From sequence record DRR378314_434: a DNA stretch of 64,000 bases; one strand, given 5' to 3'. Positions 1 through 64,000 of this stretch are shown here, one piece after another; the stretch's first letter is position 1, and each line of letters begins with the position of its first letter. The notes below the pieces were generated by a model. The model made no database searches. It was not told where the DNA came from and was given only the letters and a program-made list of their open reading frames with translations. The position numbers were made by a program, and so were the translations under genes.

Positions 1-1147
1 CTATGTCTTGATTGGGTTCAAGCTCAAACTCGTCTTTTAGCATTTTCGGTAGCACCGGCATATGCTGACTTAGAGTTTCAAATAACGACTTGTAGCCTGT
101 CGCTGAAAGAATATTGAATTCATGCTCTGCTGAAGAGTTCAGTGCCCCAATAATTAAACTGCAGCGTTCTTCTAAAGTTGTTCCAAGTTTGTCCAGTGAG
201 AGCTGCAAATCGTCAATAAGTAACTTCAAACGATCCTTCTTTTCAGTAACGCCTGACTGTTCTCCATGCATATCCTTACTAAGAACCTGACTTACCGATA
301 ATCCCATTTTAAAAACAGTTTCGATTTTCTCATCTCGACTAACACCGCGAATACGCTTGTCATGGTTCTTCAAAATATTCGATAGCTCAGCATCGGCAAA
401 TGTTCTGAGAATTCTTAAAAGGTGTTTATCGGCGAGCTCTTTAGATTGAATGCGGTGTAGCAATGCGACAATTTCATCCGGCACATAAACGGTTTGATGC
501 TTTTTAGAGACAAAGACAATACCGATTTCACGAAGTTGATTCAGACAGTCTGAAACACCCGTTTTAGGAATAGGGTCAATTAAGTGTTCAATGGCAACTC
601 GGTTATCAGCGGTAACATCAAGTTTCTGAGCAAGAACATTTAATATTCCACGCTCTTCATCGGTGATTTTTCCCTCTCGGTTCGAGCGTTCGTCATTATG
701 GAGAGCTTCATACAAACACGCATAGTAAATTCCTAGCCGTTTAGGTTCGTCATAAACTTCTGTTTGTTCAGCCTCAACGAAAACTGTTTTTAAACTTTTA
801 GCCTGAGCATCAATTTGCTTCCATTCTTTTTCATACAACTGCTCTATCCAGGAGACTCGCGCGACACAGTTCCCGTCGCGACTAAGAATATTCACCAAGA
901 GTGCGGCTTGAGCCCCACTGAGTGCTAGTTGCGATTTAACTTCTTTTTGAAATAACGACTGGGCAAGCTTAAATAATTGAGTAACCTCACCACTGGAAGC
1001 ATTTTTAATTTGACCGTCAATATTCTTAAACTGTTTCGCCACCTCTTTGTCGTGCGAACTGGCTTCCGTACATATACGATCAAGAAAATTAATGAACTTA
1101 GACTTTTCAAATTGGTTAACGGTAGATAGGACACTGGAAAGTTTCAT
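1..1147 (-). CDS. Uncharacterised protein, >380 aa, runs off the window start (3'-partial)
   Basis: Read manually: ATG at 1147 after AGGGA, MKLSSVLSTVNQFEKSKFINFLDRICTEAS..., no stop down to position 2; absent from the ORF track because it lacks a stop in the window. Confidence 0.8.
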   Translation of the reverse strand, partial: MKLSSVLSTVNQFEKSKFINFLDRICTEASSHDKEVAKQFKNIDGQIKNASSGEVTQLFKLAQSLFQKEVKSQLALSGAQAALLVNILSRDGNCVARVSWIEQLYEKEWKQIDAQAKSLKTVFVEAEQTEVYDEPKRLGIYYACLYEALHNDERSNREGKITDEERGILNVLAQKLDVTADNRVAIEHLIDPIPKTGVSDCLNQLREIGIVFVSKKHQTVYVPDEIVALLHRIQSKELADKHLLRILRTFADAELSNILKNHDKRIRGVSRDEKIETVFKMGLSVSQVLSKDMHGEQSGVTEKKDRLKLLIDDLQLSLDKLGTTLEERCSLIIGALNSSAEHEFNILSATGYKSLFETLSQHMPVLPKMLKDEFELEPNQDI

Positions 1148-1350
1148 TACATGCCGTTCCCTGGTTAGATTAATTATCAACCAATTAAACTACTCTTTTA
1201 CAACAATAAAGCAACCCAGACATAAAACATTTAAATTGAGCGAGAGCTCTTATTGGATTCAGACCTTACCCAACAATTAAATGAAATGCAGCACCCACGG
1301 CTCTCAGGTAGAATGCCAATTATTATCACCATTGAGTTGTTTATTAATAC

Positions 1351-2466
1351 ATGACTTTTTCTGACCTCGGACTTTGCCCTGAAACCATTGCCGCCCTTAC
1401 ACGCCAAGGTTATACAGAACCAACGCCTATTCAGGAGCAAGCGATTCCGCCGATCCTTGCTGGTAAGGACGTAATGGCTGCGGCACAAACAGGGACGGGT
1501 AAGACCGCGGGCTTTACCTTACCGATTTTAGACATACTCAAAAGTAACGAGCGCGCAAAGGCGAACACGGCGCGCGTGCTTATTTTAACGCCGACTCGCG
1601 AATTAGCGGCTCAGGTGGGTGAAAACGTTGCGAACTTAAGTGCGGGTCTGCCACTGAATTACGTGGTGGCGTTTGGTGGTGTGAAAATTAATCCGCAGAT
1701 GATGAAGCTTCGCAAAGGCGTGGATATTCTGGTCGCAACACCGGGCCGTTTGCTGGACTTATACAAACAAAACGCGGTTCGCTTTCCTAAGCTAGAGGTG
1801 TTGGTACTAGATGAAGCCGACCGTATGCTCGACATGGGCTTTATTCACGACATTAAGAAAATTATTAAGTTATTACCAGCTAAGCGCCAGACACTGATGT
1901 TCTCGGCGACGTTTTCCGACGGCATTCGTACCCTGGCTAAAAGCTTGCTGAAAAGCCCGGTAGAAATTTCCGTAGCACCGCCCAACGCCACTGCCGAGCC
2001 TATTGAGAAAACAGTGTATGAAGTACAAAAAAGCCAAAAGCTGGGGCTGCTATTAAAGCTACTGAAAAGCCTTAACTTACCCCAGGTTCTTCTGTTTTCG
2101 CGCACCAAGCAAGGCGCAAACCGGTTAGTCAAACAGCTGGATAAAGCCGGCTTTCTGGCAGCGGCTATTCACAGCGCGAAAAGCCAGGGCTCCCGCACCA
2201 AAGCATTAACTGACTTTAAAAGCGGCAAAGTGCAGGTGCTTGTCGCCACCGATATCGCATCACGCGGCATCGACATTGAAAAGCTGCCGTACGTGATCAA
2301 CTACGACCTCCCCCACGTTGCGGAAGACTACATACACCGTATTGGTCGCACTGGCCGCGCAAGCCAAACCGGTCATGCTATATCGTTGGTAACGGACGAG
2401 GACGCTGAAGCGCTGAAGGCCATTGAGGATCTTATAGGGGAGCGGATTGAGCAGCTCGAGCTGTAA
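1351..2466 (+). CDS. rhlE: DEAD-box RNA helicase, RhlE-like (short C-terminus)
   Basis: Q motif PTPIQ, AQTGTGKT, PTRELA, DEAD, SAT, HRIGRTGR. Confidence 0.85.
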   Translation: MTFSDLGLCPETIAALTRQGYTEPTPIQEQAIPPILAGKDVMAAAQTGTGKTAGFTLPILDILKSNERAKANTARVLILTPTRELAAQVGENVANLSAGLPLNYVVAFGGVKINPQMMKLRKGVDILVATPGRLLDLYKQNAVRFPKLEVLVLDEADRMLDMGFIHDIKKIIKLLPAKRQTLMFSATFSDGIRTLAKSLLKSPVEISVAPPNATAEPIEKTVYEVQKSQKLGLLLKLLKSLNLPQVLLFSRTKQGANRLVKQLDKAGFLAAAIHSAKSQGSRTKALTDFKSGKVQVLVATDIASRGIDIEKLPYVINYDLPHVAEDYIHRIGRTGRASQTGHAISLVTDEDAEALKAIEDLIGERIEQLEL

Positions 2467-2509
2467 GGCTTTGCCGACGTCGAACTTAACGGAACGACGC
2501 CGGCTCAGA

Positions 2510-3502
2510 CTAAAGACCAGCGCGGATAGTTTTGCTACTTAACTCATGAGCATGATCTAAAGCATCAATAGCCGGTACTTCAATATTCGGAATAATTCCC
2601 GTCCTCTCCCAGTTTTTTTCAGTCGCCGTTATTATCGGTCTAAATAGTGAAATACGAAACGCAAGCGTGTCGGTAATTCGGCGTACTCCGACATAAAAAC
2701 CGGCACTGGCGGTGGTGTCACCAACCAACACGGCCTTTGAATTAGCCTGTAAAACACCGGCGAAAATTTCAGAAGCACTGGCTGTGTTGCGGCTGGTTAA
2801 TACCCAAACTGGAAATTCACCGCGAAAACCTTTGTGAGCTACGGTTTTGGATGCTGAAATCTCTGCGGTCCTCTCGCTCTTAGAATTAAGCACATACCAA
2901 AGGGGTGTTTCGTCGGGCAAAAAATAGCTCAACATGTACTGAACTAAATCGGGCGAACCGCCAACGGTATCTCGCAAATCAATGATGATGCCGTCACTCT
3001 GCTCCAGAAAGTTAAAAGCTGCGTCAACGGCGTCCCTGGCCTGCTTGTCCGGCGAAAACTTATTAAACTTCAAATAGCCAATGTTACCGCTCAGGTAACG
3101 CACTTCCTCTAACCCATAGTTATTGGTTAACTTCCCTTCTTTATGGGTCAATATATGGGTAATTTCTTCGTCTGGGTTAACGGTATACAAACTTAGATGG
3201 TTATCGCCCGTAACTGCTCGTAAATCTTGTCCCAATACGTGCGCGAAGTCATCAAGAGACGTCAGCGAATCGTACTGTCCCAACTCTAGCTTGTTTAGAA
3301 ATAACGCCCTTAACTCGGGAACCACTTCCGGTTCTATGTAATTGGCCTGCATAACATCGAACGTTTTAGTCATCAGCTGACGAACATGTTTTGGCGACAG
3401 GTTGTTCTCATCTGCCTGAGAAATTTCCGAATTCGACAGTAGAGAAATAAGCAAAAGTAGCAGAGCAATAAGTCTGCAAGGTTTCAGTAAAATACTTTTC
3501 AT
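2510..3502 (-). CDS. Secreted S41-family peptidase
   Basis: Signal peptide; IGYLKFNKF, IIDLRDTVGGS, TASASE, GIIPNIEV motifs; start set at ATG 3502, 6 nt after SD AAAGGT. Confidence 0.85.
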   Translation of the reverse strand: MKSILLKPCRLIALLLLLISLLSNSEISQADENNLSPKHVRQLMTKTFDVMQANYIEPEVVPELRALFLNKLELGQYDSLTSLDDFAHVLGQDLRAVTGDNHLSLYTVNPDEEITHILTHKEGKLTNNYGLEEVRYLSGNIGYLKFNKFSPDKQARDAVDAAFNFLEQSDGIIIDLRDTVGGSPDLVQYMLSYFLPDETPLWYVLNSKSERTAEISASKTVAHKGFRGEFPVWVLTSRNTASASEIFAGVLQANSKAVLVGDTTASAGFYVGVRRITDTLAFRISLFRPIITATEKNWERTGIIPNIEVPAIDALDHAHELSSKTIRAGL

Positions 3503-3508
3503 AAGTTT

Positions 3509-3593
3509 ACCTTTAAAATCCATTAGTAAGGGCTGGCTTCAACCAGTCCAGTTTTCGTTATTCGTTTAGGAACTAATGAATTCAGATAAAGGC
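3509..3593 (-). promoter_or_regulatory. Predicted mRNA hairpin sequestering the SD of the S41 peptidase gene
   Basis: mRNA arm GCCUUUA-UCU-GAAUUCAUUAGU (3593-3572) pairs with ACUAAUGGAUUU-UAAAGGU (3527-3509): 19 bp including 3 G:U pairs, with a 3-nt bulge. Confidence 0.7.
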
Positions 3594-3986
3594 GTTTTTT
3601 ATTTTGAATTGCATGCCAACGTCTTTCCACCCGGATAGATGAAAACGACTTGATGGCTTTATTAAAAACCAATCAGTAAGAATAGGTTCGGTGAGCAAAT
3701 AAATATTAGCAACGGCAACGCTGAACTTAGTTTCATCAACACGCTCAAACTGCCAGTTTGGCGACTGTTTATGGTGTTCAAATTGACTCGCGCTTGAGTA
3801 TGGTGAAGCCGAGACAGCAGTGTTGTCATATACCTGGGACGTAATAGACTTATCGGCTACAACGAACTGAGTATTTGTAGTCGAGTCAGGGTTACTGAAA
3901 AACAGCCAGCAGAACACGCACAGCATTATCGCCGTAATTGTGATTTTTGCAGTCTGAAAGGCTTGTTTTTTGGCCGCATCAACCAT
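3582..3986 (-). CDS. Putative VemP-like exported leader / translation-arrest peptide
   Basis: N-terminal basic plus hydrophobic segment; C-terminus FHLSGWKDVGMQFKIKNAFI aligns without gaps to the VemP arrest segment HRIxGWKETNAMYVALNSQF; TAATG-coupled to the upstream gene. Confidence 0.65.
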   Translation of the reverse strand: MVDAAKKQAFQTAKITITAIMLCVFCWLFFSNPDSTTNTQFVVADKSITSQVYDNTAVSASPYSSASQFEHHKQSPNWQFERVDETKFSVAVANIYLLTEPILTDWFLIKPSSRFHLSGWKDVGMQFKIKNAFI

Positions 3987-4720
3987 TAACGTTTCTCACA
4001 CCCCCGTCCTTTCACATAGCTCTCCACAGCGCTGTTAATTTCGTCTTTAAGCCACGCAGGTCCGTAGTCCGTCATATCGTTATGCCGGGATTCTGGTATT
4101 TTCTTAACGCATATACCGTATTTCTCACTCTCTTGCTGTGACGGCAACACCCCGTCGTCTGCAGGGTAATCGCTGCCGCGAATTGAGAGCACACCAATAT
4201 CCTTATTGCGGGGAAGAGGAACGCGCCGGTGGTCAATCGTAATAACAGTTTCTATGTAATCCTTGCTTTCATTCGCAAGCCAGGACGAGATATCGCCGCC
4301 GTTTGAGTGGCCAATCAGCAGCAAGTCATTAAAATTGTATTTCGGGTAAGTTGGCTCGAGGTTGTGCTTAACGAAATCCAGCGTTTTAGCGCCCCTGCTC
4401 CAATTTTCGCTTCTGGTTTCATAAAGATCACCCGATACAGACAGCGCAGGATCGCTCTCTAGCTCATGGCCAATAGCCACAACCATATAACCCAACTGGT
4501 TTAGCTGCTTAGATAAAAAACTGTACTTGGTATGCGAAACTCCGTAACCAGCACTAAGAAAAGCTACCGAACATTTTTGAGCTTCACTACACTGTTCTTC
4601 AGAAGTGGGATACGAGATTTGTATAGGAATATTTCTGTCTCTGAACTCATCGTAAATCGTGTTGTTGGCAAAGCTAAATGAGCTGAACAATAAGCCTGCG
4701 AGTAATATGAGGAATCTCAA
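3986..4720 (-). CDS. Secreted alpha/beta hydrolase
   Basis: Signal peptide, GHSNGG nucleophile elbow, C-terminal His (SRHND). Confidence 0.8.
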   Translation of the reverse strand: MRFLILLAGLLFSSFSFANNTIYDEFRDRNIPIQISYPTSEEQCSEAQKCSVAFLSAGYGVSHTKYSFLSKQLNQLGYMVVAIGHELESDPALSVSGDLYETRSENWSRGAKTLDFVKHNLEPTYPKYNFNDLLLIGHSNGGDISSWLANESKDYIETVITIDHRRVPLPRNKDIGVLSIRGSDYPADDGVLPSQQESEKYGICVKKIPESRHNDMTDYGPAWLKDEINSAVESYVKGRGCEKR

Positions 4721-4827
4721 ATTATAGTCCTTTACGATTTGATTTCGAGTTCTCTAACTGTACTACGATTTAAAATCTATGTCTGCTTATCGCAGGGACG
4801 CTGCTCCCGGAAACATAGACGTTACAC

Positions 4828-5634
4828 TTATAATTTGCCTAAAAGCTTAATCAATTCATGCAGCACAAGTTCAGGCTCATCGATCTGAACAAAATGGCCG
4901 CTATTCTCTGTTAGGACAGCTTCACCTTGTGGGAACTGATTCACCCACTCGCTTTGATATTGTCCCCACAGTTCACGACCTCGCGCCGTCTCAAACGCAT
5001 TTGACGGTTGTTCTGCCACCTTAACACCTGCTATCAAGGTGACAGGTATATCACCAATCTCTGAAAAACCTACAGCCTCAGATTTATCCCAAATCACATC
5101 CAAAAAGCACCATTTCCCCTCGCCCATCGCGTAATCGTTCTTTTTAATTGCATCGATTTCATCCTGGCCACCTGAGGGATTTAGCTCTGTGACGATATCA
5201 ACATCGCGAGGGTTTGCAGGATCAATCATAAGTAATGCCGCAACGTCGCCCTTATATTTAGCAGCAAAGTTTCTCGCTGTTACTCCACCAAGAGAATGAC
5301 TCACATAAACGAAAGGTCTGTCTATATTCAACTTGGTAAGCAACTGGTCAACTTCATTCACGTAGTCTGAAATATTCCGCTGTCCTGTGCAGGGGTCGGA
5401 GTTACCCTCACCCAGCCGGGAAAACCTTATGCCGGTTATTTCCTCTGGCAAATCACTCCAAATTGAGTCCCAGCCTGCCATTCCGGACAACGCGCCCGCA
5501 TCAAACAGAACAACTGTGTCACCACCTGCTTTTATCTCATACTCGATACGACCGCCATCCACTTCTATCATGGATGATGCACCTGCCTGAGCGCTTAGAA
5601 AGATAAAAAGAAAAAGACTTATTAGTTTTTGCAC
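4828..5634 (-). CDS. Secreted alpha/beta hydrolase
   Basis: Signal peptide (AQA/GA), SHSLGG, SGHFVQIDEPE. Confidence 0.8.
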   Translation of the reverse strand: MQKLISLFLFIFLSAQAGASSMIEVDGGRIEYEIKAGGDTVVLFDAGALSGMAGWDSIWSDLPEEITGIRFSRLGEGNSDPCTGQRNISDYVNEVDQLLTKLNIDRPFVYVSHSLGGVTARNFAAKYKGDVAALLMIDPANPRDVDIVTELNPSGGQDEIDAIKKNDYAMGEGKWCFLDVIWDKSEAVGFSEIGDIPVTLIAGVKVAEQPSNAFETARGRELWGQYQSEWVNQFPQGEAVLTENSGHFVQIDEPELVLHELIKLLGKL

Positions 5635-5654
5635 CGTGTTTCCTTACTATAGAG

Positions 5655-5702
5655 TGCTAATGCCGCACTCACGGGATTGTCATATGCAGCGCTTGGTTAA
5701 GC
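5655..5702 (-). repeat. Degenerate integron attC-like site
   Basis: Minus strand GCTTAAC-CAAGC-GCTGCAT...GTGAGT-GCGGC-ATTAGCA; R'' contains the upstream gene's stop; L boxes pair with one extra base; R' has ATT instead of GTT. Confidence 0.4.
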
Positions 5703-6245
5703 ACTTTTCACCGTTAGTTTCTGCCAAATTTCCAACCATTTTTTTTCAGCTATGCGCTTTCTAAAATCGACTGGCTTGGGCCTCTTGTTATTCAGCGTAA
5801 TGGAGTAATTAAATAAAGGCTCGACGCCAAAAGGGGCGACAATGACTATCTCCCCATTATCATCTAACCTAGCTCCAACAGCTGTTTCAACTTCAATCCA
5901 GTAACTCATAGCGTTTGAAGCTGACGTATATGGTTTATCCGAGTTTCGCTCATGCATTCTCGCTTGATTTTTTACCGACCAGGGAAAATCAGAGATGCCG
6001 TTGAGCTTATTTTCTATACCTCGATCTCTAGCCTTGGCGATATCTTTCGGATCGAAGTAGATTAAATCTATATCGTTAAGCGGCGTTGCAGATGAAAAAC
6101 TATGCATCTTGTCCCAGGCGAGGTTGCGGACAAAGCCTGCAGCAAGACACCAGTCGGGCAGACGCTGTTCAGCAGCCAAATAAAGTGCCTTCATGCGTTC
6201 CGAGTCTTCTTTTATCCATTTTTTGAGCTGTTCTTCGTAGTCCAT
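5697..6245 (-). CDS. Nucleotidyltransferase family protein (DUF925/NTP_transf_6-like)
   Basis: LAAGFVRNLAWD, DIDLIYFD, WSVKNQARMH, ETAVG, APFG motifs; start moved to ATG 6245. Confidence 0.85.
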   Translation of the reverse strand: MDYEEQLKKWIKEDSERMKALYLAAEQRLPDWCLAAGFVRNLAWDKMHSFSSATPLNDIDLIYFDPKDIAKARDRGIENKLNGISDFPWSVKNQARMHERNSDKPYTSASNAMSYWIEVETAVGARLDDNGEIVIVAPFGVEPLFNYSITLNNKRPKPVDFRKRIAEKKWLEIWQKLTVKSA

Positions 6246-6495
6246 TGGGTGCCTGATATTTATACAGTGTGCATACGTACTTAGTAACTCGACCAATTAC
6301 TGACGACATTCTGCAACGCACCGATAACGCTAATTTTAATTTCGTTATGTAACTGACATTAAACGAATGAAAACCGCAATTCAAACACATACCCACGAAC
6401 GGCTTCCCAGTACCAACTCTTAATACACCTTGCTCAACTACTAGCCCAAGCTCCTGTTAAAAAAATACGGTTGCCGTTGCAGGCTAGTTTACCGT

Positions 6496-7446
6496 TTATT
6501 CTGCCTTAGGTTCTCCCGTTATCCAGGCGTTTATCTCTTTATACATTAGACCTTGCGAAAACGGTAAACCGTGGTAATCATCATAAATAACCAGCTTATG
6601 GGGATGACTAATATCGGATAACTTATCCGCTAAGATCTTTGCTTGCTCCACCGAAACCCTTTCATCCTTGGCTCCGTGAAGTATGAGGATAGGTAATTCA
6701 TCAGGCAGCTCATCTAACCAATAAACTACTGAGCGCTTCCTTAATTCCGACTCTTTGTTACTCGTGAAACTGGGGACTCTATAATCGAAGACCTTTTCCA
6801 TTTCAGGCCTTTCTTCAATTGTTTTGAATAAATCCGAGGGGGCACCAAGAACCGTCAATGATTTTATATTGCTCAGTTCTTTTAGTGATATAAAAGCCGA
6901 CATTGCTCCCCGACTAAACCCAACCATATGAATTTGGTTTTCATCTACGTATGGTAACTGAGAGGCTAGCCGAACAATATTAATAACGTCTTTCACATCG
7001 CTTCCGCCAAACTCATCAACACTCTCGCCCGGTCCATCAGTTAACTCCATTCCACCTCTGTATTGAGTGGCTAAAACAGCAACTCCCATTTCTGCTATAG
7101 GTTTCAAATGCAGGAAAATACTGGAGTAGTTTAGAGACCCAAAGCGGCCATTACCTCCCCGATTGAAAATGACCACGGGAACTTTCTCGTCGTTCTCGAT
7201 TTTCGGAGTTAACAGTATTCCGCCAACAGGATACTGGCCGCTTTGGTAGACAATGACCTTACAGGTAAAATTAGCTTTTAAATCCAGGAACTCTTTTTTG
7301 TTTATTCTTGAGTGCTTGGCCTCTTCATAAGTATCCCCGAGGCACTTTTTTTCTCTAAGAATATCGCCAGATTCATTCGCCAATGAGCTGTCTGAAAATA
7401 TTAACGGAATAAATATTAAAGCTAATTTTGTGATGTTCCCTATCAT
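6496..7446 (-). CDS. Secreted S9/prolyl-oligopeptidase-family hydrolase
   Basis: Signal peptide, FNRGGN, GFSRG, LHGAKDERV, terminal His. Confidence 0.8.
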   Translation of the reverse strand: MIGNITKLALIFIPLIFSDSSLANESGDILREKKCLGDTYEEAKHSRINKKEFLDLKANFTCKVIVYQSGQYPVGGILLTPKIENDEKVPVVIFNRGGNGRFGSLNYSSIFLHLKPIAEMGVAVLATQYRGGMELTDGPGESVDEFGGSDVKDVINIVRLASQLPYVDENQIHMVGFSRGAMSAFISLKELSNIKSLTVLGAPSDLFKTIEERPEMEKVFDYRVPSFTSNKESELRKRSVVYWLDELPDELPILILHGAKDERVSVEQAKILADKLSDISHPHKLVIYDDYHGLPFSQGLMYKEINAWITGEPKAE

Positions 7447-7635
7447 ATTTCAGTCTCAGATTGCCATAATTAAAGTGTTATTCGCGTGATAGCGATGGAA
7501 TGTTATCTGACTCAAAATATTGTTATTAGTTCTTTTATAACTAACTATATAAATTTATAGCAAATAGCAGCGGTGATGACATCAAGTTCTAATTATTGTT
7601 AAATTAACGATAAAAAGTACAAGGATAGACAAGCT

Positions 7636-7962
7636 ATGAGTAAACGACCGATTTGCCCTGAGTGCAACGAGAGCATGACGTTCCTGCAAAGCTTTAAAAA
7701 CATTAACCCGTGGAACTACAAATGCCCAAACTGTAAAAAGAAAATTGTCGCCCCGAAGCTTTGGAAGAGCATCACAATAGCCTGTTTCATTATGGGCTTC
7801 TGTGCGGGTATATTTGCATCATACAAAGAAGAACAAGGTGCCTGGACGGCTAATACCAGTTGGCTATTCTTCGGCCTCTGTCTTTTGGTATTGATTCCGA
7901 TAACCACCATTATATGGACTCGCCTAAAGTTCAAATCGCTAAGCGACAAATGCGAACAATAG
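7636..7962 (+). CDS. Small zinc-ribbon membrane protein (CxxC-x19-CxxC plus 2 TM)
   Basis: CPEC and CPNC, two hydrophobic helices; SD AAGGA. Confidence 0.65.
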   Translation: MSKRPICPECNESMTFLQSFKNINPWNYKCPNCKKKIVAPKLWKSITIACFIMGFCAGIFASYKEEQGAWTANTSWLFFGLCLLVLIPITTIIWTRLKFKSLSDKCEQ

Positions 7963-8040
7963 ATATTAACCGATAGTTTGGACTTAAATTTGTCATAATA
8001 ATCATATACCTTACAATTTCATTTTAATTTCTGACACAGG

Positions 8041-9042
8041 ATGTTAAGAATGCCCTCCTCTAATTTTACGTTTAGATTAGTACCCGTTTTGTTTTCCATT
8101 ACTTTGTTTGCTGGGTGTGCATCAGCTCCGGACAACACAGTAAATGAACCATCAATCAATTCATCCGCTCCGACCTTAGATGAACCAAGATATGGTCACG
8201 CCGCAGTAACTGATGATGAAAGTATCTATATCATTGGTGGTGCAAATAAAAGCGGATTTCTATCCAGTATAGAAATTATCGATCCTAAAACTAAAGAAAC
8301 GACAGTTCTGCAAGATAAAATAATACCTCGCCGCTATTTAACCGCAGTGTGGGATGGAAAAGAATCGATTTATATATTTGGCGGTATCAGCCAACAGGAC
8401 GGTGGTTTTTGGCAAGAAAAAACAGTAGAAATTTTTAATACGCGCACACAAAAAGTAACAACCACCACACCCATGCGAGTGCCCCGCCGGTTTAACAGCG
8501 CCGTACTATTAAACGATAAAATTTACGTATTGGGCGGCTCTGTTTACTATCCAAAAGCAGTTGAAAGAGGATATGATTTACGCGCTACATCGCTAGTAAC
8601 CGCCTTTGATATAAACACTAAAAAGTGGTCTCGAGTAGCCAACTTACCTGCGGCCAGAAGCACACGAGCATTCACCACTGGCGAGCAAGTTTGTGCTGTA
8701 GGCGGTTACGACGGCTTTCATAAATGGTCTGTATTTGATTGCTACGACCCAACCACCGGAAAATGGCAGTTAATGCCGGATGCCCCCACGGCCATAAGTG
8801 CTCATTCAGTGGCTGTTCACAATGACAAGCTATACGTTTTTGGTGATTACGATAACCTTGATCAGGTCTTGATATACGACTTTTCAGAGAATACCTGGTC
8901 AAATATTAACATCCCCTATCGCGCGAGTCGTCATAACGCCACTGTTGTATTTGGCAACGAAGCATTTGTTATTGGCGGTAATACCGGTGGTTCGGGTCCA
9001 TTCTTAGATGATATTCAGGTGTTTTCATTACCGTTGCAATAA
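8041..9042 (+). CDS. Kelch-repeat lipoprotein
   Basis: Lipobox LFAGC; about six Kelch repeats (IYIIGG, IYIFGG, IYVLGG, CAVGG, LYVFG, FVIGG). Confidence 0.85.
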   Translation: MLRMPSSNFTFRLVPVLFSITLFAGCASAPDNTVNEPSINSSAPTLDEPRYGHAAVTDDESIYIIGGANKSGFLSSIEIIDPKTKETTVLQDKIIPRRYLTAVWDGKESIYIFGGISQQDGGFWQEKTVEIFNTRTQKVTTTTPMRVPRRFNSAVLLNDKIYVLGGSVYYPKAVERGYDLRATSLVTAFDINTKKWSRVANLPAARSTRAFTTGEQVCAVGGYDGFHKWSVFDCYDPTTGKWQLMPDAPTAISAHSVAVHNDKLYVFGDYDNLDQVLIYDFSENTWSNINIPYRASRHNATVVFGNEAFVIGGNTGGSGPFLDDIQVFSLPLQ

Positions 9043-9074
9043 AATTATACTGGTTCGTTAATACTGATTCGTCT

Positions 9075-9112
9075 AAAAAATAAGATCAAAGCTCAAATGA
9101 GCTTTGATCTTA
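9075..9112 (-). terminator. Strong hairpin with U-tract on the minus strand
   Basis: Perfect 14-bp stem taagatcaaagctc-aaat-gagctttgatctta preceded by A6 on the plus strand. Confidence 0.6.
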
Positions 9113-9273
9113 CAGATGTCAGCAATTTTCCAGACAACAGAAAATATCTCTATGACAAATGCAAATTTCCTTACTTAAGCCCTCTTCCCCAAGCCTCTTT
9201 CGTTTTCTAGCAAAACTTTTAACCAGATTTTATCGTACTGCTAAATACATTCAATAATTTGAGGCAGTCATTA

Positions 9274-9450
9274 ATGCTTGGACTTTTTAAGTCAGACCCT
9301 ACGAAGAAAATGCGCAAAGAACTAAAGCAGCTGCAAGAAAAAGCCATGGAAATGCAGCGTAACGGAAACATTCGCGATAGTTCGCATATCAGCCAACAAG
9401 CAGACGAACTCTGGAACAAGATTCAGGCGTTGGAAAGCCAGAATAAATAA
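9274..9450 (+). CDS. Small helical protein, DUF6435-like
   Basis: MLGLFKSDPTKKMRKE...AMEMQRNGNIR; GAGG upstream of ATG 9274. Confidence 0.75.
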   Translation: MLGLFKSDPTKKMRKELKQLQEKAMEMQRNGNIRDSSHISQQADELWNKIQALESQNK

Positions 9451-9485
9451 GGTTATGGGTTGCTAACTGGCAACCCACTTTTCGC

Positions 9486-10724
9486 CTACCGTCCTTCCAG
9501 CAATAGCTTAAACCACTCTTCGTTCTCATTGCTGGTCACCTGTTCTAAGTGTTCTAGAAGTTGTTCAGTCTCGGTTACGGGTTCTGTCATATACCAATGC
9601 AGTAACTGCTCAAATTTCTCCTCACCAATTCTGTCTTTTAACTTTTTCAACATAAGCGGGCCAAGGCCGTAATTCACTTTGAAAGAAGCTCGTTGTTCAG
9701 TGTCAGCACGCCAGACATAGCTCTGCCCTTTTGCACGTGCTTTCCACTCAGCCAGTATTTGCGCGTATGCCTCAACGCCAAAACTTGATTTCACCTCTTG
9801 GGCAGCCACGTATTCGGCAAAGGACTCCATCATCCAGTAATCATGCGACATGGCATCGCCAAATGCTGTCCAGTTATGAGAAAGCTCGTGACAAATATAG
9901 TGATAACTCTGTTGCTTTGATTGCAGCCGTTGGCTACTGACTGACAAATAATTTCCGCGCGCGAAGCTGGGGCCGTCACGATCTAAAATCACTAAAGTAG
10001 CTGACTCCAATTTGTCTTCCTGACCATATTTTTGGTTCAACGAGGCCTGACAGCTACTACCTAATGCTGCCAGTGGTCTGGCGTGCTCTTCATTTGCTTT
10101 GTCATAAACAACAGAGAAACTCCCGTCGTTGTACTCGCTACCGCTTGAAGTCGCGTAAAAAGACACATCAATCCAGCCTTTTGTACTCTTTAGTCTGTAT
10201 TGGTTGCCATTCTGAACAACAGTTCCGGGGCCATACATCTTCCAATCAGACGGTAATTTCACTTCAAGTTCGCCCTGCATAGGTGTTGCGAAATTCGTAT
10301 AGAACGGGTGCCAGGCAGAATCTATACTCAGATGAATACCGTCCTCAGTAATAAAGTTGCCATGCCCACCGGTATTGTCGACTACACCAGCATAAGAAAG
10401 CGTAATTTCGTGTGTTTTTGAGGGTTCTTCAAAGGCCAAAGCAATTTCGTTCCATGGCGGTACTTTTTCCGAAGGATTAACCGAGTATCCTTTTAAGCCT
10501 TCACCTGAAATATCAGCAATAGTAAAACTCTTATTGAGAAATAACCGAGCCTCATTACTCGTTAAAGCCGACGCCGGAATCGTTAACTCTGTCGTTACTT
10601 TCAACTCCCCAGACTCAATATCAAACTCGGCTGAGGTATCGTATTGCGCGAAGTTTCCCGGGCTCTGGACAATAGCGGCACCTGGCAGAAGAAATAAAAT
10701 AGAGAGCAAAAAGGCTATTCTCAT
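9486..10724 (-). CDS. Secreted gluzincin metallopeptidase (M1-like)
   Basis: Signal peptide; HELSH-x16-ESFAEY; downstream YxxG motif (NYGLGP). Confidence 0.8.
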   Translation of the reverse strand: MRIAFLLSILFLLPGAAIVQSPGNFAQYDTSAEFDIESGELKVTTELTIPASALTSNEARLFLNKSFTIADISGEGLKGYSVNPSEKVPPWNEIALAFEEPSKTHEITLSYAGVVDNTGGHGNFITEDGIHLSIDSAWHPFYTNFATPMQGELEVKLPSDWKMYGPGTVVQNGNQYRLKSTKGWIDVSFYATSSGSEYNDGSFSVVYDKANEEHARPLAALGSSCQASLNQKYGQEDKLESATLVILDRDGPSFARGNYLSVSSQRLQSKQQSYHYICHELSHNWTAFGDAMSHDYWMMESFAEYVAAQEVKSSFGVEAYAQILAEWKARAKGQSYVWRADTEQRASFKVNYGLGPLMLKKLKDRIGEEKFEQLLHWYMTEPVTETEQLLEHLEQVTSNENEEWFKLLLEGR

Positions 10725-10856
10725 GTTCGTTCCCTGTGTATTATTTGTGCCTTACACTAGCAGTCCCGGTCAGGTTTCTCACTAACCTATTTGTTACAAA
10801 ATATTGGCTTCTGAAATCTATGCACCCACTCCCCATTAATAATATCTAAAACAAAC

Positions 10857-10885
10857 TTGCAAATAGTAATAATTCTCATTATGAT
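10857..10885 (+). promoter_or_regulatory. Sigma70 promoter overlapped by a Fur box
   Basis: TTGCAA-17 bp-TATGAT; spacer contains AATAGTAATAATTCTCATT. Confidence 0.75.
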
Positions 10886-10891
10886 CTTCCC

Positions 10892-10995
10892 CGCAATTAC
10901 TTAAGCACTCTTAAGTTTTGCTTTTACAGGTCTTTGCTTTTCCTCTCTCTGGAAGTGCAAATTTGTTCCCTAGCTTCGGCTAGGGAACTTTTTTT
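10892..10995 (+). ncRNA. Candidate Fur-repressed small RNA (RyhB/PrrF-like role)
   Basis: Lies between a Fur-boxed promoter and an intrinsic terminator; 5' hairpin acttaag-cact-cttaagt, pyrimidine-rich centre, no plausible self-contained ORF. Confidence 0.65.
10965..10995 (+). terminator. Rho-independent terminator
   Basis: gttccctagc-ttcg-gctagggaac followed by T7. Confidence 0.9.
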
Positions 10996-11074
10996 ACTAA
11001 GGCCACCTTCAACACACTCCAAAGCCCGCACACCACTGTATACAAATAAACTGAAAACTTATTTTAGCTTTATA

Positions 11075-11103
11075 TTGAAACGCAAATCATTCTCATTTAT
11101 GAT
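11075..11103 (+). promoter_or_regulatory. Sigma70 promoter with Fur box for the TonB-dependent receptor
   Basis: TTGAAA-17 bp-TATGAT; spacer CGCAAATCATTCTCATT. Confidence 0.75.
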
Positions 11104-11131
11104 CCTCCTCCGACATTTCACGGGGGTATCA

Positions 11132-13282
11132 ATGAAACTGACAAAATGCTTTATCGCACTGACTCTGGCCGGTATGACAAGCACACCACTACTGGCACAA
11201 GAGACACAAACAACAAAACCTGACACAACTGAGGCTCACGAGAACATTGAGCACATTAACGTTAAGGGTCGTGCCCAAACGCTATACCGTCAGGACTCAA
11301 GCAGTGTTGCTACACGCACGAATACGCCCATTGAAGAAATTCCACAAAGCGTTCAGGTGCTGACCGAAGAACTCATGAAAGATCAGGCCGCCCGCCAAAT
11401 AACCGATTTGTACCGCAGTATTAGTGGTGTGAATTCATTCAGTTACTCCACCATTACCTTCCGCGGTTTCCGTCAGGATGACATTTTCTATGACGGTGTT
11501 CGCGGTGACCCCTTTAACGGATTCGCCGTTCCGCAGTTATTCAACATTGGACAAATTCAGGTATTAAAAGGGCCTAGTGGCGCCATGTTCGGTAGCGGCC
11601 AGCCCGGCGGCGTTATCAACTATGTGACTAAAAAGCCAACAGCAACAGCGGAGCGTTCCATTGAGCTGGGGCTCGGAAATTACGACTACAAACGCGGCTC
11701 TGTTGAATTAAGCGGTCCGCTCACAGAAGATGCTTCTCAGCGTTATCGCGCTGGTTACTACTACGACAACGAAAAACCGTTTCGCTATAACACCGAGCAA
11801 ACCAATAAAATTCTCGATTTAGGTTACGCTTTTGATCTAGGAAGCGACAGCGAGATCATTCTTCAGTTAACCGACTATGAGCAAGACTACCAGGGCGCTC
11901 GCCTTCGCGGTGTGCCGGTTGATAATGACGGTAATTTTGTCACCGACCGTAAATGGAACCATAACGAAGCGAGCGACTTCCAGAGATTAGAAGCTACCGT
12001 TTATCAGGCTCGTATTAATCACGACTTCTCGCTTAACTGGCGCGGCGACTTAACCGTTCGTCATTATGAGAACACCGAGCGTCAGAATTACCATGAGCCT
12101 CGCGGCCTGCTTGATGCCGATTTAAATCCTGTGGACGACCCGAAAGAGGCGGTTTACAGTCAGCGTCAATTCCGTAACCAGTATCGTGAAAACGAAGCCA
12201 CCAGCGTTACCGGTAACTTAATTGGTGAACTCAATATTTCCGGTCTGGAACATACCGTGTTGATGGGCGCCGAAAGTTATACGGCTGACAACACCTTTAT
12301 TGGCAACAACGCAAACCCTGACGAAGTTCCCAATTTAGAGATCCATAACCCAGTTTACGGACTGACTTCTGGCCCCTACTCTACCGCATTAGAAAATGCG
12401 ACCCCAAGAGTTACCAAAACTCAACGCGACGGCTTCTACCTGCAGGATCAAATTTCTTTTAACGAAAAAGCGAACTTGTTACTGGGTTTGCGTTACGACC
12501 AGTTTGAAGACGAGACCAATGCGGCAGATTTTGATGACAGCGACTTAACCTACCGTATTGGTGGAACCTATGAATTTGCCGACTGGGTTCGGGCTTATGC
12601 TCTATACGGTACAGGGTTCTCACCACAGTCTGCCGGTGATCAGGAATCAGAGGTTGGCGGTCCTTTCGAGCCGGAACAGTCTGACATTAAGGAGTTGGGG
12701 GCCCGCTGGTCATTGGTTAACGACAGCATTCGTGTCAGCACAGCGGTTTACGAAATTAACCGTGAAAATATTTTGCAGGCAACTGGTGAAGTCAGCGAAG
12801 ACGGTCGCAATGTTTTAGGAAACGTAGGCAAAGTGCGCAGCCGTGGATTTGAAATTGATGTGCTGGGCGACATTACCGACCAATGGGTTATTAATGCTAA
12901 CTATGCGTACAACGACGCAAAAGTGGTAGAAACCGTACCTGGCCAGGGTATTACCAACGCAGTCGGTGACCAGTTCGCAAACGCTCCCATGCACCAAATG
13001 GGCCTATGGACACGCTATGACTTACCTGCACTGAACTCCTCTATCAGCGGTGGTATGGATTACGTGAGCGAGCAAATAAGCTTTTCTAATCCTGCTCAAC
13101 GAGTTAAGCCCTACACCGTGTTTGATGTCAGCTGGCAAACTGAGTTTGACCAGTGGTTAGTTCAGGTTAATATCAAAAACTTATTTGATAAGGAATATGC
13201 GTCAAGCGGCTTCTTAACCCGTACCGGACACTTCCCGGGCGAACCTCGTCGCATTTACGCATCGGTTAAATATCGTTTTTAA
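11132..13282 (+). CDS. TonB-dependent siderophore receptor
   Basis: Signal peptide from ATG 11132; plug motifs (IPQSVQV, VLKGPSGAMFG, PGGVIN), NLFDKEY, C-terminal YRF. Confidence 0.9.
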   Translation: MKLTKCFIALTLAGMTSTPLLAQETQTTKPDTTEAHENIEHINVKGRAQTLYRQDSSSVATRTNTPIEEIPQSVQVLTEELMKDQAARQITDLYRSISGVNSFSYSTITFRGFRQDDIFYDGVRGDPFNGFAVPQLFNIGQIQVLKGPSGAMFGSGQPGGVINYVTKKPTATAERSIELGLGNYDYKRGSVELSGPLTEDASQRYRAGYYYDNEKPFRYNTEQTNKILDLGYAFDLGSDSEIILQLTDYEQDYQGARLRGVPVDNDGNFVTDRKWNHNEASDFQRLEATVYQARINHDFSLNWRGDLTVRHYENTERQNYHEPRGLLDADLNPVDDPKEAVYSQRQFRNQYRENEATSVTGNLIGELNISGLEHTVLMGAESYTADNTFIGNNANPDEVPNLEIHNPVYGLTSGPYSTALENATPRVTKTQRDGFYLQDQISFNEKANLLLGLRYDQFEDETNAADFDDSDLTYRIGGTYEFADWVRAYALYGTGFSPQSAGDQESEVGGPFEPEQSDIKELGARWSLVNDSIRVSTAVYEINRENILQATGEVSEDGRNVLGNVGKVRSRGFEIDVLGDITDQWVINANYAYNDAKVVETVPGQGITNAVGDQFANAPMHQMGLWTRYDLPALNSSISGGMDYVSEQISFSNPAQRVKPYTVFDVSWQTEFDQWLVQVNIKNLFDKEYASSGFLTRTGHFPGEPRRIYASVKYRF

Positions 13283-13294
13283 GGACTTTGCTCA

Positions 13295-14527
13295 ATGACT
13301 AACCGCCAGTGGTTCAAATTTCATTCCTGGGCTGGTTTTGCCTTTGCGGGGCTTTTGCTGCTTATTTGTATCACTGGCGTTTTAGCTACTCTGAGTTACG
13401 AAATTCAATACCTTAGTGACGAAAAATATCGGGCTCTAGAAGAACGCGAAGGCCCGGTGGCCTGGAAAGAGCTAGAGTCTAACCTAAGTGAAAACTACCC
13501 TGAGAGCCATATTTTAGGGGCGCAGGTGCACTCGCAAGACTACCTCGCCGGCGAAGTCCGTTTAATGACCCCAAATGGCTTTCGCTTTGTTTATTTCGAT
13601 GCGGCCAGCGGACAATTACTGGGTGAAGGTGACTGGGGGCAAGTTTCACGCTACTTACGCGACATTCACATGTATTTGTCTATGGGTGGCATAGGTAAAT
13701 ACATTGTTACCCTCACCAGCCTCCTGCTTCTTATTTCGCTTATTTCCAGCTTTTATGTTTACCGAAAATGGTGGCGCGGATTTCTCGCGAAACCCGGTAA
13801 GCTCAGTTGGAAAAAACGAACGGAGTGGTCCTCCTGGCACAAATGGATGGGGCTTTGGAGTTGGTGGTTTATCGCTACTATTACAATTACGGGAATATGG
13901 TATTTAGCCGAACATATGATGTTCAATTTTGACATTGAACATTACCCGGCAGCACCAAAAATTGAGCATACCGAAGCGCAACAGCAACAGCCCGCGCTTT
14001 CACTCACTGAACTCGTTAGTATTGCGCAAGCCGCCCGACCAGATATGGACATTACCCGATTCTACTATCCGCACCAATACAACCAACCCATGTCTTTTAC
14101 CGGACAAAATGGTTCAATACTGGTGCGTGACCGCGCTAACAGAGTATATCTTGACCCGGTTACCGGAGAGATTGCAGGAACTCAGTACGCCGGCAATTTA
14201 GGTATTGTTGCCAGAATTTCTGATACAGCCGACCCACTCCACTTTGGTGACTTCTCCGGACTGACCGTAAAACTTATTTACGCCTTCTTCGGGCTTATGC
14301 TAGTAGCATTAGTTGCAGGCGGAATGAGAATGCACTATTTACGGACTCAAAAGCGCGACCCAAACACCGCCAAATGGCTGGGAATTACCGGCAGTTTATC
14401 GCTTGTACTAAGCGTTGTGGCACTCATCTACACCACCGTTGTCTTCGACGACTACAGCAACACCTCCACGTCAATTTCTCCGCAGCTTGAACAGCTTAAA
14501 ACCAAAAAATCTAACGACTCAGAGTAA
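13295..14527 (+). CDS. PepSY-associated TM helix protein (iron-uptake associated)
   Basis: HSWAG, RDIHMYL, WHKWMG, PLHFGDFSG motifs; 12 bp after the receptor gene. Confidence 0.85.
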   Translation: MTNRQWFKFHSWAGFAFAGLLLLICITGVLATLSYEIQYLSDEKYRALEEREGPVAWKELESNLSENYPESHILGAQVHSQDYLAGEVRLMTPNGFRFVYFDAASGQLLGEGDWGQVSRYLRDIHMYLSMGGIGKYIVTLTSLLLLISLISSFYVYRKWWRGFLAKPGKLSWKKRTEWSSWHKWMGLWSWWFIATITITGIWYLAEHMMFNFDIEHYPAAPKIEHTEAQQQQPALSLTELVSIAQAARPDMDITRFYYPHQYNQPMSFTGQNGSILVRDRANRVYLDPVTGEIAGTQYAGNLGIVARISDTADPLHFGDFSGLTVKLIYAFFGLMLVALVAGGMRMHYLRTQKRDPNTAKWLGITGSLSLVLSVVALIYTTVVFDDYSNTSTSISPQLEQLKTKKSNDSE

Positions 14528-14652
14528 ATTTATTCCTTAACACTAAACCTACAAATGGTCGCAATCTGTACAACGCACAAAGTTTAGTGTAACTTAAAAT
14601 GATTATCAGATAAGGATTCCAGCCATAGTAGGCTGTTTATTAAAGGGATTTT

Positions 14653-15018
14653 ATGAAGAAAAAGTGGGAAGATTTAACCTTTTTACAAAAGGCGGTAGCT
14701 GGTGTTGTTCTAATGGCTTTAGCACTGCTTGCTCCCGAGTTTGCTATGCTGGTTCAATTTGGTGGCATTGAAGTCGCTTTCGCATTTTTACTTTTGTACC
14801 TCAAACCCACTTTGCTGTGGCTCCAGGCTAAATACAGCGAACTAGAAGCTAAACTCTTTACAGCTTATTTGTCGTTCACGCAAAGCGCGTCGACCAAACC
14901 ATCTGTGTTTTTTACCCAGGCAACATTCTGCTGCGCCGCGCTTGCTATTACAGGCTCAATGGCCTTCTCCTTCAGCTTTTTTATGCCCGCCCTGCTGTTC
15001 AATTCCGTATTAATTTAA
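14653..15018 (+). CDS. Hypothetical membrane protein
   Basis: 121-aa hydrophobic ORF with SD AAGGG. Confidence 0.65.
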   Translation: MKKKWEDLTFLQKAVAGVVLMALALLAPEFAMLVQFGGIEVAFAFLLLYLKPTLLWLQAKYSELEAKLFTAYLSFTQSASTKPSVFFTQATFCCAALAITGSMAFSFSFFMPALLFNSVLI

Positions 15019-15097
15019 TTTTCAGAAAGAACCTTCGTCAGAGGAGCGGAGTTTGTTGCTAGGCAAGGGAATAAGGGCTCGTCCCTCTGAGCCAGCA

Positions 15098-15131
15098 ACA
15101 AAAAACCCGGCTCGAAGGCCGGGTTTTGTTT
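15098..15131. terminator. Bidirectional intrinsic terminator (sucD / hypothetical gene)
   Basis: aaaacccggc-tcgaag-gccgggtttt with A/T flanks. Confidence 0.85.
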
Positions 15132-15147
15132 AAGCGTTGGCGAGTTA

Positions 15148-16020
15148 TTACCAGCCAGTTTTCTCTGCTACAGCTTTGCCGATATCGGCCAGGCTGCGTA
15201 CAGTTTTAACACCTGCTGCTTCAAGTGCAGCAAATTTCTCGTCAGCAGTACCTTTACCGCCGGCAATGATGGCACCAGCGTGGCCCATACGTTTGCCAGG
15301 AGGAGCAGTAACACCAGCAATGTAAGAAACAACCGGCTTAGATACATTGTTTTTAATGTACTCTGCCGCTTCTTCTTCTGCTGTTCCGCCGATTTCACCG
15401 ATCATTACGATAGCTTCGGTTTCTGGATCTTTCTCGAACAGTTCCAGAATATCGATGAAGTTAGAACCCGGGATAGGGTCGCCACCGATACCAACACAGC
15501 TAGACTGACCAAAACCAGCGTCAGTAGTCTGCTTAACCGCTTCATACGTTAATGTACCTGAACGTGACACGATACCCACTTTACCTTTCTTGTGGATGTG
15601 ACCAGGCATGATACCGATTTTGCACTCGTCCGGAGTGATAACACCCGGGCAGTTTGGACCGATCATGCGCACGCCTTTGTGCGTCAGATATTCTTTAACG
15701 TACAGCATATCCAGTGTAGGAATGCCTTCAGTAATACAAACAATCAGTTCGATACCAGCGTCTGCTGCTTCGATGATTGAATCTTTACAGAAAGGAGCTG
15801 GTACGTAGATAACTGAAGCAGTTGCGCCAGTTGCTTCTACAGCTTCTCTTACAGTATTGAATACAGGCAGACCTAAGTGCTCTTGACCACCTTTACCAGG
15901 TGTAACACCGCCAACCATTTGCGTACCGTAAGCAATAGCTTGTTCAGAGTGGAAAGTACCCTGACCGCCAGTAAAGCCCTGGCAGATAACTTTGGTATTT
16001 TTATCGATCAAAATGCTCAT
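15148..16020 (-). CDS. sucD: Succinyl-CoA synthetase alpha subunit
   Basis: [31 protein letters not shown]. Confidence 0.98.
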
Positions 16021-17186
16021 TATTGACCTCCTGCCGCAGCAACCACTTTATCGGCAGCATCAGATAAGCTCTCTGCAGCGATAATGTTCAGGCCACTTTC
16101 GTTCAATTTCTGGGTACCCAGTTCAGCGTTGTTACCTTCAAGGCGAACAATAACTGGAACTTTAACACCCACTTCTTCAACAGCGCCGATAATACCTTCA
16201 GCAATCATATCGCAACGTACGATACCACCGAAGATGTTAACCAATACGGCTTTAACAGAGCTGTCTGACAGGATAATTTTGAACGCTTCAGAAACACGTT
16301 CTTTTGTCGCGCCGCCACCAACGTCAAGGAAGTTAGCTGGTTCGCCGCCACTCAGTTTAACGATGTCCATAGTACCCATCGCCAAACCAGCACCGTTAAC
16401 CATGCAACCAATGTTGCCGTCTAGTGCTACGTAGTTCAGTTCCCATTTAGCCGCTTCTGCTTCACGCGCGTCGTCTTGTGACGGATCGTGCATTTCACGG
16501 ATTTTAGGCTGACGGTACAATGCGTTGCTGTCGATGCCAACTTTCGCATCCAGACAGTGAACGTTGCCTTCGTCAGTAATAACCAATGGGTTAATTTCTA
16601 ACAGCGCTAAGTCGTACTGTTCGAACATTTTCGCCAGGCCCATGAAGACCTTAGTGAACTGCTTAACCTGGTCTGGAGTCAGACCCAGTTTAAAGCCTAG
16701 CTCGCGACCTTGGTATGGCTGCGCGCCAACCGTAGGGTCAATTTCAGCTTTCAAGATTTTCTCAGGTGTTTCTTCAGCAACGGTTTCAATTTCTACGCCG
16801 CCTTCGGTTGATGCCATGAACACGATTTTGCGTGAAGCACGGTCAACAACTGCACCTAAGTAAAGCTCGTCTGCAATGTCAGTGCAGCTTTCAACTAAAA
16901 TCTTAGCAACCGGCTGACCTTTCTCGTCGGTCTGGAAAGTTACTAAGTTTTTACCTAACCACTGCTCAGCAAATGCGCGAACGTCGTCTAAACTTTTCAC
17001 TAATTTCACGCCACCCGCTTTACCGCGGCCACCAGCGTGAACCTGACATTTGACAACCCAAATGTCGCCACCAATACGTTTTGCCGCTTCTACCGCTTCA
17101 TCAGCAGTGTCGCAGGCATAACCTTCAGATACTGGCAAACCAAACTCTTTAAAGAGTTGTTTACCCTGATACTCATGCAAATTCAT
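16020..17186 (-). CDS. sucC: Succinyl-CoA synthetase beta subunit
   Basis: [31 protein letters not shown]. Confidence 0.98.
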
Positions 17187-17322
17187 GATGCTCTTCCGAT
17201 TCGTTGAAACAACTTAAGCAGCTAAAATGCTGCCTACCCGAATACCGCGCCGAATTTTAACCTGCTCGGCGCATAATTAACAGCCGCAAGCTAAATTGCA
17301 TTGCGGCTGGTTCTCAGCGTCT

Positions 17323-18885
17323 TTAGATATCCAGGATAAGACGTTGAGGATCTTCTAATAACTCTTTCACGGTAACCAGGAAACCTACCGATTGTTTACC
17401 ATCAATAATTCGATGGTCATAAGAAAGAGCCAGGTACATCATCGGTAAGATTTCGATCTTACCGTCTACCACCATCGCCCGCTCCTGGATTTTATGCATA
17501 CCCAGAATAGCGCTTTGTGGTGGGTTCAAAATTGGCGTTGAAAGCAGTGAACCAAATACGCCACCGTTAGTAATGGTGAAGTTACCACCCTGCATTTCAT
17601 CCATAGTCAACTTACCGTCACGGCCTTTGATAGCCAGGTCACGAATACCATTTTCCATATCCGCAATGCTTAAACGGTCAGTGTCGCGCAGAACTGGAGT
17701 TACCAGACCACGAGGCGTTGATACCGCAATGCTGATATCGAAGAAATTGTGGTAAACAATATCGTCGCCATCAATGGATGCGTTGACGTCTGGAAAACGT
17801 TTCAGTGCTTCAGTTACAGCTTTGACGTAGAAGCCCATGAAACCAAGACGCGTGCCGTGAGTTTCTTCAAACACGTCTTTGTACTTCTTACGCAAGTCCA
17901 TAATTGGCTTCATGTTGATTTCGTTAAACGTAGTCAACATGGCTGTGTCGTTCTTCGCCTGCAACAGACGCTCAGCAATACGCTTACGCAGACGTGTCAT
18001 AGGTACACGTTTTTGATCACGGTCACCTGAAACCGCAGGCTGTGAAGACTGCTGTTTGCTGCTGTCTGAAGACTTAGAAGACTGAGCTTTCACGTGTTTT
18101 TCAACGTCTTCTTTGGTGACTCGTCCGCCTTTGCCCGTGCCTTTAACATCACTTGGTTTGAGGCCGTGCTCGCCAAGTAAACGACGAACCGCAGGACCCG
18201 CTACTTCGTTGTCACCGTCATCGTCTTTATTTTCTGCAGAAGATTCAGATTTGCTCTCATCGGACTTGCTTGAACTACCGCCAGCAGACCCACCAGCTTC
18301 GACAATACCGATAACGTCATCAGCACCGACTGTCGCGCCTTCTTCGTGCTTAATTTCAGCTAAAACGCCATCAGCCGGAGCAACCACTTCCAGAACCACT
18401 TTATCGGTTTCAATATCAACCAGGTTCTGGTCACGTTTTACTGCATCGCCAGCTTTAACGTGCCAGGTAGAAACAGTGGCATCAGAGACTGATTCTGGCA
18501 GTTGAGGAACTTTAACTTCCATCTTCTCGCCAGAACCTTTTTTGTCAGAGCCTTTGTCTTCTGAAGAATCAGATTCTTTTTTCTCTGACTTCTTGTCGTC
18601 GCCTAAGTCTTTATCGTCTGATTTATCGTCAGATGCCGACGCACCGTCACCTTCTTCAATTTTTCCGATAACTTCTTCAGCTGTTACGGTAGTGCCTTCT
18701 TCGGCAGTAATTTCGCCTAAAACACCGTCTGCTTCCGCAACCACTTCCAGCACTACCTTGTCGGTTTCGATGTCAACCAGATTCTGGTCGCGCGACACTT
18801 TATCGCCAGGTTTTACGTGCCATGTTGCAATTGTTGCATCTGCAACAGACTCGGGTAATTGAGGAACTTTAATATCAATCGCCAT
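17323..18885 (-). CDS. sucB: 2-oxoglutarate dehydrogenase E2 (two lipoyl domains)
   Basis: Two ETDKVVLEV lipoyl motifs, E3-binding [22 protein letters not shown]. Confidence 0.97.
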
Positions 18886-18898
18886 GGTTCATCTTCAC

Positions 18899-21706
18899 CT
18901 ATTTAATGGTTAGCGCTTCGTCAACAAGGTTTTGCTGCTGCTTGTTGTGCTCTGAAATGTATCCGACCGCCGGTGCGGCTGACGCACTACGACCACGATA
19001 AGACAACTGAGCTCCTTTCGGAATTGCGGCCCAGAAGTGATGCTGGCTGCTATACCATGCACCCTGGTTCTGAGGCTCTTCCTGACACCAGACAAAATCT
19101 TTAACGTGCTGATAATCTTTCATAATTTCTGCCACTTCTTCCGCAGGGAACGGATACAGCTGTTCGATACGAATAATGGCAACATCTTCTTGTTCACGCT
19201 CGCGGCGTTCTTTCAGTAAATCGTAGTAGACTTTACCTGAGCAAAATACCACGCGTTTTACTTTTTTCGGATTCAGATCATCGATTTCACCAATCGCGTT
19301 CTGGAACCCAAGATCCGCTAAATCATCCATTTCTGAAACCGCTAACGGATGACGTAACAATGACTTAGGCGTCATAACAACTAACGGACGGCGAACCGGA
19401 CGTAAGTGCTGACGACGGATCATGTGGAAAACCTGTGCAGGTGTTGTCGGTACACAAACTGACCAGTTGTGATCGGCCGATAACTGCAGGAAACGCTCAA
19501 GACGGGCGGAACTGTGCTCAGGACCCTGCCCTTCGTAACCGTGTGGCAATAGCAATGTTAAACCACATAAACGTCCCCATTTCTGCTCGCCAGAACTTAA
19601 GAACTGGTCAATAACAACCTGGGCGCCGTTAACGAAATCACCAAATTGAGCTTCCCACATAACCAGAGACTGCGGTTCAGCCGTAGCGTAACCGTATTCG
19701 AAGGCCACAACTGCAGCTTCTGATAAAACCGAGTCATAAATTTCAATTTGCCCCTGATCTGAACCTAAGTTGTTCAGTGGCATATAGGTAGAACCATCTT
19801 TTTGGTTGTGCAATACCGCGTGGCGGTGGAAGAAGGTACCACGGCCGCTGTCCTGACCGGTCAAACGAATATGGGTGCCGTCGTTAACTAAGGTGGCATA
19901 AGCCAAAGTTTCAGCGAACCCCCAGTCCATTGGTTTATCGCCTTTCGCCATTTTCAGACGTTCTTGATAAACTTTTTCAACGCGGGAATTCAGCTTGTCT
20001 TCTTCCGGATACTGAGTGATTTTTTCGCCCAGATCTTTCAGCTTATCTGCTGAGACTTTGTAGTCGTACTCAACGTCCCAGTCGTTTCCTATGTAGGGAG
20101 ACCAGTCAACAGAGTGCTGACGCATAGGACGGTGTTCATCAACCACCACTTCGCCTTTATCTAATGCATCACGATAGTCAGACATCCACTGCTTAGCCGT
20201 GTCTTCATCAACTATCGATTTCTCTATCAGACGCTTGCCATAAAGCTCGCGGGCAACGGGCTGTTTTTTAACTTTTGCGTACATCAGCGGCTGTGTTGCA
20301 CTTGGCTCATCGGCTTCGTTATGTCCATGACGACGATAACAAACCAAATCAATAACCACGTCGCGCTGGAATGCATTACGGTAATCAAGCGCTAACTGAG
20401 TGACAAAAACAACGGCTTCAGGGTCATCCGCATTAACGTGGAAAATTGGCGCCTGCACCATTTTGGCAATGTCAGTACAATACTGAGTAGAGCGCGCATC
20501 TTCCTGTTTAGATGTAGTGAAACCAACCTGGTTATTCACCACGATACGGATAGAGCCGCCTACACGGTAAGCACGTGTCTGCGACATATTGAACGTTTCT
20601 TGTACCACACCCTGACCAGCAACAGCAGCGTCACCGTGAATGGTAATAGGCAAAACTTTTTTGCCTTCCGGATCTTTCAGACGATCCATGCGTGCACGAA
20701 CCGAACCCATAACAACCGGGTTTACAATTTCCAGGTGCGACGGGTTAAAGGCCAAAGCAAGGTGGACGTCGCCGCCCGGCGTTGCATAGTCAGAAGAGAA
20801 GCCCATGTGATACTTAACATCACCCGAGCCTTTACTGCTGTCATGCTTCCCGGCGAACTCGTCGAATAAGTCTTGTGGCTTTTTACCCAGAACGTTGACT
20901 AAAACATTCAAGCGACCACGGTGAGCCATGCCAATAACCACTTCTTTGGCACCCTGCTCACCAGAGCGTGAAATGAGTTCTTTCAACAACGAGACCAGAC
21001 TGTCGCCACCTTCTAAGGAAAAGCGCTTAGCTCCCGGGAATTTTGACCCAAGATACTTTTCCAGTCCGTCAGCGGCTATCAGTTCTTTTAAAATTTTAGT
21101 CTGTTGTTCTTTTTCAAACTTGGGCTTTCCAAGAACACCTTCCAACCGTTGCTGAATCCAGCGTTTTTCCTCGGTTGAAACAATGTGCATGTATTCGGCA
21201 CCAATAGAGCCACAATAAATATTTTCCAGCGCTTCGTGAATATCACTCAGCTTCATTGTGTCTTTGCCAACAGCTAAAGAGCCGACATTAAACTCGCGTT
21301 CTAAGTCGTCTTTGCTTAAATCGTGGAAGTTTAATGAAAGGTCTGGAACGGTTTCCTGTTTCCATAAACCGAGAGGATCAAGGTTGGCGTGCTGATGGCC
21401 GCGGAATCGGTAAGCATTGATGAGCTGTAAAACTTTAACTTGCTTCTGATCTGCGGCAGTCGTACTGCCTGTTTGAGATTGTTTGAGCTTATTCTTAGCG
21501 GCCTGGCGAAACTGCTCCCGGACATCGCTGAGTTTGGTATCAACAATGTGATTATCCTTCGGCAACGCATCGAACATTTGACGCCATTCATCACTGACTG
21601 CCGTCGGATCATCCAGATAAGCCTCAAACATTTGTTCAATGTAGGCAACGTTACCACCGGCTAGATGCGATGTTTCTAACCATTCACGCATTACACCATC
21701 TTGCAT
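18899..21706 (-). CDS. sucA: 2-oxoglutarate dehydrogenase E1
   Basis: GMAHRGRLN, HGDAAVAGQG, WEAQFGDF. Confidence 0.98.
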   Translation of the reverse strand: MQDGVMREWLETSHLAGGNVAYIEQMFEAYLDDPTAVSDEWRQMFDALPKDNHIVDTKLSDVREQFRQAAKNKLKQSQTGSTTAADQKQVKVLQLINAYRFRGHQHANLDPLGLWKQETVPDLSLNFHDLSKDDLEREFNVGSLAVGKDTMKLSDIHEALENIYCGSIGAEYMHIVSTEEKRWIQQRLEGVLGKPKFEKEQQTKILKELIAADGLEKYLGSKFPGAKRFSLEGGDSLVSLLKELISRSGEQGAKEVVIGMAHRGRLNVLVNVLGKKPQDLFDEFAGKHDSSKGSGDVKYHMGFSSDYATPGGDVHLALAFNPSHLEIVNPVVMGSVRARMDRLKDPEGKKVLPITIHGDAAVAGQGVVQETFNMSQTRAYRVGGSIRIVVNNQVGFTTSKQEDARSTQYCTDIAKMVQAPIFHVNADDPEAVVFVTQLALDYRNAFQRDVVIDLVCYRRHGHNEADEPSATQPLMYAKVKKQPVARELYGKRLIEKSIVDEDTAKQWMSDYRDALDKGEVVVDEHRPMRQHSVDWSPYIGNDWDVEYDYKVSADKLKDLGEKITQYPEEDKLNSRVEKVYQERLKMAKGDKPMDWGFAETLAYATLVNDGTHIRLTGQDSGRGTFFHRHAVLHNQKDGSTYMPLNNLGSDQGQIEIYDSVLSEAAVVAFEYGYATAEPQSLVMWEAQFGDFVNGAQVVIDQFLSSGEQKWGRLCGLTLLLPHGYEGQGPEHSSARLERFLQLSADHNWSVCVPTTPAQVFHMIRRQHLRPVRRPLVVMTPKSLLRHPLAVSEMDDLADLGFQNAIGEIDDLNPKKVKRVVFCSGKVYYDLLKERREREQEDVAIIRIEQLYPFPAEEVAEIMKDYQHVKDFVWCQEEPQNQGAWYSSQHHFWAAIPKGAQLSYRGRSASAAPAVGYISEHNKQQQNLVDEALTIK

Positions 21707-21743
21707 TGCGTTTCCTTCACCTGAATAGATAAACCGTTTTTAT

Positions 21744-21772
21744 AAAAAAATAGCCATCCTTTGTGGGATGGC
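21744..21772 (-). terminator. Intrinsic terminator between sdhB and sucA
   Basis: Minus strand GCCATCCC-ACAA-AGGATGGC-TA-T7. Confidence 0.7.
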
Positions 21773-21817
21773 CATCCACAACATCAACCGTTCAAATTGG
21801 CGCGACAATATAACGAG

Positions 21818-22531
21818 TTAAACAGCGCGACTCAAAAGCATCGATTTGATGTGTCCAATAGCCTTTGTTGGATTCAACCCTTTTGGACATACGTTAACGC
21901 AGTTCATGATTCCGTGACAACGGAATACACTAAAGGCATCATCGAGTTCATCCAAACGCTCGTCTGTTGCTGTGTCACGACTATCAATTAAGAAACGATA
22001 AGCGTGCAGCAGACCAGCAGGTCCAACAAATTTATCCGGGTTCCACCAGAACGATGGGCATGATGTTGAACAGCATGCACATAAAATGCACTCGTAAAGA
22101 CCATCAAGCTTAGCACGGTCTTCCGGCGACTGCAGTCGTTCACGCGCTGGTGGCGTTTTGTCATCGTTGATAAGGTACGGTTTGATTTTCTCGTACTGCT
22201 GATAGAACTGGCTCATATCAACAATCAAATCACGAATGACCGGCAAACCTGGTAGCGGACGAATCACAATTTTGTCTGATTTCAAAGAAGACAAGTGAGT
22301 GATACAAGCCAAACCATTTTTACCGTTAATATTCATACCATCGGAGCCACAAACACCTTCACGGCACGAGCGGCGGAACGCCAGCGATGGATCTTGTTCT
22401 TTCAATTTGATCAGTGCTTCTAGCACCATCAAATCCTGATTATCTTCTACTTCCAACGTGTACTCTTTCATGTGAGGCGCGTTGTCGACATCAGGATTAT
22501 AACGATAAACTGAAAATGTGTATTTTTTCAT
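21818..22531 (-). CDS. sdhB: Succinate dehydrogenase Fe-S subunit
   Basis: SCREGVCGSDG, CILCACCSTSCP, CHGIMNCVNVCP. Confidence 0.98.
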   Translation of the reverse strand: MKKYTFSVYRYNPDVDNAPHMKEYTLEVEDNQDLMVLEALIKLKEQDPSLAFRRSCREGVCGSDGMNINGKNGLACITHLSSLKSDKIVIRPLPGLPVIRDLIVDMSQFYQQYEKIKPYLINDDKTPPARERLQSPEDRAKLDGLYECILCACCSTSCPSFWWNPDKFVGPAGLLHAYRFLIDSRDTATDERLDELDDAFSVFRCHGIMNCVNVCPKGLNPTKAIGHIKSMLLSRAV

Positions 22532-22543
22532 ATACCCTCCAAC

Positions 22544-24310
22544 TTAGTAGGTACGAGCTTTCGGAGGGAAAGCTTCACGCAGTTTAGGCGCCATATTGAC
22601 TTCCCGCGTCACCATATCTTCCTTTTCAGGACGATAAACAGTGTGTACTAACCACTTCTCATCATCACGATCCGGGTAGTCTGCACGGCTGTGAGCACCG
22701 CGGCTTTCTGTACGGAAGCTGGCAGCAACTGCAGTTGAGTAAGCCGTTTCCATCAAGTTATCTAGCTCAAGGCACTCGACGCGCTGAGTATTAAACTCTT
22801 TAGAGGTGTCATCAAGACGAGCGTTTTTCAGGCGTTCGCGAATTTCGCGCAGCTCAGCAAGCCCTTCTTTCATTGAATCGCCTTCGCGGAAAACCGAGAA
22901 ATTAAGTTGCATGCACTGTTGCAGGTCTTTCTTAATTTGTGCCGGATCTTCGCCTTTCTGAGTATTTTCCCAACGATTATAACGCGCTAGTGCAGCGTCA
23001 ATGTCGTCGCTACTTGCTTCTCTGGCTTCTACGTTAGCCGCAAGCGTTTCGCCCAGGTGCATACCGGTTGAACGACCGAATACCACTAGGTCAAGTAGTG
23101 AGTTACCGCCTAAGCGGTTAGCACCGTGTACAGATACACAAGCAATTTCACCACAAGCAAACAGCCCTTTAACGTGAGATGTCTGACCATCGTCACCAAC
23201 AGTCAGGACTTGTCCATTAACATCCGTCGGAATACCGCCCATCATATAGTGACAGGTAGGGATAACCGGAATAGGCTCTTTCACCGGATCAACGTGTGCG
23301 AATGTACGTGATAAGTCACAAACACCCGGCAAACGACTCTCCAGGGTTTCTTTACCCAGGTGATCCAGTTTCAGTTTAAGGTGAGTACCCCATGGGCCTT
23401 CACAACCACGTCCTTCACGGATTTCAGTCATCATAGCGCGTGAAACGACGTCGCGTGATGCCAAATCTTTCGCGTTTGGCGCATAACGCTCCATAAAGCG
23501 TTCACCGTCTTTGTTCAGCAGGTAACCGCCTTCACCACGACAACCTTCTGTGACAAGCGAGCCCGCTCCGGCAATACCGGTTGGGTGGAACTGCCACATT
23601 TCCATATCTTGTACAGGAACGCCGGCACGTAGTGCCATACCAATACCGTCACCCGTGTTGATATGAGCATTGGTCGTTGAAGAATAAATACGACCCGCAC
23701 CACCGGTAGCAAGAACAACGGCCTTAGCTTTAACAAAGTAAACTTCGCCGCTTTCGATATCCATGGTGGTTACACCACAAACTTCGCCGTCTTGGTTCTT
23801 AACGATATCCAGCGCGTACCATTCTGAAAATACGGTGGTTTTTTTCTTCACGTTTTGCTGATAAAGCAAATGCAGCAAAGCATGACCGGTACGGTCAGCT
23901 GCAGCGGCAGTGCGAGCAGCCTGCTCGCCTCCAAAGTTCTTCGACTGACCACCAAATGGACGTTGATAAACTTTGCCGTTTTCAAAACGCGAGAATGGTA
24001 AACCTAAGTTTTCCATTTCTAAAATAGCTTCAGGGCCAGCTTTACACATGTATTCGATAGCGTCCTGGTCACCAATATAGTCCGAACCTTTAACGGTATC
24101 GAACATGTGCCATTCCCAGTTATCTTCATGCGCATTACCTAATGCTACGGTAATACCACCCTGAGCAGAAACTGTGTGAGAGCGTGTTGGAAACACTTTG
24201 GACATCAACGCGCAGCTCAATCCCTCTTGGGAAATTTGCAGTGCTGCTCGCATGCCGGCACCGCCAGCACCAATCACCACTGCATCATATTCTAAAGTTT
24301 TAACAGTCAC
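22544..24310 (-). CDS. sdhA: Succinate dehydrogenase flavoprotein
   Basis: [26 protein letters not shown]. Confidence 0.98.
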
Positions 24311-24658
24311 TTAAACACCCCACAGTACGAATAAGCCAGTGAGCCAAACAGCGATCAGACCAACGCTGAAAACCAGTTGGATAAAAGCTCTGAGACCGGA
24401 CGCTTTCACGTAGTCTGTTGATACTTGCCAAATGCCAATCCAGCCGTGAATTAACACAGAGGATAAAGCCAGCATAGTGAACACTTTCATCCAAATGTTG
24501 GCAAACAACCCACTCCACACTTGATAAGTTACATCTGGCGTAGAAAGGAAGAACCCAGCCATGAACAGTGAATATAGAACCATTACAATCGCGCTGGCTC
24601 TCAATAAAATAAAGTCATGAGAACCGCTACGACCAAAAGTAGCTGCTGCTGTTACCAT
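24311..24658 (-). CDS. sdhD: Succinate dehydrogenase membrane anchor
   Basis: MVTAAATFGRSGSHDF, HGWIG, TDYVK; start ATG 24658. Confidence 0.95.
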   Translation of the reverse strand: MVTAAATFGRSGSHDFILLRASAIVMVLYSLFMAGFFLSTPDVTYQVWSGLFANIWMKVFTMLALSSVLIHGWIGIWQVSTDYVKASGLRAFIQLVFSVGLIAVWLTGLFVLWGV

Positions 24659-25026
24659 AGCCAAACTCCTACTAATACGGAAAAGATCACAGAAAGAGCA
24701 ATTGAGACAATTGCGCTGATTCTTCCGGAATCGAGTTCTTCCCAGTAGCCCATGTCCATTACTAAGTGACGCAGACCAATGATTAAGTGAAATCCTAGCG
24801 CTGTCAAAATACCCCAGCCAATAAATTTAGCGATAAAGCTGGTCATGATACTCTCAATTTGAGCAAAGCCTTCAGGGCCACTAAGTGACACGGCAAAAGC
24901 CCAAATTAGAAAAGCCAGAGAGAACAGCATAGCAACACCGGAAATACGATGCAGTATGGATGCTTTGGCAGCGGCAGGAAGCTTGATAGTTGATAAGTCT
25001 AAATTAACAGGTCTTTCTTTTTTCAC
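24652..25026 (-). CDS. sdhC: Succinate dehydrogenase cytochrome b556 subunit
   Basis: RPVNLDL, SILHRISG, GLRHLVMD; start GTG 25026 after AAGG. Confidence 0.95.
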   Translation of the reverse strand: MKKERPVNLDLSTIKLPAAAKASILHRISGVAMLFSLAFLIWAFAVSLSGPEGFAQIESIMTSFIAKFIGWGILTALGFHLIIGLRHLVMDMGYWEELDSGRISAIVSIALSVIFSVLVGVWLW

Positions 25027-25352
25027 GATAGATTGCCTTTTAATAAAGCACAAAAGAAATGCAATTTTCGTTTGCGCGACACAGAAACATGCCACCAATA
25101 CGGCGCAAAGTATATCTAGCCAAGCTATTAATTACAACGACAAACTCAGATTTGAACGCTGACTAAAATACGCTTTACTACTAAAGTCTAACCTAACAAG
25201 ATAATTCTTCAATCTGAGTAATCTTTTCGTCATGTTTATTACGTATATTTCGCTATAATTGGTTCATGTTCCCCGATTAAAATTGACATTTACGGGCATG
25301 ATCGAGTTAAATTAGCGCACTTTTTCAAAGTAGATAGCGAGGAGAATTCCTT

Positions 25353-26633
25353 ATGGCTGATCGTAAAGCCACTTTACAGATTGACGGCCAATCCATTGAA
25401 TTGCCGGTACTATCACCAACGGCAGGAAAGGATGTAGTTGACGTCCGAACTCTGGGAAAACATGGTTATTTTACTTTTGACCCAGGGTTTCTGGCTACAG
25501 GCTCTTGCGAGTCGGCTATCACCTATATAGATGGTGAAAACGGCGTTTTACTGCACCGCGGTTACCCTATTGGTGAATTAGCAACTAAAGCAGATTACTT
25601 AGAAGTTTGCTACATGTTGTTGCACGGCGAAGCTCCTACCGAAAAGCAATACCATGAATTCAAAAACACCATTACTAAACACACTATGGTGCATCAGGGA
25701 ATTCACAATTTCTTTAATGGTTTCCGTCGCGATGCTCACCCTATGGCAATGTTATGTGCCGTAACGGGAGCTTTATCATCGTTCTATCATGATGATCTGG
25801 AGATTCACGATGAAAACCAACGTTTACGTAGTGCTTACCGTCTGATTGCAAAAATTCCAACAATTGCAGCAATGGCTTATAAATTCAGCATTGGTCAACC
25901 TTTCGTTTACCCACGTAACGACTTAGGTTATGCAGAAAACTTCCTGAACATGATGTTCTCGGTTCCTGCGGAAGACTACAAAATAAGCCCTGCGGTAGCT
26001 CGCGCTATGGATCGCATCTTTACTTTGCATGCTGACCACGAGCAAAACGCATCAACGTCAACAGTACGCCTTGCCGGTTCTTCTGGTGCTAACCCTTACG
26101 CATGTATCGCTGCGGGTGTTGCGTCTTTATGGGGACCAGCCCATGGTGGTGCAAACGAAGCTTGCTTGCGTATGCTGGCTGAAATTGGCTCTGTTGAAAA
26201 CATTCCAAAATATATTGAGAAAGCAAAAGACAAAGACGATCCTTTCCGTCTAATGGGCTTTGGTCACCGTGTATACAAAAACACCGACCCTCGTGCAACG
26301 GTAATGCGTGAATCTTGCCACGAAGTACTGAAAGAATTGGATCGTGATGATCCATTACTTGACGTCGCAATGGAACTGGAGCGTATCGCTCTGGAAGACG
26401 ACTACTTCATTGAAAAGAAACTCTTCCCTAACGTTGACTTCTACTCAGGTATCGTACTGAAAGCTATTGGTATTCCTACCAATATGTTCACCGTTATCTT
26501 TGCGCTGTCACGTACTGTCGGCTGGGTTTCTCACTGGCACGAAATGATGGGCGAAGAAAACCAGAAAATTGGTCGTCCTCGTCAGTTATATACTGGTTAT
26601 ACAAAACGCGAGTTTTCACCAATTAAAAAATAA
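25353..26633 (+). CDS. gltA: Citrate synthase (type II)
   Basis: [34 protein letters not shown]. Confidence 0.98.
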
Positions 26634-26649
26634 ATTGGTTTGAGTTAAG

Positions 26650-26676
26650 AAGGCGCTCGGTTGAGCGCCTTTTTTT
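26650..26676 (+). terminator. gltA terminator
   Basis: aaggcgctc-ggtt-gagcgcctt plus T-run. Confidence 0.9.
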
Positions 26677-26849
26677 ATGCCCGCTCTTAATTAGTTTGAG
26701 TACATTGCTTTTCACACCTTACAGAACGTGCAACGAAGCCTTAAATTCTTTATACTACGTCGCATTTCGTTGGTCGCCAAAGAGAGAGCTGACAGACAAA
26801 TTCATTTTCAACGTGCTTTAGCAAGTTGCAGATAATTACAGAGAGGCTT

Positions 26850-28196
26850 ATGCAGCAAGTAGTCAATGTACAACAACCCATCATTACACCACGTAAATTC
26901 AAGGTATATCAGCATCGCCAGTTAGATAAAATTGAGGCGTTAAAGAAAGTTCCTGATGACATGCGTTTTGAAATGAAAGTCGTCGCTAATGTACTGCCAT
27001 TCAGAGTTAATGAATATGTATTTAACGAACTGATTGACTGGGAAAATGTACCCAATGACCCGCTGTTTCAGCTAACTTTCCCGCAAAAAGATATGCTGGA
27101 GCCTTCTGCGTACCAGCGCATGGCAGACCTAATGTCTGGCAAGCACACCACCAATGAAGTGTTTGATTTGGCGACTCAGCTACGCGATGAAATGAACCCT
27201 CACCCTGCCGGACAAATGCAAATGAATGTGCCGCATGTTGACGGTGAGCCTTTGCCGGGCATGCAGCATAAGTACCGCGAAACGGTGCTCTTTTTCCCGG
27301 CTCAGGGGCAGTACTGCCATTCTTACTGCACTTTCTGCTTCCGTTGGGCGCAATTTGTCGGTAAAGCTACCCGCTTTAATTCAAATGACGCGGATCAATT
27401 GCACCGCTATCTGGCTCAGCACAAAGAAGTTACTGACTTGCTGGTGACCGGCGGCGACCCTATGGTTATGCGCACGCGCAAGCTGGCTCATTACTTAGAG
27501 GGTTTACTGCAACCTGAGTTCGAGCACATTAAAACCATACGCATTGGCACTAAATCATTAACCTTCTGGCCCTACCGCTTTATCACCGACCCCGACGCGG
27601 ACGATTTACTGCGTTTATTAGAGCGTTTAGTTGATGGTGGCAAGCATGTGTCGATAATGGCGCATTTAAACCACCCGAATGAATTACGCACTGAAGTGTG
27701 TCAGGAGGCCATTCGTCGCCTGCGCGCTACAGGTGTTCAAATCCGCTGTCAGGCTCCTTTACTAAAGCACATTAATGACGACCCGGATGTCTGGGCTTCT
27801 ATGTGGGAGAAGCAGGTACAACTCGGATTAATCCCTTATTATATGTTTGTCGAGCGGGATACCGGAGCAAAACGTTACTTTGAAGTACCGCTGGAGCGTA
27901 CCTGGGAAATTTTCCAGAAAGCGTACCAGCAGGTTTCAGGTATAGCTCGTACCGTGCGAGGCCCCTCGATGAGTGCCGGCCCGGGGAAAGTAGAAGTTCA
28001 GGGTGTTACTGAAATTGCTGGTGAGAAAGTCTTTGCCTTACGCTTTATCCAGGGGCGCAATCCGGACTGGGTACAACGTCCCTTCTTCGCTAAATATGAT
28101 CCGGATGCCACCTGGCTGCATCACTTAAAACCAGCTTTTGGTGAGGAAAAATTCTTTTTCGAAGATGAGTATTCAAAAATGTCGGCGATGGATTAA
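26850..28196 (+). CDS. KamA-family radical SAM 2,3-aminomutase-like protein
   Basis: [35 protein letters not shown] 26850 after GAGG. Confidence 0.85.
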
Positions 28197-28954
28197 CCAT
28201 CGCCTGCCAGTTTTCGTGCCCGCTGCAGGTCCTCTTCAGTATCAATGCCTGTAGCCGGTGCGAGAATGGCTTCAGCGACATGAATACGTTCTCCGTGCCA
28301 AAGCACCCGCAATTGTTCTAACGACTCAAGCTGTTCAATAGGGCTTGGCTCCCATTCAATATAACGTCTGACAAAACCCGCCCGATAAGCATAAATACCA
28401 ATGTGACGATGATAATGCTCAGTAACGACATTTGTCGCTCGGTCGGCAGAAAAGTGCTCTCTGTCCCAGGGAATTGCGGCACGGCTAAAGTACAGCGCAT
28501 AACCCGCAGCATCGGTAACCACTTTTACTGTATTCGGGTTAAAAATATCTTCAGCGTCAGTAATGGGCACGGCCAGCGTCGCCATAGGTGCCTGCCGTTG
28601 ATTGGCTAAGTTATCAGCAACCTGTCGAATAATTTCAGGCGGAATAAAGGGCTCATCACCCTGAACATTAACCACCACCTCGTTTTCTGCCAGAGCTAAT
28701 TGTTCGATAACTTCAGCCAAACGTTCCGTACCCGAGGAGTGTTCACTTGAGGTCATCATGACGCGACCACCAAACTTATCAACGCCCTCTTTAATCCGCA
28801 TATCATCGGTAGCAACTATGACTTCGGCAGCGCCACTAGCCTCAGCTCGCTCAACCACATGCTGAATCATCGGTTTACCGGCAATATCGGCTAAAGGTTT
28901 GCCCGGCAAGCGGCTGGAACCGTAGCGAGCTGGAATGACAACGGTAAAACTCAT
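28193..28954 (-). CDS. kdsB: CMP-Kdo synthetase
   Basis: [28 protein letters not shown]. Confidence 0.97.
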
Positions 28955-29148
28955 GAAGGAACCTTTTCTAACTCTTCTGATGATAACTCGCGAGCCTTAT
29001 CCGCTATAAGCACGGGAATATTCTCGTCTATTGGATATGCGAGGCGTTCTCCGCGGCATACTAACTCGTCTTTATCGGCGTAATAGGTCAGTTTCCCTTT
29101 ACACTTTGGACACGCCAATATTGCTAATGTCGTTTTATCGATGGCCAT
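28951..29148 (-). CDS. ycaR: Trm112-family protein
   Basis: [20 protein letters not shown]; lpxK-ycaR-kdsB synteny. Confidence 0.9.
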
Positions 29149-30124
29149 TTTTCTTCCTTTCCAGCTCTGCCAATAAGTTAGTTTTCATCACTTCGGGCAG
29201 CTTCGCTTCAATTGTTTGGTAATACCAGTCAGCTTGCGCAAAAGACTGGCATTTACCAGCATCTTTTTCTGTCATTAATATAGGGTTACTAGCCAGGTTA
29301 GAAAAGTCCTGTTGACTAAAAGCGTGATGATCCGCAAAGCTCTGACTGTTCTCCAGTTCAATACCCTGCTCAATTAGCGAGTTAAAAAATCGCTGCGGAT
29401 AACCAATACCAGCCACGGCATTAAATTTGCTCTCGGTTTTTAACGCAACTTGCTCGTTATTATCAACCCGGTACCAGTTGCCAGGCTCGACATCCACAAC
29501 ATGTCGGGCGAATGCATGACGACCATAGTTAGAAATAACCCAGTCCGCACCTTTGAGACGCCATGGGCCTTCCCGTAATGGGCCCGCAGGCAAAAGCCAT
29601 CCATTTCCGGTGCCTCGCTCAGCGTCTATCATAATTAATTCAATATCGCGTTTGAGTGCATAATGCTGTAACCCGTCATCACAGATAATAACGTCTACTT
29701 TGGGGTGTTGTTCCGCCATAAGCTTTGCAGCCTGAGCTCGTTTGGGCGCAATAACAACAGGGCAGCCAGTGCGACGACGCATGAGCAAAGGTTCATCACC
29801 GGCTTTTTCCGGAGAGTCGCTCTCTAAAACCTCATAAGGAAAAGGCCCTTTTGCACCGTAACCACGACTGATAATGCCCGGATTCCAGCCCTCATCTTTG
29901 AGCCATTGACTTAAGGCCACAACCATAGGTGTTTTGCCAGTGCCGCCCACGCTAATGTTTCCCACTACTATGACCGGAACATCAGCTTTATAGCGTGGCA
30001 TTAACCCCAAAGCATAAAAACTGCGACGCAAATTTGTTACCAGCCAAAACACCAGCGACAGTGGTGTCAGCAAAAACAGTAAAGGGTGCAGCCTGGCTTT
30101 ATACCACTGCTTTTGAAGCCACAT
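29135..30124 (-). CDS. lpxK: Tetraacyldisaccharide 4'-kinase
   Basis: VGNISVGGTGKTP, SRGYG, DDGLQH, TEKDAGK. Confidence 0.97.
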   Translation of the reverse strand: MWLQKQWYKARLHPLLFLLTPLSLVFWLVTNLRRSFYALGLMPRYKADVPVIVVGNISVGGTGKTPMVVALSQWLKDEGWNPGIISRGYGAKGPFPYEVLESDSPEKAGDEPLLMRRRTGCPVVIAPKRAQAAKLMAEQHPKVDVIICDDGLQHYALKRDIELIMIDAERGTGNGWLLPAGPLREGPWRLKGADWVISNYGRHAFARHVVDVEPGNWYRVDNNEQVALKTESKFNAVAGIGYPQRFFNSLIEQGIELENSQSFADHHAFSQQDFSNLASNPILMTEKDAGKCQSFAQADWYYQTIEAKLPEVMKTNLLAELERKKNGHR

Positions 30125-31872
30125 TAGGCGCTCCCGCTAAACTGCAGGTTATGCAGCTGAAAATATGCGCCTTCCTGATCAAGCAATTGCTGGTGTGTAC
30201 CGCGCTCAATAATCTCACCGTTGTCCATAACCAAAATTTCATCGGCATTTTCAATAGTTGATAAACGGTGCGCAATAACAATAGCTGTCCTGTTTTTTCT
30301 CAGGGTTCCTAACGCATCCTGAATATGGCGTTCGGACTCGGTATCCAGAGCCGATGTTGCTTCATCCAGTATCAGAATAGGCGCGTCTTGTAGTAGCGCA
30401 CGGGCTATAGCAATACGCTGACGTTGACCACCGGACAGCATCACCCCGTTCTCGCCCACCATAGTATCCAGGCCTTTTGGCATGCTGTCGGTGAACTCAG
30501 TAACGTAAGCTTGCTCAGCGGCTTTAGTGATGTCTTCACGCGAGACATCTTTCGAGGCACCATAAGCAATATTGTTTGCTATGGTGTCGTTAAACAGGGT
30601 TACGTGCTGAGATACCAGCGCAAACTGACGCCTTAAGCATTTCAACTTATAGTCGTTAATATTATGGCCATCAAGCAAAATGCGTCCCTGCTCGACATCG
30701 TAGAAGCGCGTGAGCAAATTCGATATTGTTGACTTACCACTGCCTGAACGACCTACCAGCGCAATGGTTTTGCCCTGATCAACTTTAAAGTTAATGTGCT
30801 GAAGCGCGGGTTCATCACCTTTTTGGTAAGAAAAGGTCACGTCATCAAAAACAATATCGCCCGCTGCCCGGTCAACCACCCGCGAGCCTTTATCAACTTC
30901 AATCGGTTCGTCAAGAATCGCAAACACACTGGTCGCCGCCGCAATACCGCGCTGGAAATCACTGTTTACGTTAGTAAGCTGCTTCAAAGGACGCAGCAGC
31001 ATGATCATAGCGGTAAGTAACGTAGTAAAGGCACCAGCAGACAATTCTCCCAGCATTTCGGGAAAACTGGCAATAACTAAGACCATAGAAAGACTTAAGG
31101 ACGCTATAAACTGAATAACCGAAGTGCTAATAGCGCGGGTATTCACCAGCTTCATATTCTGGTTACGAGTAATATTGTTTATGTTCGAAAAGCGGGCAGA
31201 CTCACCTTTCTGCCCCTGATGCATAATCACAACCTTATGGCCGTTGATCATCTGCTCTGCGGTTGTGGTTACGTTACCCATAGCTGTCTGAATACGGCTA
31301 CTTACTTTACGAAAGCGGCGAGAAACGACCCCAACAACTTTTGCAACCAGAGGGCCTATCACTAAAAATACTAATGACAATTGCCAGCTTTGGTAAAACA
31401 TTAGACCTAATAATCCGGCGACGAAGGCTCCTTCTTTTACCAAAACCAGAACGGCCCGACTACTCGCTTCTGCCACCTGCTGAGTGTCATAAGTTATTTT
31501 TGAAATCAAGTCGCCAGTTGAGTGCTGATCATGGAAACCGACCGGTAGTTTCATCATATGGTCAAACAATTGCTGCCGCATTTTAGTAACAACTTTAAAG
31601 CCAACCCAATGCAGGAAATAGCTGGAGGCAACATTCAAAGAACCGCGAAGGATGAAAATAAAAGGAACAAAAAGCGCACCATAAAGCAGTATATTAGAGT
31701 CCTGCTCTGTTAACCCGTCATCTATTAAGGTTTCAATTTGGGATAAAAACAATGTATCAATGGCAGAGTAACCAATCATACATAAGACCGCAGCAATAAA
31801 AGCTGCCTTATAAGGTTTGATATAACCTAATAAGCGTTTAAAGGTCGTCTTTTTTTTAAGCTGAGAATCCAT
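30124..31872 (-). CDS. msbA: Lipid A flippase ABC transporter
   Basis: TM domain plus GRSGSGKS, LSGGQRQR, LDEATSALD; adjacent to lpxK. Confidence 0.96.
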   Translation of the reverse strand: MDSQLKKKTTFKRLLGYIKPYKAAFIAAVLCMIGYSAIDTLFLSQIETLIDDGLTEQDSNILLYGALFVPFIFILRGSLNVASSYFLHWVGFKVVTKMRQQLFDHMMKLPVGFHDQHSTGDLISKITYDTQQVAEASSRAVLVLVKEGAFVAGLLGLMFYQSWQLSLVFLVIGPLVAKVVGVVSRRFRKVSSRIQTAMGNVTTTAEQMINGHKVVIMHQGQKGESARFSNINNITRNQNMKLVNTRAISTSVIQFIASLSLSMVLVIASFPEMLGELSAGAFTTLLTAMIMLLRPLKQLTNVNSDFQRGIAAATSVFAILDEPIEVDKGSRVVDRAAGDIVFDDVTFSYQKGDEPALQHINFKVDQGKTIALVGRSGSGKSTISNLLTRFYDVEQGRILLDGHNINDYKLKCLRRQFALVSQHVTLFNDTIANNIAYGASKDVSREDITKAAEQAYVTEFTDSMPKGLDTMVGENGVMLSGGQRQRIAIARALLQDAPILILDEATSALDTESERHIQDALGTLRKNRTAIVIAHRLSTIENADEILVMDNGEIIERGTHQQLLDQEGAYFQLHNLQFSGSA

Positions 31873-31907
31873 GTAATCTCATATTAGTCATTAACACTTC
31901 TGATATT

Positions 31908-34205
31908 CTACCTGTTTTCAAAGGGTAACTCCAAACTCCATGTGTTGCCGTCACTAACTATGGTCAGTTGTCCGCTGTCTCTGGTTCCAAACCAAGGCTT
32001 TTGAGTACGGGAAAGTCTTTCCAGTGTATAGCGATGGGGAAAGTCATATCCTTTATGTTTACCGTAACTGATAAGATAGATGTCCGCATCGACCGCCTGT
32101 AACAAAGGCCAGCTAGTGGATGTTTTACTGCCATGGTGTGGAATCAACAGAACATCGGAGTTAGCTTCAGGCAGCTTATGTAAAGACTTCAACAATAATT
32201 GCTCCGCCATCATTTCAATGTCTCCGGGCAGAAAAACACTGAAGTCTTTATAACTGACGCGTAATACACATGAACGATTATTTTTACTTAACCGATTTGC
32301 ATCCTGATAAGCAGGCGTTGGCCACAGAACCTCCCATTGTATGCTGTTCCATTCACCTGTATCACCGGCGCGACAGGGTTTATCACTGGCATCTCCGCGC
32401 CACTCTAGCTGAGGATACCTTTGTCTAAGAAAATCTCTGCCGCCGTTATGATCTCTATCGCCATGGCTGATAAAAGCCAGCTCAGGCCGCAAACCATGAT
32501 AATTAAGAAAAGGTTCAATAACCGCTTCTGCAACACTAAAACCCGAACTAAACTCAATACCGGTATCAATGAGCATGGCTTTGCCGTCCTTCTCTATTAC
32601 TACAGCCTGGCTTTGTCCCACATCCAGAACATGAAGACGCAACTTTCCGTCCCGTTGATTAAAAAAGGAAAAAGCCACAACAGGCAAGCACAATAATAGA
32701 CCTAACCTTTGCCAACCACGACTTACCGGCAACAGCATGGCCGCAGTAAGTGCGAACAAAACAGCAAACCGTGCTGCGCGGGTTATCGGCCATTGATTCA
32801 GTTCCAACCAATTAGCCGGGTGCCCAGCTATAGCTTCCAATAGTGGGGTCAAACAGGTAACCGGTAGTTCAGACAACTGCCAGAACGACACAGCAATATC
32901 AGAATCAAACAACGCAAAAACAGTTCCTGTTAATGCCAGCGGCAATAACCAAAAGCTGATAACAGGCAACACCAACAAATTGACTACGGGAGCAAAAAGC
33001 GAAAAGCCGCCAAATAATAAAAATGATAAAGGAGACATCACCACCAACAGCTGCCATTGAATTGACCAAAGGCTTTTTACCGCGGAGAAACGGCCACGAC
33101 TTTTGCTCCAGCGCCAACTGGCAAGAAAAAGAGCGGCAACGGCAGTAATAGATAACCAAAAACCGGGATCCTGCCAGGCAAAAACATCAACCACTAGTAC
33201 CGCAGCCACCACTCGCAACAATAAGCTTAGCGGATTTAACTTGAGCTTTAACACAATATGCAGAAGAACCACCAGAAACATGGTTAAAGCTCTTACAGTC
33301 GATATTGAAAAACCTGACATGCCTGCATAGGCGCTTACCACAATTGCCGCGAAGATCAGCGACCACAGCCGAATGTCTAGTCGCTCTCTATTTTTTAAGC
33401 TGATAGGAAAACAGTAAAAACAAAAACGAAAGAATAAAATAGCTGAGCCTGCGACCATCCCCAGATGCAAGCCGGATATGGCCAGACTATGAGCTAACCC
33501 CGTTTTTTGCCAAGTTTCACGAGTGGCAGAAGTTAACAGACTGCGTTCGCCAATAGTTAATGCAGCCAATATACCCGGTTCAGATAAATCAGCTTGTTCT
33601 ATGTTATCGAAAACTCTCTGCCGAAAACTGATTACACGAGTCAGTTTTTCGCCATCTTTGACCGTTCCTAGGGCATAAATATTATTGCGCAATAAGTATT
33701 TCCGGTATCGAAAACTCCCTTGGTTTCGGTAGCCCGTTGCCTGTTTCAGCTTCACTTCCAGTTGCCAACGTTCACCAGCTTTCGGCACCTGTTTATGGTG
33801 GCTGTTATACCAGCTCAGTTGAACCCGGGGTTGCTGCCAGAATGGCAAAACTTTACCAGCCAGAACTTCTACTCTGCCCGTCATACGCAAATGAAAAGGA
33901 TAACGACGCGACATTTCATCCACGACAAGCGTCAATTGAATTTCATTACCCATCAATTCGTCTGGTATCGCGCGTAAATTTTGCCAATAAAGGTTGGCAT
34001 TACCCCATAAAATGCCGCAAAATAACACCATCAGTCGTAGTACGATGGTTCGCTGTTTTACTTCCCTCTGTCTAAAATAAAAAAAGGCATTAACTGTCGC
34101 CAAAAGTAGTAGTGCGATAGTTGAAAAAATTAGCCAAAATTTGATGTCAGAGTGTAACGAGGCGGACAATATTCCGCCAACAAAGACCAGTAACCAACGA
34201 TCCAT
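31908..34205 (-). CDS. comEC: DNA uptake channel ComEC/Rec2
   Basis: HSLAISGLH, DVGQS, SHGDRDHNGG, HHGSKTS. Confidence 0.93.
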   Translation of the reverse strand: MDRWLLVFVGGILSASLHSDIKFWLIFSTIALLLLATVNAFFYFRQREVKQRTIVLRLMVLFCGILWGNANLYWQNLRAIPDELMGNEIQLTLVVDEMSRRYPFHLRMTGRVEVLAGKVLPFWQQPRVQLSWYNSHHKQVPKAGERWQLEVKLKQATGYRNQGSFRYRKYLLRNNIYALGTVKDGEKLTRVISFRQRVFDNIEQADLSEPGILAALTIGERSLLTSATRETWQKTGLAHSLAISGLHLGMVAGSAILFFRFCFYCFPISLKNRERLDIRLWSLIFAAIVVSAYAGMSGFSISTVRALTMFLVVLLHIVLKLKLNPLSLLLRVVAAVLVVDVFAWQDPGFWLSITAVAALFLASWRWSKSRGRFSAVKSLWSIQWQLLVVMSPLSFLLFGGFSLFAPVVNLLVLPVISFWLLPLALTGTVFALFDSDIAVSFWQLSELPVTCLTPLLEAIAGHPANWLELNQWPITRAARFAVLFALTAAMLLPVSRGWQRLGLLLCLPVVAFSFFNQRDGKLRLHVLDVGQSQAVVIEKDGKAMLIDTGIEFSSGFSVAEAVIEPFLNYHGLRPELAFISHGDRDHNGGRDFLRQRYPQLEWRGDASDKPCRAGDTGEWNSIQWEVLWPTPAYQDANRLSKNNRSCVLRVSYKDFSVFLPGDIEMMAEQLLLKSLHKLPEANSDVLLIPHHGSKTSTSWPLLQAVDADIYLISYGKHKGYDFPHRYTLERLSRTQKPWFGTRDSGQLTIVSDGNTWSLELPFENR

Positions 34206-34255
34206 CGTTGCTCCTTCCCTGGGGCAGTAACCGGATAGGTAATAAACGTCACATT

Positions 34256-34771
34256 ATGGCCAGACGCTTCATTAAACGCTTAATGCCTGATCATCAAAAA
34301 GTGCGCGAATCCAAAGCGATTCGTTTGTTCGGCAGCCTTCTGCACGATGCAAACTTGTGGCATTTAAATCGACGTTCAGCTTCAGGCGCCTTTGCAGTCG
34401 GCTTATTCTGCGCTTTTATACCAGTACCCTTTCAAATGTTATTGGCGGCAGCGGCGGCAATTCCTTTTCGCGTTAACTTGCCACTTTCGGTCGGGCTTGT
34501 CTGGGTCTCAAACCCTATTACTATGCCGCCAATGTTCTATCTGTGCTATTTAGTCGGTAATGCCCTGCTCGCAGAGCCACCACAACCCTTTGCTTTTGAA
34601 CTTAGCTGGGAATGGCTAATGCACAGCATTTCGACCATCGGTCCGGCATTACTGCTTGGGTGTTTGATCCTTGGCACGTTATCCAGCTTTATCGGTTACA
34701 TCGGTATTCGCTTGCTTTGGCGCCAGTCGGTGGTCAAAGCCTGGCGCCGTCGCAACCCTGAAGGCAATTAA
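34256..34771 (+). CDS. DUF2062-family membrane protein
   Basis: LWHLNRRSASGAFAVGLF, WVSNPIT; typical position between comEC and lolE. Confidence 0.85.
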   Translation: MARRFIKRLMPDHQKVRESKAIRLFGSLLHDANLWHLNRRSASGAFAVGLFCAFIPVPFQMLLAAAAAIPFRVNLPLSVGLVWVSNPITMPPMFYLCYLVGNALLAEPPQPFAFELSWEWLMHSISTIGPALLLGCLILGTLSSFIGYIGIRLLWRQSVVKAWRRRNPEGN

Positions 34772-36003
34772 GTACTTTCGTGCAGGGCCTTGGCGGGTTC
34801 AACTTTGACCGCCCTCCAGGCTGGATAAATAGTGGCCAGCAAACTCATTACCAGTGCCACGCTGGCGACTAAAATAACGTCGCCCCAAACCCATTCAGAG
34901 GGCACCTCACCAACAAAGTAGATATCGTTGGAAAGCACCTCAAAGTGGAACCAGGATTCAAGCGTTAGCATAATATCCGGTAGAAACTGCGCCAGAAGTA
35001 TCCCGCAGAAGCAACCGATAGCCACTCCATATAGTCCATTCATTAACCCCTGAAACACAAAGGACTGCAGTAAGGAACTATCTTTCATACCTAAGGTTTT
35101 CAACATGGCAATTTGGCTGCGCTTTTTCGCTACCGTCATAATGAGTGTTGAAACAATATTAAAACAGGCTACAGCCATAACCAGAATCAAAACCAGATAC
35201 ACTACCCAGCGCACCAACTCAATATCACGATATAAATGGCCGTGACTTCGGGTCCAGTCATCCAGATAGACCAATTCTGGCAACTGGTTACCTATTTCCC
35301 GGGCAACCGCAGGAGCCGAAAAAACATCCTTTAACCGCAAGCGTACGGAGCTGACATCACTAGCAAAACTCAACTCATTCTTAGCCGTTTCCAGAGAGAC
35401 GTAGGCATTTTGATAGTCAATTTGTCCGCCAAATTTAAACAACCCGGTGACTTCCAGTCGCACCCGCTCTGGCGAACGAAACCCTCGCTCAGATTTTTCC
35501 GGGGTTAGTAAGGAAACAGAGTCGCCAACAGCTAAGTCAAGCTTCTCGGCCAAACCTGCCCCTAGCAATAAACCGCCTTTTTGCTGCCACCTTTGCCAGT
35601 CTTCGTTACTTACATAGTTGGATATATCCGATACTTTTTGTTCCTGCTCTGCGGATATTCCCCGAACCTGTATGCCATGAAAAGTTGACTGGGTTTGCAC
35701 CATAACGGTGGAATTAATTCCCGGAGCCGCCGCTATAACTTGCGGGTGCTCCCGCGCGATTTTTGCTATTTTTTGCCAGTCATCCAGCGCGCCTTCTACT
35801 GCACTGTACTCAACCTGCGGAACAACCGCCAGTAACCGCTCCTGCAGCACCTGATTAAAACCGTTCATCATCGACAAGGCCGCAATTAAAACCGCGCAAC
35901 CAAGCGCTATACCAATAGTGGATGAAGCCGATATAAATGACAAAAAGCCCTGTTTCGCAGTACCTTTACGAAAGCGTCGGGCAATTAACCAGGCAAGCTG
36001 CAT
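34768..36003 (-). CDS. lolE: Lipoprotein-releasing permease LolE
   Basis: SMMNGF, VACFNIVSTL, YPAWRA; lolCDE order. Confidence 0.92.
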   Translation of the reverse strand: MQLAWLIARRFRKGTAKQGFLSFISASSTIGIALGCAVLIAALSMMNGFNQVLQERLLAVVPQVEYSAVEGALDDWQKIAKIAREHPQVIAAAPGINSTVMVQTQSTFHGIQVRGISAEQEQKVSDISNYVSNEDWQRWQQKGGLLLGAGLAEKLDLAVGDSVSLLTPEKSERGFRSPERVRLEVTGLFKFGGQIDYQNAYVSLETAKNELSFASDVSSVRLRLKDVFSAPAVAREIGNQLPELVYLDDWTRSHGHLYRDIELVRWVVYLVLILVMAVACFNIVSTLIMTVAKKRSQIAMLKTLGMKDSSLLQSFVFQGLMNGLYGVAIGCFCGILLAQFLPDIMLTLESWFHFEVLSNDIYFVGEVPSEWVWGDVILVASVALVMSLLATIYPAWRAVKVEPAKALHEST

Positions 36004-36689
36004 TAGCCTTGCTCCTTATGCAAAATTCCATTTTTTAAAACTTCTACGCGCTGCAGTTGCTCAGCCAGCTGTAAGTCATGAGTGACCACAATAAAGGCCG
36101 TGCCCATTTCCTGATTTAGCTCCAGCATTAACTGATAAATACTCTCAGCCGCTTTACCATCCAGATTACCGGTTGGCTCATCGGCCAGCACCACCTGTGG
36201 TTTATTCACAAAAGCCCTGGCTATAGCAACCCGTTGACGTTCACCACCGGAAAGCTGTGCCGGACGATGCGATAACCGGTGCTCTAATCCCACACGCACT
36301 AGTAACTGCTTCGCGTTTTTTTTAGCCTCAACAGGGCTCTTACCCGCTATCATTTGCGGCATTGCAACGTTTTCCAACGCTGAAAATTCCGGCAATAAAT
36401 GATGAAACTGATACACAAAGCCAAGGTTCTGGTTACGCCACTGCGCCAACTTGTCGGCTTTCCAGGGCGTCATTTCCTGATCTTTATAAAATAATTGACC
36501 CGATGAGGGTTTATCCAGTCCACCCAACAAATGCAGCAAAGTGCTTTTACCCGAGCCTGACGCTCCGACTACGGCAACCATTTCTCCGGCTTGCAGCGCA
36601 AAATCAATGTCTTTTAAAACGGTAACCTGGTCGCCCCCGTCCTGATAGGATTTACTCAATTCTTTGCAACGCAACAGCGCGTCAGTCAT
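36003..36689 (-). CDS. lolD: Lipoprotein-releasing ATPase LolD
   Basis: GASGSGKST, YQFHHLLPEF, LSGGERQR; start ATG 36689. Confidence 0.95.
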   Translation of the reverse strand: MTDALLRCKELSKSYQDGGDQVTVLKDIDFALQAGEMVAVVGASGSGKSTLLHLLGGLDKPSSGQLFYKDQEMTPWKADKLAQWRNQNLGFVYQFHHLLPEFSALENVAMPQMIAGKSPVEAKKNAKQLLVRVGLEHRLSHRPAQLSGGERQRVAIARAFVNKPQVVLADEPTGNLDGKAAESIYQLMLELNQEMGTAFIVVTHDLQLAEQLQRVEVLKNGILHKEQG

Positions 36690-37911
36690 AGCGTAATGCC
36701 TCCGAGGGTTGAACATGTGCGGCTTGTGATGCGGGATATAGCGTTGCCACCAAAGTTAAGGTAATTGCGGCAACCACGGTAATAATAACCTGAGACACGT
36801 TAATAATAATTGGCAAACCTTCATCTGATCCGGCAAAGATCTGTGCACCGAATAAAGCCAGAATATCATTCAGATACCAGCTCAATATCAGCCCCAGAAT
36901 AACGCCAATTAATGATCCCAGAACGCCGTTATAAAGCCCCTGCAATAAAAATACCGTGCGTATACGCCCGTTAGATAAACCCAACGTTTGTAATATGGCG
37001 ATATCGTGGCGTTTGTCGTTTATCACCATAATAAGAGCCGATAAAGTATTAAACGCAGCAACAGCAATGATTAGCGCCAGCATTAACCACATCATGCGTT
37101 TTTCCATGCCAACTGCTTCAAATAACTGGCCATAATTTTGTCGCCAGTCGCTGGTCGTTAATTGCGTTTTATTGCGCAGACTTTCTGCCACTTGGGGGGC
37201 TTTAAAAGCGTCATCTAAAAACAACTGCAGCCCACTCACTTTTCCTTCAGGTAAGCGAATTAAACGAGCTAAGTCACTACCGTGGGCAAAAACAACCGAT
37301 TCATCCACCTCTGAGCCCATAGAAAAGAACCCGGTAACGACAAAGCGGCGCTGCGACGGCACTAGTCCAAAAGGTGTATAAACACCGCCCTGCGCGGCAA
37401 TAATTCGAATGTTATCGCCAACGGTTATTCCTTGTTTTTGCGCCAGTCGCTGACCTATTATCAAGTGATAACTGCCCGGGGTTAGACTGAGCCAGTCACC
37501 AACCACCATTTTATCTTCGAGTGAAAGAGGTACCTCGCCCGCATCCGGGTAAATGCCCTGTATATTGGCTACCGACATCTTTTCTGAAAACTGCAATATG
37601 CCCTGCGTTTGCACATACGGCATTGACCCTTTAATAGCCTCTAGTTCGGGCAGTTGCTCCTGGGTTTTACGCCAGTTTGTCAGTTCCGTAGTGCTGTCAG
37701 CGTCGGTTAGGGTTACCTGAGGGACTGCGCCCAAAATCCGTTCTTTCAATTGGCCTTCAAAACCGTTCATAACCGACATGACAACCACCAGAGCCATAAC
37801 CCCAAGGGCAATACCGGCAAAGGCAAAGCGGTTGATAAAGGCGGTAAACGCAGACCCCTGCCTTGCCCGACTATAACGCAGGCCAATAAACAGCACGACC
37901 GGCTGAAACAT
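36682..37911 (-). CDS. lolC: Lipoprotein-releasing permease LolC
   Basis: MFQPVVLFIGLRY, SVMNGFE, EALRYD. Confidence 0.92.
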   Translation of the reverse strand: MFQPVVLFIGLRYSRARQGSAFTAFINRFAFAGIALGVMALVVVMSVMNGFEGQLKERILGAVPQVTLTDADSTTELTNWRKTQEQLPELEAIKGSMPYVQTQGILQFSEKMSVANIQGIYPDAGEVPLSLEDKMVVGDWLSLTPGSYHLIIGQRLAQKQGITVGDNIRIIAAQGGVYTPFGLVPSQRRFVVTGFFSMGSEVDESVVFAHGSDLARLIRLPEGKVSGLQLFLDDAFKAPQVAESLRNKTQLTTSDWRQNYGQLFEAVGMEKRMMWLMLALIIAVAAFNTLSALIMVINDKRHDIAILQTLGLSNGRIRTVFLLQGLYNGVLGSLIGVILGLILSWYLNDILALFGAQIFAGSDEGLPIIINVSQVIITVVAAITLTLVATLYPASQAAHVQPSEALRYD

Positions 37912-37996
37912 ATACCCTCAATTATTTGATGGTTGCTAATTCATAACGAGCAAGGATAATGAGTTGTATTGAGCCTGACAACTAAAAGCCGACACA

Positions 37997-38626
37997 ATGA
38001 CGCAATCGCAGACATCAATGACATCACCAATCGGAGATTTCTTCACTGTAAGAGATCGCTTCCCGGTCAATTTAATTGCGCTGGAGTCGGCTGACAGTAT
38101 CCCTGACGAAGACGCGTTTATTGCTGAAATCCCTGAACTGTTCACTATTGCGTCCAGTATGGCTGAAAGTGATCAGCAACAACTGCAAAGCATTAAAGTT
38201 GAACAGTCGTCAGGCAGTGCTCTGGTCGCTTTTCTAGAGCAGCAACATAAGCGTATGAACATATTGTTGGGCTACATGCTCCGCAACGAAGATGACCCGG
38301 CTCACCGCTTTGAAGGCGCTGAATACGGCGGCGGTGGTATTCGCATAATAAATGAGTCTCCACTAACCGAAGGTCAGACATTTCAGGCAAAACTATTTTT
38401 TAAAGAAGAAGCTCTGGCAATTTACTGTTATCTGACAGCTGAAAACTCAGAACCAGAAGACGAGGGTGAGACTTATCGTTGCACTCTCAGCTTTGCTCAA
38501 ATTCGCGAGGAAGATCAGGAGCTATTGATTCGGGCCAGTCTTCATGCCCAGAGTCGCCAGCTTAAAGAACGTTCCAAACAACGCCGCGAAGAAAAACAAA
38601 ACGACAACCTGTCATCCAAATCCTGA
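37997..38626 (+). CDS. PilZ-domain-like protein
   Basis: FFTV, GGGGI and LIRASL motifs; located between lolC and mfd. Confidence 0.65.
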   Translation: MTQSQTSMTSPIGDFFTVRDRFPVNLIALESADSIPDEDAFIAEIPELFTIASSMAESDQQQLQSIKVEQSSGSALVAFLEQQHKRMNILLGYMLRNEDDPAHRFEGAEYGGGGIRIINESPLTEGQTFQAKLFFKEEALAIYCYLTAENSEPEDEGETYRCTLSFAQIREEDQELLIRASLHAQSRQLKERSKQRREEKQNDNLSSKS

Positions 38627-38673
38627 TTGATTTCGGTATAATACCGACGTTTTTCCAAACCAGTTGAGTAGTC

Positions 38674-41600
38674 ATGACTAAGGCATCTGTATTAAGACCC
38701 CCTTTTCCTCCGGCAGCAAACAAAGACCTTACCTGGCAAGAGTTGCATGGTAGCTCACCAGCAATGGCCATAGCGCGGCTAATTGACGCCACGCCCGGCC
38801 GGGTTTTAATTGTCACTGCAGATGCTAACCAGGCACACCGGTTAGAACAGGAAGTAAAATACTTTGCCGGTGAACACACCGAGTACCATGACGACATTAC
38901 GCTTTTTCCCGACTGGGAAACTTTGCCTTACGACAGCTTTTCACCGCATCAGGACATTATTTCTGACCGACTCAGCGTGCTGGCACGCCTTCCTGATGCC
39001 AAGCGCGGCGCACTAATTGTCAGCATTAATACCCTGCTGCACCGAATTGCTCCAACCTCTTTTGTGCAGGGGCAAGCGTTACAAATTGAAAAAGGCCAGC
39101 AACTCGACAGCCTGAAGCTGCGACAACAGCTTGAAAATGCCGGTTATCGTCATGTTAATCAAGTAATGGAGCATGGCGAGTTCAGTGCCCGCGGCTCTAT
39201 CTTAGACTTATACCCTATGGGCAGTCAGACACCTTACCGGCTCGACTTTTTTGACGACGAAGTCGATACCATTCGGCCGTTTGACCCTGAGACTCAGCTA
39301 TCAAAAGATCCAATAGATGGCATTAACTTGCTGCCCGCTCACGAGTTTCCACTGACAAAAACGGCAATTGAACGCTTTCGCGCAAATTATCGTGAGCACT
39401 TTGAGGCGAGCACTGAGCGTGAATCGGTGTATCAACAAGTCAGCAAAGGCCAGTTACCTGGTGGTATAGAGTACTATCTGCCGCTATTTTTTGAAGAAAC
39501 TGCCAGCTTATTTGATTACCTTCCGGACGACACGGTATTGGTTACTTTCGGCAACATTCAGGCTAGCCTGGAACGGCTGTGGCAGGATATTAACCACCGC
39601 TACGATCAGCGTCAGTTTGACCCTTTACGGCCGTTACTGCACCCCAATGAGCTGTTTCTTCCGGTCGATAATATTCACGCCGGTTTCAAACAATATCGTC
39701 GGGTACGGGCCAATGTACCGGCAGAAATGGCCCAACCCGGTCCGACGCCATTTTTGACACAGGCTGTAACGGAAATTGCAGCTGACCATCAGCAAAAACA
39801 GCCGTTTGCCAAATTAAAGACGAAATTGGAACAGGCTTTGGCAGAGGGTGAAAAAGTTCTACTGTCGGCCGAAAGCGCAGGCCGCCGCGAAGCCTTGCGG
39901 GAAATTGTCAGCAAGCTTGGCTTTCAGGTAAGACTTTGCTCGGGGCTGGATGAATGCCCAACCCAACAAATTGGGTTAATCATTAGCCCCATTATTAATT
40001 CATTTTATTTACCAGACGCCAAACTTTGGTTTATTACCGAAACCGAATTGTTTGGTAACCGCGTGGTACAAAGCCGTCGACGTCAGCAAAAAGCCACTGT
40101 CAGCGCCGATACACTGATTCGCAATTTAGCAGAACTGCAAGCCGGTCAGCCGGTTGTTCATCTGGACCACGGTGTTGGTCGTTATCAGGGGCTGACAACC
40201 TTAGATGCCGGAAATGTCACCACCGAATTTGTTACCATTGAGTACGCTGGTGGCGCTAAGCTCTACGTTCCAGTCGCCAACCTTAATGTTTTAAGCCGCT
40301 ACAGTGGCGGTGAAGAAAGCCATGCGCCGTTAAACAAACTGGGGAACGACAGCTGGGACAAGGCCAAAAAACGTGCTGCGGAAAAAGTCCGTGATGTTGC
40401 GGCTGAACTGCTCGATATTTACGCTCGCCGTGAAGCGAAACCCGGCTATGCATTTAACATTAACGAAGAAGATTACCAACGTTTTGCCGCCGGCTTTCCG
40501 TTTGAAGAAACCATTGACCAACAGACTGCAATTGATGCGGTTAAGCAGGACATGCAACAGCCCCGCGCTATGGACAGACTGGTTTGCGGCGACGTGGGCT
40601 TTGGTAAAACTGAAGTGGCCATGCGCGCGGCCTTTATTGCAGTTAATGAAGGTAAACAAGTAATGGTGCTGGTTCCTACCACCCTACTTGCCCAGCAACA
40701 CTACGAAAACTTCAGTGACCGTTTTGCTGATCAGGCCATTCGGGTTGAAGTGCTGTCGCGCTTTAAAACCGCCAAGCAGTCAAAAGGCATTCTTGAAGAC
40801 TTATCCAACGGCAAAGTCGACATTGTTATTGGTACGCACAAGTTACTGCAAGACAATGTTAAGTGTCATGACTTAGGTCTGCTTATTGTCGACGAAGAAC
40901 ACCGCTTTGGTGTAAGACAAAAAGATACAATTAAACGCCTGCGCGCTGACGTAGATATTCTGACGCTAACCGCAACACCGATTCCGCGTACCCTGAATAT
41001 GGCCATGAACAACATTCGTGACCTTTCAATTATAGCCACGCCACCAGCTAAGCGACTGGCAGTAAAAACCTTTGTTCGCGAATACGACGAGCCAACGGTT
41101 CGTGAGGCAATATTGCGTGAGATTCTGCGCGGTGGTCAGGTTTATTTCTTACACAACAATGTCGACACCATTGAAAAAACTGCGGCCGATATTGAAGCTC
41201 TGGTTCCGGAAGCGCGGGTTGTGGTTGCTCACGGACAGATGCGTGAACGTGACCTTGAGCGCATTATGTCGGACTTCTACCATCAGCGGTTTAACGTGCT
41301 GGTCTGTACCACCATTATTGAAACCGGTATCGACATACCCAGCGCCAACACCATTATTATGGATCGCGCCGATCACCTGGGTCTGGCGCAGATGCACCAG
41401 CTGCGAGGCCGGGTTGGACGTTCGCATCATCAGGCTTACGCCTATTTATTAACGCCACACCCCAAACGCATGACCAAAGACGCACACAAGCGCCTCGAAG
41501 CCATTTCTCAGCTTGAAGACCTGGGTGCCGGCTTTATGCTTGCAACTCACGACCTGGAAATTCGTGGTGCAGGCGAGCTGCTGGGCGATGACCAGAGTGG

Positions 41601-42156
41601 ACAGATTGAAAGCATTGGCTTTACTTTATACATGGACATGCTGGAGCAAGCGGTTAAAGCTTTAAAAGAAGGCAAAGAACCCGCGCTTGCGCAACTGCTA
41701 CACGAACGTGCTGAAATTGACCTGAAACTGCCGGCACTTTTACCTGAAGCTTACATACCAGACGTCAATAATCGTTTAAGTTTGTATAAGCGAATAGCCA
41801 ACTGCGAAACCAGCAAAGAGCTTGATGATCTGCAAGTAGAATTGATTGATCGTTTTGGCCTGTTACCGGACGCCGCAAAAAACCTGATTCGGCAGACACA
41901 ACTTCGCAATAATGCGGAACAGTTAGGTATACGCAAAATTGATATTGGTAATCAGGGCGGTATTATTGAGTTTGCCGACGACACGAAAATTAACCCCGAG
42001 ATAATTATTGGGTTAATTCAAAAAGCGCCCAGCTATTATAAGCTGGACGGGCCGAATCGTTTACGTTTGAGTCAACCACTGGAAGATACTCAAAGCCGCT
42101 TAAAACTGGTAGAGTCTCTGCTAGACGAGTTTGCAGAGCAATCTCAGGCGGCGTAA
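38674..42156 (+). CDS. mfd: Transcription-repair coupling factor
   Basis: DWETLPYD, GDVGFGKT, DEEHRFG, QLRGRVGR, TRCF C-terminus. Confidence 0.98.
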   Translation: MTKASVLRPPFPPAANKDLTWQELHGSSPAMAIARLIDATPGRVLIVTADANQAHRLEQEVKYFAGEHTEYHDDITLFPDWETLPYDSFSPHQDIISDRLSVLARLPDAKRGALIVSINTLLHRIAPTSFVQGQALQIEKGQQLDSLKLRQQLENAGYRHVNQVMEHGEFSARGSILDLYPMGSQTPYRLDFFDDEVDTIRPFDPETQLSKDPIDGINLLPAHEFPLTKTAIERFRANYREHFEASTERESVYQQVSKGQLPGGIEYYLPLFFEETASLFDYLPDDTVLVTFGNIQASLERLWQDINHRYDQRQFDPLRPLLHPNELFLPVDNIHAGFKQYRRVRANVPAEMAQPGPTPFLTQAVTEIAADHQQKQPFAKLKTKLEQALAEGEKVLLSAESAGRREALREIVSKLGFQVRLCSGLDECPTQQIGLIISPIINSFYLPDAKLWFITETELFGNRVVQSRRRQQKATVSADTLIRNLAELQAGQPVVHLDHGVGRYQGLTTLDAGNVTTEFVTIEYAGGAKLYVPVANLNVLSRYSGGEESHAPLNKLGNDSWDKAKKRAAEKVRDVAAELLDIYARREAKPGYAFNINEEDYQRFAAGFPFEETIDQQTAIDAVKQDMQQPRAMDRLVCGDVGFGKTEVAMRAAFIAVNEGKQVMVLVPTTLLAQQHYENFSDRFADQAIRVEVLSRFKTAKQSKGILEDLSNGKVDIVIGTHKLLQDNVKCHDLGLLIVDEEHRFGVRQKDTIKRLRADVDILTLTATPIPRTLNMAMNNIRDLSIIATPPAKRLAVKTFVREYDEPTVREAILREILRGGQVYFLHNNVDTIEKTAADIEALVPEARVVVAHGQMRERDLERIMSDFYHQRFNVLVCTTIIETGIDIPSANTIIMDRADHLGLAQMHQLRGRVGRSHHQAYAYLLTPHPKRMTKDAHKRLEAISQLEDLGAGFMLATHDLEIRGAGELLGDDQSGQIESIGFTLYMDMLEQAVKALKEGKEPALAQLLHERAEIDLKLPALLPEAYIPDVNNRLSLYKRIANCETSKELDDLQVELIDRFGLLPDAAKNLIRQTQLRNNAEQLGIRKIDIGNQGGIIEFADDTKINPEIIIGLIQKAPSYYKLDGPNRLRLSQPLEDTQSRLKLVESLLDEFAEQSQAA

Positions 42157-42171
42157 CACAGGAGTGAATAA

Positions 42172-43269
42172 ATGGCGCTGGTACATCGGGGTGTAAAATC
42201 GGTACTGGGTTTAGCAACAGCATTAACGGCTTTAGTGTCTGTAAATGCAGCGGCCCAAACAAATAAAGATTATTGGCGCTGGTTTGAAGTTGAAGTTCTG
42301 GTCTTCAAACAAACCGCTACCGATCAGTCCGGCGAAAACTTTTCTTTAACCATGCAGCCTATTGCCGTTAATAAAAGCCGGGATTTATTAACGCCTCACT
42401 ACAGCCAACAAAACCGCTCTCTTCGCAGCGCTCTGCCTGTTTGCGAAGCATTCTCTGAACAAAACTGGCAAATTGATATTGCCTGTCGGTATGACAATGA
42501 AGAACAATGGATACCCATTGCCGGTAACCCATTCGCACCGGAACACAGGTTATCTGAAATGGCCTCTACTGAGGTTGTTATTGATGGCCCCGGTGGAGAT
42601 ATAACGAAGGCCTCGCAACCTTTCCTGATGCCTGCAGATGCGCTCGAACTCTCTCCTATCAGAACCGAACTCGAGCGCAAAGGTCAGGCTAAACCTCTAT
42701 TGCACCTTGCCTGGAGGCAACCGGTATTTACCCGGGGTGTCGGTCGTAAAATGCGCTTATTTGGCGGTAAAAATTATGGCAACGACTTTTTCTACAATGG
42801 TTTTCCCAAAGAGCAGGAGCAACTCGATACACCTTTGGCCAGTGCTGGCCAGGAGCAGCGCATGGATAATATCCAACGCCTGTTCAGCGTTATTGAATCA
42901 GGGACCGAGCCCTTTATCAGCTCAGACGATAACATACCGGTTCGCCCACCTCTGACCGCAGCAGGAAACCCTCAGCTTGCCTGGGAGTTTGACGGCTTAA
43001 TGCATATTTTCCTGGTCGGTAACTATCTGCATATTGACGGTGAATTCAACTTACGCGAACAAGATAAAATTAAGCGTATAGCCAACGACTTAGAAACTCA
43101 GGCGGCGTATGCCCTTAATGGTGCGAGTAAACAAGCACCCTATTTACGTAGCTATTATTTTTCTCAGTTACGGCGAGTTATCAGTCACGAAACACATTAC
43201 TTTGATCACCCTAAACTCGGGGTAGTCGTTCAAATTCGCCGTACTGACTTATCGGCTCCAAGGTACTAA
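42172..43269 (+). CDS. csiV: Periplasmic peptidoglycan-binding CsiV-family protein
   Basis: RWFEVEVLVF, LLHLAWRQP, ETHYFDHPKLG; follows mfd. Confidence 0.8.
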   Translation: MALVHRGVKSVLGLATALTALVSVNAAAQTNKDYWRWFEVEVLVFKQTATDQSGENFSLTMQPIAVNKSRDLLTPHYSQQNRSLRSALPVCEAFSEQNWQIDIACRYDNEEQWIPIAGNPFAPEHRLSEMASTEVVIDGPGGDITKASQPFLMPADALELSPIRTELERKGQAKPLLHLAWRQPVFTRGVGRKMRLFGGKNYGNDFFYNGFPKEQEQLDTPLASAGQEQRMDNIQRLFSVIESGTEPFISSDDNIPVRPPLTAAGNPQLAWEFDGLMHIFLVGNYLHIDGEFNLREQDKIKRIANDLETQAAYALNGASKQAPYLRSYYFSQLRRVISHETHYFDHPKLGVVVQIRRTDLSAPRY

Positions 43270-43286
43270 TAAGTTACGAGGCAATT

Positions 43287-43766
43287 ATGGAAAAGTACGA
43301 AGAACTGCTGCTGGCCTTAAGAAAAGTGATTCGCGCCATCGACTTATACTCTAAGCAGTTAAATAAATATTCCGGGTTAACCGCGCCTCAGTTATTAATT
43401 TTGCGTGAAATAAATGCGGCGAACGGCATAACCGCCAGTAAAGTGGCACAAAATATCAATCTAAGCCCGGCAACCGTATCTAATGTCATCGAACGCCTTG
43501 AACATCGGCAGTTAATCCACAGACACCGTAGTGAACAAGACAAACGTAGGGTTTCTCTGTACCTCACTGAGCAGGGCCTGACTCTACTGGAAAAAGCGCC
43601 ACAGCCGTTGCAGGAAGATTTCATCGAAAAGTTTCAGGCACTGGACGAATGGGAGCAATCGTTGCTGCTCTCCTCAATGCAAAGAATTGCCAATATGATG
43701 GATGCGGAACGTCTCGACGCCGCGCCCGTACTTGAAGTTGGAAGCTACCACAAACTGGACCACTAA
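43287..43766 (+). CDS. MarR-family transcriptional regulator
   Basis: GLTAPQLLIL, LSPATVS, DKRRVSLYLT. Confidence 0.9.
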   Translation: MEKYEELLLALRKVIRAIDLYSKQLNKYSGLTAPQLLILREINAANGITASKVAQNINLSPATVSNVIERLEHRQLIHRHRSEQDKRRVSLYLTEQGLTLLEKAPQPLQEDFIEKFQALDEWEQSLLLSSMQRIANMMDAERLDAAPVLEVGSYHKLDH

Positions 43767-43767
43767 C

Positions 43768-45537
43768 ATGCACAAACGACTACTTAGCTTATTACCCGCT
43801 CTGCTTTTATCGGGAGCTGCAATTGCAGAAAACTGTGGAAGTGACAAAGAGATTATTCCTATTTCACAGGTGCAGGGAGACAGTGAACAGTCTCCAAAGG
43901 TTGGTAAGCAAGTAACCGTGCGCGGTATTGTTACCGCAGGCTGGCAGCCATCTGAACAGCTTGGCGGCTTTTTTCTTCACAGTTTGCCCGAAGACATGGA
44001 TGAGAACCCTGCCACTTCAGAGGGGTTATTTATAGCAACCAATAAGCAGCATTCACAAGTTAATAACGGTGAATGGGTAAGAGTTACAGGACAAGTTGAA
44101 GAGCGTTCGGAATTAACCTCGTTAATAGAGGTATCTAATATAACAACCTGTGGTGAAGCAAAAACACTTCCTGTGACAACTGAGCTGGAGCTTCCGGTTG
44201 AATCACTTGACGCGCTTGAAGCCTTAGAAGGTATGCCTGTCATTTTATCCGCAACTAAAGGCGAGAGCCTGACGGTTTCCGGCAATTACAATTACCCTCG
44301 CTACGGTTTTTTCGATATTTCCGCAGGGCGCTTATGGACGCCAACTCAAGTCGTTATGCCGGGAAAAGACGCGAAACTTCAGGCACAGGAAAACGAATTG
44401 AACCGCTTGCAGGTTGATGACAACAGCAATGTTATCGAGCCACGTCCACTGCCATTTTCAGAGCTTCAACATGGTGAACAAGGTAGTCTACGTTCGGGTG
44501 CAACCCTGAAAAGCTTCTCCGGTATTATCAGCCAGTTCAATAACCGTTACCGAATTCAGCCAACCGACGACTTAGAACTAGAAACACCGTCGGTGCAACC
44601 GCAACTGGCAGAGAAGTCAGATAAGGCCTTGCGCATCGCCAGTTTTAATGTGCTGAACTTCTTTAATGGAAACGGCGCCGGACAAGGTTTCCCGACTCCC
44701 AGAGGAGCCGACACGCCTGAGCAAATGCAACGACAACAGAAAAAAATTGTTGCCGCACTAACAGCTATTGATGCTGATGTTATTGGTTTAATGGAAATTG
44801 AGAATGACGGATTTGGTGAGCGCAGCGCAATAATGCAACTGGTCAAGGCACTGGAGAAAGCATCAGGGAAAGATTATGCAATAGCTGAGCCGCGTGCAGA
44901 AAAAATCGGAACAGACCAAATTACTGTCGGTATTATTTATCAGCCGCAGCGCGTAAAACCAAATTCTCACGCGATATTTACACGTCAGGGGCCTTTCTCC
45001 TGGGGAAGCCGCCCTCCTCTTGCACAAAGCTTTATCGACGCAAACACAGGTAAAGAATTCAGTGTTGTGGTAAACCACTTCAAGTCGAAAGGCAGTTGTC
45101 CGGAAGACTCCGAAAGCCCAAATAGTAATCAAAATGATGGGCAGGCGTGCTGGAACGACTTAAGACTTCAGTCCTCGCAAGAGTTAATTCAATGGATTCA
45201 GAGCGAGTCTTTAGCAAACCCGGTATTATTGGGCGATTTTAACGCTTACTATCAGGAAGACCCGGTGCGTTATTTTGCTGACAATGGTTTTTATAACCCT
45301 TCAGGCGCAAAAGACTATTCTTACGTTTATGACAGTCAGGCCGGGGCTTTGGATCACGTTTTTGTTGCAGACTCACTTAAAGACGCGATTCAGGAGGTGT
45401 ATCACCTACCCTTTAATGCTGACGAACCCCAGCTATATGATTACCGCGATGAGGCGTACTTTGCAGAAGGCCCATTTCGCTCTTCTGACCATGATCCATT
45501 AGTACTGGACTTAGTTTTTTCTGGCTCTGGCATGTAG
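43768..45537 (+). CDS. ExeM/NucH-family extracellular endonuclease
   Basis: Signal peptide, OB-fold (ISQVQG), SFNVLNFF, NHFKSK, GDFNAY, SSDHDP. Confidence 0.9.
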   Translation: MHKRLLSLLPALLLSGAAIAENCGSDKEIIPISQVQGDSEQSPKVGKQVTVRGIVTAGWQPSEQLGGFFLHSLPEDMDENPATSEGLFIATNKQHSQVNNGEWVRVTGQVEERSELTSLIEVSNITTCGEAKTLPVTTELELPVESLDALEALEGMPVILSATKGESLTVSGNYNYPRYGFFDISAGRLWTPTQVVMPGKDAKLQAQENELNRLQVDDNSNVIEPRPLPFSELQHGEQGSLRSGATLKSFSGIISQFNNRYRIQPTDDLELETPSVQPQLAEKSDKALRIASFNVLNFFNGNGAGQGFPTPRGADTPEQMQRQQKKIVAALTAIDADVIGLMEIENDGFGERSAIMQLVKALEKASGKDYAIAEPRAEKIGTDQITVGIIYQPQRVKPNSHAIFTRQGPFSWGSRPPLAQSFIDANTGKEFSVVVNHFKSKGSCPEDSESPNSNQNDGQACWNDLRLQSSQELIQWIQSESLANPVLLGDFNAYYQEDPVRYFADNGFYNPSGAKDYSYVYDSQAGALDHVFVADSLKDAIQEVYHLPFNADEPQLYDYRDEAYFAEGPFRSSDHDPLVLDLVFSGSGM

Positions 45538-46490
45538 GCATTATCGGTTCCGAAGTGAACCTCGAACTCAACACCAAGCAACCACTGACCGTTACGCTGT
45601 TCTGTCATAAGATTGCGAGGCCAGTGGTACCCAACCCAGGCTTCCACAAAAAACCAGTCCCGTAAGTATCGCTGACGATTAAGAAAGCGCAATCCATAGT
45701 CCTGAACAGGCACTTCATGGTCAGTATTGCCCTCTATCCAGGTTTCTGTCGCCCAGGCTTTTTCCTGCCCATACAAATGATATAAACGCGCAGTACTGTT
45801 CCAGCGAATACCGTCTGTTTCTTCTGCAAAGGTGCCTTTAGAAGCCCACCTTAATAGCCATGTATCAGTTAATGTGGCTTCATAATCCACTCTCTGTGCA
45901 ACACCAAAGCCGTCACTGTCGCGCCAGAAAGCTGAAGACTGCATACGAACTTGCTGATTGCCTGAAAAAACAAAACCTGTCATGTAGCGGGCTCTGGCAT
46001 AGGTATCAAACCGTAAACCACCACGGATACCTATACTGTAGGACACTCGATGCGCTTCGTTAATTTCGGGATCAAAACCTAAGCCCACTAGCCACTCTTC
46101 GTCTGACTGAGGAGAACGAATAACTGAAGGGCGACCGGTAGAGTCATCATCCAGAAACTCATTTTCATCAACCCGACCAATGAAAGCTGAAACGTTTTCT
46201 TTTAGCTTAGGTAAGGTTACCCGGGCTCTAAAACGCGACTTAACTTCAAAGCCATCGTACTGATCCCATTGCGGCGCAACCGAAAGCCGCCCATATGAAC
46301 GTTCATATTGATTAATGCTTTCATTTCCGAACAAGCCGTCAAACCAACGCGCGGTTACATCTACCGAGGTTCCAAGCCCGCTGCGGAAACTGTCCAGCCA
46401 CATACCATCTTCTTCATCAGCTTGTTGAGCTGCTGTAGCTGACTGGCAACCAAGACTAAAAATAAAAGCTAACCAAGTAATCTTTTTCAT
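45441..46490 (-). CDS. Hypothetical exported, probably outer-membrane beta-barrel protein
   Basis: Signal peptide from ATG 46490; alternating beta-strand pattern rich in aromatic residues. Confidence 0.7.
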
Positions 46491-46535
46491 ATTGAACGGT
46501 CTATAACTAAACACCACCTTTGGTTGGAGAACACT

Positions 46536-47648
46536 ATGTCGTTTCGCCTTATAATTGTTATTGTCGGTTTGTTAGTATCTTGTTTCAGCATGGCACAGAA
46601 TAGCGAGCCAACAAAGCAAAAAAATGAAAAAGTCGCGACTTTTGCCGGCGGCTGTTTCTGGTGTGTTGAAGAAGCTTTCGAGAAAATGCCCGGAGTCCGG
46701 GAAGTCATTTCTGGCTACAGCGGAGGTGACGAAGTCAACCCGACATACGAAGAGGTTTCAGCAGGTAAAACCGGGCATACGGAAGCAGCCCAGATATACT
46801 ACAACCCGGATGTCGTAAGCTACGCGGCATTACTTCAGAAGTTATGGCGTATCAGTGACCCGACAGACAACGACGGACAGTTTGTTGACCGCGGTAAACA
46901 GTATCGCCCCGCTGTTTTTTATCATAATGATGAACAAAAGCGCATAGCTATGGAGTCGCGCGAATGGCTGGATAAAAATGGCCCCTTCCCTGACCCGGTG
47001 GTTATTGAAATAACACCCTTTAAGAGCTTCTACAAAGCTGAAGAATACCACCAGGACTATTACGACAAGAACCCCGTTCGCTACCGCATTTATACCTACA
47101 ACTCGGGGCGTTATGACTTCGTTGAAAAGCATTGGGGCGATACCTCGGACGTTGACTATCAGCAATTTACGAATGACAACCCGACAGGTAAAGCTGAGCA
47201 GCAAAGTTTCGTTAAACCTAGTGACAGCGAACTGAAAAAACGCCTAACGGATATTCAGTATGCAGTGACTCAGGAAGACCAAACGGAACCCGCCTTCGAT
47301 AACCGCTACTGGGACAATGAGCGCAAGGGTATTTATGTAGATGTAGTAAGTGGTGAGCCACTTTTCTCTTCAGCAGATAAATACGAATCGGGTACCGGTT
47401 GGCCAAGTTTTACTAAGCCCATAAGCCCAGACGCGGTAGTAGAAAAAGATGACAGCAGCTGGTTCTATACCCGGACTGAAATTCGCAGCCGCAAAGCAGA
47501 CTCTCATGTAGGCCACGTTTTTAATGATGGTCCACCGCCTACTGGTTTAAGATACTGCATGAATTCAGCGGCACTGCGCTTTATTCCTTTAGAAAAAATG
47601 GAGGAAGAAGGGTACGGTGACTACATTCCTGCAGTCACCGATGATTAG
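46536..47648 (+). CDS. msrAB: Exported bifunctional methionine sulfoxide reductase MsrA/MsrB
   Basis: Signal peptide; [29 protein letters not shown]. Confidence 0.93.
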
Positions 47649-47662
47649 TTAAGCGGTAATAA

Positions 47663-49678
47663 TTAGGCTGTCCAGCCCAGCTCAGTAGCACGCTGCTGAG
47701 CCTGCGCGGGCACATCAGTAGCTACAAAATGATGGTGCAGCACCTGAACACCAAGCATATGGTTGATGACGGCATCAAGCTGCACACGCTCTTCATTCGG
47801 AACATTCTCATCCTGATGCCGTTCAAAGGTCCGCACCACTTCGTCGTAGTCAAGCAAACCGGCTGACTTAACTGCCTCAGCATTCAGGAATTGCTCCGCC
47901 AGCTTCTCAACAGCTTTCCACTTCTCCGGGTCGGTGTGCGCCGGCGGCGCCATAAAAGCGAACTTTTCCCGTTTATACAGCGTTTCCGGCAACAAGCCTT
48001 TCATGGCTTCACGCAACACATATTTTTCTTTATTGCCTTTAATACGCAGGTGCGGCGGCACAGTGAAAGCGTATTCCGCCAAGTGATGATCTAAAAATGC
48101 CGGGCGCGCCTCCATTGAATTAGCCATATCCACCCGGTCGCCGCCCCAGGTCAGAATTTGCCCCTCAAGCATGGTTTTAATCCAGACATACTGAGCTCTG
48201 TCCAGCGGATGCCGACCATCCAGCATGTCTTTATCAAGCGTGTTGGCAATAGCCAGGCTGGGGTCATAGCCTTCAACCTGTTTTCGCTTGTTCTCCGACA
48301 TAAGCGGCAGCGCAACCGATGAGCAGGAAAGCCACGGCTGCACACAACTTGGAGTAAAACCCATTTTCTGGTTAAAAGCGTCGCTGACAAACTCTTCGCG
48401 AGCCAACATCGCGCCTTTAAAGAGTTTATTGTTTTTCTCCAACAGCTCCTGCCACTCAACCCGCTCTACTTCCGGTAAATGGTCGAGTCCATGCAGGAAC
48501 ATGTCCTTTCTAAAAGCCGGGTAACCGGCAAAGAGTTCATCGGAACCCTCTCCGGTCATCACGACTTTATAGCCGGCTTCATGCACCTCTTTACTCATCA
48601 GGTACTTGGCTACGCCCAGCGTGTTATATATGGTTCGTTCTGTATGCCACAAAGTTTTTACGAAATGGTCGTAAAGGTCATCGGCTTTAAGCCGCATAAT
48701 GTGGTGATCAGCCTTAGTAGCTTCAGCCATTTCTTCTGCAATAGGTGTTTCATCATAGTCAGCAGAATCGAAACCTATGGTAAAAGCTTTTACCGAGGTT
48801 TGGGTTGAGGCGGACGCAAGTCCCAGAATGGCACATGAATCAATGCCACCGGACAAATAGCAACCTACAGGTACGTCAGCTGTCATTCGGTGCTGAACGG
48901 CTTCCAGTAGCTTAGCGCGGACCCCTTCAATATAAGATTCCTCGTCAACATCCGCTCCCGGATAGCTCTCTTCCGGCGGAAAATCGACATCCCAGTATTT
49001 ATGTTCCGTTGCAACCACTTTGCCATTTTTACGCTGCAACTTAACCACATAACCCGGCTGAACCTGATTAATCCCTTCAAAAGCCGTAGAGCCCGGCACC
49101 ATCACTTGAATCAGTTGGTGGTATAAGCCCTCTGCCGAAAACTCCCGTTTAACGTCCGGGTGAGCAAACAACACTTTCAGCTCAGAGCCAAACACCACGC
49201 CATGCTCCGTTTCCGTCCAGTATAAAGGCTTAATTCCAAATCTGTCGCGCACCAGGTACAGGCTTTCATCTTTTGCATCGAATAAGCCGAAAGCGAACTC
49301 TCCACGAAGCTCCTTTAGGGTGTCCTCCAGTCCGTAACGCTCAAACAGGTGAAGAACAATTTCAGAGTCGCTTTTACTGTTAAAGCGTGCGCCACGAGCG
49401 GTTAAATCCGCACGTATGCGTTTGAAATCGTAAAACTCGCCGTTATGAGTCAGCATCAGTCGTTTATCGGCTGATATAAAAGGTTGCCGACCTCGCTTTT
49501 CATCTAGGTCGATAATGGATAAACGGGCGTGACTAAATCCTACGCCGTAGTCTTGTTGTACTTCATAACCAAACCCGTCGGGACCACGATGATGCATTAT
49601 CGCAGCCATATTAACTAAGGTTTGGGGTTCTATCGCTCTTTCCGTTTGATGATGAAAAACGCCAGCAATTCCGCACAT
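47663..49678 (-). CDS. asnB: Asparagine synthetase B-like glutamine amidotransferase
   Basis: N-terminal MCGIAG, HRGPDG, NGEFY, RDRFGIKPL, SGGIDS, GEGSDE. Confidence 0.85.
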   Translation of the reverse strand: MCGIAGVFHHQTERAIEPQTLVNMAAIMHHRGPDGFGYEVQQDYGVGFSHARLSIIDLDEKRGRQPFISADKRLMLTHNGEFYDFKRIRADLTARGARFNSKSDSEIVLHLFERYGLEDTLKELRGEFAFGLFDAKDESLYLVRDRFGIKPLYWTETEHGVVFGSELKVLFAHPDVKREFSAEGLYHQLIQVMVPGSTAFEGINQVQPGYVVKLQRKNGKVVATEHKYWDVDFPPEESYPGADVDEESYIEGVRAKLLEAVQHRMTADVPVGCYLSGGIDSCAILGLASASTQTSVKAFTIGFDSADYDETPIAEEMAEATKADHHIMRLKADDLYDHFVKTLWHTERTIYNTLGVAKYLMSKEVHEAGYKVVMTGEGSDELFAGYPAFRKDMFLHGLDHLPEVERVEWQELLEKNNKLFKGAMLAREEFVSDAFNQKMGFTPSCVQPWLSCSSVALPLMSENKRKQVEGYDPSLAIANTLDKDMLDGRHPLDRAQYVWIKTMLEGQILTWGGDRVDMANSMEARPAFLDHHLAEYAFTVPPHLRIKGNKEKYVLREAMKGLLPETLYKREKFAFMAPPAHTDPEKWKAVEKLAEQFLNAEAVKSAGLLDYDEVVRTFERHQDENVPNEERVQLDAVINHMLGVQVLHHHFVATDVPAQAQQRATELGWTA

Positions 49679-49696
49679 TCTTTGCTTTTCCTCGTA

Positions 49697-50764
49697 TCAG
49701 ACGACATCAATGACGCGTTCAGCTCGCTGTACCATACAGGTCAGCAGCGCCATACGTAAAAACACCGCACCCCTTGCCTGGCTGAAATACCAGTTATGAG
49801 GCGTATGGTCGAGATCGGCGGATAATTCTTCACCGCGCGCTAAAGGGTGTAAAATAATCGCGCTGTCTTTTAGCGGAGACTGCGCCGTTAAGTGAAACTC
49901 ACTGCCATAAGTACTAAAGGTATCACCTTCCCACGAAATCGCGTTGATATAAACCACGTCGAGCTCTGGTAGTACCTGCTCTAAATCCCGGGTCGTACGA
50001 ATCTTTATTCCGGCTTGCTCAATCTGTTCTCGTTGCTCACTTCCAAACAGCTGAGTCGACGATTCCTCGTCATGAATAATGACAATTTCATCAATTGCTT
50101 TTGGAAACTTCACTAAACATTTAATAAAGCTGCGCACGGTACGCATTTTATTTGGCACACCAATAATGCCAATTTTTATCGGCGCTTTATCGGCTTCGTC
50201 CGTCACTAAATCGGGACGCCATTTAAACAGTGCGTACATATCCGTAAGCGCCTGAGTCGGGTGTTCATCTGAACCATTACCCGCATTAATAATAGGAATG
50301 CGCAGCGAATCGATCATCTCTTCCAGTGAGGTTTCATTATTGTCCCTCAACACCACGCAGTCACCATAGTTATTAAACATTTCAGCCACATCGGCTAAAC
50401 GTTCACCTTTGGCTATGCCGGTAGTAGAACGGTCAGTAATTGACATAATATCGCCGCCCAGACGGTGCCAGGCGCTTTCAAATGACAGACGAGTACGAGT
50501 ACTTGGCTCGTAAAACGCGCTGATTAAAATTTTGCCCTGTAATGAGGTACTAAAACGACGAGGGTTAGCCTCGTACTTTGCAGCAAGCCGGAACAGTTGC
50601 AGCATCCCCAGCTGCGAAAACTGATCAGCAGACACAACATGCTGATTCGACAAGTTCAGCAAGTAATCACCATCTTCCTGAATTGCTTTTAATAACGCCT
50701 TTGGATGAGCATCGCCGCAAACATCGGGGCGCTCTCGTTCAAAGGAGACATCCTTTATAGTCAT
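49697..50764 (-). CDS. Aspartate-carbamoyltransferase-like enzyme with altered acceptor site
   Basis: FYEPSTRTRLSFE, AKGE, NAGNG, HPTQ, HPL; the usual TRxQxER motif is replaced by NAISWEG. Confidence 0.85.
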   Translation of the reverse strand: MTIKDVSFERERPDVCGDAHPKALLKAIQEDGDYLLNLSNQHVVSADQFSQLGMLQLFRLAAKYEANPRRFSTSLQGKILISAFYEPSTRTRLSFESAWHRLGGDIMSITDRSTTGIAKGERLADVAEMFNNYGDCVVLRDNNETSLEEMIDSLRIPIINAGNGSDEHPTQALTDMYALFKWRPDLVTDEADKAPIKIGIIGVPNKMRTVRSFIKCLVKFPKAIDEIVIIHDEESSTQLFGSEQREQIEQAGIKIRTTRDLEQVLPELDVVYINAISWEGDTFSTYGSEFHLTAQSPLKDSAIILHPLARGEELSADLDHTPHNWYFSQARGAVFLRMALLTCMVQRAERVIDVV

Positions 50765-50768
50765 ACAA

Positions 50769-50891
50769 TTACCATATGGTTTTAGAAATAAAATCTTTAA
50801 TAAAAAGCCCGAGTAACAAAACCGGAGCTAAGCAAGTTATTATTAGCGCCAAAGAAATTAACCACTCAAAAGCCAGTTCACTGATTAGCAT
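50769..50891 (-). CDS. Unannotated 40-aa single-TM small protein
   Basis: SD AAGGAG, ATG 50891, MLISELAFEWLISLALIITCLAPVLLLGLFIKDFISKTIW*; fills the gap between the symporter and the carbamoyltransferase. Confidence 0.7.
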   Translation of the reverse strand: MLISELAFEWLISLALIITCLAPVLLLGLFIKDFISKTIW

Positions 50892-52314
50892 TTGACTGCT
50901 CCTTCTCATTTAGTGTGTCCCAGTCAAACTTTTCGCTACTGCGAAAAATGCCTACTAGACATATTAGACCGGAAACTGCACATGACACTAAAGCGGCGAC
51001 ATAGAAGCCGACAACAAAATAACTCAGCATACCAAATGCCGTACCGAACCCCATAGCGCACGCCGCGTATGTTCCCGTCAGCCGACGATGATACAGCCCC
51101 AGTACAATTGGCCAGATGGTGCTGGCAACAAAAGCTCCGGCAAAATTCAATAGAGCACCTAAGGTTGCAACGCGCGGCAAGCACAATAACCAGGTAACGA
51201 CTCCTAAGCCTAGAATACAACTGCGATTAAAGCGCATTAATGTTTTGTCGCTGGCTTTAGGTTTCAGTTTTTTATGGAAAATATCCTGCGTGACTAAATC
51301 TGAAGTAGCTGCGAGTAACGAGTCCAGGCTGGACGCCAACGCAGAAAAAATAACAATAAAAACAATAATGGCTCCGGCTTTACCGAGTACAGCAGCGGCA
51401 ACGGTAGGGCCAATCATATCGGGGCTTGGTGGAAAAATTCCCAGCTGAGGCGCAGCTAACGCAATGAACCCGGTAACAATAGGAATGGGCAGCCATAATA
51501 AGCCACCGGTTAAATAAGCCTTGTAAGCCACATTCTTTTTAAAAGACAGCGCCCGTGACCACCAGACATTGGAATGAAAGATTTCCCCAAGGCCGAAGAA
51601 GATATTGTTAAACAGAAACATGACGGCAGCCGGAAACAGCATGTCCAAAAGCTGCGGATGCTCACTTGTCAGGTTGCTGTGAATGCTCTCCAGGCCAACA
51701 TTATCAATTATCCAGTAAGCGATAAAACTGACACCGACAATGATGATTAAAGCCTGAATAAAGTCGGTAGCGATAACCGCCCGCATTCCGCCAAAGAGTG
51801 TGTAGCCAACACAAATTACCAGTATGGTGGTCATGCCAATGTGATAATCGAGCCCACTGAGTGACTCAAGCAAAATACCACCAGCCATACCCAGACTAAT
51901 TAACCAGCCAAAAGCATAAACCACAGAAATGATGATAAAGACGAGCCAGGCCAGATTACCATAACGCAAACGCACAAAGTCGCCCGATGTATAGCCGTTA
52001 GGAAGCAGTTCCTTAATGCGTTTAGCCATAGGTGCAAACAGCACTAAGCCCAGAGCAGCAAAGGAATACCCTACCATGCCCCAAATGCCGAATTGATAGG
52101 TTAACTGGGGAGCAACCAGCGTGGTGTTACTGGTAACCCAGGTGGCCATAGCCGTTGCCGCTGCAAACGCAAAACCAACATTCCGCCCTGCCAGAGCAAA
52201 GTCCTCGTGGCTGCGGTTCTTCCGCCCCAGCCAATAACCAAAGGCCACCCAGAACACCCCAAACAGGACGATAATCGTGATGCCGGTACTAGTATCCAGT
52301 GCGAACTCAGTCAT
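50878..52314 (-). CDS. Sodium:solute symporter (SSS; Dur3/PutP-like)
   Basis: LAGRNVG, YTLFGGMRAVIATD, SSLDSLL; about 13 hydrophobic segments. Confidence 0.88.
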   Translation of the reverse strand: MTEFALDTSTGITIIVLFGVFWVAFGYWLGRKNRSHEDFALAGRNVGFAFAAATAMATWVTSNTTLVAPQLTYQFGIWGMVGYSFAALGLVLFAPMAKRIKELLPNGYTSGDFVRLRYGNLAWLVFIIISVVYAFGWLISLGMAGGILLESLSGLDYHIGMTTILVICVGYTLFGGMRAVIATDFIQALIIIVGVSFIAYWIIDNVGLESIHSNLTSEHPQLLDMLFPAAVMFLFNNIFFGLGEIFHSNVWWSRALSFKKNVAYKAYLTGGLLWLPIPIVTGFIALAAPQLGIFPPSPDMIGPTVAAAVLGKAGAIIVFIVIFSALASSLDSLLAATSDLVTQDIFHKKLKPKASDKTLMRFNRSCILGLGVVTWLLCLPRVATLGALLNFAGAFVASTIWPIVLGLYHRRLTGTYAACAMGFGTAFGMLSYFVVGFYVAALVSCAVSGLICLVGIFRSSEKFDWDTLNEKEQSNANQ

Positions 52315-52795
52315 GGCGCTCTTGTCTGGAGTGGATCCATTGCCGATGAAGCAATAATAAGGTTGCTACCAAAGTAATGAAAATAACCAGGCCGACGAAG
52401 AATAAAGTCAGAGATTGCCAGAGCGGATAGTGCTCCACCGTTATCTCAATAGTATTGCTGGTATAAATTTGGTTATCAGGACCTTCGGCTCTAGCACGCA
52501 AATAATAAGTTCCATTGCTAAAACCGGTAAGTGAAATATCCTGGAAGTCACCTAGTGTAGGAAACTGACGAGTACTCTTGGCAAACTCTGAATTGCTGGC
52601 AACTTCAATAGTAACTCTGTTAAGCTCGTCAAAATTCGGAGCGCTAACAGAAACAGTGAAGTAACCTTCTTTTACAACGGAGTCCGGCCCGCTCAGTTTT
52701 AACGAGCTCGCATGCGCAGTTGTTGGCAACATTACCAACAAACATAAAGCAAACAAAATATAGCAATAGTTAAAGCCGTTTTTCTGCGTTGTCAT
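52307..52795 (-). CDS. Hypothetical exported protein with beta-sandwich-like domain and C-terminal TM anchor
   Basis: Signal peptide ending AHA, GTYYLRARA, C-terminal hydrophobic helix; overlaps the symporter start. Confidence 0.7.
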   Translation of the reverse strand: MTTQKNGFNYCYILFALCLLVMLPTTAHASSLKLSGPDSVVKEGYFTVSVSAPNFDELNRVTIEVASNSEFAKSTRQFPTLGDFQDISLTGFSNGTYYLRARAEGPDNQIYTSNTIEITVEHYPLWQSLTLFFVGLVIFITLVATLLLLHRQWIHSRQERHD

Positions 52796-52830
52796 TAAAA
52801 CTTCTGCTCATTAGCATTAGTTGAAATCTC

Positions 52831-52859
52831 AGGCTAGCAGCAGAATTTTTTAATTTCAA
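52831..52859 (-). promoter_or_regulatory. Putative sigma70/sigmaS-type promoter of the 52795-47663 operon
   Basis: TTGAAA-17 bp-TAGCCT with C at -13. Confidence 0.4.
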
Positions 52860-52940
52860 CTGTTTAAAATAGTCATCTGTTTACTGTTATTGCTCGTAAT
52901 CAGTTCAACATATTATTTACGTTTAGTGGTCAGTCATTCA

Positions 52941-53312
52941 ATGCAAAAGTATTTATGCAGTCTCGGTTCAAACCTTGAGCCTGAAACACATTTTCCTCAG
53001 GCACAAGTGGCCCTTAAAGCTTTATCCGACGATATACGCTTTTCACGAAACATACCGACTTCACCAGTCGACATGGATACGAATAACGATTTTTTGAACG
53101 CCTTATTTATTATTCGCACGCCTATGTCTGCGAATGAATTAAAGCAAAAGTTTAATGCTATCGAAGAGGCTATGGGCCGCGACCGCTCAGACCCACAAAG
53201 AAGCTTTAAAGATCGCACCATAGATATTGATATCCTGGGACGGCTTGAAGAGAAACCTCCGGTACCGGAATATTTAACCTCTTTATTACCAGATTTAGGA
53301 CTCACCTCATGA
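52941..53312 (+). CDS. folK: Short FolK (HPPK)-like protein
   Basis: SLGSNL, FLNA, IEEAMGR, DRTIDIDIL; start ATG 52941. Confidence 0.75.
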   Translation: MQKYLCSLGSNLEPETHFPQAQVALKALSDDIRFSRNIPTSPVDMDTNNDFLNALFIIRTPMSANELKQKFNAIEEAMGRDRSDPQRSFKDRTIDIDILGRLEEKPPVPEYLTSLLPDLGLTS

Positions 53313-54016
53313 AAAAAACAGCAGTTATTACAGGCGCCGGGCGACGTTTTGGTTTTGAACTAGCCAAAGCCTTGCTGACGGAGGGCTACCAGTTATTTGC
53401 TCACTACAATAGCTCGCGTGACGGTATTGACGAGCTGGAAGCACTTGGCGCTCAGGGCGTACAAGCAGATTTCACCAACATAGACAGTATTCAGGCGATG
53501 GTGCGTACTATTAGCAGCGCTACGGACTCTGTCGATCTATTGGTTAACAACGCTTCCTGTTTTTTCGACAACGAAACCGTTGATAACGACAACAACGCGT
53601 TAGCTGCGGTATTCCAGGTACACGGAATGGCACCCTATCTGCTTATAAGCGGCTTGCAACGGCAATTAAGCCATTCCGGGAATGGACTGGTTATTAATAT
53701 TACGGACATCTACGCTGACCGCCCGTCTACAGACTATATTGCTTATTGCGCAGCGAAAGCCGGGCTCGCCAACATGACCCAGGCCTTTGCTAAAAGTTTA
53801 GCGCCATCAGTAAGAGTCAACGCCATTCAGCCAGGCCCTATTCTATTTTTACCAGAGCACGATAAAGAACATCGTATGCAGGTTCTGGATGAGACACCAT
53901 TGCGGGTTGAAGGGGGTTTAGAGCCAATGATAGAAACCGTTCGCTTTTTACGCGACAACCCGTTTATTACGGGCGAGTCCATTAAAGTCGACGGCGGTCG
54001 CGGCTTAATGATATAA
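53309..54016 (+). CDS. folM: FolM-like pteridine reductase (SDR)
   Basis: TGAGRRFG, NNAS, ITD, YCAAKA, VDGGR. Confidence 0.8.
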   Translation: MKKTAVITGAGRRFGFELAKALLTEGYQLFAHYNSSRDGIDELEALGAQGVQADFTNIDSIQAMVRTISSATDSVDLLVNNASCFFDNETVDNDNNALAAVFQVHGMAPYLLISGLQRQLSHSGNGLVINITDIYADRPSTDYIAYCAAKAGLANMTQAFAKSLAPSVRVNAIQPGPILFLPEHDKEHRMQVLDETPLRVEGGLEPMIETVRFLRDNPFITGESIKVDGGRGLMI

Positions 54017-54042
54017 AAAAACCCGGCACGGTGGCCGGGTTT
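54015..54042. terminator. Terminator between folM and acnA (U-tract strongest for acnA)
   Basis: aaacccggc-acggtg-gccgggttt preceded by an A-run. Confidence 0.8.
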
Positions 54043-54061
54043 CAGTTCACTATAGCGACTC

Positions 54062-56731
<2,670 letters not shown>

Positions 56732-56989
56732 AGATTCTCTCCCATTCGCTTCCAAAGCGTCGTTGTGAACTAAACGGTCTCTTAAATATAGACAAACAGA
56801 ACCGTTTCAGCCATCAAATGTGTGCTTTGATGAAAACATAAATCAAAAGTTTGTGCCAATTAACTGCTGGTTAAGTACTCAGTTAAGCAACTATTTTTAT
56901 TATAAATTGTGTTTATATTACATAGTCGGTAAAAAGTGTTTAAGATCAATCAGACATCAGTCTTAGTGAATAAAATAAGGATATAATGG

Positions 56990-57850
56990 ATGAGTCAGGT
57001 ACTCGATGATTTACTCGACCTGCTAACCCTGGAGAGCATTGAGGACGGTCTTTACCGTGGACAAAGTCAGGATCTAGGCTTTGGCGCAGTTTTTGGTGGT
57101 CAGGTCATTGGACAGGCGCTGTCGGCGGCTAAAGAAACTTTACCTCAGGAGCGAGTGTGCCATTCGTTTCACAGTTACTTTTTACGCCCGGGTGACGCCA
57201 AAAAACCCATTGTTTATGACGTTGAAACCATACGTGACGGCAAAAGTTTTTCCGCACGCAGAGTCAAAGCCATACAATATGGTAAACCCATTTTCTACAT
57301 GACGGCGTCTTTCCAGCAACAGGAAGAAGGCTTTGAGCATCAGGACACCATGCCTGAAGTGCCCGGTCCAGAAGGCTTAGTTTCAGACTTGGATATTTAT
57401 CGTGAACACGAAGAGTTAATACCGGCACCATTACGCAAAAAGTTCATTTGCGACAAGCCCATAGAAATGCGCTTTGTTACCCCATATAACCCATTTAAAC
57501 CTGAAAAAGACGAGCCTCGCCGTTATGTCTGGTTCAGAGCTAACGGCAACATGCCGGACGATCAGCGTGTGCACAAATACTTGCTGGCTTATGCGTCAGA
57601 CTTTAACTTTTTACCGACAGCACTGCAGCCTCATGGCGTTAGCTTTGCTCAACCCCATATGCAGGTTGCAACCGTTGATCATGCCATGTGGTTCCATCGC
57701 GATTTCCGTATGGATGACTGGCTGCTCTACGCAATAGATAGCCCTTCTGCCAGTGGTCAGCGCGGTTTAGTTCGTGGGCAAATATTCACACGTGACGGCG
57801 TATTGGTTGCCTCAACAATTCAGGAAGGTGTTATACGGGACCGCGGTTAA
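56990..57850 (+). CDS. tesB: Acyl-CoA thioesterase II
   Basis: [27 protein letters not shown]. Confidence 0.95.
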
Positions 57851-57888
57851 ACGCGATCCCGATATTAGGGCGTATTGACGTTTACTGA

Positions 57889-59097
57889 TTAGGTCAGAGA
57901 AACAAAGAAACCGGCAATTGCAGCACTCATCATGTTTGCCAAAGTCGCTGCTAATAAAGCACGCATACCTAAACGAGCAATGTCATGGCGTCGGCTGGGC
58001 GCCATACCGCCTAACCCGCCCAGCAAAATAGCAATAGACGAAAAGTTCGCAAACCCGCAAAGCACAAAGGTAATGATAACCTGCGAGTTTTCACTTAACT
58101 GATCTTTGTAATTGACAAAATCGAGGTAGGCGACAAATTCATTAATAACCAGCTTCTGACCAATAAAGCTTCCCGCCAGGTTAGCTTCATCCCAACTGAC
58201 CCCTAATACATAGGCAACGGGCTGAAATACATAACCAAAAATTTGCTGTAAGGTGATTTCAGAATACCCAAACCAACCGCCAACCCAGCCAAAAATACCG
58301 TTAACCAGTGCAATAAGCGCAACGAAGGCTAACAACATAGCACCAACGTTCATGGCTAATTGCAGACCGCTCGACGCGCCCGTAGCCGCGGCATCAATCA
58401 CGTTTGCAGAATTGTCTTCTACTTCCACTTCTTCTAAATCGTTACGCGGTTTCTCGCACTCGGGAATCATCATCTTCGCCATGAGGAAACCACCGGGAGC
58501 TGCCATAAAGCTTGCGGCGATCAGGTATTTCAACTCAACTCCAACACCGGCGTAACCCGCTAAAACTGAACCGGACACCGACGCCATTCCCCCCACCATC
58601 ACGGCAAAAAGCTCAGAACGGGTCATCGTTCCGATAAATGGCCGCACCATCATAGGTGCTTCGGTCTGTCCGACAAAAATATTAGCAGCGGCGGACATGG
58701 ACTCCGGACGGCTGGTACCCAGCAGCTTTTGCAGACCACCACCAAGAATACGGATGACCCATTTCATAATGCCTAAGTAGTACAGAACCGAAATGAGTGA
58801 AGAGAAGAATACAATAACGGACAGGACTTGAATGGCAAAAACGAAACCAAATTCTTCAGACGCCAGGCTGCCAAACAGAAAGTTTATACCGGCTTGGGTG
58901 TAACCTATGACCGCCGAGACACCTTGCGCAAAACCGAACAGTAACTCTCGCCCAATAGGCACGTAAAGCACAAACCCAGCCAGTACGACTTGAATACCAA
59001 AAGCGCCGATAACAGTACGCCAGCGAATGGCTTTACGGTTCGTTGAAACTAAATAAGCAACAATAAAAATGACGGCAACGCCGAGAATACTATTCAT
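57889..59097 (-). CDS. NupC/CNT-family nucleoside transporter
   Basis: NIFVGQTEAP, KLVINEFVAY, LCGFANFSSI. Confidence 0.92.
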   Translation of the reverse strand: MNSILGVAVIFIVAYLVSTNRKAIRWRTVIGAFGIQVVLAGFVLYVPIGRELLFGFAQGVSAVIGYTQAGINFLFGSLASEEFGFVFAIQVLSVIVFFSSLISVLYYLGIMKWVIRILGGGLQKLLGTSRPESMSAAANIFVGQTEAPMMVRPFIGTMTRSELFAVMVGGMASVSGSVLAGYAGVGVELKYLIAASFMAAPGGFLMAKMMIPECEKPRNDLEEVEVEDNSANVIDAAATGASSGLQLAMNVGAMLLAFVALIALVNGIFGWVGGWFGYSEITLQQIFGYVFQPVAYVLGVSWDEANLAGSFIGQKLVINEFVAYLDFVNYKDQLSENSQVIITFVLCGFANFSSIAILLGGLGGMAPSRRHDIARLGMRALLAATLANMMSAAIAGFFVSLT

Positions 59098-59110
59098 AAA
59101 AGAACCAATT

Positions 59111-59743
59111 TTATTCCGCCAGCAACTGACGTATTTTTGTTTTTATAATATCAATGGCGATTTCGTTTTGACCACCGCGAGTGACAACGAGATCAGCAAA
59201 CTGCTTAGACGGGAATATAAAGTCAAAGAATGCGGGACGAACATACTGCTCATATTGTTCAGTAACCGACTGCAACGTACGTCCACGCTCTTCAATATCG
59301 CGCTTGATACGGCGCAGCAGGCAAATATCCAATGGCGTGTCCATAAATACCGAGATATCAAACTGTTCACGTAACTTTTCGTCGGTTAACAGCAAAATAC
59401 CCTCAACCATTACGACTTTTGCCGGAGCAACCCGTATAGATTTTTCCAGGCGGGTATGCGTAGTATGACTGTACTGTGGCATATCGACCGCTTCACCGGC
59501 CTTTAACTGCCGCAAATGTTGCATCAGCAAATCATGTTCAAAAGCAGCAGGTTGATCATAGTTAGTTAACACCCGCTGCTCCATGGTCATATGACTCTGG
59601 TCACGGTAGTAAGCGTCTTCGGCCAGAATAGCAATGCCGTCAGTTCCTAATTCAGCCACTAACTCCTGATACACCGTGGAGGCAAACAGACTTTTTCCCG
59701 ACGCTGAGGCGCCAGCTATCGCTATAACTGTTATTTTACTCAC
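59111..59743 (-). CDS. udk: Uridine kinase
   Basis: IAGASASGKS, EDAYY, EGILL, RRIKRDIEERGR. Confidence 0.95.
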   Translation of the reverse strand: MSKITVIAIAGASASGKSLFASTVYQELVAELGTDGIAILAEDAYYRDQSHMTMEQRVLTNYDQPAAFEHDLLMQHLRQLKAGEAVDMPQYSHTTHTRLEKSIRVAPAKVVMVEGILLLTDEKLREQFDISVFMDTPLDICLLRRIKRDIEERGRTLQSVTEQYEQYVRPAFFDFIFPSKQFADLVVTRGGQNEIAIDIIKTKIRQLLAE

Positions 59744-59958
59744 AAGCTTCCGTTTCTAATTGCTGCAAACCGCGCGCAATTATCCTTGATTGTCTGCGTA
59801 ATTAAAAGACTTGACTGACACCTTTATTGTCATAACTTTGGCCGATAATCCCTCATATGTTTAATTTCGTTACAATTTAGCCTGAACATAAGCATGCATA
59901 TCAGTCCCCCCTCTCTTATAGTAAGTTCGCTAAATAAAAAAATAATCCAGGAACCACT

Positions 59959-62733
59959 ATGAAAATGATGAAAACTTTAACCGCCGTTGCTGTAGCAACT
60001 GTGTTACTAGGCGGTTGTCAGACAACTCAGTCAGCTAATAACGGGCAGGCTGTCAGCCAGTCACAATTCCCCGAAGTAAAGGTCAACTACGAGACATTTA
60101 CATTGGATAACGGTTTAACGGTTGTTGTTCATGAAGATCGCAAAGCGCCGATCGTTGCGGTTAATGTTTGGTACGCCGTTGGCTCTAAAGACGAAAAAAT
60201 GGGCCAAACGGGTTTTGCCCACTTATTTGAGCACTTAATGTTTAACGGTACCGAAAACTACGATGACGAGTACTTCGGTCCTTTTGAACGCGCTGGTGCA
60301 ACAGAAATGAACGGCACCACCAACAATGACCGTACCAACTATTTTGAAAATGTTCCTACACCGGCATTGGATATGGCCTTGTGGATGGAGTCTGATCGTA
60401 TGGGTCACCTGTTAGGAGCCATAACTCAGGACAAACTAGACGAGCAGCGCGGCGTTGTGCAAAACGAAAAGCGCCAGGGTGAAGCTCAGCCGTATGGTAA
60501 GGCCTGGAGTTATATCGCCGAGCAGACCTTCCCCGAAGGACATCCGTACTCATGGTCGGTTATTGGCTCTATGGAAGACTTGAACGCAGCTTCTCTGGAC
60601 GACGTTCACCAATGGTTTGAGGATTACTACGGTGCAGCTAACGCAGTTTTGGTTTTAGCCGGTGATATTGATGTTGAAACCGCGAAAGAAAAAGTGACCA
60701 AATACTTTGCTGATATTGGCCCTGGTAAACCACTGCAAAAACAGGAAGCCTGGGTTGCTAAACGCGATGAGCAAAAACGCTCGACTATGGAAGATCGTGT
60801 TCCGGCCCCACGGATTTATAAGGTATGGAATACCGCACAAATGGGGACTGCCGACTCCGAATACCTTAACCTGTTGGCGGACATTCTGGCTAACGGTAAA
60901 AACTCACGACTTTATGAACGCTTAGTTTATAACGAACAAATTGCCAGCTCTGTTGGTGCCTTCCAATATGGTCGCAAACTCTCTGGTCAATTCTTTATTA
61001 CGGCTGATGCCAAACCAGGTGTTGAGCTTGAGCAAATTGAAAAAATTATTGATGAAGAGCTTGAGCGTTTAATTACGGAAGGTCCAACGGCGGCAGAATT
61101 GCAACGCACGAAATTCAGCACCACAGCTGACTTTGTTCGTCGCGCTGAAAAAGTTGGCGGCTTTGGTGGTAAATCTGACATTCTGGCTTCGGGAGCGGTT
61201 TACCATGATAACCCCGGCTTCTACCAACAAGAGATGGAATGGACAAAACAAGCTTCCGTCAATGACCTACAAAATGCGGCAGAACAATGGTTAAGCTCTG
61301 GTGACTTTGTGCTTAATGTTGTACCACAACCTGAATATATTACCCAGGAAACTAATGCCGATCGCTCACAATTACCTGACGTTGGCGACTTGCCACAGCT
61401 AGAATTGCCTGAAGTTAAAACTTTCACCTTATCTAATGGTTTAGAAGTTTATCTGGCTCAACGTAGCGATACGCCAACCATTGAAATGAGTCTGGTCTTT
61501 GACAGTGGTTATGCTTCGGATGTTGGCGGCAAACTCGGAACAGCAAGTTACACCATGTCGATGCTAAAAGAAGGCACTGAAAACCTAAGCGCACTGGAAT
61601 TAAATGAGCGTTTAGAGTCTTTAGGAACCAACTTAAATGCGTCAGCCAGCCTCGATAGTTCACGCATTAGCATGGATACACTTAGTGTAAACTTTGCCGA
61701 GAGCTTAGCACTGATGAATGATGTGCTGCAGAATCCGGCTTTTTCTGACGAAGAAATTGAACGCAAGCGTTCAAACTGGATAGAAGGCATTCGCAAGGAA
61801 GAAGCTCGCCCTCAAACTCAAGCTTTACGCGTGTTGCCCGGCTTAATGTTTGGGGAAGGACACGCTTACAGCCAGCCATTAACTGGCTCAGGTACTCCTG
61901 AATCCATTAAGTCATTAACTCGTGAAGACTTAGTCCAGCACGCTCAAACTTGGTTACGCCCGGACAACGCAAAACTGGTGATTGTGGGTGATACCAACGT
62001 TGAACAAGCTCAATCTTTATTAGAAGAGCAGTTTGCCAGCTGGCAGGCTCCGGCTTCTGATAAACCAGAAAAGACTCTTGATACTTCGATGGCATCTGAA
62101 ACCAGTCGCGTATTCCTGATTGATAAACCAGGAAACCCTCAGTCAGTGATAATAGCGGGTCAGTTGGCTCCTTCTGGCCAAGTCGACAATGCTGATACTA
62201 TTGACGTAATGAACACCATTCTTGGCGGCAGTTTCACCAGTCGTCTGAACATGAACTTACGTGAAGACAAAGGCTGGTCTTATGGTGCTCGCTCTATTTG
62301 GTTAGATAACGAAGGCCCAGGGTTACTAATTGCACTGGCTCCGGTTCAAACCGATAAAACTAAAGAGTCGATTCAGGAAATTATGAAAGAATTTACTCAA
62401 TACGAAGGTGACAAACCAGCAACCGCAGACGAGCTGGCAAAAGTAAAAGCCAACAAAACAGCTAAATTACCTGGCGCCTACGAAACCAAAGGCAGCTTGC
62501 TGAACGGTTTAGTCAGCACCTTTAATAAAGGCAAAGATGTTGAGTATCTCGAGAACTATGGTCAGCGCATAAACGCCATTACGCTTAACGATATTCAGGA
62601 TAATGCGGACAAGGTTCTAAAACCTGACGCTATGACCTGGGTTATCGTTGGTGACCTGGCTGAAATTGAAGAAAAAGTACGTTCACTGAATTTAGGTGAG
62701 GTAACTATTCTAAAAGAAAGCGACGTGAAGTAA
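59959..62733 (+). CDS. M16 (pitrilysin/insulinase) zinc peptidase lipoprotein
   Basis: Lipobox LLGGC, HLFEH (HxxEH), second half with SRL..NLREDKGWSYG. Confidence 0.9.
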   Translation: MKMMKTLTAVAVATVLLGGCQTTQSANNGQAVSQSQFPEVKVNYETFTLDNGLTVVVHEDRKAPIVAVNVWYAVGSKDEKMGQTGFAHLFEHLMFNGTENYDDEYFGPFERAGATEMNGTTNNDRTNYFENVPTPALDMALWMESDRMGHLLGAITQDKLDEQRGVVQNEKRQGEAQPYGKAWSYIAEQTFPEGHPYSWSVIGSMEDLNAASLDDVHQWFEDYYGAANAVLVLAGDIDVETAKEKVTKYFADIGPGKPLQKQEAWVAKRDEQKRSTMEDRVPAPRIYKVWNTAQMGTADSEYLNLLADILANGKNSRLYERLVYNEQIASSVGAFQYGRKLSGQFFITADAKPGVELEQIEKIIDEELERLITEGPTAAELQRTKFSTTADFVRRAEKVGGFGGKSDILASGAVYHDNPGFYQQEMEWTKQASVNDLQNAAEQWLSSGDFVLNVVPQPEYITQETNADRSQLPDVGDLPQLELPEVKTFTLSNGLEVYLAQRSDTPTIEMSLVFDSGYASDVGGKLGTASYTMSMLKEGTENLSALELNERLESLGTNLNASASLDSSRISMDTLSVNFAESLALMNDVLQNPAFSDEEIERKRSNWIEGIRKEEARPQTQALRVLPGLMFGEGHAYSQPLTGSGTPESIKSLTREDLVQHAQTWLRPDNAKLVIVGDTNVEQAQSLLEEQFASWQAPASDKPEKTLDTSMASETSRVFLIDKPGNPQSVIIAGQLAPSGQVDNADTIDVMNTILGGSFTSRLNMNLREDKGWSYGARSIWLDNEGPGLLIALAPVQTDKTKESIQEIMKEFTQYEGDKPATADELAKVKANKTAKLPGAYETKGSLLNGLVSTFNKGKDVEYLENYGQRINAITLNDIQDNADKVLKPDAMTWVIVGDLAEIEEKVRSLNLGEVTILKESDVK

Positions 62734-62740
62734 CATCGTC

Positions 62741-62769
62741 TCCCCCAGTCTTTCTGACTGGGGGAATTT
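62741..62769. terminator. Hairpin between convergent genes
   Basis: tcccccagtc-tttct-gactggggga, weak U-tract. Confidence 0.65.
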
Positions 62770-62777
62770 CTCTCTCA

Positions 62778-63479
62778 TTACTCACCAAATAATTGCTCTG
62801 CGCGACTATGAAGAATCCAGCTGGTTAAAATATACTTATCATTTGATACAGGTATTCTGCCTCTATGCGTGTGAGTAAAGTAAGCTGGCGCTATAACCAT
62901 TTGACCCGCTTGGGGTTTTAGCGACCGTTCCTGATAATAAAAGTCCGTTTCGCCACCTTCGTCTACATCGTTTAAGTAATACATAAACAACAGAGCCCGA
63001 TGCAATGGCTCCGTTGAGCCTTTCTGAGGATACGCTTCGCAGTGCCAGTAATTATAATTTCCTTCACCTTTTCGATAACGCTGCATTTGTATTGCACCAA
63101 CCCGAAACAGCTTTTGCATAATTGCCATTTCGTTGCCTTTCGCTATCTCATCAAAATTATCATGTGTTAAAGCGGCTGGCTGCTGAGTTTTAGGGTGCTG
63201 CAACGTTAGCGCGACTGGCGCTATCAAGGCAAAATGATATTTTTTAAAATACTCCAACGCATATCGGGCTGTGATTTTCTGTATTTCCAGCAGCAGCTTC
63301 TGGTACTCCGGGTGAGCGTTCAATGCTAAGTCCGTACTCGACTTTTTACTCACATCAACACCACCCCCCGTGCGCCCCTGAAAGGTATGCCGTGACTTTT
63401 CGAAAACTGTGATGAGCTGCTGGCACAATTCGGAGGATAAGGCATTATCATAGGTTTCGATAAAATCATTCATAAACAT
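62778..63479 (-). CDS. 2OG-Fe(II) oxygenase family protein
   Basis: WHCE, YLNDVDEGGETDF, FTHTHRG, KYILTSW. Confidence 0.85.
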   Translation of the reverse strand: MFMNDFIETYDNALSSELCQQLITVFEKSRHTFQGRTGGGVDVSKKSSTDLALNAHPEYQKLLLEIQKITARYALEYFKKYHFALIAPVALTLQHPKTQQPAALTHDNFDEIAKGNEMAIMQKLFRVGAIQMQRYRKGEGNYNYWHCEAYPQKGSTEPLHRALLFMYYLNDVDEGGETDFYYQERSLKPQAGQMVIAPAYFTHTHRGRIPVSNDKYILTSWILHSRAEQLFGE

Positions 63480-63527
63480 GACTCTTTCTAATTGCTATAC
63501 GTTTGGCCGAGATAACATGCTAAAAAA

Positions 63528-64000
63528 TTAATTCAATACGCGACTGACTTCCGGCGATGGCTTACCAATGTAATAGCCCTGTAAGTACTCAATTTGCTGG
63601 TCACACAAGTAGCTATTTACTTCCTTATTCTCAACAAATTCAGCCACGATAGGAATATGTAATTCCTTACAGATACTGATCAGGCCATTCAGAATACTGG
63701 CACTTGTCGGGTCATGTAATACGTTTTGAACTATGCTGCCATCAATCTTCAAATAATCCGGACGAAGACTTATCAGCCGCGAGAAGTTTGAATAACCGAC
63801 ACCAAAATCATCTATCGCAATTTGTCCACCTAAACGTCTGACATCTCTGGCAAAAGCCTGAACCTTGGTAAAATCTTCTGTGGATTCGGTTTCCGTAATT
63901 TCGAAAATAAGTTGTGCTTTCTTATGTTCTGACAGCACATAATGAATAAAACTGACCGTCTCTTCATTCAAAATATCTTCGATGGAGACATTCACGGATA
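63528..64000 (-). CDS. EAL-domain (c-di-GMP phosphodiesterase) protein, 5'-partial
   Basis: SVNVS, FEITETE, IDDFGVGYSN, LKIDGS, AEFVE, QGYY. Confidence 0.9.
   Translation of the reverse strand, partial: SVNVSIEDILNEETVSFIHYVLSEHKKAQLIFEITETESTEDFTKVQAFARDVRRLGGQIAIDDFGVGYSNFSRLISLRPDYLKIDGSIVQNVLHDPTSASILNGLISICKELHIPIVAEFVENKEVNSYLCDQQIEYLQGYYIGKPSPEVSRVLN

Follow-up and report, generated by a model that had tools for sequence, protein, structure and literature searches.

A candidate VemP-family arrest peptide upstream of an exported S41/IRBP-like gene

Introduction

The bacterial arrest peptides described as export monitors (SecM, VemP, MifM, CliM, LudP and the RAPP group) were all found, or deliberately sought, ahead of sec or yidC genes. 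For a long time VemP was considered a Vibrio protein (Su 2017; Kolar 2022), and the catalogue of Fujiwara et al. (2024) comprises 339 VemP-like sequences. Can such a leader be attached to a gene outside the secretion machinery? The question is raised by a locus in a 64,000-nt stretch of Idiomarina DNA from record DRR378314_434 (hereafter the window), where a reading frame of 134 codons, ORF134, has a VemP-like C-terminus and precedes an S41-family gene. A first-pass annotation of the letters had proposed a VemP-like leader controlling an extracytoplasmic protease and had considered this target class new for the VemP family. That judgement stands: our literature searches found no paper describing a VemP-like leader before an S41-family gene.

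Results

ORF134 is read from 3986 to 3582 on the minus strand and ends with a TGA stop (3584-3582). Its ATG overlaps the stop codon of an upstream hydrolase gene (TAATG). The features of the locus, by position in the window, are:

3582..3986, minus strand: ORF134, an ATG-started frame of 134 aa, candidate VemP-family leader/monitor by its homologues and profile homology
3897..3947, minus strand: N-terminal hydrophobic export/anchor segment ITITAIMLCVFCWLFF, about residues 14-30, recognised by inspection
3747..3800, minus strand: conserved mid block Y63-F80 (SSASQFEHHKQ..W), from alignments of S41-linked leaders
3585..3647, minus strand: putative VemP-like arrest motif R114-I134, from alignment to the PDB VemP chain 5nwy_s
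3588-3590, minus strand: predicted P-site codon F133, by register with VemP
3585-3587, minus strand: predicted A-site codon I134, by register with VemP
2510..3502, minus strand: exported single-domain S41-family (IRBP-like) protein of 330 aa, by Pfam and PDB relatives, the presumed regulated gene
3986..4720, minus strand: exported alpha/beta-hydrolase-like gene upstream of ORF134, an Idiomarina-specific context
4721..4748, minus strand: sigma-70-like promoter match (TCGAAA-16-TATAAT, 10/12) just ahead of the hydrolase gene

The frame, with an export-like N-terminus and a position 79 nt before a same-strand S41 ATG, had been reported in the first-pass annotation, and we confirmed both the ORF and the ATG at 3502. 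This ATG (MKSILL...), exactly 79 nt past the ORF134 stop, has the better Shine-Dalgarno; a second in-frame ATG at 3523 has none. By inspection, a basic N-terminus precedes the hydrophobic segment, giving ORF134 the N-terminal signal or anchor of a monitoring substrate, and a hydrophobic N-terminal segment is common to all 27 aligned S41-linked leaders. The hydrolase gene probably belongs to the same operon; it is also found upstream in the Idiomarina genome G230 and is absent from this place in I. aquatica (L005) and in other genera. The promoter match is weak evidence, because the region holds six promoter-like sites against a shuffle mean of 5.8. RNA-library contigs from a relative of 90-95% identity (four runs of one sample, one study) include some that span the leader/S41 junction (3020-3787, 3444-3635); the library may contain DNA, and the contigs prove no transcript.

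The kinship of ORF134 with VemP was assessed by profile comparison. Pfam and NCBIfam returned no family for ORF134, nor VemP or any other relevant family for the 27 secD-linked VemP-like leaders, among which the sole Pfam match was a stray phage family in one member. This silence is uninformative, because neither library contains a VemP model. A profile of 14 S41-linked leaders matched the profile of the 27 secD-linked leaders with an hhalign probability of 98.9% (E 3.9e-17) over 72 columns, well past the short motif, which bears out the assignment as a VemP-like leader. The secD-linked profile in turn matched the "VemP nascent chain" of PDB (5nwy_s, E 0.0046). In five Idiomarina genomes it retrieved no secD-linked copy, and its sole match was the ORF134 homologue in G230 (E 6.8e-5). 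With the S41-linked leaders alone, the VemP chain ranked first among 177635 PDB sequences, weakly (E 0.44), and an Idiomarina-only profile did not find it in PDB at E up to 10. At the level of profiles these comparisons confirm ORF134 as a true homologue of VemP-type leaders and no chance look-alike. Leaders this short give a tree of low resolution (20 of 41 inner branches open), and the alignment of the 14 S41-linked leaders holds no conserved stretch of 7-10 columns; the search for related loci used a narrower alignment than this set.

The mid block lies 53-70 residues ahead of the predicted P-site. In the alignment of 14 S41-linked leaders F69 and Q74 never vary, and conservation of A66 and H71 is 90% or more; each of the A, F, H and Q residues reaches at least 80% in 27. 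The A..F.H..Q pattern is restricted to the S41-linked subfamily, the secD-linked consensus at this place being PDYxLxxEL.

ORF134 ends in FHLSGWKDVGMQFKIKNAFI (...SRFHLSGWKDVGMQFKIKNAFI) and the tail of the VemP chain 5nwy_s is ...HFTSDHRISGWKETNAMYVAL. With W120 placed on W143 the two align without gaps, as the first-pass annotation had stated. They share S, G, W, K and N131/N154 and differ conservatively at L/I, D/E and F/Y (F127 for Y150); K121 corresponds to K144, and the stop is the second codon past F133. The non-matching positions include H116, G124 and F133, which face R139, N147 and Q156. The divergence at VemP positions, also pointed out then, amounts to 11 of the 19 positions of H138-Q156 in V. 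alginolyticus VemP. Alanine changes at 17 of these 19 reduce VemP stalling, and H or R at K144 is the single substitution class reported as tolerated (summarised in Su 2017; Kolar 2022, where ribosome contacts of VemP residues are also described). VemP stalls with Q156 in the P-site, with N154, S155, Q156 and the incoming Phe named (Su 2017; Kolar 2022), and the A-site of VemP homologues is said to favour F or Y. The exact stall codon in the window is uncertain, because its aromatic residue lies one codon before the A-site.

The published consensus of the VemP family is RxxxWKxxNxxY (Fujiwara et al. 2024). The window reads HxxxWKxxGxxF: W and K are shared, H and F are conservative changes, and G takes the place of N. 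With three of five consensus residues altered, to H, G and F, it departs from VemP in the strict sense. Other Idiomarina homologues have R at the consensus position. Among 30 S41-linked leaders, the motif had been expected to be conserved, and this held in part: W is kept in 28, K in 22 (H or R in a further seven), N at W+4 in 24, Y or F at W+7 in 22, and R at W-4 in 18 (K or H in six). In 29 of the 30 the spacing between W and the C-terminus is 14-17 residues, and two leaders are entirely without W. The core is looser than in secD-linked leaders, where all five positions (R, W, K, N, Y/F) are kept in 55 of 55, although part of this contrast may reflect ascertainment because the 55 were found with motif-weighted profiles. 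These come from other families of the same GTDB order (loci L015, L019-L045 except L039, whose downstream ORF was not found, and L092-L119).

Between the window and I. aquatica, four of 27 residues changed in positions 105-131, against 35 of 74 in positions 31-104. The tail accumulated 12 synonymous codon changes, and in codons 132-134 not a single base differs. By these substitution counts the tail was shown to be the best-conserved part of ORF134 and to behave as a segment under protein-level constraint. The last 6-8 residues vary across genera (KIKNAFI, KAKLTYHA, CCKSQLYH, RQTSHSLSL) and change together with the downstream Shine-Dalgarno.

Of the 26 loci with the best S41 orthologues (E ≤2.6e-83, in 301 genomes of the family), 25 have a VemP-like leader upstream, and none of the next four loci examined has one; about 90 weaker matches (E 2.0e-74 to 2.9e-31) were left out of this count. 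All searches together, covering about 700 distinct genomes of one order, place S41-linked leaders in 16 genera of two GTDB families. The downstream gene matched Pfam Peptidase_S41 at eight of ten loci tested, and leader and S41 gene co-occur in the same one of 12 Idiomarina genomes. Named species in which the locus occurs are I. abyssalis, I. rhizosphaerae and I. aquatica. Five genomes checked for both kinds of leader each had only one kind. These data support an S41 gene, instead of secDF, as the conserved partner of the leader across many genera, as the first-pass annotation had suggested for the window. Where VemP in the strict sense is directly followed by secD/secF, ORF134 is followed by Peptidase_S41, a target outside the monitored localisation pathway. 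Two further matches (L014 and G501) were treated as spurious for their internal stops. One locus (L008) has an MA-peptidase-like target and another (L058) a chimeric leader.

MFE folds and RNAalifold place a long-range helix between the end of ORF134 and the start of the S41 gene:

3572..3593, minus strand: 5' arm of the long-range helix
3530..3549, minus strand: inner G+C-rich hairpin closing the loop of the helix
3509..3527, minus strand: 3' arm, with the S41 Shine-Dalgarno AAAGG (3510-3514)

The 5' arm is made up of GCCUUUA, which spans codons A132-F133 and the initial base of I134, and of the 10 nt that follow the stop; it lies at or just past the stop codon in most loci. In 15 Idiomarina sequences, RNAalifold gave 17 outer pairs, two with compensatory changes; in the inner hairpin three of seven pairs are compensatory, in the I. 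aquatica lineage, which brings the total within Idiomarina to five of 24. The folds of most other genera show an inner hairpin of differing sequence (by eye, uncounted). The Shine-Dalgarno in the window has a mean pairing probability of 0.87, which falls to 0.54 when the bases as far as 15 nt beyond the predicted P-site are kept from pairing. At least four bases of the ribosome-binding site pair with the region from -6 to +20 nt around the predicted P-site in 26 of 27 MFE folds, and blocking the footprint of a stalled ribosome lowers Shine-Dalgarno pairing at 25 of 27 loci. Duplexes of cognate tails and ribosome-binding sites are more stable than swapped ones, both at 13 loci (means of -10.0 and -5.8 kcal/mol) and at 14 loci found independently via S41 (-9.3 and -5.7 kcal/mol), with 0 of 20000 permutations in either case. 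There are exceptions: L009, L011 and L013 are individually no better than shuffles, and the MFE fold of L076 lacks pairing of the ribosome-binding site. An Rfam search of 3300-4100 returned nothing but a chance miRNA match (E 0.61).

These results support a covarying helix that joins the leader 3' end to the S41 Shine-Dalgarno, the architecture of VemP and SecM. The RNA side of the earlier claim, that a ribosome stalled on the leader exposes the downstream Shine-Dalgarno, finds its counterpart in the folds, and in silico the Shine-Dalgarno is sequestered, and would be freed by a stalled ribosome, as in monitoring substrates. Plain translational coupling would account for these RNA data just as well, because any terminating ribosome would also open the helix.

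The downstream protein matches Pfam Peptidase_S41 (PF03572, E 9.8e-27) and Peptidase_S41_N (PF11918, E 1.3e-9) and has a signal-peptide-like N-terminus. No PDZ, Sec or YidC domain was matched in Pfam. Its best PDB relatives are IRBP/RBP3, with the whole IRBP module aligned (E 2e-24), and these closest solved relatives are non-catalytic modules. The dyad was examined by alignment with Prc-like and Ctp-like proteins of G230, positions being taken from the Idiomarina Prc-like protein and the identity of the catalytic Ser and Lys from E. coli Tsp. The Ser position is retained in the window and in L012 (TASASE) and replaced by Gly in L011 and L018 (two of six aligned proteins without Ser). The Lys of the dyad is missing in six of six; where TFGKG has its Lys, the four leader-linked S41 proteins aligned all have Ala or Val. 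It is Ala in the window, whose protein thus lacks the active Ser/Lys dyad of the Ctp/Tsp type. Of the extracytoplasmic protease that had been predicted, the exported S41-family part is upheld; the absent Lys and the IRBP modules as nearest relatives speak against the protease part, and the target is probably not a classical protease, judging from its residues. A complex prediction for the S41 protein (29-330) with ORF134 (31-134) scored 0.00, with alignments unused and the partner fold uncertain, and bears on binding in neither direction.

In its available text, Kalluraya et al. 2023 (PMC10120077) describes single-domain bacterial S41 "IRBP homologues", uncharacterised proteins that are regarded as the origin of vertebrate IRBP. 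The S41 protein of the window is of the same type and keeps the Ser position; it differs from them in the absent Lys. On a leader peptide or regulation that text is silent.

Discussion

ORF134 is best explained, from its profile and tail, as a diverged member of the VemP lineage that was re-targeted to an exported S41/IRBP-like gene. With a probability of about 0.6, we read it as an arrest peptide that monitors export and frees the ribosome-binding site of the S41 gene; arrest, export sensitivity and the effect on translation are all three what we infer. The hydrophobic N-terminal segment would bring the nascent chain to the Sec translocon. With the segment ..[R/H]LSGWKD..QF...N.. in the exit tunnel, the ribosome would pause on one of the last three codons, with F133 in the P-site by the VemP register, and pulling on the exported part would normally free it fast. 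The paused ribosome would cover codons 132-134, the stop and the next ~10 nt. It would thereby occupy the 5' arm of the helix, which when formed masks the Shine-Dalgarno of the S41-family gene that begins 79 nt past the leader. A pause prolonged by failing export or weak pulling would thus turn on S41 synthesis.

The helix could also serve plain translational coupling, which we consider rather unlikely. ORF134 would then descend from a VemP-type leader and have lost stalling; each finishing ribosome would melt the helix, so that both exported proteins are made at a fixed ratio with no sensing of export. The position of the 5' arm at or just past the stop in most loci, where a terminating ribosome opens the helix, agrees with this account, as do the G at the N147 position and the H at the R139 position of the window and the arrest core, which is relaxed where an S41 gene follows (of 30 leaders, R in 18, W in 28, K in 22, N in 24, Y/F in 22) and complete in 55 of 55 secD-linked leaders. 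Coupling alone leaves unexplained why residues 105-131, upstream of the helix, are held as protein while their synonymous sites are saturated, why conservation falls on the residues whose VemP counterparts contact the tunnel, and why the spacing of W to the end stays at 14-17 residues in 29 of the 30 leaders.

If the leader is indeed an arrest peptide, what it watches might be the activity of its own S41/IRBP-like product instead of SecDF, an idea that we find quite unlikely. In every monitoring substrate known to us, arrest is released by the action of the regulated protein on the nascent chain. Because known monitors regulate their own releasing factor, the S41/IRBP-like protein would here grip or process the emerging chain. 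The A..F.H..Q block, which should be near the periplasmic mouth of SecY at arrest, could be one site for such an action. If this were true, the protein would be a new periplasmic factor acting on translocating polypeptides under homeostatic feedback, and of the ancestor-type of vertebrate IRBP. VemP-type sensors would then be modular and re-targeted to other exported genes, of which the L008 and L058 loci give hints.

S41 proteins classically read C-termini, and the mature, membrane-anchored ORF134 could be a partner, inhibitor or substrate of the S41 protein, its conserved tail being a periplasmic recognition tag, possibly alongside arrest. The strict linkage of the two genes, the mid block specific to S41-linked leaders and the hydrophobic C-terminus of ORF134, which we presume to resemble Tsp-type substrates, would suit such a role. 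We hold it improbable, given that the last 6-8 residues are unconserved between genera and covary with the downstream Shine-Dalgarno, and that the S41 protein has neither a PDZ match nor the catalytic Lys. That ORF134 is no real gene, or resembles VemP by chance, is very improbable despite its lack of a Pfam or NCBIfam family and is refuted by the strong hhalign homology to VemP-like leaders and by full-length homologues with a tail under protein-level constraint.

The reading as an export monitor suggests that VemP-type sensors have targets besides the secretion machinery. Should the arrest prove real, the secretion-monitor regulon reaches beyond translocation, and uncharacterised single-domain bacterial S41 proteins gain a regulatory context. 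Natural variation among the leaders (K to H/R, N to G/S, Y to F/C, loss of W) offers a mutational series for the study of VemP stalling.

Comparison with known systems

In V. alginolyticus the Shine-Dalgarno of secD2/F2 lies in a stem opened by the ribosome stalled on VemP (Su 2017; Kolar 2022). The locus in the window has a homologous exported leader, the pattern ..SGWK[DE]..x..[YF]...N.. at the same distance from the end, and a stem that hides the downstream Shine-Dalgarno and would be opened by a ribosome stalling at the end of the leader. It differs in its target, an exported S41/IRBP-like protein and no Sec component, in R139, N147 and Q156, which are H, G and F, and in the mid-region, where the A..F.H..Q block replaces a short hydrophobic segment and Arg-85. 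The secD-linked VemP-like leaders are of one family with the S41-linked ones by profile and have the tail core in common, but are followed by SecD and keep the full core in 55 of 55. SecM-secA and MifM-yidC2 follow the same logic (an exported or inserted leader, C-terminal arrest, a downstream ribosome-binding site unmasked) with sequences unrelated to ORF134, and in every described case of their type the target belongs to the monitored localisation machinery. Classical coupling by a hairpin that occludes the Shine-Dalgarno likewise needs the upstream frame to be translated to its end to free the ribosome-binding site; it requires no conserved nascent-peptide motif, whereas the S41-linked leaders conserve one.

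The leader and its surroundings

The candidate leader, a 134-codon ORF (ORF134), lies on the minus strand upstream of the S41-family gene and downstream of three consecutive hydrolase-like ORFs:

6496-7446, minus strand: exported alpha/beta-hydrolase-like ORF
4828-5634, minus strand: exported alpha/beta-hydrolase-like ORF
3986-4720, minus strand: exported alpha/beta-hydrolase-like ORF
3986 to 3582, minus strand: ORF134, candidate VemP-type leader, ATG start, 134 codons
3502 to 2510, minus strand: S41-family protein, 330 aa, signal-peptide-like N-terminus (Pfam Peptidase_S41, E 9.8e-27; Peptidase_S41_N, E 1.3e-9)

The hydrolase-like ORF at 3986-4720, the first of the three, ends in a stop codon that overlaps the ATG of ORF134 (TAATG). 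From its N- to its C-terminus, ORF134 has a basic N-terminus with a hydrophobic stretch (around residues 14-30), a Ser/Thr-rich middle and the C-terminus SRFHLSGWKDVGMQFKIKNAFI. The S41-family gene starts with the ATG at 3502, preceded by the Shine-Dalgarno AAAGG, 79 nt past the leader stop. The first-pass annotation, which had described a 134-aa ORF at 3582-3986 with an export-like N-terminus and this distance to the S41 ATG, was right in every detail. The window belongs to an Idiomarina: every named homologue of ORF134 and the five genome loci were from Idiomarina abyssalis, I. rhizosphaerae, I. aquatica or Idiomarina sp.

Homology to VemP-type leaders

We searched 301 genomes of the window's GTDB family, in six frames, with an Idiomarina-only leader profile and obtained 10 matches. 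Seven precede a S41 gene (among them the Idiomarina locus L006, assigned by its sequence), one (L008) is followed by an exported protein of 250 aa that weakly matches Peptidase_MA_2, one (L015) precedes SecD, and one was spurious. A wider leader profile had matches in 59 of 401 genomes of the order; sorted by downstream gene, 58 hits gave 54 SecD-linked leaders, three S41-linked leaders and one unclassifiable case.

The likeness to VemP proposed at first pass is real. The profile of 14 S41-linked leaders matched that of 27 SecD-linked leaders with 98.9% probability (E 3.9e-17) over 72 columns, beginning about 55 residues ahead of the motif, for which the family consensus is RxxxWKxxNxxY (Fujiwara 2024). 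The SecD-linked profile matched the PDB chain 'VemP nascent chain' (5nwy_s, HFTSDHRISGWKETNAMYVAL) with an E-value of 0.0046. In five Idiomarina genomes its sole match was the ORF134 homologue of G230 (E 6.8e-5), and it found no secD-linked copy there. The VemP chain was also the top PDB match of the S41-only profile, though with an E-value of 0.44. Together, these matches show that ORF134 is homologous to VemP-type leaders and that the shared motif did not arise by convergence.

The leader tail

The residues of VemP that contact the tunnel are R139, W143, K144, Y150 and N154, and in the stalled ribosome Q156 occupies the P-site while Phe is the incoming residue (Su 2017, Kolar 2022). With W120 aligned on W143, their counterparts in ORF134 are H116, W120, K121, F127 and N131, and the VemP register places F133 in the P-site and I134 in the A-site, followed by the stop. 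In 29 of the 30 S41-linked leaders, the distance from the Trp to the C-terminus is 14-17 residues.

Residues at the motif positions, relative to the Trp, in S41-linked leaders (n=30, mutually non-independent because several are from one genus) and in SecD-linked leaders (n=55, gathered with motif-weighted profiles, so that part of the contrast may be ascertainment)
Position; S41-linked; SecD-linked
W-4; R 18, K 4, H 2; R 55
W; W 28; W 55
W+1; K 22, H 4, R 3, Q 1; K 55
W+4; N 24; N 55
W+7; Y/F 22; Y/F 55

The only tolerated change reported at K144 of VemP is to H or R (Su 2017/Kolar 2022). Leaders L082-L087 (one genus), L080 and L083 have the tail RL[GSA]LW[HRQ]DANL, with H, R or Q at this position. 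The Trp itself is replaced in the S41-linked leaders L018/L069 (SDGRTSNLQY) and L076 (SCFKISNLQY).

The tail is under constraint at the peptide level. In a comparison of the window with I. aquatica, four of the 27 residues at 105-131 are different and 12 codons there carry synonymous changes; of the 74 residues at 31-104, 35 are different, and codons 132-134 are identical at every base. This substitution pattern indicates that the tail is conserved as a peptide and its last three codons additionally as RNA. Other features count against a working arrest. Within H138-Q156, where Ala changes at 17 positions lower stalling (Su 2017/Kolar 2022), 11 of the 19 tail residues are not those of V. alginolyticus VemP, and the aromatic residue of the tail sits one codon before the F/Y that VemP homologues have at the A-site (2026 preprint). 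The stall codon, if any, could be whichever of the last three.

In the alignment, the S41-linked leaders L011, L013, L070, L074-L079 and L081 have a second hydrophobic stretch of about 18-20 residues, which follows the A..F.H..Q block, precedes the PW[FY] motif and ends some 35-40 residues from the C-terminus; the Idiomarina leader has it only in weak form. Leaders with this stretch may be two-pass membrane proteins whose arrest would be released by membrane insertion.

Linkage of leader and S41 gene

The reverse search, with a profile of the S41 proteins (E ≤ 1e-30), gave matches in 88 of the 301 genomes of the family; a single genome often had several paralogues. An upstream ORF of 128-171 aa with a VemP-like tail was found at 25 of the 26 best S41 loci (E ≤ 2.6e-83), the exception (L072) having no space for a leader, and no VemP-like leader was found at the next four loci inspected (E 2.4e-79 to 9.4e-73); these counts rest on the best 26 and next four loci, with about 90 weaker matches outside them. 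By the tables of the three genome searches, 15 genera of the window's family have the leader before an S41 gene, as does one genus belonging to a second family. Within Idiomarina, leader and S41 gene co-occur in the same one of 12 genomes, and both are absent from G001, the nearest genome compared (50% shared words). The pair therefore acts as a single accessory unit, and the cassette is accessory within the genus.

Two genera have both arrangements: the VemP-like ORF precedes S41 in some species and secD in others, and their genomes G118, G247, G151, G228 and G071 carry exactly one such ORF each. In a maximum-likelihood tree of 44 leaders, 14 of 16 S41-linked rows fall on one side and four label changes are needed, against 14.2 with shuffled labels; the tree is poorly resolved, and we draw no evolutionary history from it.

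Some loci depart from these arrangements. On a metagenome contig, the body of leader L058 groups with the secD-linked L015 and L019 (a four-row clade including L025, 97% SH-aLRT) and has ..HNTNSSRLSGWKD in common with L019, while the tail (IYKIKNALI), the spacer and the gene downstream are those of an S41-type locus, like L016. It looks like a recombinant with the target swapped at the arrest motif. L017/L057 is a decaying copy: its leader tail (..KAKQKTP) has shifted frame compared with that of L016, and its S41 gene is broken into pieces of 125 and 158 aa. The leader preceding the 250-aa protein is a further variant:

G132, 1495-1962, minus strand: L008 leader, motif region RLTHNKQANLLYKIINAFD, Trp replaced by Asn

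Its helix masking the Shine-Dalgarno is kept (GCCUUUGA with UCAAAGGU). The Peptidase_MA_2 match of the downstream protein is below the cut-off (E 2.7e-4), and this gene may represent a third target class.

The S41/IRBP-like target

The closest solved relatives of the S41-family protein are IRBP/RBP3 modules (E 2.5e-75 with the four-module protein). A single IRBP module aligns to it at full module length (E 2e-24), and Ctp proteases rank behind (about 1e-10). Vertebrate IRBP derived from such single-domain bacterial S41 genes, whose products retain the Ser (Kalluraya 2023). We aligned four leader-linked S41 proteins with the Prc-like and Ctp-like proteins from Idiomarina G230. The window protein retains Ser at the catalytic position (TASASE), whereas two of the other leader-linked proteins have Gly there; none of the four has the Lys of TFGKG, which is replaced by Ala or Val. 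We take these two residues to be catalytic by assignment from E. coli Tsp. The protease label of the first-pass annotation is premature because of the IRBP-type relatives, the loss of the Lys and the Gly in two proteins, and the target is better described as an exported S41/IRBP-like protein.

An RNA helix masking the S41 Shine-Dalgarno

A covarying helix that masks the S41 Shine-Dalgarno lies at the predicted stall site. Region 3470-3660 folds at -46.2 kcal/mol (z -3.2, equalled by 0 of 200 shuffles) into a long-range helix, in which UAAAGGU, containing the Shine-Dalgarno, pairs with GCCUUUA, made up of codons 132 and 133 plus the initial base of codon 134, the bases just 5' of the Shine-Dalgarno pair with the 10-12 nt following the leader stop, and an inner hairpin rich in G+C closes the loop. 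RNAalifold predicted 24 pairs from 15 Idiomarina sequences, with a few single breaks and with compensatory changes in five pairs, which count as one event each because all come from the I. aquatica lineage. Rfam had no family matching this junction. On the plus strand, the inner hairpin followed by AGTTTTCGTT (3530-3549) scores as an intrinsic-terminator-like site.

Other genera have an equivalent design with different bases; the leader tail pairs with the ribosome-binding site (RBS) as UUACCUCU with AGAGGUAA in L007, CCUUUGUUUAA with UUAAACGAAGG in L012, and ACCUUAUUGA with UUAAUAAGGU in L016. The spacer between stop and ATG is 47-84 nt at all leader/S41 loci folded. We computed duplexes between tail segments (from -3 to +27 nt of the predicted P-site) and RBS segments (from -20 to +3 nt of the start). 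Across 13 divergent loci, own pairs averaged -10.0 kcal/mol and swapped pairs -5.8 (matched by 0 of 20000 permutations); the own pair was top of both row and column for eight loci, and no better than shuffles for L009, L011 and L013. With the same segments, 14 later loci found via the S41 protein gave -9.3 against -5.7 kcal/mol (0 of 20000 permutations), with poor own pairs at L081, L076 and L077. At least four RBS bases pair with the segment from -6 to +20 nt of the P-site in the minimum free energy folds of 26 of 27 loci. Forcing the bases up to P-site +15 nt to be single-stranded made the Shine-Dalgarno less likely to be paired at 25 of 27 loci (pairing probability from 0.87 to 0.54 in the window). 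The masking pairing persists in L018 despite the loss of its Trp; the fold of L076 has none.

Proposed function and comparison with known systems

We give a probability of about 0.6 to the simplest reading, in which a VemP-type monitor has been re-targeted to the S41 gene and acts by regulated arrest. Pausing at the leader end would depend on export and would expose the S41 ribosome-binding site. The homology, the linkage, the constraint on the peptide and the covarying helix are established here; the arrest, its release by pulling and this regulatory outcome are inferred. The main alternative, a former arrest peptide that now serves plain translational coupling only, accounts for the masking helix but leaves the peptide constraint on the tail unexplained, and we consider it rather unlikely. 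It is more improbable still that the mature leader functions mainly as a periplasmic partner or substrate, a role that could coexist with arrest.

The first-pass annotation knew of no description of such a target for the VemP family, and in the literature on VemP, VemP-like proteins and Alteromonadales genera we likewise found no paper with a leader of this type before a non-Sec gene. The survey of Fujiwara 2024 was confined to ORFs upstream of sec and yidC genes, and the words 'protease' and 'peptidase' are absent from its main text. Set beside VemP, which monitors secretion from upstream of secDF, the re-targeted monitor proposed here would place the same type of leader before an exported S41/IRBP-like protein.

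Follow-up and report, generated by a model that had tools for sequence, protein, structure and literature searches.

A hairpin masking the Shine-Dalgarno sequence of an IRBP-like S41-family gene behind a VemP-related leader, and its likely opening by a ribosome at the leader's end

What does a short membrane-targeted leader do in front of the gene for a secreted, IRBP-like protein of the S41 family? The question is raised by a locus in sequence record DRR378314_434, of which a stretch of 64,000 nucleotides was analysed (hereafter the window), and which we place in Idiomarina from the protein names and contig titles returned by searches. The initial annotation had described a hairpin in the mRNA that pairs the leader's last codons with the Shine-Dalgarno (SD) element of the downstream gene, and had taken it as independent support for an arrest peptide of the kind found in secM-secA, vemP-secD2 and mifM-yidC2. 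Here, the hairpin, its conservation, its recurrence in relatives and the ancestry of the leader are considered in turn, and arrest is weighed against simpler ways in which such a hairpin could act.

On the minus strand, the order of genes is hydrolase-like gene, leader, a 79-nt gap and the S41-family gene (Table 1), and the ATG of the leader is overlapped by the TAA stop of the hydrolase (TAATG). In the I. aquatica locus (L005), no such hydrolase precedes the leader. A promoter-like site is found at 4748-4721, upstream of the hydrolase-like gene. This gene is also the nearest of three secreted alpha/beta-hydrolase-like genes that lie in a row on the minus strand of 3986-7446 (3986-4720, 4828-5634 and 6496-7446), with the leader module at their end.

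Table 1. Coordinates of the leader/S41-family module and of its hairpin in the window
Feature	Position	Strand	Basis or remark
alpha/beta-hydrolase-like gene	3986..4720	minus	Pfam/ORF list; context only, outside the conserved module
Leader ORF, 134 aa	3582..3986	minus	C-terminus SRFHLSGWKDVGMQFKIKNAFI, then the stop codon
VemP-like arrest-motif region (putative), R114-I134	3585..3647	minus	W120-K121 aligned to VemP W143-K144
Outer helix, 5' arm (anti-SD), GCCUUUA	3587..3593	minus	On Ala132 GCC, Phe133 UUU and the first base of Ile134 AUC
Leader stop codon UGA	3582..3584	minus	Junction of outer and middle helices
Middle helix, 5' arm, GAAUUCAUUAGU	3572..3583	minus	RNAfold and covariation
Inner stem-loop, GG.CUGGU-UGAA-GCCAG.CC, hairpin tip	3530..3549	minus	Core stem CUGGU-UGAA-GCCAG at 3546-3533
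Middle helix, 3' arm, ACUAAUGGAUUU	3516..3527	minus	RNAfold and alignment
Outer helix, 3' arm, UAAAGGU (the SD element)	3509..3515	minus	RNAfold; core AAGG at 3513-3510
S41-family start codon AUG	3500..3502	minus	Conserved; SD score
S41-family, IRBP-like protein, 330 aa, signal peptide, secreted	2510..3502	minus	Regulated gene

AUG 3502 is the real start of the S41-family gene. It has the best SD score among the candidate starts, and in 12 of the 14 distinct Idiomarina sequences the alternative ATG upstream of it, at 3523, opens a frame of only three codons. Furthermore, AUG 3502 and its SD are kept in all 14. An RNA library of a relative (90-95% identity) holds two contigs that bridge the leader/S41 junction, X2 record 6 (3020-3787) and X3 record 9 (3444-3635). 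These come from one metatranscriptome sample in which DNA carry-over is possible, and as contigs they can show neither a single transcript nor its ends or level; they are weakly compatible with co-transcription, and nothing more.

As to the protein itself, Pfam recognises Peptidase_S41 (9.3e-27) and, as its IRBP-type N-terminal domain, Peptidase_S41_N (1.3e-09). Among solved structures, it comes closest to modules of IRBP/RBP3, which are not proteases (E 2e-24 for one module), with CtpB (6e-11) behind. No PDZ domain was recognised by Pfam, and 11 aligned family members share no invariant Ser or Lys in the region where we take the motifs of the S41 Ser-Lys dyad to lie. Judging from these features of the sequence, the protein may be a binding protein rather than an active protease.

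The hairpin is well supported as a predicted fold. RNAfold of 3490-3610 returned it as both the minimum-free-energy (MFE) structure and the centroid, at -24.8 kcal/mol, with the GCCUUUA/UAAAGGU pairing, the bulge, the middle helix and the inner stem all at the minus-strand positions where the initial annotation had drawn them. Shuffles of the same segment averaged -14.9 (sd 3.2), which gives a z of -3.13, and 1 of 200 dinucleotide shuffles was equally stable; in a 241-nt context the hairpin is unchanged (z -2.70). The middle helix has 12 pairs, G-U included, and is set off from the outer helix by a 3-nt bulge, UCU at 3586-3584, the final base of which opens the UGA stop (3584-3582). At the other end, six nucleotides (3508-3503) separate UAAAGGU from the AUG (3502-3500). 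The total pairedness of the window's SD is 0.80 versus 0.58 in shuffles, a value that 6 of 100 shuffles match.

Such a structure between two genes might instead be a transcription terminator or attenuator, an internal promoter or a member of a known RNA family, readings that we consider very improbable. Neither a terminator nor a promoter pattern was found on the minus strand of 3509-3593, no U-tract follows any stem of the hairpin, and Rfam gave no relevant family at E<=1 in 3300-4100, a chance miRNA match lying elsewhere and on the other strand. What does score as terminator-like is the plus strand at 3530-3549, where the inner stem is followed by AGTTTTCGTT. This is the wrong strand for the genes concerned, and the pattern is probably incidental because no plus-strand gene ends nearby. 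That the relative's RNA contigs run through the junction also speaks, weakly, against a terminator.

Is the fold under selection? The leader is present in five of the 28 Idiomarina genomes searched (5 of 61 genomes overall), the nearest genome being without it. The alignment comprises, five genome contigs and 10 metagenome contigs included, 19 loci with the leader end plus the window; locus L020 is without the leader end. Within Idiomarina it amounts to 14 distinct sequences, on which a 26-pair structure was scored. Standard pairs occupy 97.8% of the alignment cells, compared with 28-53% when the partners are slid. Compensatory double changes are seen at five pairs versus 1.8 in shuffles, with 1 of 500 shuffles matching; two of the five are in the middle helix (columns 78-137 and 85-130) and three in the inner stem-loop. 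The RNAalifold consensus has the same helices. Covariation across orthologues, which had been suggested as a check on the hairpin, is thus borne out, the fold being kept in 14 of 14 sequences and five pairs being changed on both sides. Every double change comes from the I. aquatica-like lineage (two of the 14 sequences), and middle-helix columns 80 and 81 carry uncompensated mismatches in two of the 14 sequences each. The outer helix, both arms of which are under other constraints, is invariant in all 14; it gives no covariation signal in Idiomarina because it never varies.

Comparison of the window with L005 shows where change has been tolerated: 13 of 22 loop positions differ, as do 8 of 16 in the inner helix with pairing kept, and none of 14 in the outer helix. 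Codons 131-134 (AAC GCC TTT ATC) have zero synonymous change in the 14 sequences, and of the 17 preceding codons able to vary, 13 do. As far as sequence comparison goes, the divergence of the loop with kept helices and the frozen codons 131-134 favour constraint. The leader stop is UGA in 12 of the 14 sequences and UAA in two.

A second conserved hairpin was noticed at 3621-3649 on the minus strand, within the leader coding region (codons S113-D122, the SRFHLSGWKD core). It is a prediction of RNAalifold, and two of its pairs, at columns 12-33 and 18-27, show compensatory changes. Such a stem might delay ribosomes as they approach the motif; alternatively, it might simply follow from the codons used.

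We turn to the leader itself. Its N-terminus is K-rich and is followed by a hydrophobic stretch at about residues 16-31 (by inspection only). Pfam and NCBIfam offered no meaningful family for it, and phmmer searches of PDB sequences with the whole leader and with its last 32 residues returned no VemP chain; a phosphatase match among the PDB sequences, at E 1.6, was judged to be chance. The 18 leader homologues, all named ones of which are from Idiomarina, have a nearly invariant C-terminus; although the protein evolves fast, no part of it is as well conserved as the last 20 residues. An exhaustive HMMER search extended the set to small homologues of 114-137 aa, down to about 30% identity, which all end R-x-SGWKD-xx-L-x-[YF]-K-I-x-N-A-[FL]-[IL]-stop; two of the small homologues are named from Aliiglaciecola and Paraglaciecola.

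Profile searches then show two genomic settings for this family. At the level of the order, 38 matches were obtained in 401 genomes, and the 30 loci fetched comprise 3 S41-linked, 26 secD-linked and 1 that is neither. At the level of the family, 40 matches were obtained in 401 genomes; the 30 loci examined comprise 23 S41-linked, 6 secD-linked and 1 neither, with 11 further places lying outside these 30. In nine of nine relatives checked, Pfam confirmed the S41 call downstream of the leader. The two kinds of leader are related: the leader-family HMM finds secD-linked ORFs at per-genome E of 1e-4 to 1e-7, and hhalign of 20 S41-linked versus 25 secD-linked leaders gave 99.3% at E 4.4e-20 over 77 columns, a region that takes in a mid-region motif and the WK core (RLSGWKDSNLxY). 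One of the secD-linked ORFs has Vibrio/Enterovibrio relatives. On this profile homology to secD-linked VemP-like ORFs, we assign the leader to the VemP superfamily, the homology having been tested via these ORFs.

The core residues agree with this assignment in part. Passages of Fujiwara 2024 (PMC10987492) give the VemP C-terminal consensus as RxxxWKxxNxxY, and secD-linked ORF cores such as SRISGWKDSNLLY fit it. In the core of the window's leader, H116xxxW120K121xxG124xxF127, only the W and K are exact, and H, G and F stand at the consensus R, N and Y. Five of 17 full-length Idiomarina-type sequences have the consensus R in place of H, and distant S41-linked relatives such as L060 and P0021 carry the consensus at all four positions. 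VemP is defined, among other things, by its place upstream of secDF; the gene downstream of the leader is, instead, a Peptidase_S41.

Several loci depart from the common form. At L057:668-1962, on the minus strand, a leader relative has THNK for the SGWK core and keeps the end ...LLYKIINAFD; the gene downstream encodes a 250-aa protein with an HExxH motif and a weak, sub-cutoff match to Peptidase_MA_2, and no S41. The locus may be a third target class or a decayed module. In an S41-linked leader at L023:1411-1878, SGWKD reads SDGRT with the flanking SNLQY kept, as if two compensating frameshifts had destroyed the W-K anchor. At L022:482-2060, in a genome of low completeness, the leader has a changed tail (…IYKAKQKTP) and two ORFs stand in place of one S41 gene; this is either a pseudogene or the result of assembly errors in A-runs. 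Two long proteins, P0026 (962 aa) and P0031 (1565 aa), have 7-9 repeats with a YHLSSWxDNGD motif and match leader residues 80-127 at E 1e-9 and 4e-4; we set them aside as probably repeat-amplified chance similarity.

Does the architecture also occur among the relatives? We folded 22 S41-linked loci from stop-36 of the leader to start+12 of the S41 gene. In 16 of them, which represent 11 genera, pairing between the 11-nt SD window and the 23 nt at stop-9..stop+13 has a probability of 0.62-0.98, this stop-proximal window having been defined after a few examples had been seen. Shuffling the upstream region gave means of 0.06-0.13, with the native value reached by at most 4 of 100 shuffles. The loci differ in their SD sequence, and each SD has its own complement: the one in L056, 8 nt long, runs across the stop and the two codons before it, and those in L021 and L055 lie just after the stop. 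Swapping upstream regions across loci lowered the mean SD pairing from 0.56 to 0.19, and in the 16 positive loci the native value was reached by at most 3 of 20-21 swaps. Since total SD pairedness is only modestly above shuffles, the specific feature is the SD's partner and not pairing as such. Six loci are without stop-proximal SD pairing (L059, L061, L065, L067, L075 and L076), the start being uncertain in two of them.

L058 was left out of the recurrence folds and of the register and swap tests because its S41 start overlaps the leader stop. Its leader (stop at about 1917) runs to W+29, counting from the Trp of the WK core; the TGA overlaps the S41 ATG (ATGA), and there is no intergenic hairpin. 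Loci linked to secD were folded as a positive control. Nine of these 23 lack the SecD N-terminal pattern used for start placement, and 4 of the 14 scored have an SD pairing of at least 0.36 to the predicted stall window, with spacers of 120-330 nt and uncertain starts.

The recurrence bears on a further explanation, by which the hairpin is mainly an element of mRNA stability or processing, or a structural spacer between the cistrons, its overlap with the SD being incidental. The inner stem-loop and much of the middle helix are dispensable for SD masking, yet they are conserved with covariation, and an internal stem-loop is also present in most relatives. An incidental overlap, however, does not account for SD pairing with the stop-proximal region being the one feature that recurs in 11 genera with unrelated sequences, nor for the frozen synonymous sites of the anti-SD codons. 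We regard this explanation as improbable, and keep to a mask on the SD.

What, then, opens the mask? In VemP, W143 and K144 are critical residues, and the ribosome stalls with Q156 in the P site and F157 in the A site, i.e. at W+13 and W+14, according to passages in PMC7793623, PMC8887479 and PMC5449182. Counting from W120 of the leader, W+13 is Phe133 (3590-3588) and W+14 is Ile134 (3587-3585), the last sense codon. The predicted stall, with Phe133 in the P site and Ile134 in the A site, would thus sit over the anti-SD arm, in agreement with the alignment to VemP on which the initial annotation had relied. We modelled a ribosome by forcing the 25 nt it covers to be unpaired. The probability that the SD is unpaired was 0.02 in the free mRNA and 0.02 with Gln126 in the P site, compared with 0.44 with Phe133 in the P site. 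By these modelled values, the SD would be unmasked only by a ribosome on the leader's last codons.

Having raised the possibility of arrest, we would note that the modelled value is again 0.44 for a terminating ribosome, with Ile134 in the P site and the stop codon in the A site. The model by its nature cannot tell stalling from termination, and the hairpin alone fails to separate arrest from coupling because a terminating ribosome opens it equally well. The SD mask had been put forward as independent support for an arrest peptide. What stands of this is that a ribosome at the leader end unmasks the SD; it does not stand as independent proof of arrest.

The main rival is therefore plain translational coupling without regulated arrest, in which the S41-family protein would be made in fixed proportion to leader translation. 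The terminating ribosome would transiently melt the hairpin, allowing loading at the adjacent SD or re-initiation, and the conserved C-terminus of the leader would have another role. Coupling of the rpmI-rplT type is an example, in which the downstream RBS is tied up by the end of the upstream ORF and has to be opened by upstream translation; there, unlike here, neither an arrest peptide nor an export signal is present. The rival is serious. Apart from the modelled ribosome, the stop codon sits directly opposite the SD in the hairpin, and the overlap of leader stop and S41 start in L058 (ATGA) is that of classical coupling. Across the relatives, the position of the anti-SD is tied more closely to the stop codon (-9 to +13) than to the W+13 codon. 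Thus, in W+14 tails the anti-SD is within reach of a ribosome stalled at W+13, whereas in several W+15 tails it lies +11 to +23 from the P site of the VemP register, beyond the reach of a stalled ribosome; as read from these sequences, the position in the W+15 tails appears better suited to a ribosome at the stop codon. L059, with its W+22 tail, points the other way. Here the partner of the SD lies 22-26 nt ahead of the stop (+5..+9 relative to the W+13 codon), a geometry that favours the arrest register; this is a single case with 5 pairs only.

Coupling nevertheless leaves three features unexplained. First, the last 20 residues of the leader are strongly conserved. Second, the leader is homologous to the arrest core of secD-linked VemP-like ORFs. 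Third, there is a need for a membrane-targeting signal about 100 residues upstream. On balance, we consider plain coupling possible, and rather unlikely as the whole explanation. The comparison with secM-secA, vemP-secD2 and mifM-yidC2 drawn by the initial annotation accordingly holds for the SD mask, for the homology to VemP and for recurrence in relatives; it is not decisive for arrest, as a terminating ribosome opens the SD equally well.

The structure, its covariation, its recurrence in distant relatives and the homology of the leader to secD-linked ORFs are computational results; stalling itself, its position, the response to export and the benefit of inducing the S41-family protein are what we infer. 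We propose, as the reading we find somewhat better than even, a VemP-type arrest with a ribosome-opened SD mask on the IRBP-like S41-family gene. In the free mRNA, the hairpin 3593-3509 would lock the SD of the S41-family gene in a helix with the leader's last three codons, and this helix would be opened only by a ribosome sitting on the leader's last codons. Most likely, the nascent chain of the membrane-targeted leader would stall the ribosome at Phe133/Ile134 unless Sec pulling releases it. Because a stalled ribosome would cover the anti-SD arm and half of the middle helix, the SD and AUG 3502 would stay exposed and the S41-family protein would be made. Under efficient export, termination would be quick, the hairpin would re-form, and basal coupled translation only would remain.

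Compared with vemP-secD2/F2, the tail of the present leader ends at W+14, one codon past the predicted P site; VemP stalls at Q156/F157 and ends at residue 159. The present locus further differs in its 79-nt intergenic region with a single three-tier hairpin and in its Alteromonadaceae-type host, which is not Vibrio. The target there is SecDF; here, it is an IRBP-like S41-family secreted protein. In common with vemP-secD2/F2 of Vibrio alginolyticus, as described in parts of PMC7793623 and PMC5449182, are an export signal at the N-terminus, a C-terminal core of the type RxSGWK[DE]xNxxY (with H, G and F at R, N and Y in the present leader), an ORF end a few codons past the stall register, and a downstream RBS masked by a stem-loop that the stalled ribosome opens, in the present locus as a prediction.

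A second system comes from a host in the same order. For uDF_RQH_Enterobacterales-secDF2 of Alteromonas naphthalenivorans, the relevant passages of PMC10987492 report that stem mutations and a premature stop showed arrest-dependent opening of the SD stem-loop, and also note transient opening by non-arrested ribosomes. It differs in its motif, RGPP (RAPP-like), which is unrelated to the WK..N..Y core, and in its target, secDF. The secM-secA system of E. coli and mifM-yidC2 of B. subtilis share the logic of a leader that is exported or inserted, an arrest at its C-terminus and a stem-loop that masks the SD (described in parts of PMC10987492), whereas their arrest sequences are unrelated and their targets are translocon components.

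Passages in PMC7897499 and PMC10987492 have all characterised bacterial monitoring substrates (SecM, VemP, MifM, RAPP-type etc.) regulating Sec/YidC components, and the published searches for such substrates that they describe looked only upstream of genes for Sec/YidC components. Papers from 2022 and 2024 call the VemP sequence or operon specific to Vibrio, in the portions of PMC8887479 and PMC11470409 concerned. Searches of the main texts of the literature turned up neither an arrest peptide ahead of a protease gene, S41 or other, nor a VemP-like peptide in a setting other than sec. The 339 VemP-like sequences counted in a passage of PMC10987492 may already include secD-linked members from Alteromonadaceae. 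The mRNA switch is therefore of a known kind; its target and its spread in a bacterial family appear to be new.

The wider proposal is that a sister branch of the VemP family was recruited in Alteromonadaceae-type bacteria to induce, by way of a stop-proximal SD mask, a secreted IRBP-like S41-fold protein, such that VemP-like control would not be confined to Vibrio or to translocon genes; we would put this at about even. If true, it would be the first nascent-chain 'monitoring substrate' with an envelope protein, and not the Sec/YidC machinery, as its output. In the family sampled, this form is the commoner one, the S41-linked loci outnumbering the secD-linked by 23 to 6 of 30. A homologous leader with the same switch before a different secreted protein, in at least 14 genera, would widen the known uses of secretion monitoring. 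The locus also provides a compact natural switch of 85 nt with clear mutational tests. For the biology of these bacteria, the proposal suggests that secretion monitors control more than the export machinery, and points to an export-linked role for bacterial IRBP-like S41-fold proteins.

What the first reader, a model, noticed from the sequence alone, without database searches (positions are those of the whole stretch)
47663..52795. AsnB-like amidotransferase + altered carbamoyltransferase + symporter operon: unknown ureido/amide metabolite pathway
Seen: five tightly packed co-oriented genes (anchored exported protein, SSS symporter, 40-aa TM protein, ATCase-like, AsnB-like), with no pyrI, pyrC or carbamate kinase in the window. 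The carbamoyltransferase keeps the carbamoyl-phosphate motifs (STRT, HPTQ, HPL), the K84 equivalent (AKGE) and the R167 equivalent (MRTVRS), but NAISWEG replaces the R229/Q231 motif. Known: in E. coli ATCase R167 binds the Asp alpha-carboxylate and R229/Q231 the beta-carboxylate; AsnB-like AsnO amidates the osmolyte NAGGN; N-alpha-carbamoyl-L-glutamine 1-amide is a reported halophile osmolyte. Inference: the acceptor is not aspartate (possibly Asn, Gln or another neutral amino acid), and the enzyme pair could make a carbamoylated amino-acid amide solute or nitrogen store. I recall similar asnB/pyrB-paralogue clusters from other marine bacteria without established chemistry; this needs verifying.
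Basis: partly seen in the sequence, partly recalled or inferred. Interest (0 to 1): 0.7.

Follow-up and report, generated by a model that had tools for sequence, protein, structure and literature searches.

The report
Candidate carbamoyl-amide solute uptake and synthesis operon
Five tightly packed genes in a marine Idiomarina form part of a widely conserved, still uncharacterised gene set that most likely makes and re-imports a small urea-capped, amidated amino acid, possibly a salt-protection compound whose genes have never been identified.

Summary
It is a five-cistron minus-strand operon, 52795..47663:
- an FN3-like anchored protein
- an SSS symporter
- a 40-aa microprotein
- an ATCase-like carbamoyltransferase (CT)
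- a long Gln-dependent AsnB-like amidotransferase

The CT keeps every carbamoyl-phosphate and alpha-carboxylate ligand but reads NAISWEG where ATCase has TRVQKER. It scores below every NCBIfam ATCase/OTCase cut-off. The nearest held genome has a separate pyrB, argF and asnA, and no carbamate kinase or pyrI.

The gene order is conserved in all 80 related loci. A sister clade at 44-46% CT identity has it too.

The synteny is already in print as the marine "pseudo-ATCase" subgroup of Barba et al. 2013, with function left open.

New here:
- An N-carbamoyl-amino-acid amidohydrolase lies beside the module in 19 of 24 distant loci, and in 18 of 18 loci of an even class sample. Those 18 also carry an isochorismatase-type amidohydrolase.
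- The symporter belongs to the DUR3 (urea) branch, with an enlarged pocket.
- A model supports binding of the microprotein to the symporter.
- Ectothiorhodospira mobilis (= E. marismortui), the known producer of N-carbamoyl-glutamine amide, has a 61%-identical CT.

Best reading (about 0.5): synthesis and recapture of an N-carbamoyl amino-acid amide solute. Nothing has been tested experimentally.

The parts
52307..52795 (-). 162-aa bitopic membrane protein: N-terminal signal peptide, one FN3/Ig-like domain, C-terminal TM anchor. Probable accessory subunit of the symporter (inferred).
   Evidence: ORF and translation. No Pfam or NCBIfam family. ESM Atlas nearest clusters are 'hypothetical' and 'fibronectin type III domain-containing protein', scores 0.93-0.97. 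Its stop overlaps the symporter start by 8 nt. A homologue lies upstream of the symporter in 67 of 80 loci by BLAST, in 21 of 24 distant loci by clustering and in 15 of 18 class-sample loci.
50878..52314 (-). 478-aa solute:sodium symporter family transporter of the DUR3 (urea symporter) branch, with an altered and apparently enlarged substrate pocket.
   Evidence: PF00474 114.7 bits. Below all NCBIfam equivalog cut-offs; PutP is only 96.5 bits against 515.5. Best solved relative is the DUR3 urea-proton symporter 9j7c at 123.4 bits; the next SSS scores 38.5. Pocket mapping is given in the full report. Adjacent to the CT in 79 of 80 loci.
50769..50891 (-). 40-aa single-pass microprotein ending in ...LW (the ORF could also start at 50909, giving 46 aa). 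Probable small subunit of the symporter.
   Evidence: Translation. An equivalent frame ending in [LIV]W-stop sits at the symporter-CT junction in 79 of 79 loci that have both genes. In 20 aligned orthologues P23, L26, D33 and W40 are invariant, with 30-83% identity to the window copy. No family in Pfam or NCBIfam. The complex model with the symporter supports binding: score 0.78, best of 3 controls 0.00. That mark was reached by 51 of 78 solved complexes and 2 of 108 mismatched pairs. The runs agree in at least 96% of contacts and the partner pLDDT is at least 86.
49697..50764 (-). 355-aa ATCase-branch carbamoyltransferase of the marine 'pseudo-ATCase' family. The carbamoyl-phosphate site and alpha-carboxylate ligands are intact, and the side-chain-carboxylate ligands are replaced.
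   Evidence: PF02729 133.8 bits and PF00185 49.7 bits. Best NCBIfam is TIGR00670 at 195.8 bits, below its cut-off of 236.95, and all 17 listed models are below cut-off. Alignment to E. coli ATCase. Family motifs in 80 of 80 loci. Canonical ATCases form a separate clade with 100/100 support.
47663..49678 (-). 671-aa glutamine-hydrolysing AsnB-family amidotransferase: N-terminal Cys nucleophile, PP-loop SGGIDS, C-terminal extension. Proposed to amidate the carboxylate of the carbamoylated product.
   Evidence: PF13537 135.1 bits and PF00733 310.4 bits. TIGR01536 452.6 bits, above its cut-off of 267.1. Below cut-off for E. coli-type AsnB (283.1 against 499), NAGGN AsnO (306.4 against 570.1) and the XrtA amidotransferase (398.3 against 816.9). 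Best solved relative is 7ylz hydroxyamidotransferase at 183 bits. Downstream of the CT in 79 of 80 loci. G001 has AsnA for asparagine synthesis.

Best explanation
The operon is the uptake-and-synthesis part of a conserved system for a small, uncharged, nitrogen-rich solute that carries a ureido cap and a carboxamide.

**Proposed steps (all inferred):**
1. The carbamoyltransferase transfers the carbamoyl group of carbamoyl phosphate to the alpha-amino group of a neutral L-amino acid that still has its alpha-carboxylate. The best candidate is L-glutamine.
2. The AsnB-like enzyme adenylates the remaining carboxylate and amidates it with ammonia from glutamine. This gives an N-carbamoyl amino-acid amide. 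[quoted passage not shown]
3. The DUR3-type Na+ symporter, probably working with the 40-aa microprotein and the FN3-like anchored protein, takes the ureido solute up or recaptures it.
4. An N-carbamoyl-amino-acid amidohydrolase dismantles it. This gene is unlinked in Idiomarina and adjacent in most other carriers. In another clade an isochorismatase-type amidohydrolase is present as well.

**Shown:** gene structure, motif pattern, conservation of the gene set, family assignments and distribution.

**Inferred:** substrate, product, order of the steps, direction of transport and the osmotic role.
For: **Enzyme anatomy**
- The carbamoyl-phosphate ligands and the R105/R167/K84 equivalents are kept. 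R229, Q231 and R234 become A, S and G. This pattern is invariant in 80 of 80 loci.
- The glutaminase Cys2 and the PP-loop of the AsnB-like protein are present.

**Not housekeeping**
- G001 has a separate pyrB, argF and asnA.
- P. luteoviolacea and Lacimicrobium also have E. coli-size AsnB genes.

**Deep co-conservation**
- Symporter, microprotein, CT and AsnB lie in the same order in 79 of 80 loci from Idiomarinaceae to Nitrosomonas halophila. Flanks are conserved only inside Idiomarinaceae.
- Two Nitrosomonas genomes with a 44-46% sister CT have the same order.

**Matching breakdown enzymes**
- A hydantoinase/carbamoylase-family amidase lies beside the module in 19 of 24 distant loci. It scores 342-359 bits on TIGR01879 (cut-off 204). 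Its best solved relative is the N-carbamoyl-L-amino-acid hydrolase 3n5f.
- It is present in 18 of 18 class-sample loci, each of which also has an isochorismatase-family hydrolase. That gives two makers and two breakers for one ureido group and one amide.
- G001 has a 56-65% identical carbamoylase elsewhere in the genome.

**Transporter**
- It belongs to the DUR3 urea branch. Four of nine urea-pocket residues are kept. Four of the five changed ones become smaller (W95T, Q124G, N305G, Y461L), and Y315 becomes W. All these positions are invariant in the family. This fits a substituted urea.

**Distribution**
- Named carriers are mostly marine, halophilic or soda-lake taxa: Idiomarina, Kangiella, Thioalkalivibrio, Thiohalophilus, Nitrosococcus, Ectothiorhodospira. 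Thiothrix nivea is also listed.
- Only 1 of 81 sampled Nitrosomonas-genus genomes has the tight family, and that one is N. halophila.

**Link to the known producer**
- E. mobilis proteins sit in a 90% cluster of this family. NCBI taxonomy resolves E. marismortui to E. mobilis. The E. mobilis protein is 61% identical to the window's CT, with all motifs.
- Roberts 2005 (PMC1224877, passage read) names E. marismortui as the accumulator of the compound.

**Osmolyte context**
- In the Ketobacter genome the module lies on the same strand next to ectAB-ectC-ask.

**Other known routes**
- EctC, Ngg and the OtsA/GgpS family were not found in G001 or in Kangiella. The EctC search did find the gene in two other carriers.

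**Catabolic role unlikely**
- No carbamate kinase was found in G001.
Against: - There are no metabolite, expression-versus-salt or enzyme data for any member.
- Rhodopirellula baltica, listed by Barba et al. as a carrier of the marine pseudo-ATCase block, showed only glutamate, sucrose, trehalose and mannosylglucosylglycerate in an NMR study. The word 'carbamoyl' occurs 0 times in that paper (PMC3694870, passages only).
- In the class-sample clade the synthetic and hydrolytic genes share one strand and probably one operon. That would be a futile cycle unless it is regulated. It equally fits a linear pathway acting on an imported compound.
- The invariant coupling to a DUR3-like importer also fits uptake of an exogenous ureido compound.
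- N. halophila and Ketobacter also have ectC, so the module is not their only osmolyte option.
- About 7% of evenly sampled gammaproteobacterial genomes carry the CT (20 of 300). Its presence in E. mobilis is therefore only moderately informative.
- The residue at the Q231 position varies between S and A, so it does not read out a side-chain amide. The acceptor is not identified.
Confidence: 0.5

Rival explanations
1. The enzyme logic is the same but the product or purpose differs. The AsnB-like enzyme makes or amidates a side-chain carboxylate, giving for example N-carbamoyl-L-asparagine, or a carbamoylated amide of another amino acid. The compound then serves mainly as a nitrogen store or overflow rather than an osmolyte.
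For: - Ureidoglycine, the acceptor of the related UGTCase, has a side chain that I judge close in size and shape to that of asparagine (my own comparison; the paper and the review compare it only with aspartate).
- L-carbamoylases need a free alpha-carboxylate (recalled, not from a call). The adjacent carbamoylase could then act directly on a side-chain-amidated product.
- Carriers include organisms from nitrogen-rich settings, such as peptide-degrading Idiomarina and Kangiella and ammonia oxidisers.
- No ureido solute was reported in R. baltica.
Against: - No such natural product turned up. The search for carbamoyl-asparagine terms gave 5 unrelated papers.
- Named carriers are mostly salt-associated taxa, and in Ketobacter the module adjoins the ectoine genes. 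Both point to osmoadaptation.
- The one known natural ureido amide, N-carbamoyl-glutamine amide, comes from a species that carries the family.
Confidence: 0.2
2. The module takes up and assimilates an exogenous urea-like or ureido compound. The DUR3-like symporter imports it, hydrolases or phosphorolysis by the CT release nitrogen and carbamoyl phosphate, and the amidotransferase traps a product.
For: - The symporter is closest to DUR3 urea transporters.
- Hydrolases share the strand with the transporter in 18 of 18 class-sample loci.
- Related pseudo-ATCases such as the Rubrobacter UGTCase work phosphorolytically in purine catabolism (PMC4016543, section 10 read).
- 4 of 5 tested carriers lack the urease alpha subunit, so imported urea would need another route.
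Against: - An ATP-consuming, glutamine-hydrolysing amidotransferase is invariably coupled (79 of 80 and 18 of 18 loci) and has no obvious catabolic role.
- No carbamate kinase was found in G001.
- The transcarbamylase equilibrium favours carbamoylation (stated in PMC4016543, section 10).
- The DUR3 residues tied to proton coupling and five of the nine urea-pocket residues are changed.
- The window's clade has no hydrolase in the operon.
Confidence: 0.12
3. Different chemistry on the same scaffold. One possibility is that the PP-loop enzyme converts the ureido group to a guanidino group, following GMP-synthetase logic. Another is that it closes a ring. Either would give a guanidino, hydantoin-like or signalling metabolite.
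For: - PP-loop amidotransferases and AsnB relatives carry out varied chemistry. The best solved relative is a hydroxyamidotransferase, and beta-lactam synthetase also matches.
- The product is unknown.
Against: - No precedent for ureido activation within the AsnB family is known to me (recalled, not from a call).
- The accompanying hydrolases are a carbamoylase and an amide hydrolase. These fit a plain ureido group plus a plain amide.
Confidence: 0.08
4. The genes are ordinary redundant paralogues of pyrimidine (pyrB) and asparagine (asnB) biosynthesis that happen to lie beside a transporter.
For: Public records name the CT 'aspartate carbamoyltransferase'. The AsnB-like protein passes the broad TIGR01536 cut-off.
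Against: - The RxQxER motif is absent and all ATCase equivalog cut-offs are missed.
- Canonical pyrB and asnA are present in G001.
- The gene order is conserved across orders and in a 44-46% sister clade.
- Canonical ATCases form a separate clade.
Confidence: 0.03

Closest known systems
Marine 'pseudo-ATCase' synteny block (text 'Subgroup 3') of Barba, Dutoit, Legrain & Labedan 2013, BMC Syst Biol 7:99 (PMC4016543)
   Same: - The motif set is the same: STRT, HPTQ, HPLA and AIS/AIA/SIA at the RxQ position.
- The neighbours are the same: a Na+ symporter on one side and an AsnB-type gene on the other (printed there as 'putative asparaginase'), usually with a HyuC-like carbamoylase nearby.
- The hosts are marine. 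Kangiella is in both data sets.
   Different: - That paper left the function open and listed four genomes.
- The motif row that fits this family is labelled 'pseudo-ATCase 1' in its Table 1, while the text calls the marine group 'Subgroup 3'.
- It does not mention the microprotein, the anchored protein, the DUR3 affinity of the symporter, the isochorismatase-type hydrolase or the Ectothiorhodospira link.
- In this window the carbamoylase is not adjacent.
NAGGN (N-acetylglutaminylglutamine amide) osmolyte system, asnO-ngg with a peptidase-family hydrolase (NCBIfam 'trio' models TIGR03103/TIGR03104)
   Same: The proposed logic is the same. An N-capping enzyme and an AsnB-family amidotransferase mask the amino and carboxyl groups of a glutamine-based solute. 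A hydrolase gene lies in or near the cluster.
   Different: - The cap is a carbamoyl group from a transcarbamylase, not an acetyl-glutaminyl group from Ngg.
- The amidotransferase is below the AsnO cut-off (306.4 against 570.1).
- No Ngg was found in G001, Kangiella or N. halophila (best 26.7 bits against 569).
- A dedicated symporter is part of the operon.
Aspartate carbamoyltransferase catalytic chain (PyrB, E. coli; PDB 1q95 and others)
   Same: The fold family is the same, and so are the carbamoyl-phosphate ligands and the R105, R167 and K84 equivalents. Bit scores to the E. coli ATCase catalytic chains run from about 132 to 156.
   Different: - TRVQKER becomes NAISWEG, and HPLPR becomes HPLAR.
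- There is an N-terminal extension of about 38 residues.
- It is below the equivalog cut-offs.
- There is no pyrI in the nearest genome.
- It falls in a separate clade.
Ureidoglycine carbamoyltransferase (UGTCase, Rubrobacter xylanophilus Rxyl_2847)
   Same: It is another ATCase-branch enzyme that lost RxQ and acts on a neutral ureido-bearing amino acid.
   Different: UGTCase lies with carbamate kinase and allantoinase genes and works catabolically. Here there is no carbamate kinase, the partner is biosynthetic, and the motif row in the paper's Table 1 is a different one.
DUR3 urea-proton symporter (Arabidopsis; PDB 9j7c; PMC11840088)
   Same: It is by far the closest solved relative of the symporter, at 123.4 bits against 38.5 for the next SSS. 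W93, T98, Y117, W338 and P474 are conserved.
   Different: - It has 478 residues, not about 700.
- W95T, Q124G, N305G, Y315W and Y461L change the pocket.
- D312 and E402, the proposed proton sites, are S and L.
- It comes with two small membrane partners.

Membership tests
Aspartate carbamoyltransferase (PyrB) | Carbamoyl-phosphate motifs SxRT and HPxQ | tested here: met
   STRTR and HPTQ are present and occur in 80 of 80 relatives.
Aspartate carbamoyltransferase (PyrB) | RxQxER motif of the 240s loop, which binds the aspartate beta-carboxylate (review PMC4581275, section 8) | tested here: not met
   NAISWEG aligns to TRVQKER.
Aspartate carbamoyltransferase (PyrB) | Score above the curated NCBIfam equivalog cut-off | tested here: not met
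   TIGR00670 scores 195.8 against 236.95, and NF002032 scores 194.3 against 263.
Aspartate carbamoyltransferase (PyrB) | Catalyses aspartate carbamoylation or complements pyrB | not testable with these tools
   Needs an enzyme assay or a complementation test.
Marine pseudo-ATCase (Barba et al. 2013) | Motifs STRT, HPTQ and HPLA, with AIA/AIS/SIA in place of RxQ | tested here: met
   STRT, HPTQ, HPLA and AIS are present.
Marine pseudo-ATCase (Barba et al. 2013) | Syntenic block with a Na+ symporter on one side and an AsnB-type gene on the other | tested here: met
   Seen in the window and in 79 of 80 loci.
Marine pseudo-ATCase (Barba et al. 2013) | [quoted passage not shown] | tested here: not met
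   There is no homologue in the window. It is adjacent in 19 of 24 distant loci, and G001 has one about 1.1 Mb away.
Asparagine synthetase B (glutamine-hydrolysing) | N-terminal Cys nucleophile, GATase domain and Asn_synthase PP-loop domain | tested here: met
   MCGIAG and SGGIDS are present, with PF13537 and PF00733 hits. TIGR01536 scores 452.6, above 267.1.
Asparagine synthetase B (glutamine-hydrolysing) | Equivalog-level match to AsnB (NF006949) | tested here: not met
   283.1 bits against 499, in three stretches.
Asparagine synthetase B (glutamine-hydrolysing) | Makes asparagine from aspartate | not testable with these tools
   G001 has AsnA, so this gene is not needed for asparagine. The activity itself was not assayed.
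NAGGN system (asnO-ngg) | AsnO equivalog TIGR03104 | tested here: not met
   306.4 bits against 570.1.
NAGGN system (asnO-ngg) | Ngg (TIGR03103) present | tested here: not met
   The best score is 26.7 bits against 569 in G001, G002 and G003.
DUR3 urea transporter | Closest sequence relationship within the SSS family | tested here: met
   123.4 bits to 9j7c, against 38.5 bits or less to other SSS structures.
DUR3 urea transporter | Urea-pocket residues W93, W95, T98, Y117, Q124, N305, Y315, W338 and Y461, and the proton sites D312 and E402 | tested here: not met
   4 of 9 pocket residues are identical, and D312 and E402 are S and L. I counted the positions by hand on the alignment, using residue numbers from PMC11840088.
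N-carbamoyl-glutamine amide biosynthesis (no described family) | Present in the producing species | tested here: met
   Three E. mobilis records sit in one 90% cluster. E. marismortui resolves to E. mobilis. Identity to the window's CT is 61%.
N-carbamoyl-glutamine amide biosynthesis (no described family) | Operon-dependent formation of the compound | not testable with these tools
   Needs NMR or LC-MS of mutants, or heterologous expression.

The most novel reading that the evidence does not exclude
[quoted passage not shown] Under this reading:
- the CT is a glutamine N-alpha-carbamoyltransferase;
- the AsnB-like enzyme is an N-carbamoyl-glutamine alpha-amidating synthetase;
- the DUR3-type symporter with its 40-aa and FN3-like partners is the first three-component Na+ transporter for a ureido solute.

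This orphan osmolyte would then not be a curiosity of one phototroph. It would be used by roughly one in fifteen gammaproteobacterial genera, and by marine nitrifiers and other phyla.
Probability: 0.33. Interest if true: 0.8.

Novelty: new variant of a known kind. Interest (0 to 1): 0.6.

Why it matters
**Orphan pathway.** If the reading holds, an osmolyte known for more than 30 years would get its genes. The transcarbamylase superfamily would gain a new acceptor specificity.

**Annotation.** Many database entries now named 'aspartate carbamoyltransferase' and 'asparagine synthase' would be corrected. One search listed 1814 relatives at E <= 1e-60.

**Transport.** A DUR3-type transporter with two small subunits would be a new kind of ureido-solute carrier.

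**Testability.** The question can be addressed directly with cultivable strains such as Idiomarina, Kangiella aquimarina and E. mobilis, and with simple assays.

**Ecology.** A solute with four nitrogens per six carbons, used by peptide-degrading and ammonia-oxidising marine bacteria, would link salt adaptation to nitrogen budgets.

Tried and rejected
**RNA evidence.** Only Logan contigs were available.
- A marine metatranscriptome (X6) holds near-identical short contigs over parts of the AsnB-like and CT genes.
- A salt-lake run (X9) holds roughly 91-96% identical contigs over the operon and its flanks.
- Two 'RNA' runs (X2, X4) cover the whole stretch with 11-19 kb contigs, so DNA carry-over is likely.
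- None of this shows transcription, operon structure or salt induction. I draw no conclusion from uncovered parts.

**Promoter and terminator scan.** It found 11 promoter-like sites against 8.8 expected, and 11 terminator-like sites against 6.6 expected. This is not informative.

**Fitness data.** The preprint 10.1101/072470 includes Kangiella aquimarina but says nothing about these genes ('find' only).

**Literature searches that found nothing relevant.**
- Carbamoyl-glutamine terms: 4 papers, none with genes.
- 'pseudo-ATCase' or RB13301: only Barba 2013.
- Carbamoyl-asparagine terms: 5 unrelated papers.
- Combinations of enzyme names with salt terms.
- Idiomarina with compatible solutes.

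**Other look-ups.**
- Cluster look-up of the sister-group representatives gave almost no names.
- I rejected the UGTCase/allantoate reading for this family. There is no carbamate kinase, the motif row is different, and the partner is biosynthetic.
- I considered a novel urease-independent urea assimilation because of the DUR3 hit and the missing urease. I kept it only inside the catabolic rival.

**Not done.**
- A structure prediction of the CT, because coordinates cannot be inspected and the fold is not in doubt.
- Supplementary files of Barba 2013 (alignment, tree) and of the DUR3 paper were not seen. They could settle the subgroup numbering and the residue mapping.

Full report
**1. What is in the window**

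Five ORFs lie head to tail on the minus strand between 52795 and 47663:
- a 162-aa protein with a signal peptide and a C-terminal TM helix (52795..52307)
- a 478-aa solute:sodium symporter (52314..50878)
- a 40-aa hydrophobic peptide (50891..50769; 46 aa if it starts at 50909)
- a 355-aa carbamoyltransferase, CT (50764..49697)
- a 671-aa AsnB-type amidotransferase (49678..47663)

The junctions are an 8-nt overlap, a 14-nt overlap, a 4-nt gap and an 18-nt gap.

Family searches gave the following:
- The symporter hits the SSF family (PF00474).
- The CT hits OTCace_N and OTCace.
- The amidotransferase hits GATase_7 and Asn_synthase.
- The two small membrane proteins have no family.
- The CT is below the curated cut-off of all 17 NCBIfam transcarbamylase models listed. 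The best is TIGR00670, at 195.8 against 236.95.
- The amidotransferase passes only the broad TIGR01536 model. It fails the E. coli-type AsnB, NAGGN AsnO and XrtA-amidotransferase models.

The neighbours are unrelated genes: MsrAB, a 358-aa ORF with no family, an EEP-family protein, MarR and CsiV on one side, and an HPPK-like gene, an SDR, aconitase, TesB and NupC on the other.

**2. The motif claim**

The test is the HMMER alignment to E. coli ATCase chains.
- Kept: STRTR, the K84 equivalent (AKGE), R105 (VLRD), HPTQ and R167 (MRTVRS).
- Changed: TRVQKER becomes NAISWEG, so R229, Q231 and R234 become A, S and G, and K232 becomes W. HPLPR becomes HPLAR.

The transcarbamylase review says that RxQxER distinguishes ATCases (PMC4581275, sections 8 and 9 read).

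The pattern is not a local accident. STRTR, HPTQ, MRTVRS and HPLAR occur in 80 of 80 related loci. YINAI[SA]W occurs in 78 of 80 by regex, and the other two were regex mis-hits at another site.

**3. Housekeeping genes exist elsewhere**

The window's own assembly is not held. The nearest held genome is G001: 2.8 Mb, one contig, 99% complete, sharing 50% of sampled words. Its contents are as follows.
- It encodes a CT identical to the window's over all 355 residues.
- It has a 337-aa PyrB with RIQQER and a 316-aa ArgF at other places.
- It has AsnA (310.6 bits).
- Its only substantial Asn_synthase gene is the operon one.
- No carbamate kinase reaches the cut-off (21 bits against 358).
- It has no PyrI and no urease alpha subunit.

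P. luteoviolacea and Lacimicrobium carry E. coli-size AsnB genes in addition to the operon copy.

**4. Conservation**

A protein search listed 120 relatives at 67-96% identity. Named ones come from Idiomarina, Pseudidiomarina, Aliidiomarina, Sedimenticola, Thiothrix nivea, Pseudoalteromonas, Alteromonas and others.

A scan of species-representative genomes found 384 relatives, of which the best 80 were kept as loci L004-L083.
- In these loci the symporter and the AsnB-like gene flank the CT in 79 of 80 each. The two exceptions are at contig ends.
- The wider flanks are conserved only within Idiomarinaceae.
- The anchored protein is found in 67 of 80 loci by BLAST and in 21 of 24 distant loci by clustering.
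- A peptide frame ending in [LIV]W-stop sits at the symporter-CT junction in 79 of 79 loci that have both genes.
- In 20 aligned copies of the peptide P23, L26, D33 and W40 are invariant, at 30-83% identity to the window copy.

In an even sample of 300 gammaproteobacterial genomes, 20 carry the CT at 55-65% identity (G001 at 100%). That is 18 of 265 genera. The count includes G001 and one unpublished genome, G346, and one further genome was not scored.

In 81 Nitrosomonas-genus genomes, one (N. halophila) has the tight family. Two have a 44-46% sister form, with the same anchor-symporter-CT-AsnB order.

At 50% clustering the tight family collapses to one representative. Below it come sister groups at 41-45% that keep STRT, KGE, HPTQ and HPLAR, and below those a large group of about 357 aa with degenerate carbamoyl-phosphate motifs. 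Canonical ATCases form a separate clade with 100/100 support.

**5. Additional partners in relatives**

In 19 of the 24 loci outside Idiomarinaceae, a gene of about 380-430 aa lies next to the module. It scores as follows.
- It passes TIGR01879 (hydantoinase/carbamoylase family amidase) at 342-359 bits against a cut-off of 204.
- It passes the NF006771 subfamily model at 500-534 bits against 399.
- The N-carbamyl-L-glutamate amidohydrolase ErtE model comes second and below its cut-off, at 351-382 bits against 520.
- Its best solved relative is the N-carbamoyl-L-amino-acid hydrolase 3n5f, at 245 bits.

The window has no copy. G001 has one at 56-65% identity about 1.1 Mb from the operon.

I fetched 18 of the class-sample loci, leaving out G001 and the unpublished G346. 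Their gene order is anchor, carbamoylase, a hydrolase of about 250 aa, symporter, CT, AsnB, all on one strand.

| Gene | Loci with it, of 18 |
|---|---|
| Carbamoylase | 18 |
| ~250-aa hydrolase | 18 |
| AsnB-like | 18 |
| Symporter | 16 |
| Anchor | 15 |

The extra hydrolase is an isochorismatase-family cysteine hydrolase (PF00857, 102-130 bits). Its weak best NCBIfam matches are biuret amidohydrolase and RutB. It is absent from all 80 loci of the window's clade and from the window. It was not found in 4 of 5 carrier genomes tested.

The wider system therefore holds two enzymes that add a carbamoyl group and an amide, and two that belong to families removing such groups.

**6. The transporter**

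Its best solved relative by a wide margin is the plant urea-proton symporter DUR3 (9j7c, 123.4 bits). The next SSS structure scores 38.5.

I mapped the residues reported for Arabidopsis DUR3 (PMC11840088, passages of the urea-site and proton-site sections) onto the printed alignment by hand.

| AtDUR3 residue | This symporter | Status |
|---|---|---|
| W93 | W59 | kept |
| W95 | T61 | changed, smaller |
| T98 | T64 | kept |
| Y117 | Y83 | kept |
| Q124 | G89 | changed, smaller |
| N305 | G241 | changed, smaller |
| D312 (proposed proton site) | S248 | changed |
| Y315 | W251 | changed |
| W338 | W274 | kept |
| E402 (proposed proton site) | L333 | changed |
| Y461 | L389 | changed, smaller |
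| P474 | P402 | kept |

All these positions are invariant among 22 family members, with S248 nearly so. I read this as a DUR3-type pocket enlarged for a substituted urea and coupled to Na+ rather than H+. That is an inference.

A complex model of the symporter with the 40-aa peptide supports binding:
- The score was 0.78, and the best of 3 controls was 0.00.
- That mark was reached by 51 of 78 solved complexes and 2 of 108 mismatched pairs.
- The runs agree in at least 96% of contacts, and the partner pLDDT is at least 86.
- It is a model, not a measurement.

The anchored protein resembles small FN3/Ig-like proteins.

**7. Prior art**

Barba et al. 2013 (PMC4016543; sections 6, 7 and 10 read) named such proteins 'pseudo-ATCases'.
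- Their marine subgroup comprises Rhodopirellula baltica, Nitrosococcus oceani, Synechococcus WH8102 and Kangiella koreensis.
- They describe it as lying between a Na+ symporter and a 'putative asparaginase', usually beside a HyuC-like carbamoylase.
- The function was not addressed.
- Only the Rubrobacter enzyme of another subgroup was characterised. It is a ureidoglycine carbamoyltransferase that lies next to carbamate kinase.
- The Table 1 row that fits the present family (HPLA; AIA/AIS/SIA) is labelled 'pseudo-ATCase 1', while the text calls the marine group 'Subgroup 3'. Kangiella aquimarina in my loci has HPLA and AIA, so the numbering seems inconsistent. The supplementary alignment was not available to me.
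- No other paper in the library uses the term.

**8. The solute hypothesis**

[quoted passage not shown] A genome survey of phototrophs (PMC7824335, passages) mentions the compound but names no genes. My searches found no paper that assigns genes.

A search with the CT of a class-sample locus listed relatives named from E. lacustris, E. magna, an Ectothiorhodospira MAG, Thioalkalivibrio, Thiohalobacter, Thiohalophilus and N. oceani. The 90% clusters include three E. mobilis records, E. shaposhnikovii and strain PHS-1. NCBI taxonomy resolves E. marismortui to E. mobilis. The E. mobilis protein is 61% identical to the window's CT and has all the motifs. I could not inspect its neighbourhood.

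Further circumstantial support:
- In the Ketobacter genome the module follows, on the same strand, a fused ectA-ectB, ectC and an aspartokinase.
- EctC, Ngg and the OtsA/GgpS family were not found in G001 and Kangiella. The EctC search did find the gene in N. halophila and Ketobacter, so it works.
- G001 has a BetA-like oxidoreductase below cut-off (510 against 732 bits), so betaine from choline is not excluded.

**9. What argues against**

- No experiment exists for any member.
- R. baltica, a published carrier, showed no ureido solute by NMR (passages only).
- Co-oriented makers and breakers could equally be a linear route for an imported compound.
- The tight link to a DUR3-type importer fits uptake of an external ureide.
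- Some carriers also make ectoine.
- The family is common enough that its presence in E. mobilis is only moderate evidence.
- The acceptor pocket gives no positive read-out for glutamine.

**10. Verdict**

- I put about 0.5 on 'synthesis and recapture of an N-carbamoyl amino-acid amide solute'.
- About 0.33 falls on N-carbamoyl-glutamine amide specifically.
- The rest is divided among a different amino acid or a nitrogen-store role (0.2), catabolism of an imported ureide (0.12), other chemistry (0.08) and ordinary paralogues (0.03).

The gene block is already in print as an unexplained synteny. The functional proposal is not in print in the library I searched.

Earlier notes of this scan reach the same reading. 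They are AI notes and I read them after mine was formed, so they are not independent support.

Noticed in passing
Proteins P0136-P0160 (representatives; alignment A1): A large, well-supported clade (100/100) of ATCase-like proteins of about 357 aa. They share the N-terminal extension of this family, but their carbamoyl-phosphate motifs are degenerate: SxRT is often lost, there is no KGE, HPTQ becomes HPTN, NPTH or NPSH, and HPLAR is lost. They look like pseudoenzymes or enzymes with different chemistry.
   Followed up: partly
L109:1-6957 (G005, the genome of locus L062): In Ketobacter the module lies downstream of an ectoine cluster with a fused EctA-EctB (624 aa: GNAT plus class-III aminotransferase), EctC and an aspartokinase. 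Then come a second SSS paralogue and an RND pump (MFP plus AcrB-like). Together they look like a possible 'osmolyte island'.
   Followed up: partly
window 52890-54016 (+): An HPPK-like gene (140 aa, PF01288 62.9 bits) and an SDR (235 aa) are transcribed divergently from the operon, with only 94 bp between them and it. The pair is conserved next to the operon within Idiomarina and Pseudidiomarina only.
   Followed up: no
window 45441-46517 (-): A 358-aa ORF with no Pfam family. It is conserved at 48-98% identity only in Idiomarina loci.
   Followed up: no
window 43287-43766 and 43702-45537 (+): The MarR-family ORF and the following 611-aa EEP-family ORF overlap by 65 nt as listed. The start of the second is probably further downstream.
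   Followed up: no
L103 (G234), L106 (G359), L091 (G207): Some class-sample copies look incomplete.
- L103 has a truncated CT lacking STRTR, a short AsnB and no symporter.
- The CT of L106 loses HPLAR, and its match ends at residue 312.
- L091 has carbamoylase, hydrolase, CT and AsnB but no symporter or anchor.
   Followed up: no
PMC4016543, Table 1 against Figure 5 and the text: The motif row labelled 'pseudo-ATCase 1' (HPLA; AIA/AIS/SIA) fits the marine group that the text calls 'Subgroup 3'. The partner gene is printed as 'putative asparaginase', although in all my loci it is an AsnB-type synthetase.
   Followed up: partly
Runs X2 and X4 laid on window 47000-53400: Two libraries labelled as metatranscriptomic RNA-Seq give contigs of 11-19 kb over this stretch, with longest records of 39-108 kb. 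This suggests substantial DNA in the libraries.
   Followed up: no
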